A stretch of 39,117 nucleotides of DNA from an uncultured archaeon (GTDB lineage: Archaea; Asgardarchaeota; Thorarchaeia; Thorarchaeales; Thorarchaeaceae), in contig CAZSWP010000034.1 of NCBI GenBank assembly GCA_964610875.1, positions 1 through 39,117 of the forward strand. Reading direction: 5' to 3'. Below, in pieces: positions 1 through 39,117 of this stretch (its first letter is position 1; each line of letters begins with the position of its first letter). Position numbers and translations under genes: made by a program. The notes beneath the pieces are model-generated. The model saw nothing but the letters and a program-made list of their open reading frames with translations, did not search any database and was not told the origin of the DNA.

Positions 1-186
1 CAACAGGATATACTGCTTGCTTGAGACGATGGTCAGGTCGTGTCAACATAGCGATCCAGGTGATGTTGACGTGTCTCAAGGGATAGTCTATTGACCGAGG
101 CATATAAACTCCTAGAGACATGTAGAGGAGAAGTGTGTTGCATCACTGTCATCTGATAGCGTGGTCACAAGGACTGACCGCTAAAT
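1..186 (-). other. Intervening element copy E1 (structured, intron-like; runs off the window edge) inserted in the hydrogenase large-subunit gene
   Basis: Protein similarity stops right after GYNH (CAT 189-187) and no frame continues with the expected RGIE. Minus strand shows CGCTATCAG, the CTCCT..ACATGT..AGGAG hairpin (130-109), TTATAT (107-102), GGTCA (96-92), nested stems CTTGAGAC/GTCTCAAG and GTCAACAT/ATGTTGAC, ACGACCTGACC (41-31) and CAGTA...GTTG, in the same order as in the 10001-10188 insert. Confidence 0.8.
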
Positions 187-339
187 ATGATTGTAGCCTA
201 TATTTACTTCAGCTTCGACAATCTGTTCACCCTCAATAGTGAGTTTGAACATGCCGGGCTCTTTGAGAGCGGGGTGCTGTGGTCCAATGGGAATTGTTAC
301 TCGTGGGGGAGTGATAACTTTCTTGTCTTCAATGGTCAT
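187..339 (-). CDS. Group 4 [NiFe]-hydrogenase large subunit (EchE/MbhL/NuoD-like), 5' part only, interrupted by E1
   Basis: MTIEDKK...IPIGPQHPALKEPGMFKLTIEGEQIVEAEVNIGYNH is the typical N-terminus of this family. It directly follows the NuoC-like gene. Confidence 0.85.
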
Positions 340-340
340 T

Positions 341-907
341 TCACAGTTCCTCCTTTGGTTTTGCACCAGTGGTCTTCGAACGTTCCATCAGTCCACGGGG
401 GTCTTCCCAGTCTTTGCGCAGAGGGTATTCGCCCTTAGGCCAGTTCTCGGGAAGTTCGACACGTCTGTATTGCAAAGCGCCGGTAGGCATCACGCCATAC
501 ATCTCTCTTAGCTCATTCTCAACAAACTCTACAGCAGGCACAAGGTCTACAATACTGGGATATTCTGGTTTATCCCGAGGGACATTGACCTTTATGGTGA
601 TTGCAATCTTTCTGTCATTAAGGAAGAAATGGTAGTTAGCTTGAAGTTCATCACCAAGGTCTCTTCCGGAGAGGGTACTGAACTGCCACATATCATGTTT
701 TTCGAGCATGTGTATGACGAACTCGCGAATTTTATCGGCATGAACACGGATGAAGATACGTCGTGGTTGTTTGTGTACATAGCAATCATCTTTGATCACA
801 AGGTCTGGGACCTCTCGTAGGACATCTTCAAGAAGTGCATATTCTTCACGGTACTTCTCTTCCTTAGGAGCTGGTCGTACTTCAGATTCTACTTCTCCAT
901 CACTCAT
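341..907 (-). CDS. NuoC/EchD-like subunit of a membrane-bound hydrogenase/complex I-like module
   Basis: PSIVDLVPAVEFVENELREMYGV and LPENWPKGEYPLRKD motifs; operon context. Confidence 0.9.
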   Translation of the reverse strand: MSDGEVESEVRPAPKEEKYREEYALLEDVLREVPDLVIKDDCYVHKQPRRIFIRVHADKIREFVIHMLEKHDMWQFSTLSGRDLGDELQANYHFFLNDRKIAITIKVNVPRDKPEYPSIVDLVPAVEFVENELREMYGVMPTGALQYRRVELPENWPKGEYPLRKDWEDPRGLMERSKTTGAKPKEEL

Positions 908-1425
908 ACTTCAACAGCCTCCTTTTTTTGTACATGTTCGGGGATAGGGGGTTCTTCGAAATCAGGAGCAAGTTCCTTTGTAGTGACACCCAGCATCTCT
1001 GACAGCACCTCCAGTAGCTTGTATGCACCATAAGTGATTGCAGATGGTTTTGGAGGACATCCAGGGATGTATGCTGTCACAGGGATTGCTTGGTCCACAC
1101 CGCCCAGAACATTATAGGCACCTCTGAACACCCCGCCACTACAAGCACAGGAGCCAACAGCTACAACATACTTTGGTTCAGCCATCTGTTCATAGATGCG
1201 CTGCAGACGTGGTTTGAGTTGTTCAGTGACAGGTCCAGTACAGAGCATAATGTCAGCATGTCGGGGGCTACCCACTAGTTTTACACCAAAGCGTTCAAGG
1301 TCTATTCGTGGCATGAGAGCTGCGATGATTTCAATATCACACCCATTACAACTCCCACTATTGAAATGGAAGACATATGGTGATTTGATTCTTGCTTTGT
1401 TTATCAGTCTCTTGAAGAATCCCAT
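904..1425 (-). CDS. Group 4 hydrogenase small subunit (EchC/MbhJ/NuoB family)
   Basis: GSCNGCDIE, SPRHADI, AVGSCACSGG and IPGCPP motifs. The CxxC (rather than CC) N-terminal motif is hydrogenase-type. Confidence 0.92.
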   Translation of the reverse strand: MGFFKRLINKARIKSPYVFHFNSGSCNGCDIEIIAALMPRIDLERFGVKLVGSPRHADIMLCTGPVTEQLKPRLQRIYEQMAEPKYVVAVGSCACSGGVFRGAYNVLGGVDQAIPVTAYIPGCPPKPSAITYGAYKLLEVLSEMLGVTTKELAPDFEEPPIPEHVQKKEAVEV

Positions 1426-1431
1426 GTGTTT

Positions 1432-1770
1432 TTAGACCTCCATATCATTAGCAGGCGAGAGTGAAACATATGCTGCAGCAACAAGCGTGACTGCAAGATA
1501 AGCCAATACAATGACTCCAGGATTAGCCCATGATAAGAACAACATGAAGCCAATGATGTCAAAAAGCATAAAATAGATGGCAAACTGGAACAGCTCAAGA
1601 TTGAACTGGACCTTTCCACCTAGGAAAGCTGGCTCACCACAAGCATAAGCTTCTACTGCTGCGCCAGTTGTTCGAGCAGGGGGAGCTACAGAACGACCAA
1701 TGAGTAGAATGACAGCTGCAAAGAGCAAACTTAGACTTATTACTAGGATGAATCCGACTATTAGATCCAA
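1432..1770 (-). CDS. NuoA-like membrane subunit
   Basis: Three hydrophobic helices, YACGE loop, FAIYFMLFD motif; TTG start. Confidence 0.88.
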   Translation of the reverse strand: MDLIVGFILVISLSLLFAAVILLIGRSVAPPARTTGAAVEAYACGEPAFLGGKVQFNLELFQFAIYFMLFDIIGFMLFLSWANPGVIVLAYLAVTLVAAAYVSLSPANDMEV

Positions 1771-1971
1771 TGTGAATCACCGGTGCACCTGCTGTGTTCG
1801 AGTTCCGCGTCCCATGATTGCCATTAATATTCTTGATGGTAGCGTACCATGCTTTTGTAATGTTTCTCAGATTCATTAGGATATCAACAGTAAACATGAA
1901 CCGATGGAACGTGTATACATGTGATTTTTACATTAATGAAGGCTCGTTTATGTACATGGCATACTGATTGA

Positions 1972-2754
1972 TTATAGCTCGCGAACAGCTAGCAAAGCTG
2001 CACCAATCGCACCTGTCAACTGAGGATTCTCTGGCATCCAGAGATTGACGCCTAATTGTTCTGAGAGATAGTATCTAAATGCAGGATTTAATGCCACTCC
2101 GCCAGTCACACAGACAGGTTCGACCACACCCACTCGCTTTGAGAGTGTAGCAATCTTGGCAACCATTGATTTGTGTGCTCCTGCTGCGATATCAGCAGGG
2201 GATTTACCAGAACCAATGTGACCAATGACTTCACTCTCAGCAAAAACAGTACAGGTACTACTGATATCACAAGGGTCGGAAGACTCCATGGCTAATGGTC
2301 CTAATTCATCCAGAGACACTTCAAGAACTCTTGCCATGACTTCTAGAAACCTACCTGTACCAGCACTGCACTTATCATTTAACTCAAAATCGCTGGGACG
2401 ACCATTTTTCCCAATGCGAATTACTTTTGCGTCCTGACCACCGACATCAATCAGCATTGTGACCTCTGGATTTAATTTATTTACACCAATTGCATGACAT
2501 GTAATCTCAGTGACATTTTTCGTTGCAATATCTATTGATGTGCGTCCATAACCAGTACCGATGATTGGGATTGAAGAGAGGTCCTGAGGCAGTTTAGCCA
2601 TTACTGCCTCTACACACTTCTCTGCGGACAGTACAACTGATGCACCTGTTGCAACAAGAAATGAGGCAACAACATTCTCATCTCCATTCACTAGAACAGC
2701 CTTGGTTGTTGTGGAACCCGCGTCAATTCCAAGACCATAATCAGCGTTAGCCAT
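1972..2754 (-). CDS. 2-hydroxyacyl-CoA dehydratase activase (HgdC/BadF-G ASKHA ATPase)
   Basis: GIDAGSTTTK, TGYGR, EITCHA, IDVGGQDAK, NDKCSAGTGRFLE and STCTVFAESE motifs. Confidence 0.95.
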   Translation of the reverse strand: MANADYGLGIDAGSTTTKAVLVNGDENVVASFLVATGASVVLSAEKCVEAVMAKLPQDLSSIPIIGTGYGRTSIDIATKNVTEITCHAIGVNKLNPEVTMLIDVGGQDAKVIRIGKNGRPSDFELNDKCSAGTGRFLEVMARVLEVSLDELGPLAMESSDPCDISSTCTVFAESEVIGHIGSGKSPADIAAGAHKSMVAKIATLSKRVGVVEPVCVTGGVALNPAFRYYLSEQLGVNLWMPENPQLTGAIGAALLAVREL

Positions 2755-2767
2755 TATTTACAAGACC

Positions 2768-3985
2768 TCACATGAACATCTCAAGTAGTGCATCAACGCG
2801 AGTCTGGACCTGTGCATCATTGAACAGGCGACTATCAACCATATCACCTTCGATGATCACACCGGGCACGCCTGTTTCCTCTGTGACAAGTTCCTTAGAA
2901 ACTAACTGACCAAGAGAGTATCGTTTACAGGAACGTACTGAGAACATGATGAAGCCATCAAGGTCATAATCTCTAACCAATTGGCACATTTTCTCTACCT
3001 TTGCGTCAAGACCTTTGTTCAGGTATACATTGCTATAGAGTTCTGCAACATTCCCATAGAGGTCATCTCCTTCTATGGAACCTTGCCACGCATGTGTATA
3101 GGTGTCTGCTGGAAATACAACCCCTCGTTTTGCCATACCATTGAAGAAGCGAAATATCTGAAACCATGGAGGTATATTATCCCATAGAAGACGAACTTTC
3201 TCATCACGGATTGCACCTATGCCATCCTGTACACGTCCTTGAACCTCATCATACAGTGCTTGATAAAAATCAATGATATAATCAGTACCTCGAAGCGCTA
3301 CGACAGGTGCCATAGTGAGGAACCTGTCAGCGCAATTAAGAGGGCTGGGTTTGTTCTTACACGCTTGCAATGACTTTGTCCATAGATTGATTGCCCTTGT
3401 AGAATTCCTTGCCACTTCCTGCAGATTATCTTCTTCCATTGTTTTATCAAATTTATTTGCCAGGAACTCGATTAACCTATCAATACCTGTCTTGACATAT
3501 TCGATATGATGTGGTGCCTGCTCATTTTCAATCGGAGGTGTATCAAGAAGGAAAACAGGAGCGCCAGTCAACTCAGATATCGCATCATACCAACGGAGAA
3601 CGGTTCCACATATATTGTTACATGCAAGAAGAGCCTGTGGTTCGGGTAATCCTTCCATAGGACTCTCATCAGGGTGTTGAGTTGAACCAATACTGGACCT
3701 TGCGTATGAACACAACTCTTGTGAATATCCCAGTTCTTCAGCATAACCACATAGCTGCGGCCCGACTTTTTGAGAGCCGACTACTGCACCATATTGCTCA
3801 GGATAGGATGGTGTTACACCCATTGCAAGAGGTATTTCTACTGGAAATCCTGATGTGACCCATGCTAATTCCCCTTCCTCACTTGCTTGATGGCCCTCAA
3901 GCATATACCGAAACATGACTTGTTGAAGGTGAGTCTGCGACTCCAAAGGTCGATATGCTTTCTCTTTTTCTTTACCTTCACTCAT
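2768..3985 (-). CDS. 2-hydroxyacyl-CoA dehydratase subunit (HgdA/B, D-component family)
   Basis: YPEQYGA, ELCSYAR, CNNICGT, RSCKRYSLGQ, IEGDMVDSR and TRVDALLE motifs; start taken at MSEGK. Confidence 0.92.
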   Translation of the reverse strand: MSEGKEKEKAYRPLESQTHLQQVMFRYMLEGHQASEEGELAWVTSGFPVEIPLAMGVTPSYPEQYGAVVGSQKVGPQLCGYAEELGYSQELCSYARSSIGSTQHPDESPMEGLPEPQALLACNNICGTVLRWYDAISELTGAPVFLLDTPPIENEQAPHHIEYVKTGIDRLIEFLANKFDKTMEEDNLQEVARNSTRAINLWTKSLQACKNKPSPLNCADRFLTMAPVVALRGTDYIIDFYQALYDEVQGRVQDGIGAIRDEKVRLLWDNIPPWFQIFRFFNGMAKRGVVFPADTYTHAWQGSIEGDDLYGNVAELYSNVYLNKGLDAKVEKMCQLVRDYDLDGFIMFSVRSCKRYSLGQLVSKELVTEETGVPGVIIEGDMVDSRLFNDAQVQTRVDALLEMFM

Positions 3986-3986
3986 T

Positions 3987-5192
3987 CTAGCTACCTCCAA
4001 GTGTTTCTATGAAACTCTCAAGTCGTGTTGTCATTCGTTGTTGATCTGAGAACTCAGGATCCATAGGTAGACGGATAGACTTCACTCCCACATCTTTCGC
4101 AACAGACTCTAAGGATGGAGCCTCGAATTGATCAGGGTCACAGAAAGACTGCTCTGCAATTATAAGTCCATCAATCTTGAAGATTGTCAGAATCTCTCTC
4201 AAAAACTGCTTACGTTCATCAAGACCCTCCTGTGTTGGTTCCAATGGAGCGTGTAAATACGCGCGAGCTAATTCCACATATGGATCGCCGTCAAGGCGTG
4301 TTGAGGGGGTGAATATAATCTTGAATCCCAGCGATAACAGGTCTGTCAGAAGGATGTGTGGATGAGATTCCTCTATTTTGTTGAAGATTGCGGCGATGTT
4401 TTTCGGTTCAATCATCCCTCCAGCTATGATGATTCGCGGAGGGGACTCCTCAAACTCAAATTCTACATTCTCTTTGAATGAACCATTCAGAAGACCCATA
4501 TGTGTGTCATTAAGTTGAAGCATCAGTCCTTTCTCCTTCAGCTTGGATGCAATGTTCTTTGCATGATTGCTCACTCTTGTCGCCTCATCCTGAGTAGGAT
4601 TAGTGAAGAAATCTTTCAACATTGTACCAAGTTCGGTATAGGATAGAGAAGCTGGATGTATAAGACGAATTGAATAGAGAAGCTGCAATGCTATACGCCA
4701 TTCTTTAACAAAATCTATTGCATATGTTATTGACTCATTCTCAACAGTAGTTCCAAAATGTTTTGTTAAGGCTTCATTGAGAAGTCGTAGTTCTTCAGAA
4801 AAGAATTTGATAGCAGCATCTGTCACTTTACCAGCAGGATATGTCAAGCGGAATACATTATCTTCAGGAAAACGATGTTTCCAAACATCACCAACGTTTT
4901 GTAGAGAGTCACAGGTATTACTAGGGAACACAATACCTCTCAAATTATTCAGCTGCCCATTTGCTCGCTGACTGAATATATTCCTAGAGTAAGCACACGC
5001 AAATGTTTGAAGACTTGATTCGAACCCGCCAGAAACTCTAGAGGATGCTGATACAAGAGTGGGAGTCAAACCATGAGCAATGAACAGCTCAATGGGTGTG
5101 TGTTGATAGATATAGCCAATCTCTTGTGATGCAGTATTATTCCTTTCACTCGTTCGTGATCGAGAACTTTCAGTGATTTGTCCATCGCTCAA
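3987..5192 (-). CDS. 2-hydroxyacyl-CoA dehydratase second subunit (HgdB-like)
   Basis: TPIELF, LQTFACAYSR, FPSNTCDSLQ, SFCDPDQFE and TRLESFIE motifs. Confidence 0.9.
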   Translation of the reverse strand: MSDGQITESSRSRTSERNNTASQEIGYIYQHTPIELFIAHGLTPTLVSASSRVSGGFESSLQTFACAYSRNIFSQRANGQLNNLRGIVFPSNTCDSLQNVGDVWKHRFPEDNVFRLTYPAGKVTDAAIKFFSEELRLLNEALTKHFGTTVENESITYAIDFVKEWRIALQLLYSIRLIHPASLSYTELGTMLKDFFTNPTQDEATRVSNHAKNIASKLKEKGLMLQLNDTHMGLLNGSFKENVEFEFEESPPRIIIAGGMIEPKNIAAIFNKIEESHPHILLTDLLSLGFKIIFTPSTRLDGDPYVELARAYLHAPLEPTQEGLDERKQFLREILTIFKIDGLIIAEQSFCDPDQFEAPSLESVAKDVGVKSIRLPMDPEFSDQQRMTTRLESFIETLGGS

Positions 5193-5405
5193 ATTTCTGT
5201 CCTCTCATAAAATCCATTTTCGTGTCATTATATCTTAGTGTAGGAGGTCTTATTTCTATCGAATCATTTTGGTTATGAATGATTTCAATCAAAGAAGACA
5301 GATTTTCTATCCGCAGAAGAACATATCAGGCAGGATTGTAGTACTATTCAGATAGTCTAGGTCCGATTGTTCAGGACCATGAAAGAGTTATCGAGCGTGA
5401 GTAAT

Positions 5406-7151
5406 ATGAAAGAGTTATGGCACAAGAAAAAGTGGCCTGAGGATGTATCAGAAACACTTGTTTATCCGAAGAAACCACTCTTTGCAATATTGGATGATAC
5501 TGCTGAAACAGATGGCGAACTGCCTTATACGGTATATGACGGTCAGTCATGGACATTCAATCAAGTGAAGGATGAAACAGACCGAATCGCGAATTTTCTT
5601 GCGGCAAAGGGGATTGGAAAGGGAGATAAGGTTGCGATATTTCTACCAAATGTCCCTCATTATCCAACGGTATTTTTTGGAGCTCTAAAGACAGGTGCAA
5701 CAGTAGTTACTTGTAATCCATCGTATAGAGCTGGCGAGCTCAATTTCCAGCTGAAGGATTCAGGGGCAACTGTTGTTTTCGTCTTTGACCATCCAAAGAT
5801 CACACCTACTTGCTATGAAGCGATAAAAGGCACAGATGTCAATTTGGTTGTTATTTGTAGTATCAAAAGATTCCTACCGAAGATAAAAGCAGTTATTGGT
5901 GGTCTTCTAAAGAAGATTCCAAAAAGTCCATACTATGAGGAAGACAAAACTGTATTCTATGATGACATTGTGGCACACTATGAACCGAATCCACCAACGG
6001 TTGATATTAACCCCGATGAGGTAGCGCTCATTTTGTACACGGGAGGTACGACAGGAACACCGAAGGGAGCTGCACTCAGGCACAGCAATCTCTATTCCAA
6101 TATTCTTCAGATATACGAATGGGTCGTTTTGGACCCTAATGATATTGATGCCCCGAAGAAAATCGTGTATGGAGAAGAGGTCTTTGTAGGAGCTCTGCCA
6201 TGGTATCACAGCTATGGTCTGACTCTCACAATGTTGATGTCTGCAAAATATGCATGTCAACTGGTCTGTATTCCTGACCCCAGAGCAGGAGACCCACCCC
6301 TTTCAGAATTGTTGAGAGACCTTGAGAAATACAGAGGTACTATCTTCAATTGTGTTCCAGCGCTATATGCAGGGGTTGTCAATCATCCCAATGTCAACAA
6401 TTACGACTTGAGCTCCATAAAGATCTGTAGTTCTGGAGCAGCGCCTTTACCACCAGAACTTGCAAAACAGTTCGAAGATGTGACTGGAGCAATTCTGTTT
6501 GAGGGATATGGACTGTCTGAAACCTCCCCTGTAACGCACATCAACCCAACAAACAAGACTGACAGGAAATTCGGTTCAATAGGACTACCAGTCCCTGATA
6601 CTATAGCTAGAATTGTTGACATAGAAACAGGAACCAATGTCCTAGGTGTTGGTGAAACAGGAGAAATAGCCATTCATGGACCACAGGTGATGGAAGGCTA
6701 TTGGAACAAACCTGATGAAACAGATAATGTAATGCGACAGATAGAAGGAAAGCGATTCTTCCTGACTGGTGACATCGGACACATGGATGATGAGGGATTC
6801 TTTATCATAAGCGACAGGCGAAAAGATATGGTAAATGTTGGTGGCCTCAAAGCGTATCCCAGAGAGATTGAAGACATCTTCTATGAACATCCCAAGGTAG
6901 CAATGGTAGCGGCTATTGGGGTACCACGAGAAGATGACCCGAGTAACGAGTTTGTAAAAGCCTTCATTGTTCTTAAGGAAGGACAGACTGCAACCGGAGA
7001 TGAGTTCATCGAGTGGGCTCGGGATAAAATGGCTGGATACAAGAGACCCCGAGAAGTGGATATTGTGGACACGCTCCCCTTGAGCCAAGTAGGTAAAGTC
7101 CTTCGAAGAGAATTGAGAAAACAAGAACTCGAGAAGAGAGGTATGGCATAG
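5406..7151 (+). CDS. Long-chain-fatty-acid--CoA ligase (AMP-binding family)
   Basis: YTGGTTGTPKG, EGYGLSETSP, TGDIG, DRRKDM and LPLSQVGKVLR motifs; start codon uncertain (5367-5406). Confidence 0.93.
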   Translation: MKELWHKKKWPEDVSETLVYPKKPLFAILDDTAETDGELPYTVYDGQSWTFNQVKDETDRIANFLAAKGIGKGDKVAIFLPNVPHYPTVFFGALKTGATVVTCNPSYRAGELNFQLKDSGATVVFVFDHPKITPTCYEAIKGTDVNLVVICSIKRFLPKIKAVIGGLLKKIPKSPYYEEDKTVFYDDIVAHYEPNPPTVDINPDEVALILYTGGTTGTPKGAALRHSNLYSNILQIYEWVVLDPNDIDAPKKIVYGEEVFVGALPWYHSYGLTLTMLMSAKYACQLVCIPDPRAGDPPLSELLRDLEKYRGTIFNCVPALYAGVVNHPNVNNYDLSSIKICSSGAAPLPPELAKQFEDVTGAILFEGYGLSETSPVTHINPTNKTDRKFGSIGLPVPDTIARIVDIETGTNVLGVGETGEIAIHGPQVMEGYWNKPDETDNVMRQIEGKRFFLTGDIGHMDDEGFFIISDRRKDMVNVGGLKAYPREIEDIFYEHPKVAMVAAIGVPREDDPSNEFVKAFIVLKEGQTATGDEFIEWARDKMAGYKRPREVDIVDTLPLSQVGKVLRRELRKQELEKRGMA

Positions 7152-7155
7152 TTGA

Positions 7156-7189
7156 TGAGGGGGATTCCCCCTCACCTTCATCTTTTTTT
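7156..7189 (+). terminator. Hairpin plus T-tract after the CoA ligase gene
   Basis: TGAGGGGG-ATT-CCCCCTCA followed by a T7 run. Confidence 0.6.
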
Positions 7190-7237
7190 ATGATTTAGCA
7201 TAGTCCAGAATTCAGTAGACAGAATGTGTGAGTCAAG

Positions 7238-8164
7238 TTGGAAAAATCAGCTATAGTCACCGGTTGTTTTGGTTTCATTGGAAGTCATTTGGTAGACTTA
7301 CTATTGGAGAGGGGATATCTGGTCTTTGGAGTTGGTAAACCAAGAAAAGAGAAGCATCGTAATTTTTCAGGATTCATTGACTCTTCTCAATTCCAGTTGT
7401 TGGGGCAAGATGTACTAGATTTTAAGAGTCAGTCAGATATCCCAGAGAATATTGATACACTTTACCATCTTGCTACTGCTCGAGAACCTGAGAGTCCTCA
7501 GAGACTGACTGAGGTAAATGTAATAGGTACAATCAACATGCTAGAGTTAGCCCATAGATTTCATATGAGACGAGTGGTATTCATTTCAAGTGCAGCGGTC
7601 TATGGAAACCCAAACACCGAAATAATTACTGAACAGACACTAACTAGTCCTTTGAATTTCTATGCAGCATCGAAACTCTCCGCTGAAAAATATGTCAAAG
7701 TATACAATCTGAAACATGGTATTGAAACGGTCATTCTTCGGTACCATAATGTCTATGGACCACGAAAGGTATCACACAGAGGAGCAATTACTAATTTCGT
7801 CAATCGTGCATTAAGAGATGAATCAATCAAAATAGAAGGCAATGGATCTTATCGCTATAATCCCATATATGTAAAGGACATCGTGGAAGTAACTTATCGT
7901 GCAAGTCAAGTGGAAAGGGCGAATGGAGAAATCATCAACATCGGAGGTCCTGAGACAGTTACTCTTCTTGATATTATCAAACAGGTAAAACATGCTCTTC
8001 CTGAGAGTCGTTCAGAAGTCATCTTTAGTGAGAGCCGATCCAACTGGGGAGATGCTCACATATGTGATACGAGTTATATGGCTGAGATTCTTGGATTCTC
8101 ACCCACGCAGACTCTAGAGAACACACTGAGTCCCACTATACAATGGTACCAGTCAGAAATCTAA
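7238..8164 (+). CDS. NAD-dependent epimerase/dehydratase (extended SDR)
   Basis: VTGCFGFIGSHL, SSAAVYG, YAASK and RYHNVYGP motifs. Confidence 0.92.
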   Translation: MEKSAIVTGCFGFIGSHLVDLLLERGYLVFGVGKPRKEKHRNFSGFIDSSQFQLLGQDVLDFKSQSDIPENIDTLYHLATAREPESPQRLTEVNVIGTINMLELAHRFHMRRVVFISSAAVYGNPNTEIITEQTLTSPLNFYAASKLSAEKYVKVYNLKHGIETVILRYHNVYGPRKVSHRGAITNFVNRALRDESIKIEGNGSYRYNPIYVKDIVEVTYRASQVERANGEIINIGGPETVTLLDIIKQVKHALPESRSEVIFSESRSNWGDAHICDTSYMAEILGFSPTQTLENTLSPTIQWYQSEI

Positions 8165-8182
8165 AGGAAGCACATATTCATT

Positions 8183-8869
8183 CTATAATATAATATACCA
8201 TGAGAGTGTCAGATACAGACCAAGAATTATGAGTAAAGAACCTACGACCACCTCAATTACACGTGCAGATTTCGCAAGTCTGGTTGCCATCCGATCTCTT
8301 GCTTCACCTGTAACGAGAGCAATTGCTAGATAGGGGATGGATACAGCTATTGCAAGTGTAATATACATCATTACAATTAGCAGAGGATTATTCACAGTGC
8401 TAAACACAACTATTAGACCCAGTATAGCAGTGCCAGAACAGGGTGCAGCGAGCAGAGAGTAGGTGAAACCAACTGAAAAAACACCAATCAAGCTCTTAGG
8501 GTCCCCAGGATCAGAAGTAATTGAGATATTTGTCAGCCTCAATTTTTCGCGTAATGTTTCTGATAGTGTTAGAATTCCAAGAATTATGATAATGATTCCC
8601 AAAATTGTTTGAATATATACGAAGTTCTGCAACAAGAAGGTGCCAATGATACTTGAAATCAAGATGAACACACCAAGAGAAACCAGTATTCCCAGAGTCA
8701 ATATTCCCGTTACTAAGAGACTTCGTCTTCTACTAGTTTCAGCCTGCAGATTCCTAATCAAGAATAGAGGTAACAATGGAAAGAGACAAGGTGACATAGC
8801 AATATAGAGGCCAACTCCAAAGGAGGCTCCTAAATCGATGAGTGCTTCCAAGAAGAATTCCTGCATCAT
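8183..8869 (-). CDS. CcdA/DsbD-like transmembrane thiol-exchange protein
   Basis: SPCLFPLLP and AAPCSG cysteine motifs in a roughly six-helix membrane protein. Confidence 0.88.
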   Translation of the reverse strand: MMQEFFLEALIDLGASFGVGLYIAMSPCLFPLLPLFLIRNLQAETSRRRSLLVTGILTLGILVSLGVFILISSIIGTFLLQNFVYIQTILGIIIIILGILTLSETLREKLRLTNISITSDPGDPKSLIGVFSVGFTYSLLAAPCSGTAILGLIVVFSTVNNPLLIVMMYITLAIAVSIPYLAIALVTGEARDRMATRLAKSARVIEVVVGSLLIILGLYLTLSWYIIL

Positions 8870-8897
8870 TGAATCTCCCTACTTCGATAGCTGGACC

Positions 8898-9413
8898 TTA
8901 TTCGAGCTCTTCTTTGTGTTTTCGACCAAGCTCGACATATAACTCCGCGTTGCTTCTGAAACCGTCCCTCATGGTATCCGTAACTTCTTTCACTACCTTA
9001 CCGGGAATTCCCAAAACCAGGGAGTTTGGAGGAATCTCGCTACGTTCTGTCACTACCGCACCAGAGCCGACAACACTACCCGCTCCAATCTTGGCACCGG
9101 ACAAAATAATTGCACCAATTCCAACAACCACATTATCACCAATCTCCGCACCATGAATAACACAGTTGTGTCCTGCAGTGACATAGTCACCAATTACAGT
9201 AGGATTCATGAACTCGGTATGCACGGTCGCATTGTCCTGTATAGAAGTCCCTTTTCCTACACGGATATAGTTCATGTCCCCTCTCAATACTGCAAATTCC
9301 CAGATACTGGAGTCCTCTCCAATTTCAACATCTCCAAGAAGGGATGCTCTCGGAGAAACATAGGCATTAGGATGTATCTTAGGTTTCTTACCATCGAATT
9401 CATGCAAACCCAT
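8898..9413 (-). CDS. Gamma carbonic anhydrase family protein
   Basis: Hexapeptide repeats; LRGD, IQDNATVH and GHNCVIHG motifs. Confidence 0.93.
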   Translation of the reverse strand: MGLHEFDGKKPKIHPNAYVSPRASLLGDVEIGEDSSIWEFAVLRGDMNYIRVGKGTSIQDNATVHTEFMNPTVIGDYVTAGHNCVIHGAEIGDNVVVGIGAIILSGAKIGAGSVVGSGAVVTERSEIPPNSLVLGIPGKVVKEVTDTMRDGFRSNAELYVELGRKHKEELE

Positions 9414-9501
9414 CTAGATATCCACCAAGATGTTGGTACAATGTTTTATCTATAAGACTATTGAAATGAGGACAAATATCTTTGAACTGAGAGAGAAACA
9501 G

Positions 9502-10000
9502 ATGCCAGCTACTCCATTACATTATCCTCTAGCTTTGGGTATTCACAAGGCAAAGAGGGATCTGAGGTTACCAGCCATTGTTGTTGGTTCAGTGATGCCA
9601 GATATTGAAGTGCCAATTCTGTGGTATTTCTTTTCGGGAGTATTGCCGGATCATTTGTTTCTACATAGTTTCGTGGGAGCCCTCACAGTAGGAGTCCTAC
9701 TCACGGTGCTAGTAACACGTTTCCTATACGCACCAATAATCTCATTCTTTTTCGGTGTTGACAAAGCAAAATTGACCTTTGCATGTACACTTGATAGGAA
9801 CCTCATTCTTTCAAGTGTGATTGGCATTCTCAGTCATTTGCTATTGGATTATCCAATGCATTGGTACAATCCACTTCTCTGGCCTTGGGTGGATCCTTTT
9901 GCACTTGTTGGGCCGATGGTTCTCCTCTTTACTCCCTTTGGTCCCATCAACGGGCTTGCATACTGGCTTGCCAATTGGATCACAAATGGAATTATGATAG
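9502..10000 (+). CDS. DUF4184-like membrane protein, 5' part (exon 1)
   Basis: MPATPLH, GSVMPDIE, HSFVG and SHLLLDYPMH motifs. The last hydrophobic helix breaks into polar SRTDTNNQDKP* at the insert. Boundary ambiguous between 10000 and 10003. Confidence 0.8.
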
Positions 10001-10188
10001 GGTCGCGAACAGATACTAATAATCAGGACAAACCTTGACATTGTTGTGTAGGTGCTTATATAGGACCGGTAAGGATATTTTAGTGAGGGTGTCTTGACAC
10101 ACGATCTTACCCTCGCAAAGCCAGTCCCAGTACCGTTGTCTGGGAGGACAAAGCTTTGGTGTCCAGATTTGTCCAACTTACAATGAAC
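10001..10188 (+). other. Intervening element copy E2 (complete, about 185-188 nt, structured, intron-like)
   Basis: Removing 10001-10188 gives ...NGIMIG-FWIIALVYYRKK...; removing 10004-10188 gives ...IGWFW..., also in frame. Contains the ACCT..ACATTGT..AGGT hairpin, TTATAT, GGTAAG/CTTACC, the TCCCAG/CTGGGA hairpin and GGACAAA/TTTGTCC. Confidence 0.85.
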
Positions 10189-10280
10189 GGTTCTGGATTA
10201 TTGCATTAGTGTATTATAGAAAAAAGAATCTCTGGGAACAGATATGGCTGGGAAACTCTGAGGATTCTGAGGATGTTTAA
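10189..10280 (+). CDS. DUF4184-like membrane protein, 3' part (exon 2; too short for the ORF track)
   Basis: Reads FWIIALVYYRKKNLWEQIWLGNSEDSEDV*. It completes the transmembrane helix with a basic stop-transfer patch and ends 14 nt before the convergent gene. Confidence 0.75.
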
Positions 10281-10294
10281 TCAGAACAGAAAGC

Positions 10295-11089
10295 CTATGA
10301 TTTTGCTCTAACTACCATGTTCTGATGCATGTCTGAATCAAATGCAGATTTGTTGTAATCGGAGAATATCTCTGTCGAAGTGAAACCTGAGCTGTCCAGC
10401 ATGTTAATAATTTCATCATCATGTATATTCAATACAGACTGATATGATGTTGATACGTTCCAACCTTCTTTCTGTTCAATGAATGATGAAAGGACTAGCT
10501 CAAAAGGCTCTGAATCCTCACGAATATTAAAGAACCTTGAGAAGACTACTCTCTCACCAGTGTTGAGGTGTCCTGCTTTTTGTGGTATCAAAAAGATCTT
10601 GTTTTTGGAGATAAAGTTCCCATTTAGAACTTGGAATACGAAATATCTATCGGGTGCAAGAATTCCTTGGACGGATTTAAGCAGTCTTTTTACTGAACTC
10701 ATATCATCCATTAGAGCAAGAGAATTACCAAGACACAGGACAAGATCGAAAGGCGGTTCAACATAAGAGGGAAATTTCACCATATCATCAACAATCCATG
10801 TGATATCTAAGCCAAGACTCGTTGACTTTTCTTTTGCAGATTCAATCATCCTCTCACTAATATCAAGACCTACCGCACTGACCCCTTTCTCTGCAAGTGC
10901 TATCACATGTTTTCCCGTACCACACGCTAGGTCCAAGACACGACCTCTTGCATTGACTAGTGACTGTTGCAGAAAAGGCATCTCTCGCTGTAGACGTTTA
11001 GTCCAGTCTATAGTGTTATTATAGGCCAATGCCAATTCTTCAAAGGGATTCTCACTGTCCAAAGTATCACATCCAAATTGTATTTCCAT
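10295..11089 (-). CDS. Class I SAM-dependent methyltransferase
   Basis: VLDLACGTG, GLDIS and FDLVLCLGNSL motifs. Confidence 0.92.
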   Translation of the reverse strand: MEIQFGCDTLDSENPFEELALAYNNTIDWTKRLQREMPFLQQSLVNARGRVLDLACGTGKHVIALAEKGVSAVGLDISERMIESAKEKSTSLGLDITWIVDDMVKFPSYVEPPFDLVLCLGNSLALMDDMSSVKRLLKSVQGILAPDRYFVFQVLNGNFISKNKIFLIPQKAGHLNTGERVVFSRFFNIREDSEPFELVLSSFIEQKEGWNVSTSYQSVLNIHDDEIINMLDSSGFTSTEIFSDYNKSAFDSDMHQNMVVRAKS

Positions 11090-11095
11090 AAGGAT

Positions 11096-11476
11096 TCATA
11101 CAGTTCTCAACAAGTCTAACAATGGTCTTAGGATTTTGTTGACACGTAATGACACTTGAGAACTTAGTTCCTCTAATTCAGATATACCATCTGCTGTAAT
11201 TTGGTACAATCTTCTTTTTCTTCCAATCTGTTCACGTGTAGATTTCAAGAGACCTTCCTTCTCCATCCTTCGCAGTTCCGAATAGACTGTGCCAGATTTC
11301 AATGTGACCAGACCATTGCTAAATTCATCTATCGTATTCATAAGATCATATCCAGAGGACTCGGGTCGCTTCTTGATGAAAACCAACAATAGAAGACGGA
11401 CTAGTGGAATAGGTTCGAGAAGGTTAACATCTCTTGGGTTCAATGAGTTCTCTGTTCTCGAACCTATTTCATTCAT
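11096..11476 (-). CDS. PadR family transcriptional regulator
   Basis: SGYDLM, GTVYSELRRMEKEGLL and RRLYQITADG motifs. Confidence 0.93.
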   Translation of the reverse strand: MNEIGSRTENSLNPRDVNLLEPIPLVRLLLLVFIKKRPESSGYDLMNTIDEFSNGLVTLKSGTVYSELRRMEKEGLLKSTREQIGRKRRLYQITADGISELEELSSQVSLRVNKILRPLLDLLRTV

Positions 11477-11511
11477 ATTTCACACCACTATTTCCAGTAG
11501 ATACTTGACAT

Positions 11512-12006
11512 TCATGGTGATGTTAGTTCTATAGTACTTATCGCAGAGAGAGAACCAGATACTAATAGCACACCAAGACCAAGAATGACATTTACTACTA
11601 GCAAAAGCATATTGATCTTCTGATGAGTCCTATTGTTTGGATTCATCTTCCTGGGTAGAACAAAACCACGCATAAAGGCAATTATCACCATTACTGCAAT
11701 AATCAGATGTTTCAGAGTGAGAAGGAGATTATAGGTTGATGATACCACCAAAAACCCAGTAAAAAGAGGACTACTGTTACTCAATAATATTCCAGTAATG
11801 AGTAGACCAACAATACAAACCCATGCCAACTTACTAAGTCTAGTCCGAATTACATCCACAAGTTTCTTTGACTCAGGACCCTTACCTAGAGTATTCTTCA
11901 CAGAGGGTAATACTACAGATAACTGGATGAACATTCCACCAATCCAGATTGCCGTGAATGCATCATGAAGAAACCGTACAAGACTGAGAACAATCATATT
12001 AGCCAT
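11512..12006 (-). CDS. CopD/DUF4149-like four-helix membrane protein
   Basis: FLHDAFTAIWIGG, LITG and LLTLKH motifs. Confidence 0.7.
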   Translation of the reverse strand: MANMIVLSLVRFLHDAFTAIWIGGMFIQLSVVLPSVKNTLGKGPESKKLVDVIRTRLSKLAWVCIVGLLITGILLSNSSPLFTGFLVVSSTYNLLLTLKHLIIAVMVIIAFMRGFVLPRKMNPNNRTHQKINMLLLVVNVILGLGVLLVSGSLSAISTIELTSP

Positions 12007-12023
12007 TTTTTTGCACCTACTAG

Positions 12024-12058
12024 TTTACATATATGTATATAATCTACATGTGGATAAT
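12024..12058. promoter_or_regulatory. Palindromic operator candidates overlapping a TATA-like tract upstream of the CopD-like/PadR pair
   Basis: Adjacent dyads TACATATATGTA and ATCTACATGTGGAT next to TTATATA on the minus strand. PadR autoregulation is inferred. Confidence 0.45.
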
Positions 12059-12096
12059 CAATATATATTTCGCTATGCGTCTGTTTGCGGTAAAGT

Positions 12097-12918
12097 CTAT
12101 GGTAAGAACGGACCAACCTCGTCATCAGAAAACAGTACTCTTCCTTCCATGCCACCAGCAACAGTAATTGTCTGACCACTAATGTGACCAGCAAGAATGT
12201 CAGATGCCAAGAAAATGATGGCATTTGCGATATCCTTCGGTTTTGCAACTTTTCTCATAGGGATGGTTTGAATGATCCTACCAACCATATCACTATCACT
12301 GAGAGCTTCTTCAGCCATGGGAGTATGTGTCCAACCAGGATTGACCAGATTTACTCTGCCCAGTTCAGCAAGATGAGGGATTTCATTCTTCAGGCTCATC
12401 ATGAGGCCATGAAGAGCCGCTTTCGATGATGAATAATCACAGTACCATGCTTCACCAAAGAGACCTGCTGTGGATCCAACTAGAATTAGTGATCCATGCC
12501 TAGCGGGATGTCTCTCCAAGTTTTGGAAGAAATGTTTCGCACACAGAAATACTCCTCTAAGATTGACTGCCATGGTATTGTTCCATTGTTCAACAGGCAT
12601 CTCGTGTATACCAACACCTTCATGATTAGCAATACCTGCATTGGCTACAGTTATGTCAACTCGTCCAAATCTTTGCTCAGCCTGCCTAAACATCTTTGAG
12701 ACAGCGTCTTCTTCTCTAATATCTGCGGATATAGGAGTAAGACTATCAGGATATTCTTTCACCATTTCCTCGAGATTTTGTAGGTTTGTATGATAGTGTG
12801 CAGTTACTTTAGCACCTTCTTCCAGAGCCGTTCGTGTTACTTCCAGACCTATTCCACCAGAAGCACCAGTAATGAGAATTTGTTTTCCATCCAATCCGGA
12901 GTCCATTCCAAACACCAA
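12097..12918 (-). CDS. Short-chain dehydrogenase/reductase
   Basis: ITGASGGIG, VANAG, YSSSK and VNPG motifs. Confidence 0.93.
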   Translation of the reverse strand: MVFGMDSGLDGKQILITGASGGIGLEVTRTALEEGAKVTAHYHTNLQNLEEMVKEYPDSLTPISADIREEDAVSKMFRQAEQRFGRVDITVANAGIANHEGVGIHEMPVEQWNNTMAVNLRGVFLCAKHFFQNLERHPARHGSLILVGSTAGLFGEAWYCDYSSSKAALHGLMMSLKNEIPHLAELGRVNLVNPGWTHTPMAEEALSDSDMVGRIIQTIPMRKVAKPKDIANAIIFLASDILAGHISGQTITVAGGMEGRVLFSDDEVGPFLP

Positions 12919-12982
12919 CTAGTAGAAGGATAAACTGCCTTAGAAGCCTAACGTCGATAACATATAGTAGATATATAGATTC

Positions 12983-14014
12983 ATGAATTATTGGGAGAGG
13001 ATTATCTTGATAGCACGAAGACTCAGAGCGATTTGGAAACCAGAGATGTATCAGGGAAGGAAACAGATGCGGGACTACTTTGAGGGCTGGTATTTCAAAA
13101 TGGTTGACAAGACCTCAACACATGCATATGCGATTATCCCAGGTATTTCATTTGGAGAAACGCTGGAAGATAGCCATTCTTTCGTTCAGGTCCTTCGTGG
13201 AATAGATGCATCTACATCATATGTCAACTACCGTGTGGATGATTTCAGAGCCTCCGATAATGTTTTTCATCTACAGATAGCAGACAACGTGTTCAGCCTG
13301 TCAGAGATATCAGTCAACCTGACGGAGGGAGAAATCCCCGTGAGAGGAACACTTCACTTTGAAGGCATTAAAGGATGGCCAGTAAAAAGACTCTCACCCG
13401 GCGCAATGGGACCTTTCCGGTTCCTTCCGAGGATGCAATGTCTTCATGGGATTCTGAGTTTTGACCATGATATCACTGGCAGTCTGTTGATTGACAACGA
13501 AGAGATTGAATTCACAGGGGGCAGGGGATATATAGAAAAAGACTGGGGAAAGGAATTTCCCAGTGCATGGATATGGATGCAGTCAAACCATTTCTCACAG
13601 CAAGGAATATCCTTTACATCCTCTATTGCTACAATTCCTTGGATGGGTTCTTCATTCCCAGGATTCTTGATAGGACTCCTATATGACAACAAAATCTATA
13701 GATTTACAACATACACAAGAGCCAAGGTTTCCAATCCAGAAGTATCAGACAAAAAGGTAAAATTTACGGTCAGTGACAAGAAACACATACTTGAGGTTAC
13801 AGCGATAAGGTCTGGAGGTGGCTCACTTAGGTCGCCAATCCAGGGTCTTATGACCGGGAGAATAATGGAGAGTCTTGAATCACAGATACAACTCAGATTC
13901 TTCCGCCATCGTGGAAACACCAGAGAACTGATTTTCGAAGACGAAGGACAAAAAGCAGGTTTAGAAGTTGTTGGAGATATGAGCGCTATCAATGCAGTCG
14001 AAGTCGAATCCTAG
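12983..14014 (+). CDS. Tocopherol cyclase family protein
   Basis: YFEGWYFK, AMGPF and GYIEKDWGKEFPSAWIWMQ motifs. Confidence 0.88.
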   Translation: MNYWERIILIARRLRAIWKPEMYQGRKQMRDYFEGWYFKMVDKTSTHAYAIIPGISFGETLEDSHSFVQVLRGIDASTSYVNYRVDDFRASDNVFHLQIADNVFSLSEISVNLTEGEIPVRGTLHFEGIKGWPVKRLSPGAMGPFRFLPRMQCLHGILSFDHDITGSLLIDNEEIEFTGGRGYIEKDWGKEFPSAWIWMQSNHFSQQGISFTSSIATIPWMGSSFPGFLIGLLYDNKIYRFTTYTRAKVSNPEVSDKKVKFTVSDKKHILEVTAIRSGGGSLRSPIQGLMTGRIMESLESQIQLRFFRHRGNTRELIFEDEGQKAGLEVVGDMSAINAVEVES

Positions 14015-14511
14015 TCAGACGTCTTCCAAAGAATCCTGTGAAATCTGTCTACTAGAACATCAGGCCAGCTGCCAATGGATCTCAATAGCAGGTCTGCAGT
14101 CAATGTAGTGTTGTCATCAATCATGATTTCTTGAAGCTCGGAACAATGGAACAGTGGAGAGAGGTCAACAGTAGATAGAGAATTTCCCTTTAGATCAACC
14201 TCTCGCAGATGCGGACAATCATTCAATGGTTCAAGATCAATTTGCTTCAACTTATTATGAGAGAGACGTAGAGCTTCCAGATTGACACATTTAGACAATG
14301 GAGTCAAGTCGATAGATTGCAAGTTATTGTGTCTGATGTTAATGAACTTCAGTCTGGGGCACCAGATTAAAGGTAGGAGGTCAACTGATTCAATATCACG
14401 TAGATCAAGATTGAGTCCTTCTTGGTCAACAGGATGGCATATCGAGTGTTCTGTTCCTGTGCTCGTAATATATCGAATCAGAACTTCTTCCACACAGGTG
14501 CCTCCACTCAA
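14011..14511 (-). CDS. Leucine-rich repeat protein
   Basis: About four repeats of LxxLxLxxNxLxxIDLxPLxxC. Confidence 0.88.
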   Translation of the reverse strand: MSGGTCVEEVLIRYITSTGTEHSICHPVDQEGLNLDLRDIESVDLLPLIWCPRLKFINIRHNNLQSIDLTPLSKCVNLEALRLSHNKLKQIDLEPLNDCPHLREVDLKGNSLSTVDLSPLFHCSELQEIMIDDNTTLTADLLLRSIGSWPDVLVDRFHRILWKTSD

Positions 14512-14591
14512 TAATTGTATTGTTATCTGAATGTGAGCACATTTAACCTCTTAAGAGTTGGCTGCATTGAAAGCATTTTCAATAAATTGAT

Positions 14592-14753
14592 TTACTCCAC
14601 AGGCAATCTCGCCCAACTATTACATTGCGGGTAGAAAAACCACCAATTCATTGCTTTTGGTTCAACGCGAAGTTTGACCCCACACTCTTTATTCTGGCAT
14701 ACAAATTTTCCCTTTGGCCAAAGAGTAGAACAGACTGGACATCTTGTGATCAT
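14592..14753 (-). CDS. Small zinc-ribbon protein
   Basis: MITRCPVC...CQNKECG...LR motif; start taken at the internal ATG. Confidence 0.55.
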   Translation of the reverse strand: MITRCPVCSTLWPKGKFVCQNKECGVKLRVEPKAMNWWFFYPQCNSWARLPVE

Positions 14754-15003
14754 ATTCGTGATTTCCTCCTTGGTTTTTTCCTCAGGATTTGATGATACTC
14801 GGAATGTCAATGATATCTTGATAATAATGATCAAACCTGATTATAAGATGTGGAGAGTAACTGATTGTCAATTTGAAACGCCATAATTGAATAGGAATTG
14901 CAGATTTCACTTCGTTACATCATCACATGTGTCAAAATGATGATTGAAGAGTCTTTCAAGTAGAGTCGACATGCAAAAATAGGAGAACTGTCCAACAAAA
15001 CTA

Positions 15004-15345
15004 GTGCCGATAGATAAGGACTTCAGAGAGAGATGGAAAAAGGACTCGACCCATAGGGGACATGCGGTCTGGCACTCGGATCGAGGTGGATCAGAAGAGA
15101 TACACGGAGACATTGTAGCAATCCATATCAATTCGTGCACGGGTTGCATGAAGTGTATCAGAGCATGTCCAGTCAATCTGCTAGAACCTTGGGCATCACA
15201 CCTTGGTTTGGTTGTAGATCCAGTTCGAGAAGCTGATTGTATCGAGTGTTTAGCATGCGAACTTGTCTGCCCAACAGATGCGATAGATATTCGCAGACAA
15301 GATGGATCGGAGGATACACTGGATTCTTTATTACGCGGCGAGTAG
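15004..15345 (+). CDS. 2x[4Fe-4S] ferredoxin
   Basis: CTGCMKCIRACP and CIECLACELVCP. Confidence 0.92.
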   Translation: MPIDKDFRERWKKDSTHRGHAVWHSDRGGSEEIHGDIVAIHINSCTGCMKCIRACPVNLLEPWASHLGLVVDPVREADCIECLACELVCPTDAIDIRRQDGSEDTLDSLLRGE

Positions 15346-15370
15346 ACTATAATTTGAGAGGTTTGGAGAT

Positions 15371-16630
15371 TTGTTCGAGATTCTAATGGATGAAAAAGAG
15401 ATAGCAATCAGAAATGAAGTAAGAGCTTTTGTAAAGGACAAAGTAGATCGTTCTTTGATAATCAAGATGGACTCCAAGGAGAAAGAATATCCATACGAGT
15501 TTGTCAGGGCATTAGGAAAAGTGAATCTACTAGGACTTAGATTTCCTGAGAAATATGGAGGGAGAAACTCAGGATGGGTTGCAGAAGCAGCTGCAATTGA
15601 GGAAATAGGTGTATTAGGTATTGCTCTAGGATGTGCATACTCGCTCCCTAGTATAATTGGTGAAGCAATAGTAAAATTTGGGAGTGAAGAACAAAAAGAA
15701 GAGTTCCTTGTTCCTTTACTCAAAGGAGAGAAGATTGCTGGAGAGGGGTTAACCGAACCCAGAAGCGGGTCCGATTTCTTCGGTACTATTACTACGGCAG
15801 CAAAAGATGGAGACGAGTATATCGTAAATGGTGAAAAGCGATTTGTTGCTGGGGGAATTGGAGCGGATTATTTCATCGTTTACGCTAAAACTGACTTCGA
15901 AGCCAAACCTCACAAATCAATCAGTGCATTGCTCATTGAGAGGGATGATGGAGTCAGAGTAGAGGAAGAATACGAATTGATGGGATGTAGAGGCATGGGA
16001 GCAGCGAGGATAGTCATGGAAGATACTAGAATACCAGCAAATCGTCTTGTTGGTGACCTCAATGGAGGCAATGACATATTCAATGCAATGATGGTCCCTG
16101 AAAGGTTGACCTCTGCAGCAGGAGCTATTGGCATGGGTAGGGTTGCAATGGAGATTGCAGCAAGATATGCAGACAAGCGAGAAGCATTCGGTAGGACGAT
16201 TAGAAAGTATGAAGGTATCAGCTTCAAAGTCGCTGATTGTGCGATGAAATTAGATGCAGCAAGAGGCCTAGTTTACAGAGCATCAAAGAAAGCAGATACT
16301 GGAGAATGGTGTAGGAAAGAGGTGTCTATGGCAAAGGCATATGGTACTGAAGCAGGATTTGAGGCAGTTCATGAAGCGATGCAAATCCTAGGTGGTATTG
16401 GATATACAGATGTCTATCCCATTGAGAGACTCTATCGTGATGCTAGGCTTGCTACCATTTGGACTGGATCTAATGAGGTCCAGAGGCTCATTATACAGAG
16501 CGAGGTGTTCAATGACATTCTTTCAGAAGATAGAAGCATGAAACGAGATGTTGAATTGGATACACCTGGTGCAGAAAAGACAAAGGAGAAAGTCTACAGC
16601 GAAGACCCGAGAAAGTACTATCCTAAATGA
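15371..16630 (+). CDS. Acyl-CoA dehydrogenase
   Basis: LTEPRSGSD, NGEKRF, REAFGRTI, QILGGIGY and ERLYRDAR motifs. The motif reads IWTGSNEVQR where many family members have IYEGT. Confidence 0.93.
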   Translation: MFEILMDEKEIAIRNEVRAFVKDKVDRSLIIKMDSKEKEYPYEFVRALGKVNLLGLRFPEKYGGRNSGWVAEAAAIEEIGVLGIALGCAYSLPSIIGEAIVKFGSEEQKEEFLVPLLKGEKIAGEGLTEPRSGSDFFGTITTAAKDGDEYIVNGEKRFVAGGIGADYFIVYAKTDFEAKPHKSISALLIERDDGVRVEEEYELMGCRGMGAARIVMEDTRIPANRLVGDLNGGNDIFNAMMVPERLTSAAGAIGMGRVAMEIAARYADKREAFGRTIRKYEGISFKVADCAMKLDAARGLVYRASKKADTGEWCRKEVSMAKAYGTEAGFEAVHEAMQILGGIGYTDVYPIERLYRDARLATIWTGSNEVQRLIIQSEVFNDILSEDRSMKRDVELDTPGAEKTKEKVYSEDPRKYYPK

Positions 16631-16649
16631 GGACCTGAACTGTTTAGTC

Positions 16650-16970
16650 CTAAAAGACCTCTTTAACGATGTTTTGGAGGATTACAAAATCTGCAAAGTT
16701 GCCCTCCCCTCGCTTCATACCATCGGGATAGATTGCGTCAACGCGACTTGCAAATTCTCGCAGAAGTCTACGGGTGTCAGACAATTCGGTCTTGATAAGA
16801 ACTGAATATACAACATGTTTTCCCATTTCATGTATCATCCTTATCTCACCAGCTCTGAGTTTCTTAGAAATCAGGTGAGGATTCTTCTTCAGTTCCTTAT
16901 CAAAGAAGTGAGAGAAGAGAGGAGCAGCTGTTGCTTCATCCAAGATAAGACACGCAAGAATATCAGACAC
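16650..16970 (-). CDS. Small longin-like domain protein (putative)
   Basis: N-terminal ILACLILDEATAAPLFSHFF hairpin pattern and C-terminal helices, resembling Asgard longin domains. Confidence 0.5.
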   Translation of the reverse strand: MSDILACLILDEATAAPLFSHFFDKELKKNPHLISKKLRAGEIRMIHEMGKHVVYSVLIKTELSDTRRLLREFASRVDAIYPDGMKRGEGNFADFVILQNIVKEVF

Positions 16971-17102
16971 AAATATCCCTCATATCAGTTAGTATGCACG
17001 GAATATGATTTTTGTGGCTAAACTGACATTATCTCCTGCCACTTGGCAAAAGTTAAATATTGTTAATACTTTGACTAAGCATAATCGAAACGAGGTAATA
17101 AA

Positions 17103-17267
17103 ATGAGTGACTTAGTATGCAAGATTTGTGGCGAGAAAGTTTCAGTACCAGTACACTGTGGAAAAGAGATGCACCAAGAAGGAGACCAAATCGTCTGCTG
17201 GATGGGTGCTAGTTGTGGACATCAAGATATACCCAAGCACTGTGGAGAATATATGGAACTCAAATAA
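17103..17267 (+). CDS. 54-aa double zinc-ribbon-like protein (not in the ORF track)
   Basis: MSDLVCKICGEKVSVPVHCGKEMHQEGDQIVCWMGASCGHQDIPKHCGEYMELK*, with a GAGGT ribosome-binding motif upstream. Confidence 0.8.
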   Translation: MSDLVCKICGEKVSVPVHCGKEMHQEGDQIVCWMGASCGHQDIPKHCGEYMELK

Positions 17268-17290
17268 AGAAAAAATTGTAGGGGAAGAAA

Positions 17291-17839
17291 ATGGCAGAAC
17301 TACTAAAGGAAATAGTTGATAGAAGAAGTGGACGGGCAATCAAGAAAGACCCTGTTCCTGACGAGATTGTCCAGTCAATTCTGGAAGCGGGACGCTGGGC
17401 TCCATCATGTGCTAATACTCAAGCTTGGAATTTTGTAGTTATTAAAGATCCTGATGCTTTGGCAGAAGCACATGAAGCAGTAAGCAGAGGGAATGCTTGG
17501 GGAAAGAATGCACCGGTAATGATTCTTGTTACTGCTAAGGAAGATGGTGGTTGTGGATCACATGGATTACCATATTTTATGATGGATATCGGTCTCACAA
17601 CACAGAACATACTTCTTCAAGCAGTCCATCTTGGACTCATGGCACATCCTACTGCAGGATGGGATGAAGACAGGTTGAAGGAGATTACAGGTGTCCCTGA
17701 AGAGTATAGAATTGGGACAGTCATCTTCATTGGATATGAAGGTGAAATCGAAGACTTGGATGAAAGAACTCAAGAGAAAGAAAGGAAACCACGTACAAGA
17801 AGACCTCTCTCAGATATTGTACACTACAACAAGTGGTAA
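17291..17839 (+). CDS. Nitroreductase family protein
   Basis: RRSGR, RWAPSCANTQAW and QNILLQAVHLGL motifs. Confidence 0.93.
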   Translation: MAELLKEIVDRRSGRAIKKDPVPDEIVQSILEAGRWAPSCANTQAWNFVVIKDPDALAEAHEAVSRGNAWGKNAPVMILVTAKEDGGCGSHGLPYFMMDIGLTTQNILLQAVHLGLMAHPTAGWDEDRLKEITGVPEEYRIGTVIFIGYEGEIEDLDERTQEKERKPRTRRPLSDIVHYNKW

Positions 17840-17901
17840 TTGAACTGATGAGAAGGGTTTTCAGCATGTGTTTCAAAATAGAATGATGTGGTGGTACGTC
17901 A

Positions 17902-18276
17902 ATGCAGTTCGAACAGTATGAACTCATGCTCTACTATGCCGCTCCTGGAATCTTTGCAGGAATTATTCTAGGGTACATTATTGGAGGTAGAGGTCGTTTT
18001 TCCGAAATGGATAGGATAGCCACTGGGGCGATACTTAGTCTAGTTGGAGGGTTTGTTGTTGCTTTCGTGATGTCATCTTACTTTCCAATGGATGAGGGTC
18101 TTGCACCTCTACTCTTTAGTATCGTCGGTTTCTTTGGAGGTTGTGCTTTTGGTCAACTTTTGAATTGGGTACCGTACGAAAAGAGAGAGGAAACAAAAAC
18201 ACACATCATATTTGAACCCGAGGATGAAGAAGAGTATGATAGAGAAATTGAAGAGGTATTTGAAGGGAAATATTGA
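17902..18276 (+). CDS. Hypothetical membrane protein with acidic C-terminal tail
   Basis: Three Gly-rich transmembrane segments and an E/D-rich tail. Confidence 0.7.
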   Translation: MQFEQYELMLYYAAPGIFAGIILGYIIGGRGRFSEMDRIATGAILSLVGGFVVAFVMSSYFPMDEGLAPLLFSIVGFFGGCAFGQLLNWVPYEKREETKTHIIFEPEDEEEYDREIEEVFEGKY

Positions 18277-18365
18277 GCTTCTTTTTCAAACCAATAACAG
18301 AACAAATTGACATAAAAGACCTAAATGCCATCATTCTGTAATCAGGTCTACTGGAGAGAGATTGG

Positions 18366-19589
18366 ATGAACAAAAACTCAGGGTATATTCTAGCAGCATT
18401 TCTTATAGCTGGTCTATTGTGTCTTTCAACATTCAGTACTATACATGCACAACTGCCTGGATGGAGTGGAGATGAACATCTCTCGTTCTTGGTAATTGTT
18501 AATGGAGTTTCAGCAGAGGACTCCAATACGGAAAATCCAATTCCCGTTAATTTGAGCGACCCTATTTCCTTACAACTTACTTTGAATGTTCAATCAGATA
18601 TGACTATCAATACTGGTAAGTTTTCTATGCAGTATTTAGGGATATCAATTTTCAATCAGCAGTTAGTTAACAGCACTCCAATTCCAGCACCATTTAATGA
18701 TACGATTATTGATACTGACTTGGATTTGAGCTCCTTGACCCAAGGATTAGGTATTGACTTGATATCAGGAACCATTAGAGGGGTATTCACGTTCAACTAT
18801 ACATTGGATGGTGAAACAGAGAGCGCAGTTGTTGAAGCAGATTTTGTGCTACGTATTGGACAACAAGGAGTCGCAGCTATCGTATCAATTAATGGACTAA
18901 TCACCCTAGGATTCAGCTTGATGGCGATCTTCAGCTTGTTATTAGCACTTGATGACTTTCAAAGTGGCATATTTGCAGCAAGAAAGGTCAGAAAAGCGAA
19001 GAGTGCAGATGAAGTGGGCATCTTTCCAAAACAAATCGTTCTCCGACGAAAGAAAAAGGAAGAAGCACAGCAAGTGAGCAAAGAGGAATTAATCAATAGA
19101 GTCAGTGATGTTGCAGGGAAGACTTGGGATGAGAAGAGATGTCCAAAATGTGGGAAGAAATGGAAGAAAGGAGTCCAGAATTGTTCCAAGTGTGATATCT
19201 CAAAACCTGCTGCGCTACAATTTTTCTCTAAGGATATTGCAGATTATGCACCAAAGGCTCTTGACGCGGTACCATATGGTTCAAAGGTCACAGTTAGCAA
19301 ATTCGCAAAAAGAGTGAAATTGCGACCTAACAAGGCAGGAGCGCTTGCAGCAGCTCTAACTGACATGGGAGTATTCCAAACTAAAAGTGTGAAAGTGCCA
19401 CTTGAAAAGGTTACATTTGCGGGTCTTACCCTTTCAGGAATGTATTGGAGCTGGATGCAACTAATATATGGAGCACTACCAGACCTAGTGACCGTTTTCT
19501 TGACAACTACTGCAGGTCTTGTTGTTTCTGTCATTGTTGGTTACTTCATGAAATGGCTTGCCCGAGTTCCAAAACTTGGTTATGACTAA
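18366..19589 (+). CDS. Hypothetical membrane protein (signal peptide, beta-rich extracellular domain, cytoplasmic zinc ribbon)
   Basis: 407-aa ORF with CPKCG...CSKC and several transmembrane helices. Confidence 0.75.
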   Translation: MNKNSGYILAAFLIAGLLCLSTFSTIHAQLPGWSGDEHLSFLVIVNGVSAEDSNTENPIPVNLSDPISLQLTLNVQSDMTINTGKFSMQYLGISIFNQQLVNSTPIPAPFNDTIIDTDLDLSSLTQGLGIDLISGTIRGVFTFNYTLDGETESAVVEADFVLRIGQQGVAAIVSINGLITLGFSLMAIFSLLLALDDFQSGIFAARKVRKAKSADEVGIFPKQIVLRRKKKEEAQQVSKEELINRVSDVAGKTWDEKRCPKCGKKWKKGVQNCSKCDISKPAALQFFSKDIADYAPKALDAVPYGSKVTVSKFAKRVKLRPNKAGALAAALTDMGVFQTKSVKVPLEKVTFAGLTLSGMYWSWMQLIYGALPDLVTVFLTTTAGLVVSVIVGYFMKWLARVPKLGYD

Positions 19590-19597
19590 GTTTGTAT

Positions 19598-19632
19598 CTG
19601 CGGCTTTTGGCCGCAGCTTCTCTCTTTTTCTT
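19598..19632 (+). terminator. Hairpin plus pyrimidine tract
   Basis: CTGCGGCT-TTT-GGCCGCAG followed by a C/T-rich run. Confidence 0.55.
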
Positions 19633-19713
19633 AGACACACATATCTTAATTAGAAATGTAGTCAGATTGTGTGTTGTTACAAGAAAGACTAGCTAACATT
19701 TGGTCTTGAAAAG

Positions 19714-20481
19714 GTGATATTGGGTTTGAACTCTTCATCAACACACGCAAAGAATTGGGAAAACGACGAAGTGATTGTGGATGTTCCATTTAGTATTGCA
19801 GGTGTTGCCACAACTATTATTATCACATCGCGATTCACGGGCAAGATTTTGCTTGTTGATGTTGGAGATGGCGCTGTACGCGATTTGCTTACAAAAGGTA
19901 ATCTAGAATTTGTGAATGAGATTGATCTAATTGCTATAACTCATGGACACTTTGATCATATGGGAGGACTATGGTCACTCCTAGGATTTATACGAATGAT
20001 TGGTAGAACAAGACCGCTAAACATTTTGATTCCTAACGGATGCATTGAGGTAGAGAACATAATCAAGGGATTCAAAGAGAGTTATTCCGAAACAATACCA
20101 TTTCAAATCTGCACATTCAAATTACAACACGGGTCAGGATTTGATACGGATTTCTTCAAGCTCAAATCAATGGGAGTAGAGCACTATGGAATGGAGAATC
20201 CGTCCGAGAAAGACATTCTCATGCCCGCTTTGGGTTTTCAAATAACCATTGGTCAGACCACAGTTTCTTATACAGGGGATAGTAGGATGTGCACGAGCTT
20301 GGAGATGCTGGTAGATAATGTAGACTTGGCAATCATAGAAGCAACATATGATACCCATCCCAACCCTGAACAGAAGGTACACCTCACAATGATGGAGGCA
20401 AAAGAGCTGGCTACAAAAGCAAAGAGTTCACTCATTGTACATCGAAAACCAGAGATTGCTAAGGATATACTCACTCGATGA
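19714..20481 (+). CDS. MBL-fold metallo-hydrolase (RNase Z-like)
   Basis: LVDVGDG, THGHFDHMGG, YTGDS, EATY and VHLT motifs. Confidence 0.85.
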   Translation: MILGLNSSSTHAKNWENDEVIVDVPFSIAGVATTIIITSRFTGKILLVDVGDGAVRDLLTKGNLEFVNEIDLIAITHGHFDHMGGLWSLLGFIRMIGRTRPLNILIPNGCIEVENIIKGFKESYSETIPFQICTFKLQHGSGFDTDFFKLKSMGVEHYGMENPSEKDILMPALGFQITIGQTTVSYTGDSRMCTSLEMLVDNVDLAIIEATYDTHPNPEQKVHLTMMEAKELATKAKSSLIVHRKPEIAKDILTR

Positions 20482-20494
20482 GAATAAGCTCGTT

Positions 20495-21523
20495 TTATAG
20501 AACTGCATTGGTCAACACAAATACCCCAACACCGAACACTGCAGATACAGGTACTGTCAAGACCCATGAATATATGATTTCTTTTACTTGTTTCATCTTT
20601 ACAGGGGTTTTAGAGACCCAACCAACACCAATTAGTGCTGCGACTAATACATGAGTACCACTTAGAGGAAATCCAAGATAGGTCCCAACGAACATGACAA
20701 CTGAAGTTGAGATACTGGCTGCAAGGGCAGAGATTGGTGATAGTGTTACTACTTCTGTTGCTAGGGTCTTTATTACCTTCCGGCCTACAACTATTAACCC
20801 TAATGCCATCCCAATTCCACATACTAATAGAGGTATGAACAAAGAGGGCAAAACAAACCCTAGAAATTCAAAAGTACCTTTGAACTCAGGGAGGGATACA
20901 AGTGGAGCCACAACATTTGCAACATCATTGCCTCCTCGACTTAGTGATGTGAAAATAAGAAATATTGCGAGCGCGTAAGCAGCAATCTGTTCTTGACGCT
21001 CCAGTCCTGAAAGACCTTTAGTTTTTGACTGCAATCTACGTATGAGAGAGAACAATATTCCAGCAAATATGAATCCTAACACCGTGGATAAAATCCACCC
21101 TGTAAATATCTCTGTCACAACAAACCAATCAATAGACCCAGCACCCCACTCTTCGAGACCGAAAATTGGAGCGGCAAGGGCGATACCAATTACAGAGCCA
21201 ACAATGCATTGTGTTGTACTGATGGGCAGTCCTTTAGAAACTGATGCTAGTAACAACCAGATTGTCATTGAAATGAGAATGGCAAACACCATTGCGGTTG
21301 TGAGTGACTGACCACTAATTAAATCTGAACCTACTTTCTCTGAAACACCTGAACCGAGTGTCGTTGCGCCAATAATAGTGACTACAGCTCCAATTAAAAC
21401 TGCAACATTCACAGTGAACACTCTAGCTCCAACTGCAGGACTCATGGCTTCATCATTTCCACCAATAGCAAATGCAACAATAAAGCCGATGACGAGAAGA
21501 GCACCTAACAGTAAGGAATCCAT
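20495..21523 (-). CDS. Inorganic phosphate transporter (PiT family)
   Basis: Two GGND motifs, PISTTQ and PLSGTH. Confidence 0.92.
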   Translation of the reverse strand: MDSLLLGALLVIGFIVAFAIGGNDEAMSPAVGARVFTVNVAVLIGAVVTIIGATTLGSGVSEKVGSDLISGQSLTTAMVFAILISMTIWLLLASVSKGLPISTTQCIVGSVIGIALAAPIFGLEEWGAGSIDWFVVTEIFTGWILSTVLGFIFAGILFSLIRRLQSKTKGLSGLERQEQIAAYALAIFLIFTSLSRGGNDVANVVAPLVSLPEFKGTFEFLGFVLPSLFIPLLVCGIGMALGLIVVGRKVIKTLATEVVTLSPISALAASISTSVVMFVGTYLGFPLSGTHVLVAALIGVGWVSKTPVKMKQVKEIIYSWVLTVPVSAVFGVGVFVLTNAVL

Positions 21524-21540
21524 TGAAGCTCACTCTCCGG

Positions 21541-22218
21541 TTAGGAGTATTTCACAGCAAGCTCACGAATAAAATCAGCAGTTAGTTCAGCACGAATAGC
21601 AACCTGCAATATACGTTCGGATATGGTCTTGTACATTACAATCTCATTGGGTTTGTAGTCATCCTTTCTGAAGAGCTTTCCTAGTAATTCGAATTGGATA
21701 TCACGTGCTTCTTCTCGAACTTTATCTAGCTCTCTGGTTTTCTTCACGGATTTTTTAAAATCTTTAAAGAGATATTTTACTGCATCCTGCAGTAGATCAG
21801 TGCATATCCAGCATTTCTCAGCAATTTTAGCAATTTCCTTTGGAGGGTGCATCCCTTTTCCAAGTGCTATGACTCTGATTGCGTCTTCACATGCATCGAT
21901 TATTTCGTCCAAATTGTTCACAAGTAGATGTCGTTCTTGGGTGTGTTGAGGCAAATATGCATGTTTAGTTAGAATATTCTCAACCAAATCCTCCTTTACT
22001 TGGTCGATATTTCGTTCAATCTCAATTATTTCTTCACGAATTTCAAAAATGATATCATAGTATCCATCGACCCATCTTTCTGCAGCTACACGTAGCTTTG
22101 CACTTGCTGACTGAATACCCTTTGTGATTTCTATGAGAAGCTTGTCAGCTCGTTCCTGAAGTTTCTTATCACCAGATCCAAATATCTTTGAGAATGTGCC
22201 CATATTATCAAGCACCAC
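21541..22218 (-). CDS. DUF47/PhoU-like phosphate transport regulator
   Basis: All-helical, acidic IERNID and LDEIIDACED motifs; adjacent to PiT. Confidence 0.88.
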   Translation of the reverse strand: MVLDNMGTFSKIFGSGDKKLQERADKLLIEITKGIQSASAKLRVAAERWVDGYYDIIFEIREEIIEIERNIDQVKEDLVENILTKHAYLPQHTQERHLLVNNLDEIIDACEDAIRVIALGKGMHPPKEIAKIAEKCWICTDLLQDAVKYLFKDFKKSVKKTRELDKVREEARDIQFELLGKLFRKDDYKPNEIVMYKTISERILQVAIRAELTADFIRELAVKYS

Positions 22219-22265
22219 CTAACCGTATACATTATTTGTGTTAAATGAATCGAATGTGACGTTTG

Positions 22266-24038
22266 TCACCCAAGCACAGCTCTAATACGCATCAGTCCAG
22301 CACCGATATTCTCTTGTTTCTTAATGCGGAATTTGCCAAGTTTTCCCGTACTCGTGACATGAGGACCACCGCATAACTCCATACTGAAACCACCCACTGA
22401 ATATACAGAGACCGTATCACCATAATTCTCTTTGAAGAATGCAAGGGCTCCAGCCTTGATTGCTTCATCATACGGCATGACTTCTCGTGTGACTTCAATA
22501 TCTTTCTGAATGACTTCATTGACCATATCTTCCACTTGCTGAATCTCTTCAGGTGTCAACTTTCTTGGGAAGGTGAAATCAAAACGTAGTCTTTCTTTAG
22601 TTATATTACTGCCACTCTGTTGTACTTGACCACCAAGAACCTTACGGAGTGCAGCCTGTAACAGATGCGTAGCTGTGTGGAGTTTCATAATCACTTCACT
22701 ATGGTCAGCTAATCCTCCTTTGAACTTACCTTGTGATGCAGTTCGCGAGATGTCTCTGTGCTCTTCAAACTGTTTACGAAACTCATCCATATTGATTTTG
22801 AGGCCGTGCTCCTCAGCAATCTCTCGGGTTATCTCTATTGGTAATCCAAAACTTGTGAAGAGTACAAAAGCATCTTCACCAGTGATGGTGCCAGTCTCAT
22901 CAAGAATCTTACGAAGTTTTCTCAATGCCTTCTTTAATGTTCGCCGGAATCGTTTTGCTTCCTTCTGAAGATTGTCAATTATGAAATCATGATTGCGTTC
23001 TACTTCATTGTAGACATCTTTGTAGATTTCAATGACAATCTCAGCAAGGTCAGAAAGAAAGCCGGAGGGGATTTCTAGATTATCTCCACTCACAATGGCT
23101 TTCCTGATGAGTCTACGGACTATGTAACCTTGTTCGACATTGGATGGCGCTATCTTTGAGTCATCTGCCATGATCATAACGGCCGCCTTGACATGGTCAG
23201 AAACCGTCCTCAACAATTTTAGTTGATATTCATCTGGTTCGTCGATATTAGCCCACTTTTTCAACTTTTCAACGAGTGGTACGAACAGGTCTGTATCGAA
23301 CACAGTAGGAACACCCTGAAGCATAGCAGCGGTCCGCTCAACACCCATACCTGTGTCTATGTTCCGACGTTCAAGTTTGGAATAAGTGCCATCCTCGTTT
23401 TTGTTATATTCCATAAAGACATCATTCCATACCTCCACAAAATGACCGCAGTCACACCCAGGTTGGCAATCGAGACCACATCTAGGAATCTCATCTACTT
23501 CTATGAACATCTCTGTATCGGGACCACAAGGGCCAGTTGTTCCAGCTGGGCCCCACCAGTTTTCTTCCTTTCCAAGGTAGAAGATGCGCTCCTCAGGAAT
23601 GCCGAGAGATTTCCAGATTTCTACAGATTCCTCATCACGCGAGGCATCTTCATCTCCTTCGAATACTGAAACGTATAACTTCTGAGGGTCGAATCCAAGC
23701 CATTTCTTGGATGTTAGGAATTCATAACTCCAAGTGATAGCTTCTTTTTTCCAGTAATCACCAAAACTCCAATTCCCCAACATCTCAAAGAATGTGAGAT
23801 GGGTAGTATCACCAACCTCGTCTATGTCAGTGGTACGAATGCATTTCTGTACACTGGCGATTCTGGTTCCTGCAGGATGAGGTTGACCTAGAAGGTAGGG
23901 AACAAGAGGGTGCATTCCAGCGGTGGTGAAGAGTACTGTGGGATCATGTTCAGGTAATAGAGAGGACGATGGGAGAATGGCATGCCCTTTCTCCTTGAAG
24001 AACTTCAAGTACTTTTTTCGTAATTCGCTTGCTAACAT
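22266..24038 (-). CDS. alaS: Alanine--tRNA ligase (short form lacking the C-Ala domain)
   Basis: LFTTAGMHPL, QKCIRT, HLTFFEMLGNWSFGDY and IDTGMGVER; editing-domain HTATH and ELCGGPHV. Confidence 0.97.
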   Translation of the reverse strand: MLASELRKKYLKFFKEKGHAILPSSSLLPEHDPTVLFTTAGMHPLVPYLLGQPHPAGTRIASVQKCIRTTDIDEVGDTTHLTFFEMLGNWSFGDYWKKEAITWSYEFLTSKKWLGFDPQKLYVSVFEGDEDASRDEESVEIWKSLGIPEERIFYLGKEENWWGPAGTTGPCGPDTEMFIEVDEIPRCGLDCQPGCDCGHFVEVWNDVFMEYNKNEDGTYSKLERRNIDTGMGVERTAAMLQGVPTVFDTDLFVPLVEKLKKWANIDEPDEYQLKLLRTVSDHVKAAVMIMADDSKIAPSNVEQGYIVRRLIRKAIVSGDNLEIPSGFLSDLAEIVIEIYKDVYNEVERNHDFIIDNLQKEAKRFRRTLKKALRKLRKILDETGTITGEDAFVLFTSFGLPIEITREIAEEHGLKINMDEFRKQFEEHRDISRTASQGKFKGGLADHSEVIMKLHTATHLLQAALRKVLGGQVQQSGSNITKERLRFDFTFPRKLTPEEIQQVEDMVNEVIQKDIEVTREVMPYDEAIKAGALAFFKENYGDTVSVYSVGGFSMELCGGPHVTSTGKLGKFRIKKQENIGAGLMRIRAVLG

Positions 24039-24114
24039 AATAATCACCGCTAGATCGTATCTTTCGCGTTCCCACTTCATGAGTCATTAAAACACTTTGG
24101 ATAGATTGAAACTT

Positions 24115-24606
24115 CTAATCCAAGATAAGCCCTGAGGGAGTCAATCGATATCTTCTGAGTCGAGTGGGTACCCATGGATAACTGTCAAGCCAGTCTAGGA
24201 ACCTGTCATTAGACACTATATCAGCACCTAAACGTTTGGCAGTTTGCAGAATGACCAAATCATCATTCTTGCCACTAGGTGATTCTATGACTTTACCACG
24301 GATGGCTAAATCCTGTAGGACTGTGGGTCTATCGATTCTGTATTTCAAGGCTGCAGATACTACGAATATGGGTCTATAGCCAGCAGATACGAGACTATGA
24401 TAGGCATTCATCAGATTTGCAGCGCGTGGTTTTCCTTGAGGAACCAGGTGAAAAGCCACATTATTCCCATCAACTACTAACTTTCTTATCCTCTGTAGAA
24501 CCTTTTTCTCGCCTCTTTTTCGCTCCTTGCAACGGAGAATATGATCATCAAGCCTGTCTCTAATAAAGAGTCTATCACAGTACGGGCATCTAGCACGTTT
24601 TGGCAT
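24115..24606 (-). CDS. NYN/PIN (Zc3h12a-like) ribonuclease with N-terminal C2HC zinc finger
   Basis: CPYC...H...C, VVDGNNVA, NDDLVIL and IVSNDRFLD motifs. Confidence 0.85.
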   Translation of the reverse strand: MPKRARCPYCDRLFIRDRLDDHILRCKERKRGEKKVLQRIRKLVVDGNNVAFHLVPQGKPRAANLMNAYHSLVSAGYRPIFVVSAALKYRIDRPTVLQDLAIRGKVIESPSGKNDDLVILQTAKRLGADIVSNDRFLDWLDSYPWVPTRLRRYRLTPSGLILD

Positions 24607-24745
24607 AAGTGATCATCATTTTGAAGGAAATGTCCCCTTTTTCATGGTTTCCGTTCTTAATGCGCAAAAGGTTCCCTTTTGATAAAATTCAAAAGAGAAT
24701 GCAACTATTATTAATATAGAATAGAATATGTTATATCTAATTCAA

Positions 24746-24805
24746 GGCGTCCAGTTTCTCTGATGCTCGTCCTCCCGGCGGCATTTATTCGAGGACAAGG
24801 ACGCC
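24746..24805 (+). ncRNA. Candidate structured RNA (stem-enclosed pseudoknot)
   Basis: GC-rich island in an AT-rich spacer: GGCGTCC/GGACGCC, GTCCTC/GAGGAC and crossing GATGCT/GGCATT. Confidence 0.4.
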
Positions 24806-24820
24806 ACTCCTATTTCTATG

Positions 24821-26101
24821 TCATATTATCATTCCAACAAGAACAAACCATCCAGTACCGATTGCTAGCATTATAAGCCCCATCGTTGTTGCTACTCGCA
24901 TAAACTGTTTGAAGCTGATTGGATTATGTGCTCTCTCAGATAGCGCTAATGCCAGAATTGTAGCCGGAGACCCAATGGGGAGAATGAATCCTCCAATATT
25001 AACTGCAAAAATCAGAACTAACGGGATTATTGGGCTCAATGATGCAAATTGTAATGCAATGGGAGCAAGTACTGCTGAAACAGGAATGTTATCAATCACT
25101 GCAGAAAGTAAGGCCGGAATCCATGTCATGAAGATAATAGCAAAGAGAAGATTATCACCTAATATTTCACCAACAACAACACCAAGTTCATGGATAACAC
25201 CAGTTATTTCCAAAGCAGCTACTAGTCCAAAGAGTCCTACCAGAAAGAATACAGTACCCCAGTTTACCCTCATTAGAATTTCATCAACCCATTCTTTAGT
25301 AGTGAGGAGTAAGACAGATGCGACGATGATAGCAATCATAGATGGTTCGAATTGAGCAGTTTGTCCAAGTGTAAAGCCAAGTACTAAAATAATCATGGCA
25401 ATTATGGATAGATAAAACTCCTTTCTTGATTTTATCATATATGTAGGGTCCAAGAAAAGCATCTGATTCACAACTTCTTCTGACCCTTGTTCAAGCATGT
25501 CTTCAAAGAAATAAAGAAATAATGGAATTGAAAAAATAAACAGAATCACAGCAAGTGGCATGAGCACGATAAACATGAAACCCGGATCAACCGATGCACG
25601 TTCTGCAATAACCAAGTTTGGTACTGCACCAACCACTGAAGGAATTGATGCGAAGTTGGTTACCATCGATTCTGCAATAAGAAATGGGCGAAAGTCAATC
25701 TCAATTGCTTTGCACAATTCAATTGTCAGTGGCCCCATAATAAGCATGGTTGACGCAGTATCGAAGAAGAATGAAATCACAAAGACAAATGTCAAGAATG
25801 TAATAAACAATCGTTTCGTATCACAACGTGTAGGTCCAACCATTTTAAGTGCAAGATATTGAAACATACCTGATGCAGAAGCAATCGTAACAATAATCAT
25901 CATTGAAGTGACGAAGAGAATGGTTCCCCAATCAACAGTACTAGCAATCAGTGTGAATGTCCCGGCTCCAGCAGCCCATAGTATAATTCCAACAATGCCC
26001 ATTCCAAGCAGGGACATTGCAGTTCTGTTTACTTTCTCTGTGGATATTGCTATATATGTGCCAATGAATACAAGGAGAACCATTCCTGCAACTATATCCA
26101 T
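24821..26101 (-). CDS. ArsB/NhaD/SLC13-type permease, paralog 2
   Basis: EKVNRT, SGMFQY, VGAVPNL, SAVIDNIP and PIGSPA motifs. Confidence 0.9.
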   Translation of the reverse strand: MDIVAGMVLLVFIGTYIAISTEKVNRTAMSLLGMGIVGIILWAAGAGTFTLIASTVDWGTILFVTSMMIIVTIASASGMFQYLALKMVGPTRCDTKRLFITFLTFVFVISFFFDTASTMLIMGPLTIELCKAIEIDFRPFLIAESMVTNFASIPSVVGAVPNLVIAERASVDPGFMFIVLMPLAVILFIFSIPLFLYFFEDMLEQGSEEVVNQMLFLDPTYMIKSRKEFYLSIIAMIILVLGFTLGQTAQFEPSMIAIIVASVLLLTTKEWVDEILMRVNWGTVFFLVGLFGLVAALEITGVIHELGVVVGEILGDNLLFAIIFMTWIPALLSAVIDNIPVSAVLAPIALQFASLSPIIPLVLIFAVNIGGFILPIGSPATILALALSERAHNPISFKQFMRVATTMGLIMLAIGTGWFVLVGMII

Positions 26102-26176
26102 AGATTTGTCACACCATCACTGCTACTTGTTGTGTAATGTAAAACATCCCATTAATAATAGCTGTTACTACTAGAA

Positions 26177-27487
26177 CTAAGTAGCGCCCATGAACCACCC
26201 TATCATTAATAGCCAACCAGTGCCAATTGCAAGATGAATTAATCCAAGTATAGTCCCAATCTTGGCAAACTCAACGAATGGAATGGGATTGTGTTCTTTC
26301 TCGGAATATCCAATTGCTATCATATTGGCTGGTGAACCAAGAGGTGTGAAGATGTAACCACCCACATTTACTGCAAAGACCAATGCAAGTGGAAGTACTG
26401 GGCTTATATATGCAAACTGAGTAGCAATTGGAGCAAGAACTAGAGAAACTGGAAGATTATCTAGAAAGGCAGATAGAACAGCTGGTACCCACACCATGAA
26501 TACCGTGGCTAGGACTGCATCATCACCAATGATGACTCCAATTGCAGCAGCGAGTTCATCAATCAATCCAGTGATGACAAGAGCTCCAACAAGACCGAAG
26601 AGCCCGACTAGGAAAAATATTGTATCCCAACCAACCTCACCTAAGAACTCAGCAGATCTATCGTGTGAGAGAATAAGCATGAAAGCAGCAACACAGAGTG
26701 CAATCAAAGGAGGGGCAATTCCTAAGGAAGGCGATAGAACAAATCCGATTACTAAAATTACTATAGCCACAAGTGAAGCATAGAAGTCTCTCCTTGATTT
26801 GACCATGTGTACAGGATCAATATCAAAGACCGCCTCAACTCTATAAGCATCCGTTGTGCCAAACGATTTTTCGTAGTATTTTAGATAGATTGGTAAAGTT
26901 ACTAGAAAGAGGATGATTGATAGTGGCAAGAATACTATGAATAAAAGACCGGCATCAAGCTGCGTTTGTTGTGCAATTACGAGATTTGGCACTGCACCAA
27001 CTATAGAGGGGATTGATGATGTATTGCAGGTGATGGATTCAGCTACAAGATACAGTTTGAAATCAATTTCCAGAGCATTACACACCTCAATAGTCAATGG
27101 AGCCATTATCAGCATTGTTGACACAGTATCAAAGAACAAAGAAATACAGAACACGAATACTAGGAAGGTGATGAAGAGATTTCTATGATCACCACCACTA
27201 GGTCTTACAAGCCTCAGTGCAATATACTGAAACATCCCACTTGCTCCAGCAACAGCCACAATAATGAACATGCTAGTGACAAAGAGAATGGTGTCCCATT
27301 CGATATGATGAATAAACTCTATGAAATTCACACCATCAGGATGGCCTACAGATTGTCCTATGAATAATACAATACCAACAAGCCCCATTCCCAGAAGAGC
27401 CATCCCAGTTCGGTTCACTTTTTCAGTACTTATTATTACATAAGTAGCAATAAAGACAATGAGTACTGCGAGGCCAAGCTGATCCAT
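26177..27487 (-). CDS. ArsB/NhaD/SLC13-type permease, paralog 1
   Basis: EKVNRT, SGMFQY, VGAVPNL, SAFLDNLP and TPLGSPAN motifs. Confidence 0.9.
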   Translation of the reverse strand: MDQLGLAVLIVFIATYVIISTEKVNRTGMALLGMGLVGIVLFIGQSVGHPDGVNFIEFIHHIEWDTILFVTSMFIIVAVAGASGMFQYIALRLVRPSGGDHRNLFITFLVFVFCISLFFDTVSTMLIMAPLTIEVCNALEIDFKLYLVAESITCNTSSIPSIVGAVPNLVIAQQTQLDAGLLFIVFLPLSIILFLVTLPIYLKYYEKSFGTTDAYRVEAVFDIDPVHMVKSRRDFYASLVAIVILVIGFVLSPSLGIAPPLIALCVAAFMLILSHDRSAEFLGEVGWDTIFFLVGLFGLVGALVITGLIDELAAAIGVIIGDDAVLATVFMVWVPAVLSAFLDNLPVSLVLAPIATQFAYISPVLPLALVFAVNVGGYIFTPLGSPANMIAIGYSEKEHNPIPFVEFAKIGTILGLIHLAIGTGWLLMIGWFMGAT

Positions 27488-27587
27488 TTCTTATTTCACA
27501 CTCAGTGCATTGTGGGAAATATTGGGTGAATACTATTTTGTCATAGAATGCTGATGGACTCATTAATCTGTCGCATGGAGAGGACTA

Positions 27588-28487
27588 TCAAAAGATGTAC
27601 GGCAAATCTGCGCAGATGTCACCTTCAACAAAGTGTTCTACACGCACCTCATTTTCAATCAACTCGATCACTGCTACAGCATCATGGACAAGGTCTGTAA
27701 AATCACTATTCTCCGGACGTCCGTATCCAATTGGCACAGTCATTGCTGTAAGACGACCTTTGTTGATTTTACGTCGAATATGACTGTGACCAGATATGGT
27801 CAAAGCAGATCTATCGTCTGCTAGAATAATCTCACCTGTGCTCTCAGCACCCATATATGCGGAGAAAAAATCCCATGGCAGATAATTCCTGTAAAGCGTG
27901 AGTTCTTTAAAGGGGAGATGATGTGACACATAGATAACGGAATCGACATCATCAGGCAGGGTTTCAAGATCATATTTTAGCTTGCTATTGAAGAGTTCTA
28001 CAGCCTCCTCATCGCTAAAGGACCAGTCAATGTTATAGAAATCACGCCAGACCGCAGAGCGATATTGCTTTGCTTCATATTCCTCTCTTGTGATAGGTAA
28101 ATCCAGTCTTCTAAACGAGTAATCATACCAACCAATACTACCCACAAAAGCGATTCCATCTTTAGTATAAGGATTATCAGGAAGATAAGTAAAGCCAATA
28201 TCATTACACACATCTCTGATTAGTTTAGAATACTTGTCAAGAGAGCTGAACCCTTTTTCATGTTCAAACCAGATATCATGATTCCCAGCTACATAGAGAT
28301 TCTTTACGCCATCTACCTTTAGAAGTGCAAGGTTTCCTGATAGTAATTCCAGTTTTTCACTCACATCACCCGCTATCACAAAGATATCAGGAGCTATTTC
28401 TTCAACGCGTTCTCTAATACCCTCAAGTAGAGCTTTATCGCTGCCATCATCTCTTGCATGTATATCTGAAACTGCAGCGATCTTCAT
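27588..28487 (-). CDS. Calcineurin-like metallophosphoesterase
   Basis: SDIH, AGDV, GNHD, SHHLP and GHSH motifs; start taken at MKIAAV. Confidence 0.92.
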   Translation of the reverse strand: MKIAAVSDIHARDDGSDKALLEGIRERVEEIAPDIFVIAGDVSEKLELLSGNLALLKVDGVKNLYVAGNHDIWFEHEKGFSSLDKYSKLIRDVCNDIGFTYLPDNPYTKDGIAFVGSIGWYDYSFRRLDLPITREEYEAKQYRSAVWRDFYNIDWSFSDEEAVELFNSKLKYDLETLPDDVDSVIYVSHHLPFKELTLYRNYLPWDFFSAYMGAESTGEIILADDRSALTISGHSHIRRKINKGRLTAMTVPIGYGRPENSDFTDLVHDAVAVIELIENEVRVEHFVEGDICADLPYIF

Positions 28488-28623
28488 TATATCTCCCTTC
28501 TTGGTACCCGATTTCTTACTTAGTTCGGATATAATGAGTTTGGTCACATGATGAGTTTTGCTCTACCACATCTTTGATATGGTGGAGAAAAGTTGAATCA
28601 TTAAGAATGAGTGGTGAGTCTGA

Positions 28624-30264
28624 ATGACGAACAGGATCAACGCTATACGACCGAACGAACCTGACCTCTCAAAAATAAAAATGGTGACCGACCAATCTGA
28701 GATCACCGACACATATGCACTCTACTTGGATGATGAAAGTCATTCCTTTGATGGGGAGGCAGATGCAATAGCTTTTCCAAATACAGAAGCAGATGTGGCA
28801 GCCATACTCGAAGATGCAAATAATAGAGGAATCCCAGTCACCATTCAAGGGGGAAGAACTGGACTTACTGGAGCAGCCGTCCCATTGGGAGGTATTGCTC
28901 TCAACCTTGAAAAGATGAATGAGATTCTCTATATGCGCTATAAAGAAGGAGAAGAAACATATTCTATTGCAGCAGAAGCAGGAGTTCTACTTGAGGACCT
29001 TGTGAAGATTCTCACTAGCAAAGATGTGAAAGCTCTTGAGGGAAAAGAATCCGATGAGTCCGATGCCGCTCTGCAACGTTTTACCAATGATTCGAAGACT
29101 TATACATTTCCAGTTGATCCTACAGAGATGAGTGCATGGCTTGGTGGTATCACTGCATGCAATGCATCAGGTGCACGGACCTTCAAATATGGGGCAATAC
29201 GACCGTGGGTTCGTAGAATAAGAGTCGTACTAATGAATGGCGACATTCTTGATATTAAGAGAGGCGAAGTTTTTGCAAATGAGGGCGTCTTTGAGATTAA
29301 ACTCACAGATGGTAGTGTAGTTGAAGTCAAAGTACCAACCTATGAGATGCCAAAGACAAAGAATGCAGCAGGACTGTTTGCTAAACCAGACATGGACCTC
29401 ATTGATCTTTTCATCGGTTCCGAAGGAATTCTTGGAGTAATTACAGTAATAGAACTAGGTCTAGTAAGCCTTGCAGAAAATATCATGACTGTGATGGCAT
29501 TCTTTCCGAGCGAAGCAGATGCAGTAAATTTCGTATATGAAGTGAGAGCAGATGACTCACCAGTAAAGATGGATTTCTTGGAATATTTCGGGCCAAACGC
29601 TTTGAAAATGATTCGTGGGAAAGCTGCATCAACTGGGATCACAGTACCTGCATTAACCGATGCAACTCAAGCCATTGTTTTCTTTGAGTTCGAATACACT
29701 GAGGAGAACATGGAAGAACTAATCATGAGCCTTGAGATGATACTCAACAGCCATAACTCCTCGTCAGAGTCAAGTTGGGCAGGTATGGACAGGACCGAAC
29801 TTGAGAAAATGAAGACAGTCCGACATTTTGTGCCAGAAACAGTAAACGGTCTTATTGCACAGCGAAAGGCTCAGTATCATGAAGTCCACAAGATAGGAAC
29901 AGATATGGCAGTGCCAGATGATGCGTTACGGGATTATCTGAAGTTCTATCGCGAGCATCTAGAGGCACAAGAGATGGAGTATGTCATCTTTGGGCATATA
30001 GGAGACAATCATCTGCATGTCAATATGATTCCAAGAAACAATGAGGAAGTCAAACAAGGCATGGACAACTACATGATGTTTGCAAAAAAGGCTGTGGAGT
30101 TAGGTGGCACTGTTGCTGCAGAACACGGAATTGGTAAGCTCAAGCGTAGTTTTCTACAGGTCATGTATGGAGAGGAAGGTATCTCACAGATGCAGTCTGT
30201 AAAGAAAGCACTCGATCATAAGGGATTACTAAATCAAGGAAATATGATTCCGGTTCCTTCATAA
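28624..30264 (+). CDS. FAD-binding oxidoreductase (GlcD/D-lactate dehydrogenase family)
   Basis: QGGRTGLTGAAVP, FIGSEGILG, FGHIGDNHLH and AEHGIGKLK motifs. Confidence 0.92.
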   Translation: MTNRINAIRPNEPDLSKIKMVTDQSEITDTYALYLDDESHSFDGEADAIAFPNTEADVAAILEDANNRGIPVTIQGGRTGLTGAAVPLGGIALNLEKMNEILYMRYKEGEETYSIAAEAGVLLEDLVKILTSKDVKALEGKESDESDAALQRFTNDSKTYTFPVDPTEMSAWLGGITACNASGARTFKYGAIRPWVRRIRVVLMNGDILDIKRGEVFANEGVFEIKLTDGSVVEVKVPTYEMPKTKNAAGLFAKPDMDLIDLFIGSEGILGVITVIELGLVSLAENIMTVMAFFPSEADAVNFVYEVRADDSPVKMDFLEYFGPNALKMIRGKAASTGITVPALTDATQAIVFFEFEYTEENMEELIMSLEMILNSHNSSSESSWAGMDRTELEKMKTVRHFVPETVNGLIAQRKAQYHEVHKIGTDMAVPDDALRDYLKFYREHLEAQEMEYVIFGHIGDNHLHVNMIPRNNEEVKQGMDNYMMFAKKAVELGGTVAAEHGIGKLKRSFLQVMYGEEGISQMQSVKKALDHKGLLNQGNMIPVPS

Positions 30265-30528
30265 GAACTGAGATTCTACTTCCATTATCTTCTCACAAAG
30301 ATCAGGTTCTTCCTCACATAACCGTTCCATATCCCTGACACCCATCTCGTCCCAATAGGTGCCAAGAAGATCTCTAGTTGATGCATTACTTCCTTTATCA
30401 CATTCAATAATTGTGTTTTTGATGTCCTTGACCAAGTTCTCAACAGTTTTTTTTCTTATACGTATACGTGCCCAAAAATCACACAGTTTCCCACGACATG
30501 GACCTTTTACCATAACACACCAGGCCAA
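30259..30528 (-). CDS. Small Cys-rich hypothetical protein
   Basis: 89-aa ORF starting WCVMVKGPCRGKLCDFW; fills the intergenic gap. Confidence 0.6.
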   Translation of the reverse strand: MAWCVMVKGPCRGKLCDFWARIRIRKKTVENLVKDIKNTIIECDKGSNASTRDLLGTYWDEMGVRDMERLCEEEPDLCEKIMEVESQFL

Positions 30529-30669
30529 GATAAAATCAAACTCCGTCGATTATCTCGCCCAAGATGATAGTATCTTAAGGATTCCTTTTGTGGACATTCT
30601 GACTAGCACCGCATCATCATCTTTTTGTTGTAGTACCAACCAGACAGAGGGAGAGGTAGAAAATATTCA

Positions 30670-32193
30670 TTGACTGAAGGTGATGATGGCATCTCAAAGG
30701 AAGACCGAAATCGTGCATTTGGTCTATTGATGCGCCAAGGGGTGTTCACCCAGATTAGACTCACATTGACAGAGGGGGTCTTCTTGGTTGCTTTTGCAAT
30801 TTTACTTGGTGCACCAAATACCATTCTTGGATTATTAGCAGCACTTCCAGCATTTGCCCAGCTCCTTCAGATTCCTTCTGTGATACTGGTAGAAAAATAT
30901 CAAATGAGAAAAAGACTGGATATACTAACCTCAAGTGCAAATCGTCTTGCTATTTTACTGATGGCACTGATACCATTTATCACAACATCTGAGAATGGTC
31001 TCGTTCTACTTGTTATAGCAGTAGGACTCCAAGCATCATTTATAGCAATTGGATCACCTAGTTGGAACTCTTGGCTTCGAGAATTAGTACCAAGAGAACA
31101 GCTGGGTAGATTCTTTTCCAGACGAATGACTCTAATGACTGCCGTTGGAATACCAATATCACTAATAGCTAGTCTCTTCATCGATTTCTGGGTCCTTAGC
31201 AATCCAACAACACCTCTCATCGGGTATTCGGTTCTCTTTGGTATGGCATTCATGGGAGGTGTCTGTGGAACATGGTATATGTCCAGAATCCCAGAACCAA
31301 AACATGAGGCAACTGTTACGCAAAAAAGTATTCGAAATCTACTACTAACTCCTTATAATGACAGGAATTTCTCCAATCTTATGGCATTCTCTTTTGCTTG
31401 GACATTTTCAACAGCAATAGCAGCACCCTTCTTCACAGTCTATATGCTATCAAAACTAAACTTAGCTATCTTTGTAGTAGTAATATTCAGTGTACTCACC
31501 CAAATTGTATCTATTGTATTTTTCAGATTCTGGGGACGTATGTCAGATCGTTTCAGCAATAAATCCGTCCTACAGGTGACAGTCCCACTTTTCATGCTAG
31601 GAACGTTCCTCTGGACATTTACTACATTACCTGGATATCACATGTTCACTATACCATTACTTGTTATGATCCATCTTCTTACAGGGGTCGCTTCTGCAGG
31701 GGTGACACTAACATCAAATAACATTGGACTGAAACTTGCTCCACGTGGTAGTGCTACAACATATTTGGCTGCAAGAGGTGTACTAATAGCGATTGCAGGA
31801 ACCATAGCACCTATCCTAGGAGGAATCTTAGCTGACTTCTTCTCCTTGAGAGAACTAACTTTTGCAATAACATGGACAGCACCAGAGGGAACCATTGTCA
31901 TCAATACGTTCCATTTAGGAGGTCTTGATTTTCTCTTCATCATCTCAGTTCTTCTAGGAATTTATGCGCTTCATAGATTAGCTCTTGTGAAAGAGGAAGG
32001 AGAAGTTGATGAAAAAGTAGTTCTTGAGGCAATCATCGCTGAAACACGAAGGAATGTGAAAACACTATCAACAGTTGATGGGTTGAAACATACTTTCCAG
32101 ATGCCACTACCTGATAGACTCAAACGAAAACCAAAGAAGAACCCCAACCGAGAAAAAAAGGAAGGGTCCGTAGAGGAGCACGGACCCCAATAA
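30670..32193 (+). CDS. MFS transporter
   Basis: About 12 transmembrane segments; VPREQLGRFFSRR and WGRMSDRFSNK motifs. Confidence 0.9.
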   Translation: MTEGDDGISKEDRNRAFGLLMRQGVFTQIRLTLTEGVFLVAFAILLGAPNTILGLLAALPAFAQLLQIPSVILVEKYQMRKRLDILTSSANRLAILLMALIPFITTSENGLVLLVIAVGLQASFIAIGSPSWNSWLRELVPREQLGRFFSRRMTLMTAVGIPISLIASLFIDFWVLSNPTTPLIGYSVLFGMAFMGGVCGTWYMSRIPEPKHEATVTQKSIRNLLLTPYNDRNFSNLMAFSFAWTFSTAIAAPFFTVYMLSKLNLAIFVVVIFSVLTQIVSIVFFRFWGRMSDRFSNKSVLQVTVPLFMLGTFLWTFTTLPGYHMFTIPLLVMIHLLTGVASAGVTLTSNNIGLKLAPRGSATTYLAARGVLIAIAGTIAPILGGILADFFSLRELTFAITWTAPEGTIVINTFHLGGLDFLFIISVLLGIYALHRLALVKEEGEVDEKVVLEAIIAETRRNVKTLSTVDGLKHTFQMPLPDRLKRKPKKNPNREKKEGSVEEHGPQ

Positions 32194-32218
32194 GCTAGGG
32201 ACTACTAGATAACCAATG

Positions 32219-34057
32219 TTAGATAGTGATTGATTCAGAAGTTTCTACGTTGTCACCAGATACATATTCATAGCCTGTCAGGACCAGATCTGTCACTGTA
32301 GAAGTATATGTTCCTCTACCTCCACTTTCATAGACGAAAGTGACAGTACCATCTGAGCCTGTGTCAGCAGATCCTGTTGCATGGGAGCCTGATGGTAAGG
32401 TTATATCTAGATAGACAGTGACTCCGGCTAATGTATTCCCAAAGCCATCATGCACGGTCACTTTCGTATAAACATCATACCATCTCCAGAACCAGAATCC
32501 AAACGACTCGTACCACATCTCAATTGAAGCAACATGCATAGTATCAGTCGTTCCACCACCATTGTTGACAGTCACTGAGTTTGTATCAGTAGTGGTCTGA
32601 CTTGCTGTATCGGTAGCTCTCGCACTTACATCATGACTGCCATCTGCATAAGCAGTTGTGTCCCAGTCATAATAGTAGTATGAACCATCCCAATTGGTGG
32701 TGATATCAATCCAAGTCCCTGAATCGATTTGTACCTCTACCTTTGACACGGCGTCATCATCACTCGCAGAAACCAGAATGCGATGTGTACCTGATACAGT
32801 TGCACCAGAAGCTGGGTCATAGATTGAACAGCTCGGCGGATTATCTGTTGGACCACCACCAGCTGCTGCTACTGCATCCTCAGCATTAACCTCTCCATAA
32901 CCATAGTACTGGTCCCAACCGGAACTTCCAAGGTCTACAGAACTCGTGTGGAGAATATCTCTGACCTGAGTAGGCGTCAATGAGGGATTTGCATCAAGAA
33001 CAAGTGCAACAACACCAGCAGCCATTGGACAAGCCATAGATGTGCCGCTCATCTCATCGTAATTCTTACTCATGCCACCGTACCACCATTGATTCAGTGT
33101 CACGGTATATGTAGGCATAGTGCTGTAGATATCTACTCCGGGAGCTACCACTTCTTGTTCTGGTCCATAATTGCTGAAGCTAGCAAGGCTGTGACTCGAA
33201 TCAATGGCCCCTACTGCAATTGCATCATCATACTTTGCAGGATATGATATCGTGCCTTTTCCATCATTTCCAGACGCAGCAAGAACAACAACACCAGCAT
33301 CAAAAGCACGAGAAACTGCTGCATCAAAGGACGAGTCATAACTACCGCCCCCGAGGCTCATTGAAATAACATCGATTCCATTATCAATTGCCCAATCGAT
33401 TCCTGCAATAATGTCACTTGTTGACCCTGAACCTTGGTTGTTCAATACTCTGACTGCATAGATACTTGCATGTGGTGCGACTCCTATGACTCCAACACCA
33501 TTGTCTTCAGCAGCAACTATGCCTGCACAATGAGTGCCATGACCGTGACCATCTTTTGGATCAGAGTCATCATCTACATAATCATAACCACCTGCATAGA
33601 CATCATCCAAATCAGGATGTGTATAGTCAATACCAGTATCAAGGATTGCTACCTTAACACCATCACCAGCAATATTCCCAGGAACAACATCCACTGCGTT
33701 CTCAACACCACCCCATACGACTTCAGCGTCAACATCATCAACGCCCCAATCAAGTGTGTCTTGCAGTAGACTCATTTCTCCATCAATTGTGATTGACTCT
33801 ACAAACCAAGAGTCTTTCAAGGATTCAAAGAGAAATAGTGGCATTCTTGCAGCTATCCCATTTATTGATGAGTATTGATGTACTATCTCTACATCTCTCA
33901 AATTTACATCAATGCCAGGTCTAAAGATGACCACAGCATCTATCATCTGTCCTTGTGTTGTACTCACAGGCCCCGCCATTACAGAAGATGAACTAGCTAG
34001 AATAAGCAGGGGAAGTAAGACTACTGCCACAAGGGTCAGTCGTTTCCTACAACTCAT
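32219..34057 (-). CDS. Secreted S8 subtilisin-like serine peptidase with C-terminal Ig-like domains
   Basis: Signal peptide, propeptide, catalytic AILDTG / HGTHCAG / GTSMACP, and Thr-rich beta-domain tail. Confidence 0.95.
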   Translation of the reverse strand: MSCRKRLTLVAVVLLPLLILASSSSVMAGPVSTTQGQMIDAVVIFRPGIDVNLRDVEIVHQYSSINGIAARMPLFLFESLKDSWFVESITIDGEMSLLQDTLDWGVDDVDAEVVWGGVENAVDVVPGNIAGDGVKVAILDTGIDYTHPDLDDVYAGGYDYVDDDSDPKDGHGHGTHCAGIVAAEDNGVGVIGVAPHASIYAVRVLNNQGSGSTSDIIAGIDWAIDNGIDVISMSLGGGSYDSSFDAAVSRAFDAGVVVLAASGNDGKGTISYPAKYDDAIAVGAIDSSHSLASFSNYGPEQEVVAPGVDIYSTMPTYTVTLNQWWYGGMSKNYDEMSGTSMACPMAAGVVALVLDANPSLTPTQVRDILHTSSVDLGSSGWDQYYGYGEVNAEDAVAAAGGGPTDNPPSCSIYDPASGATVSGTHRILVSASDDDAVSKVEVQIDSGTWIDITTNWDGSYYYYDWDTTAYADGSHDVSARATDTASQTTTDTNSVTVNNGGGTTDTMHVASIEMWYESFGFWFWRWYDVYTKVTVHDGFGNTLAGVTVYLDITLPSGSHATGSADTGSDGTVTFVYESGGRGTYTSTVTDLVLTGYEYVSGDNVETSESITI

Positions 34058-34120
34058 TTTAATCACCGATATCCCGAGCGCGAATTTCTCAGGAGGCATC
34101 ATAGTATAACTATATTAGCC

Positions 34121-34173
34121 GCGTGCATGTTTGCCAACATATTATATAAATATAACTGGCAAAATCTGCACGC
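34121..34173. promoter_or_regulatory. Extended inverted repeat bracketing a TATA tract in a divergent promoter
   Basis: GCGTGCA-TG-TTTGCCA [20-nt AT-rich spacer with TTATATAAA] TGGCAAA-ATC-TGCACGC. Confidence 0.55.
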
Positions 34174-34212
34174 AGTTTTACCACATCACTAATATATGAG
34201 GAATTTGATTTC

Positions 34213-34737
34213 ATGCAATCATGGTATTTGCATACTAGCGATGAGGAGGTGCTTTACTTGGCACAGAGAGAGAAGCTTGGTACTAGAATCGTGATGCTTG
34301 GACTAGCGTTTATGATTCTCGCACTAACAATCAATATTCCAAACGTAAATGCGTATACATCGTATTATTGCTCACGATTCAATGTCTATATTCTTGACGC
34401 GTATTATACTGATATGGATCAGGATAGTCAAGAAAATGATGTGTTTGTAACACTTGGATTCGAACTCGGATACTCTTTTATTTATGATTTCATCTACGAG
34501 ATCAGATTGACACTGCCATCAGGAGCTAGCTATAGCTATTACGTTCGAGTCCTGGCATGGAGTGATGTGATAATAATACGAAACCTGTTCTTCGACCATG
34601 CTACTGAGAGTGGAGACTATACTGTTGATGTTTTCGCAGTTATGATTTCACCAGATGTGGTTTCAGCAGAGGCTTCTGTTGTCTTTGACCCACCAGGGGG
34701 TAGTGAAGGCGGAGACCCATATTTTGGAGTATACTAG
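34213..34737 (+). CDS. Hypothetical secreted beta-rich protein
   Basis: Signal-like hydrophobic segment and Tyr/Val-rich strands. The start may be TTG 34258 after GAGGAGGTG. Confidence 0.7.
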   Translation: MQSWYLHTSDEEVLYLAQREKLGTRIVMLGLAFMILALTINIPNVNAYTSYYCSRFNVYILDAYYTDMDQDSQENDVFVTLGFELGYSFIYDFIYEIRLTLPSGASYSYYVRVLAWSDVIIIRNLFFDHATESGDYTVDVFAVMISPDVVSAEASVVFDPPGGSEGGDPYFGVY

Positions 34738-34780
34738 AAAAAGTGACACAATTGGAATTCAATTAAGGGGTACGTAAAAT

Positions 34781-35971
34781 ATGGTTGCATGGAGGGCATA
34801 TGACCTAGACCTCATTGACTATAAGATATTTTTAGAACTTCGAAAAGACCCGTTTCAGAGTAATTCTGCAATTGCTAAGACACTTGGAATGTCCGCAGAA
34901 GCAATACGTACCCGAATTCATGCTTTGAAATCAAAAGGATTTCTTAGACCAAATAGAAAAATATCTGATCCCGTTCTTGGAAATCGTGTGCAGAGTGATG
35001 TTGAGGCAATATATAACCCACATCAGATAGGACTACAGCGGGATCATGTTTTCTTTACAGAAATCGAAGATAGAAAGTCACTGAACGTATTGAAGAAAAT
35101 ATGTGATGCGCATCCTTACACACACTATCGAACAGTGGCTTACTCGGACAAAGCCACTCTTTACGTCCAATTTGATTACCCACCAAATATAGCTGAAAAA
35201 ATGAAGGTCTTTTATGGTGAGATTGGAAAGAGCGGTGTAGCACAAGGAATGGATGTCAAGCATGCCAAATATCGTGCTAGTGCAAATCCAGACCTGAAAC
35301 AATGGGATATTAAGAAAAACAGGTGGAATGTCGAGTATGGTTCTAAATCAGGTGTGAACGAGAAGCTAAGTCGCTTGGAAAATATCTGGAGCCAGTCCCT
35401 TAATGGAATCAATGGTTATCGAGCAAATGAAGTATCAATCAATCACAACCATAATTTGGACAATTTAGATATGTGCCTTCTACGCGAACTCACAGTAAAC
35501 GCTCAGCCTAGTATCAAGGCATTAGGATTGGTCTATGATAAAGACCCAACAACGATATCGCGAAGAATTAGTAAAATAAGAGATTCTTACATCCTTCAAA
35601 ATGCCCTATATTATGACAGACGTGTGTTTGATCTCACATATAACCAAATCATCACCGGTAACTTTCGACCAGACTCAGGACTCACACCACATAGTTTGAT
35701 TCATTTTGTTGAATCGAAAGCCATGCCATTTCAGACAAGAGTTACGGCAGATGATGATACATTCATTATGTTTGTGACAACCCCACCATCTTTGGCACCA
35801 GAATACTCTGAATTCTTTTGGGAGCATGCACGAGATGTAAGCATACAGCAATTACAACTTGATGCTTCCTTCACTTACTTCTTTTATCACAAAAACTATG
35901 ATGAGAATACTGGATGGAAAGAAGACAAAGAATATGTTGTTGATGAACCGCTGAGTGTTGTAAATCTATAA
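34781..35971 (+). CDS. Lrp/AsnC-type regulator with two winged-helix domains
   Basis: LDLIDYKIFLELRKDPFQSNSAIAKTLGMS and a second LDNLDMCLLREL...DPTTISRRISKI segment. Confidence 0.82.
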   Translation: MVAWRAYDLDLIDYKIFLELRKDPFQSNSAIAKTLGMSAEAIRTRIHALKSKGFLRPNRKISDPVLGNRVQSDVEAIYNPHQIGLQRDHVFFTEIEDRKSLNVLKKICDAHPYTHYRTVAYSDKATLYVQFDYPPNIAEKMKVFYGEIGKSGVAQGMDVKHAKYRASANPDLKQWDIKKNRWNVEYGSKSGVNEKLSRLENIWSQSLNGINGYRANEVSINHNHNLDNLDMCLLRELTVNAQPSIKALGLVYDKDPTTISRRISKIRDSYILQNALYYDRRVFDLTYNQIITGNFRPDSGLTPHSLIHFVESKAMPFQTRVTADDDTFIMFVTTPPSLAPEYSEFFWEHARDVSIQQLQLDASFTYFFYHKNYDENTGWKEDKEYVVDEPLSVVNL

Positions 35972-36084
35972 AATAGTTAATTGAGAATGTGTAGAATCGT
36001 ATTATTTGGTAACTTCATTATAGTTTATAGTATAAATCGATTCAGTGAAAACGCTTTAGTACTAAAGAGAACACAATAAGGAGA

Positions 36085-36161
36085 GTGGGTTGCTAGCAGG
36101 GTTGGTCACGGTCACACATGTTCTAAGTGACCACACCCAATGACGCCTTGCCGGTACCCAC
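36085..36161 (+). ncRNA. Candidate free-standing hairpin RNA sharing motifs with the intervening elements
   Basis: Long irregular hairpin GTGGGT/ACCCAC ... GGTCAC/GTGACC with loop ACATGTTCTAA. G-U pairs favour the + strand; AT-rich TATA-like tracts lie upstream. Confidence 0.5.
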
Positions 36162-36293
36162 ACTTGTAATGATAACTTTATCATCACATCTGTTCAGAAG
36201 AACCTCTGTAATTGTACTTCTCACGATACAATTTATACTCATGTAAGATATGAGAAAGAAAGCGCATGTTTTTTCAATCTTTTCTGGTACATT

Positions 36294-37013
36294 TTGAATA
36301 TGGATAAGCTCTACAGTGATTTGGCAAAATACTATGATCTGATATATTCATTGAAAGATTATGAGGAAGAAGCTAAGAAAATACGAATATGGATTGACAA
36401 ATACAAAAAAACTGTTGATAACACGCTATTGGATGTGGCATGTGGAACAGGCGGGCACATTCAATTCCTAAAGAAGCACTATGAAGTCACAGGTATAGAC
36501 CTGAGTGAAGCCATGCTTTCTTTTGCTGAGAGAAGAAACCCAGATATTGTATTCTATAAACAAGATATGCGATGCCTAGACTTGAAATCCAAGTTTGCAG
36601 CCATCATCTGTCTATTTGGTTCTATAAGTTATCTTCTTTCAATATCTGACATAGAAGAAACAGCTATCAGTTTTTTCAAACATCTTATACCAGGAGGAAT
36701 AGCTCTAGTTGAACCAATATTCTACAAAGAAGATTACAGACCAGACCATATTGGACTCCATACCGTTGATAATCCAGATGTGAAAATCGCAAGAATCGAC
36801 ATTTCAGAAAAAAAGGAGGACTATATCATACTTGATTTTCGATATCTAATTGCTACTCCAGATGGTATAGAATATTATGAAGATCCGAACAAAATCGGAT
36901 TGATAAATAAGATTGACTTCAAGAAGACCTTCAAAAAAGCTGGTTTTGAAACTGAATTTATTGAAGGAGGATTTGGAAGGTCAGATATCCTTCTCTGTAA
37001 GAAACCAAAGTAG
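36294..37013 (+). CDS. Class I SAM-dependent methyltransferase
   Basis: YYDLIY, LLDVACGTGGH, GIDLS and QDMR motifs. Confidence 0.92.
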   Translation: MNMDKLYSDLAKYYDLIYSLKDYEEEAKKIRIWIDKYKKTVDNTLLDVACGTGGHIQFLKKHYEVTGIDLSEAMLSFAERRNPDIVFYKQDMRCLDLKSKFAAIICLFGSISYLLSISDIEETAISFFKHLIPGGIALVEPIFYKEDYRPDHIGLHTVDNPDVKIARIDISEKKEDYIILDFRYLIATPDGIEYYEDPNKIGLINKIDFKKTFKKAGFETEFIEGGFGRSDILLCKKPK

Positions 37014-37071
37014 TTGCATATCAAAGTGATGTTACAAATAAAGTAGATATGCGAGTGAACTGGTGAATTTA

Positions 37072-37323
37072 TCATTCCAGAAGATAAACTGCGTCCCCTT
37101 CACGAACTTCATCCGGGACTTTTAAGGCAACTTCTTGACCAGCTTTAGCAGAATCCACCGATTCTCTGTCAATCTCCAGACTCTTAGTTTCCATCTCAAA
37201 ATTTGTGGTCGCACCTTCAATACTAATCTTTTGTCCAGTTTTAATTGTATCATCAAGCTTGATTGCAGCTACACCAATGTTAGAAAAATATCTAGAGATT
37301 TCACCAAGTTTCTTCTTACCCAT
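37072..37323 (-). CDS. Small beta-barrel protein (U32 peptidase C-terminal / elongation-factor domain 2-like)
   Basis: GEISRYFSNIGVAAI, AKAGQEVALKV and VREGDAVY motifs. Confidence 0.82.
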   Translation of the reverse strand: MGKKKLGEISRYFSNIGVAAIKLDDTIKTGQKISIEGATTNFEMETKSLEIDRESVDSAKAGQEVALKVPDEVREGDAVYLLE

Positions 37324-37397
37324 TATAAGACCTCACTATTCATTATTAGGACCAACATTGAAAAAGTCTATGTTTTGCAATGACTTTTTCAGGCGAG

Positions 37398-38513
37398 TTA
37401 GATTTCAGGGATTTCATTTACTCTATGACAGAGCACCTTGTGTCCAGATGTAACCTCAGTATACTTTGGTTCCTTTTCCTTGCATATATCAGTGCAATAT
37501 TCACATCGTGGATGGAACAGACAACCAGATGGTCGATCCACCATACTAGGTGAAGAACCCGGAATTGGACGGAGTCTTAACCCCTTCTCCTTCATCCTTC
37601 TTATGAGTTCCATACTGGGATTACTCATGAAGAAAGCACGAGTGAAGGGATGGCGGGGAGATTTGTATACATTAAAAACATCACCAAACTCCATTAGTTT
37701 GCCAGCAGACATTATCCCAACTTTATCGCAAGTTTCACTTACAATATTTGCATCATTGGTTATCATCAACAGCGATAGACCCAATTCCTTTCTTGCAGCA
37801 TTAATCGCAGAGAGAATCTTATGTCTGACAGCCCCATCTACTGCTGTAGTCGGTTCATCGGTTATGATTAGGGAGGGACCAGTAATCAAAGCAGCAGCAA
37901 TCAATACACGTTGATCCTCACCTACACTAAGTCCTGTTGGAAACATGTCTAGTCGTATCTCTGCATCTCCAATATCAACAACATCAAGAAGTTCAAGCAC
38001 CATTTTTGCTGCTTCTTGGTTTATCATCATACCTTTGTGTTGCTGAAGAGGTTCTGCGGTTTGCGTTTCAATTGGAAGTCTTGGATTGAGTGATTTGGAT
38101 GATCCCTGTGGTACATATGTAATGGAGTTACCTCTGATTTTTCTTAATTCCTTATCACTCATAGAGAGAAGGTCCTGACCTTCAAACCATATTTCACCTT
38201 CAACTCCAGGAAGGTCGACACCTAAGTCAGCAGATGTTTTTCCCTCCTTTCTAACTTTGTCGCGTAAAGACCATAACCGCTTATTTTCAGCATCAGCGGA
38301 TGTTGAGGCATAAAATCTTGATAAATCATCAAACAGTCCCAGAATTGACATTGCTACAGAAGTCTTGCCAGCACCAGATTCACCAAGAAGACCTAGAGCT
38401 TCACCTCTCATGATTTCAAATGAAACATCATCAACAGCCTTCACGATACCCTTTTTTGAAGAATGATAGGCTTTGAGCCCCTTTACTCTTAGTACGATTT
38501 CCCCAGATTTCAT
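37398..38513 (-). CDS. OppD/DppD-like ABC ATP-binding protein (degenerate motifs)
   Basis: Walker A GESGAGKT, Walker B IITDEPT, and C-terminal GCLFHPRC..C...C..C Fe-S motif. Confidence 0.9.
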   Translation of the reverse strand: MKSGEIVLRVKGLKAYHSSKKGIVKAVDDVSFEIMRGEALGLLGESGAGKTSVAMSILGLFDDLSRFYASTSADAENKRLWSLRDKVRKEGKTSADLGVDLPGVEGEIWFEGQDLLSMSDKELRKIRGNSITYVPQGSSKSLNPRLPIETQTAEPLQQHKGMMINQEAAKMVLELLDVVDIGDAEIRLDMFPTGLSVGEDQRVLIAAALITGPSLIITDEPTTAVDGAVRHKILSAINAARKELGLSLLMITNDANIVSETCDKVGIMSAGKLMEFGDVFNVYKSPRHPFTRAFFMSNPSMELIRRMKEKGLRLRPIPGSSPSMVDRPSGCLFHPRCEYCTDICKEKEPKYTEVTSGHKVLCHRVNEIPEI

Positions 38514-38644
38514 AGTGAAATTACATACATGAAATCAAAAATAGTCTACTAACAAAGCAGCTGCAGCCAAGTCTTCTTTTTATGGATGTACTTCAAACAA
38601 TGCAACGCCTTAATCAAGAAGTTTTGTCTAAGTAATATATTGTA

Positions 38645-39054
38645 ATGTCAAAAGAGAGCGAGAATATCGTAGATTTTGATAAACGATTGGTACGCAAGGG
38701 CCTACTCCAAAGAGCGCATATTGAACATGTCCAATGCATGACATGCTATCATCGTTGCATACTAGAGAAACGACAATTTGGTAAGTGCGGTACGAGAATG
38801 AATATTGATGGCGTAATCTATACCATTACTTATGGAAATATATCCTCTATAAGTAATAATCCAATTGAGAAAAAACCCTTCTATCACTTTGCTACAGGAA
38901 CATACGCTTACACAGTTGGAAGCTGGGGCTGTAATGCAGATTGTGGTTGGTGACAGAACTACGAGATTTCGAAAACTAGAGCAGCACCTAACATCTCGCG
39001 ATATATGGGACCTACAGAGTTCGTAGATGCAGCTCTGAAAATAAAAAGTGACGG
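38645..39054 (+). CDS. AmmeMemoRadiSam-type radical SAM enzyme, 5' part, with in-frame TGA (38951-38953) and interrupted by E3
   Basis: CMTCYHRC, GKCGTR and NPIEKKPFYHF motifs, then GCNADCGW[TGA]QNYEISK. The frame stays family-like to ...KSDGV, then the expected (S/T)(F/Y)NEP motif is missing. Confidence 0.82.
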
Positions 39055-39117
39055 GGTTGCTAGCAGCTCCAAAAATCCTAGACAATCCTAGACATGTTTC
39101 AGGAGGGGGTTATATAC
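39055..39117 (+). other. Intervening element copy E3 (5' portion; runs off the window edge)
   Basis: GGTTGCTAGCAGCTCCAAAAATCCTAGACAATCCTAGACATGTTTCAGGAG..TTATATA aligns colinearly with the E2 start GGTCGCGAACAGATACTAATAATCAGGACAAACCTTGACATTGT..AGG..TTATATA. Exact 5' boundary uncertain (39055-39058). Confidence 0.75.

What the first reader, a model, noticed from the sequence alone, without database searches (positions are those of the whole stretch)
10001..10188. Family of small structured intervening sequences splitting three unrelated genes: candidate new class of archaeal mRNA intron or guided mobile element
Seen in sequence: this complete insert splits a DUF4184-like gene inside a transmembrane helix, and removing it restores the frame and a sensible C-terminus (...IMIG|FWIIALVYYRKK...*). 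Homologous inserts interrupt the hydrogenase large subunit (1-186, minus strand) and the radical SAM gene (39055-39117). All three share, in order, YGCKANCAG, a CCT..ACAT(T)GT..AGG hairpin and TTATAT. E1 and E2 further share CGGT, a stem with internal loop ACGAYCTKACC and CAGTA..GTTG. All are in the sense orientation of the host gene and have no credible ORF. Established knowledge: group I introns end in G and have P7/J8-7 consensus motifs, group II introns start GUGYG and have domain V, and archaeal EndA introns have a bulge-helix-bulge. I could not find these signatures by eye. Inference: the inserts are removed at RNA level by an unrecognised mechanism, or are non-autonomous mobile elements.
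Basis: partly seen in the sequence, partly recalled or inferred. Interest (0 to 1): 0.95.

Follow-up and report, generated by a model that had tools for sequence, protein, structure and literature searches.

The report
Gene-less IS607 mini-transposon with guide-RNA scaffold
The 188-base insert is not a new kind of intron but one of about fifty copies of a protein-less offshoot of an IS607-type jumping gene in this Thorarchaeota (Asgard) genome; it keeps the transposon's two ends and the structured guide-RNA scaffold of its TnpB nuclease, which is a known kind of element.

Summary
The observation largely holds. Window 10001-10188 is a sharply bounded 188-nt insert. Removing it restores the frame and a C-terminal tail that uninterrupted orthologs share. 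The intron reading fails. The insert belongs to a family of at least 45 full copies (about 186-188 nt; subfamilies of 177 and 217 nt) in this 3.75-Mb genome. Copies lie in both orientations. They are strongly depleted from gene interiors, and one splits an Fpg/Nei gene antisense. Every copy sits at W-G|GG|T with GG at both junctions. I saw no terminal inverted repeats and no target duplication. Two 10-bp-phased GGACA-type motifs lie near each end. The first ~43 nt and last ~65 nt are homologous to the left and right ends of an 8.6-kb element on another contig that encodes an IS607 serine transposase and a 731-aa TnpB. A covariance model of the 3' 109 nt also hits the 3' end of that TnpB clade in 29 of 29 loci from related genomes, where omega RNA is encoded. 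The fold has four covarying helices, including a pseudoknot. Verdict: an IS607-family mini-element carrying an omega-RNA-like scaffold, a new member of a known kind. E3 is a family member; E1 is a different repeat. This scan reached the same reading earlier on other Thorarchaeota DNA.

The parts
10001..10188 (+). Complete 188-nt IS607-type mini-element (E2 subfamily), written GGT...GAAC. The boundary can slide by up to 3 nt because GGT also follows the 3' end.
   Evidence: Seven full copies at 98-100% identity, plus partial copies at contig ends. Ends defined by the alignment of 44 copies.
10000..10002 (+). Left junction: flank G (10000) plus the GG core (10001-10002).
   Evidence: G at flank position -1 in 38 of 39 copies, A/T at -2 in 32 of 39, GG invariant.
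10189..10191 (+). Right junction: second copy of the GG core plus target T. The empty site reads A-G-GG-T.
   Evidence: GGT follows the element in 38 of 39 copies. Excision restores the ORF.
10024..10040 (+). Left-end subterminal repeats CAGGACA (10024-10030) and CTTGACA (10034-10040), 10 bp apart. Presumed TnpA binding sites.
   Evidence: Read from the sequence. The motif is conserved across subfamilies and in the left ends of both tnpA-bearing elements. Function is inferred from IS607/IS1535 work (PMC6188088).
10056..10062 (+). TTATATA box, about 22 nt upstream of the structured 3' domain. Candidate archaeal TATA box inherited from the region just upstream of tnpA.
   Evidence: Nearly invariant in 20 diverged copies. 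It aligns by eye with GGTTATAG upstream of the tnpA ATG in the parent-type left end. Promoter activity is inferred.
10083..10188 (+). Omega-RNA-like scaffold and right end. Helices: H1 10085-10091/10108-10114, H2 10116-10121/10153-10158, H3 10125-10130/10140-10145, pseudoknot H4 10146-10151/10169-10174.
   Evidence: 90% of cells paired against 48% or less in slid controls, with 10 pairs showing compensatory changes. Model R1 built from this part hits the 3' end of the large TnpB gene in 29 of 29 loci, again with covariation.
10160..10176 (+). Right-end subterminal repeats TGTCCAG (10160-10166) and TGTCCAA (10170-10176), 10 bp apart and inverted relative to the left-end motifs.
   Evidence: Read from the sequence; conserved in all subfamilies.
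10189..10210 (+). Flank that would be read out as the guide if transcription runs through the scaffold (length assumed about 16-22 nt).
   Evidence: Inference from the TnpB/omega-RNA architecture (10.1101/2023.11.20.567912; PMC10055086). Not tested.
9430..10000 (+). Host gene, 5' part (YdjM/DUF4184-like membrane protein, 190 codons).
   Evidence: Pfam YdjM 3.3e-9 and DUF4184 1.4e-7. Orthologs found in 16 of 18 other genomes of the same family.
10189..10280 (+). Host gene, 3' part (last 30 codons plus the stop), in frame only after excision.
   Evidence: The tail matches the orthologs.
39055..39117 (+). E3: the first 63 nt of another copy (GGTTGCTAGCAGC subfamily) inserted in a radical SAM gene and cut by the contig end.
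   Evidence: 98% identical to the start of the copy at C4:15371-15434 and 82-88% to other copies. The flank ends in G before GGT.
1..193 (-). E1: part of a different 3-copy repeat interrupting the N-terminus of a hydrogenase/NuoD-like large subunit. Not a member of the E2 family.
   Evidence: BLAST finds only C46:482-674 and the start of C69. R1 gives no match to those two copies. The gene neighbours are NuoB- and NuoC-like.

Best explanation
The insert is a non-autonomous, protein-less deletion derivative of an IS607-family transposon. It keeps about 75 nt of the left end: the GG core, two phased TnpA-binding-type repeats and the TATA-like box that precedes tnpA. This is fused to about 110 nt of the right end: the structured scaffold encoded at the 3' end of tnpB, two inverted phased repeats and the terminal ...ACAATGAAC before the GG core. 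The serine transposase TnpA, encoded on two larger elements on contig C18, would move it in trans. TnpA would recombine the GG core of the excised circle with a GG in a W-G-GG-T target. That leaves GG at both junctions, no target duplication, and a scarless site on excision. Inferred step: the retained TATA box drives a short RNA that starts near 10085, folds into the four-helix pseudoknotted scaffold and runs into the flanking DNA. This would give an omega-type guide RNA that the 731-aa TnpB could load in trans to cut the emptied site and so retain the copy. For the host gene the insertion is simply a disruption: the YdjM/DUF4184-like protein loses its last 30 residues. Shown here: the family, its ends, its target, homology to the TnpA/TnpB element, the position of the scaffold at tnpB 3' ends, and the covariation. 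Inferred: mobilisation by that TnpA, transcription, TnpB loading and guide function.
For: There are at least 45 full copies, with no longer copy sharing both ends, and many contigs break inside copies. The target is W-G|GG|T in 38 of 39 copies, with no TSD. This matches the IS607 rule of a GG at the termini and at the target, a preferred (G)GG or TGGG, and no TIR or TSD (PMC6188088; 10.1101/2023.11.20.567912). Mini positions 1-43 are 77-79% identical to C18:16148-16190. Positions 127-191 are 71-77% identical to C18:24661-24729. Those are the two ends of an 8.58-kb unit holding a 206-aa TnpA, an 1838-aa ORF and a 731-aa TnpB. The TnpA scores 175.5 bits on NCBIfam IS607 transposase (cut-off 110) and has a MerR-type HTH followed by a Resolvase domain. 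A second tnpA on C18 has a matching left end. The TnpB carries the TNB domain and gives sub-threshold TnpB/Cas12f matches. Model R1, built from the mini's 3' 109 nt, hits the 3' end of the TnpB gene on the same strand in all 29 TnpB loci searched, 28 of them from other genomes, at 19-68 bits. Four helices covary. The module is found in 41 of 60 other genomes of the GTDB family, with up to 59 matches per genome. Copies lie in both orientations and are depleted from gene interiors.
Against: No RNA data could be obtained, so transcription, RNA ends and TnpB loading are unproven. The C18 element is only 71-79% identical at its ends, so it is a relative of the E2 subfamily and not its direct parent. 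No closer master copy is in the 95%-complete assembly. Part of the covariation (H4, GGACA/TGTCC) coincides with the presumed TnpA-binding repeats and could reflect DNA-level co-evolution. Some related genomes hold many minis but no intact cognate TnpA or large TnpB in the assembled part: G010 has 35 matches but only a truncated tnpA head next to a tnpB tail. The guide function may therefore be dispensable or lost. The second tnpA left end lacks the TATA-like box.
Confidence: 0.85

Rival explanations
1. A new class of small intron, removed from the host mRNA at the RNA level either by self-splicing or by a host enzyme, so that host genes stay functional.
For: Precise excision restores the frame of intact-looking genes: YdjM-like, and NMO, Na/Pi cotransporter and S9 peptidase. 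The element has a conserved fold. IS607-family IStrons show that such transposons can carry introns (10.1101/2023.11.20.567912). Archaeal omega RNAs can be circularised by an unknown pathway (PMC12558985).
Against: The copies are 98-100% identical, so intact exons only show a recent insertion. One copy lies antisense inside an Fpg/Nei gene, and an ABC ATPase is broken antisense. Orientation follows the target-motif expectation: 8 sense to 5 antisense against 56% expected. Only 13 of 39 copies lie inside genes against 79% of free WGGGT sites, p about 8e-10, so insertions are not silent. The radical SAM host of E3 also has TGA at an essential Cys. No group I or II match appears even at E up to 10. 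BHB occurs at chance level, 3 of 39 against 2.8 expected.
Confidence: 0.04
2. A plain IS607-type MITE with no RNA function. The conserved 'structure' would only reflect DNA sequences that TnpA needs at the right end, plus inherited tnpB 3' sequence.
For: The GGACA/TGTCC repeats overlap helix H4. Some genomes keep many minis without an assembled cognate TnpB. There are no expression data.
Against: H1, H2 and H3 covary at positions outside the repeat motifs. About 110 nt of right end are kept in all subfamilies at constant length although identity falls to about 70%. A TATA-like box is conserved at a fixed distance upstream.
Confidence: 0.1
3. An IS200/IS605-type PATE moved as single-stranded DNA by a Y1 (HUH) TnpA, inserting 3' of a GGGT target.
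For: There are no TIRs and no TSD, the target is a short specific motif, and the element has hairpins and a link to TnpB.
Against: No Y1 transposase was found in the genome. The same GG(T) stands at both junctions, as expected for a serine-recombinase core. Both ends match an element whose transposase is an IS607 serine recombinase.
Confidence: 0.01

Closest known systems
IS607-family insertion sequences (serine-recombinase TnpA plus TnpB with a right-end omega RNA), e.g. H. pylori IS607, IS1535 and C. botulinum IS607/IStron elements (PMC6188088; 10.1101/2023.11.20.567912)
   Same: GG core at both termini and at the target, with an extra upstream G preferred. No terminal inverted repeats and no target duplication. 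Phased subterminal repeats. Ends homologous to an element in the same genome that encodes an IS607 TnpA and a TnpB. A structured RNA module at the tnpB 3' end/right end.
   Different: There is no protein gene at all (188 nt against about 2 kb). The related full element is 8.6 kb and carries an extra 1838-aa ORF and an oversized (731-aa) TnpB. The host is an Asgard archaeon. No group I intron is present, unlike IStrons.
PATEs / protein-less IS200/IS605 derivatives that encode omega RNAs used in trans (Meers et al., PMC10055086)
   Same: A minimal non-autonomous element made of the left and right ends, which often keeps the omega RNA and depends on TnpA and TnpB supplied in trans. It outnumbers the autonomous copies many-fold.
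   Different: Those elements move as single-stranded DNA by a Y1 transposase and have palindromic ends. This one has serine-recombinase-type (IS607) ends and a GG core.
Asgard Cas1-associated TnpB elements (Cas1H-Asgard groups; PMC10691335)
   Same: Large TnpBs in Asgard archaea lie in multi-kb mobile units together with a very large partner gene.
   Different: I did not show that the 1838-aa ORF is a Cas1 homolog (no Pfam or NCBIfam match). Here a serine TnpA is present and explains the ends.

Membership tests
IS607 family (as a non-autonomous derivative) | GG dinucleotide at both transposon termini and at the target, with no target-site duplication | tested here: met
   GG at both junctions in 38 of 39 copies. 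The empty site is W-G-GG-T, and excision restores the ORFs exactly.
IS607 family (as a non-autonomous derivative) | No terminal inverted repeats; multiple subterminal repeats at each end | tested here: met
   I saw no terminal inverted repeat in the aligned ends. Two 10-bp-phased GGACA-type motifs lie at the left end and two inverted ones at the right end. Binding by TnpA was not tested.
IS607 family (as a non-autonomous derivative) | Serine-recombinase TnpA with an N-terminal MerR-like HTH, encoded between the same ends | tested here: met
   The mini has no ORF. The homologous ends on C18 flank a 206-aa TnpA scoring 175.5 bits on NF033518 (cut-off 110), with HTH followed by Resolvase. A second tnpA has a matching left end.
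IS607 family (as a non-autonomous derivative) | Mobilised by that TnpA through a circular double-stranded DNA intermediate | not testable with these tools
   Needs excision and integration assays. Recent activity is implied by the 98-100% identical copies.
TnpB omega RNA | Encoded at the 3' end of tnpB, overlapping the ORF and ending at the right-end boundary | tested here: met
   Model R1, built from the minis, matches the same strand at the 3' end of the large TnpB gene in 29 of 29 loci. It overlaps the last roughly 65-80 nt of the ORF.
TnpB omega RNA | Conserved secondary structure supported by covariation | tested here: met
   Four helices including a pseudoknot. 90% of cells are paired against 48% or less in slid controls, with 10 compensatory pairs. 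In the TnpB-linked set 15 of 17 pairs are compensatory, though that alignment was fitted to the model.
TnpB omega RNA | Transcribed, bound by TnpB, with the 3' flank used as a guide next to a TAM | not testable with these tools
The TAM is presumed to overlap W-G-GG, by analogy with the C. botulinum IStron.
Group I / group II / BHB (EndA) introns | Catalytic core (P3-P9 with a terminal G; domain V) or a bulge-helix-bulge at the junctions | tested here: not met
   No Rfam family matches at the gathering score over the window. At E up to 10 over 9900-10300 there are only two chance snoRNA hits. A relaxed BHB is found in 3 of 39 copies against 2.8 +/- 1.5 with random flanks, and E2 itself fails.
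IS200/IS605 PATE | Y1 (HUH) TnpA in the genome and different cleavage motifs at the left flank and the right end | tested here: not met
   PF01797 is not found in the 95%-complete genome. The same GG(T) stands at both junctions.

The most novel reading that the evidence does not exclude
The minis would be free-standing, self-promoted guide-RNA genes. About fifty dispersed copies would each read out a different flank as a guide for one or two TnpB genes acting in trans. That would make them guide-RNA-only selfish elements, maintained by homing in an Asgard archaeon. Bolder and far less likely: sense-oriented copies could be cut out of host transcripts as circular omega RNA with re-ligation of the flanks.
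Probability: 0.35. Interest if true: 0.5.

Novelty: new member of a known kind. Interest (0 to 1): 0.3.

Why it matters
This result removes a claimed new intron class and replaces it with a well-supported, ordinary mechanism. It still has some value. It documents a high-copy, recently active IS607-derived mini-element family across one Thorarchaeota family (41 of 60 other genomes searched). It gives a defined target motif, exact ends and a covariance model for the scaffold of an oversized Asgard TnpB clade. Those pieces help in annotating Asgard MAGs, because many contig breaks and 'split genes' come from these copies. They also help anyone who wants to reconstitute this TnpB with its guide RNA.

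Tried and rejected
- Rfam found nothing, either at gathering scores over the whole window or at E up to 10 over 9900-10300. The window has no tRNA genes.
- The BHB scan of all copies gave chance-level results.
- I looked for a longer autonomous copy sharing both E2-type ends. None is in the assembly; only the diverged C18 elements are.
- No Y1 transposase was found.
- E1 could not be placed. It is not hit by R1, it has only three copies, and the rest of its host hydrogenase gene is not in the assembly. Its right junction and its family therefore stay open.
- The 1838-aa ORF of the C18 element has no Pfam or NCBIfam match.
- A sequence search of the PDB with the TnpB gave only weak TranC hits.
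- The RNAalifold suggestion that the 5' end GGGUUG pairs with CAGCUU near the 3' end was not pursued. It competes with the covarying pseudoknot helix H4.

Full report
**1. The observation**

The stretch 10001-10188 reads GGTCGCGAACAG...ACAATGAAC. A G precedes it and GGT follows it. It is not unique. A search of the window's own genome (3.75 Mb, 124 contigs, 95% complete; the window is contig C34) finds seven full-length copies at 98-100% identity. It also finds further near-identical pieces cut by contig ends, a 187-nt subfamily at about 80% identity, and many copies that share the last 50-80 nt.

Anchoring on the conserved 3' end gave 56 sites. None has homology to another copy beyond about 220 nt, apart from neighbouring copies whose search windows overlap, so every copy is short. 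The alignment fixes the ends. Every complete copy begins GGTYGNNNACAG and ends ACAATGAAC. Lengths are 185-188 nt, with one subfamily of 217 nt and one of 177 nt.

Deleting 10001-10188 joins ATG ATA G|GG TTC TGG. This gives ...NGIMIG|FWIIALVYYRKKNLWEQIWLGNSEDSEDV*. Orthologs of this YdjM/DUF4184-like gene in other genera of the same family run through the site without a gap and carry the same tail, for example ...IIMLVWWILILIQYRGKNLWNNHWI and ...LWEHIWLG. The exon-2 call is therefore correct.

E3 (39055-39117) is the first 63 nt of a copy from another subfamily, cut by the contig end.

E1 is a different matter. It has two other copies in the genome (C46, and the start of C69) and different termini. 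The covariance model of the family does not detect those two copies. It shares only short motifs with E2.

**2. What the family is**

The junctions are uniform. Across 39 independent copies:
- flank position -1 is G in 38;
- position -2 is A or T in 32;
- the element starts GGT in 38;
- the 3' flank starts GGT in 38.

The empty site is therefore W-G-GG-T. GG stands at both junctions and nothing is duplicated. I saw no terminal inverted repeat in the aligned ends. Instead, the left end has two GGACA-type motifs 10 bp apart (10024-10030 and 10034-10040). The right end has two inverted ones (10160-10166 and 10170-10176).

This is the published signature of IS607-family transposition:
- insertion at a GG dinucleotide, with (G)GG preferred;
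- GG at the termini;
- no TSD and no TIR;
- multiple subterminal repeats bound by dimers of a serine-recombinase TnpA (PMC6188088);
- a strict GG requirement inside a TGGG motif that matches the TnpB TAM, shown for a C. botulinum element (10.1101/2023.11.20.567912).

The genome has eight TnpB-type genes and one fragment and no Y1 transposase. One TnpB, a 731-aa protein at C18:22509-24704, ends in a sequence homologous to the 3' end of the minis, down to ...ACAATCAAC|GGT. Mini positions 1-43 match C18:16148-16190 at 77-79% identity. Positions 127-191 match C18:24661-24729 at 71-77%.

Between these ends lie three ORFs: a 206-aa ORF, an 1838-aa ORF on the other strand, and the TnpB. The 206-aa protein is an IS607 transposase. 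It scores 175.5 bits on NCBIfam NF033518 against a cut-off of 110, and it has a MerR-type HTH followed by a Resolvase domain. Its left end reads caag|GGTTTGATAACAGCTACATGAAACCCAGACAAACCTAGACATTGATTAGGTTATAG...ATG.

A second tnpA (70% identical, C18:60669) has a left end that also matches the minis.

The minis are therefore internal-deletion derivatives. They consist of the left end up to just before tnpA, fused to the last roughly 110 nt of the element.

**3. The 3' domain is the TnpB RNA module**

Twenty diverged copies support four helices in the 3' domain: H1, H2, H3 and a pseudoknot helix H4.
- 90% of cells are paired, against 33-48% when partners are slid.
- Ten pairs show compensatory changes, against 2-5 in the slid controls.
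- No shuffle reached the observed covariation score.

A covariance model of the last 109 nt (R1) finds 53 sites in this genome. It finds matches in 41 of 60 other genomes of the same GTDB family, covering 13 of 16 genera and up to 59 matches per genome.

I then fetched loci of the large-TnpB clade from related genomes and searched them with R1. Every one of the 29 loci, 28 of them from other genomes, has a match on the TnpB strand at the gene's 3' end. The match overlaps the last tens of codons and runs a few tens of nt past the stop. Covariation is strong again, although that alignment was fitted to the model.

This is the place where TnpB omega RNA is encoded. PATE-like protein-less elements that keep an omega RNA for use in trans are already described for IS605 (PMC10055086).

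A nearly invariant TTATAT(A) box (10056-10062) sits about 22 nt upstream of H1. It aligns with the GGTTATAG that precedes tnpA in the parent-type left end. I infer, and have not shown, that it drives an RNA through the scaffold into the flank.

**4. Why it is not an intron**

- *Orientation.* One copy lies antisense inside an Fpg/Nei glycosylase gene, with the N-terminal domain upstream and the H2TH domain downstream. Another breaks an ABC ATPase antisense. Sense copies split NMO, Na/Pi-cotransporter and S9-peptidase genes. By a mechanical ORF criterion, 8 copies are sense and 5 antisense. Unoccupied WGGGT sites predict 56% sense (p = 0.79).
- *Cost.* Only 13 of 39 copies lie at least 20 codons inside an ORF of at least 130 aa, against 79% of free WGGGT sites (p about 8e-10). 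Many copies sit in intergenic DNA or within a few codons of a gene end. Insertions in genes are evidently selected against.
- *Decay.* The radical SAM gene split by E3 also has TGA at the third Cys of CxxxCxxC, where five orthologs have TGT or TGC.
- *Signatures.* There is no Rfam match, even with loose thresholds. BHB motifs occur at chance level.
- *Intact exons are uninformative.* The copies are 98-100% identical, so the insertions are recent.

**5. Limits**

No RNA or read-level data could be obtained. The C18 element is a relative of the E2 subfamily, not its direct parent. Some related genomes hold many minis but only truncated tnpA/tnpB remnants in their assemblies, so guide function may not be needed for persistence. 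H4 overlaps the presumed TnpA sites. E1 remains unplaced.

**6. Comparison and verdict**

By its ends, target and parentage the element is a member of the IS607 family, in a protein-less form analogous to the omega-RNA-bearing PATEs of IS605. It is not an IStron, because it has no group I core. Earlier follow-ups in this scan reached the same reading for look-alike elements in this and other Thorarchaeota genomes. I re-derived it here from this genome's own data.

Novelty: new member of a known kind. Interest: low to moderate.

Noticed in passing
window 38950-38952: The radical SAM gene (AmmeMemoRadiSam-like, GCNADCGW-TGA-QN) has TGA at the third Cys of the CxxxCxxC cluster motif. Five orthologs in related genera have TGT or TGC there. 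This is either a nonsense mutation in a gene already split by E3, or a Cys-to-Sec change.
   Followed up: partly
window 1-193 (minus strand); C46:482-707; C69:1-~205: E1 is a separate 3-copy repeat that interrupts a hydrogenase/NuoD-like large subunit right after the GYNH motif. Its homology with the C46 copy starts 14 nt upstream of a GGTCAG. The C69 copy runs on to a ...GTTACAATCAAC end resembling the C18 right end. Its ends and its family are unresolved.
   Followed up: partly
own genome C18:16819-22353 (L073:773-6286, minus strand): An 1838-aa ORF with no Pfam or NCBIfam match lies between tnpA and the 731-aa tnpB inside the 8.6-kb IS607-like unit. The literature describes Asgard Cas1-like partners of TnpB (PMC10691335), but I did not test that relation.
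   Followed up: no
related genome G010:C81:166331-166758: A tnpA head (residues 1-119) lies directly next to a tnpB tail (TNB domain). This is an intermediate-size deletion derivative in a genome that has 35 mini copies but no intact large TnpB in the assembly.
   Followed up: no
own genome, contig ends (e.g. C10:1-50, C117:1-53, C44:30660-30713, C41:32845-32895, C4:106041-106088, C29:49938-49990): Many contigs of this assembly stop inside copies of the element, so the family is a major cause of assembly breaks and its copy number is underestimated.
   Followed up: partly
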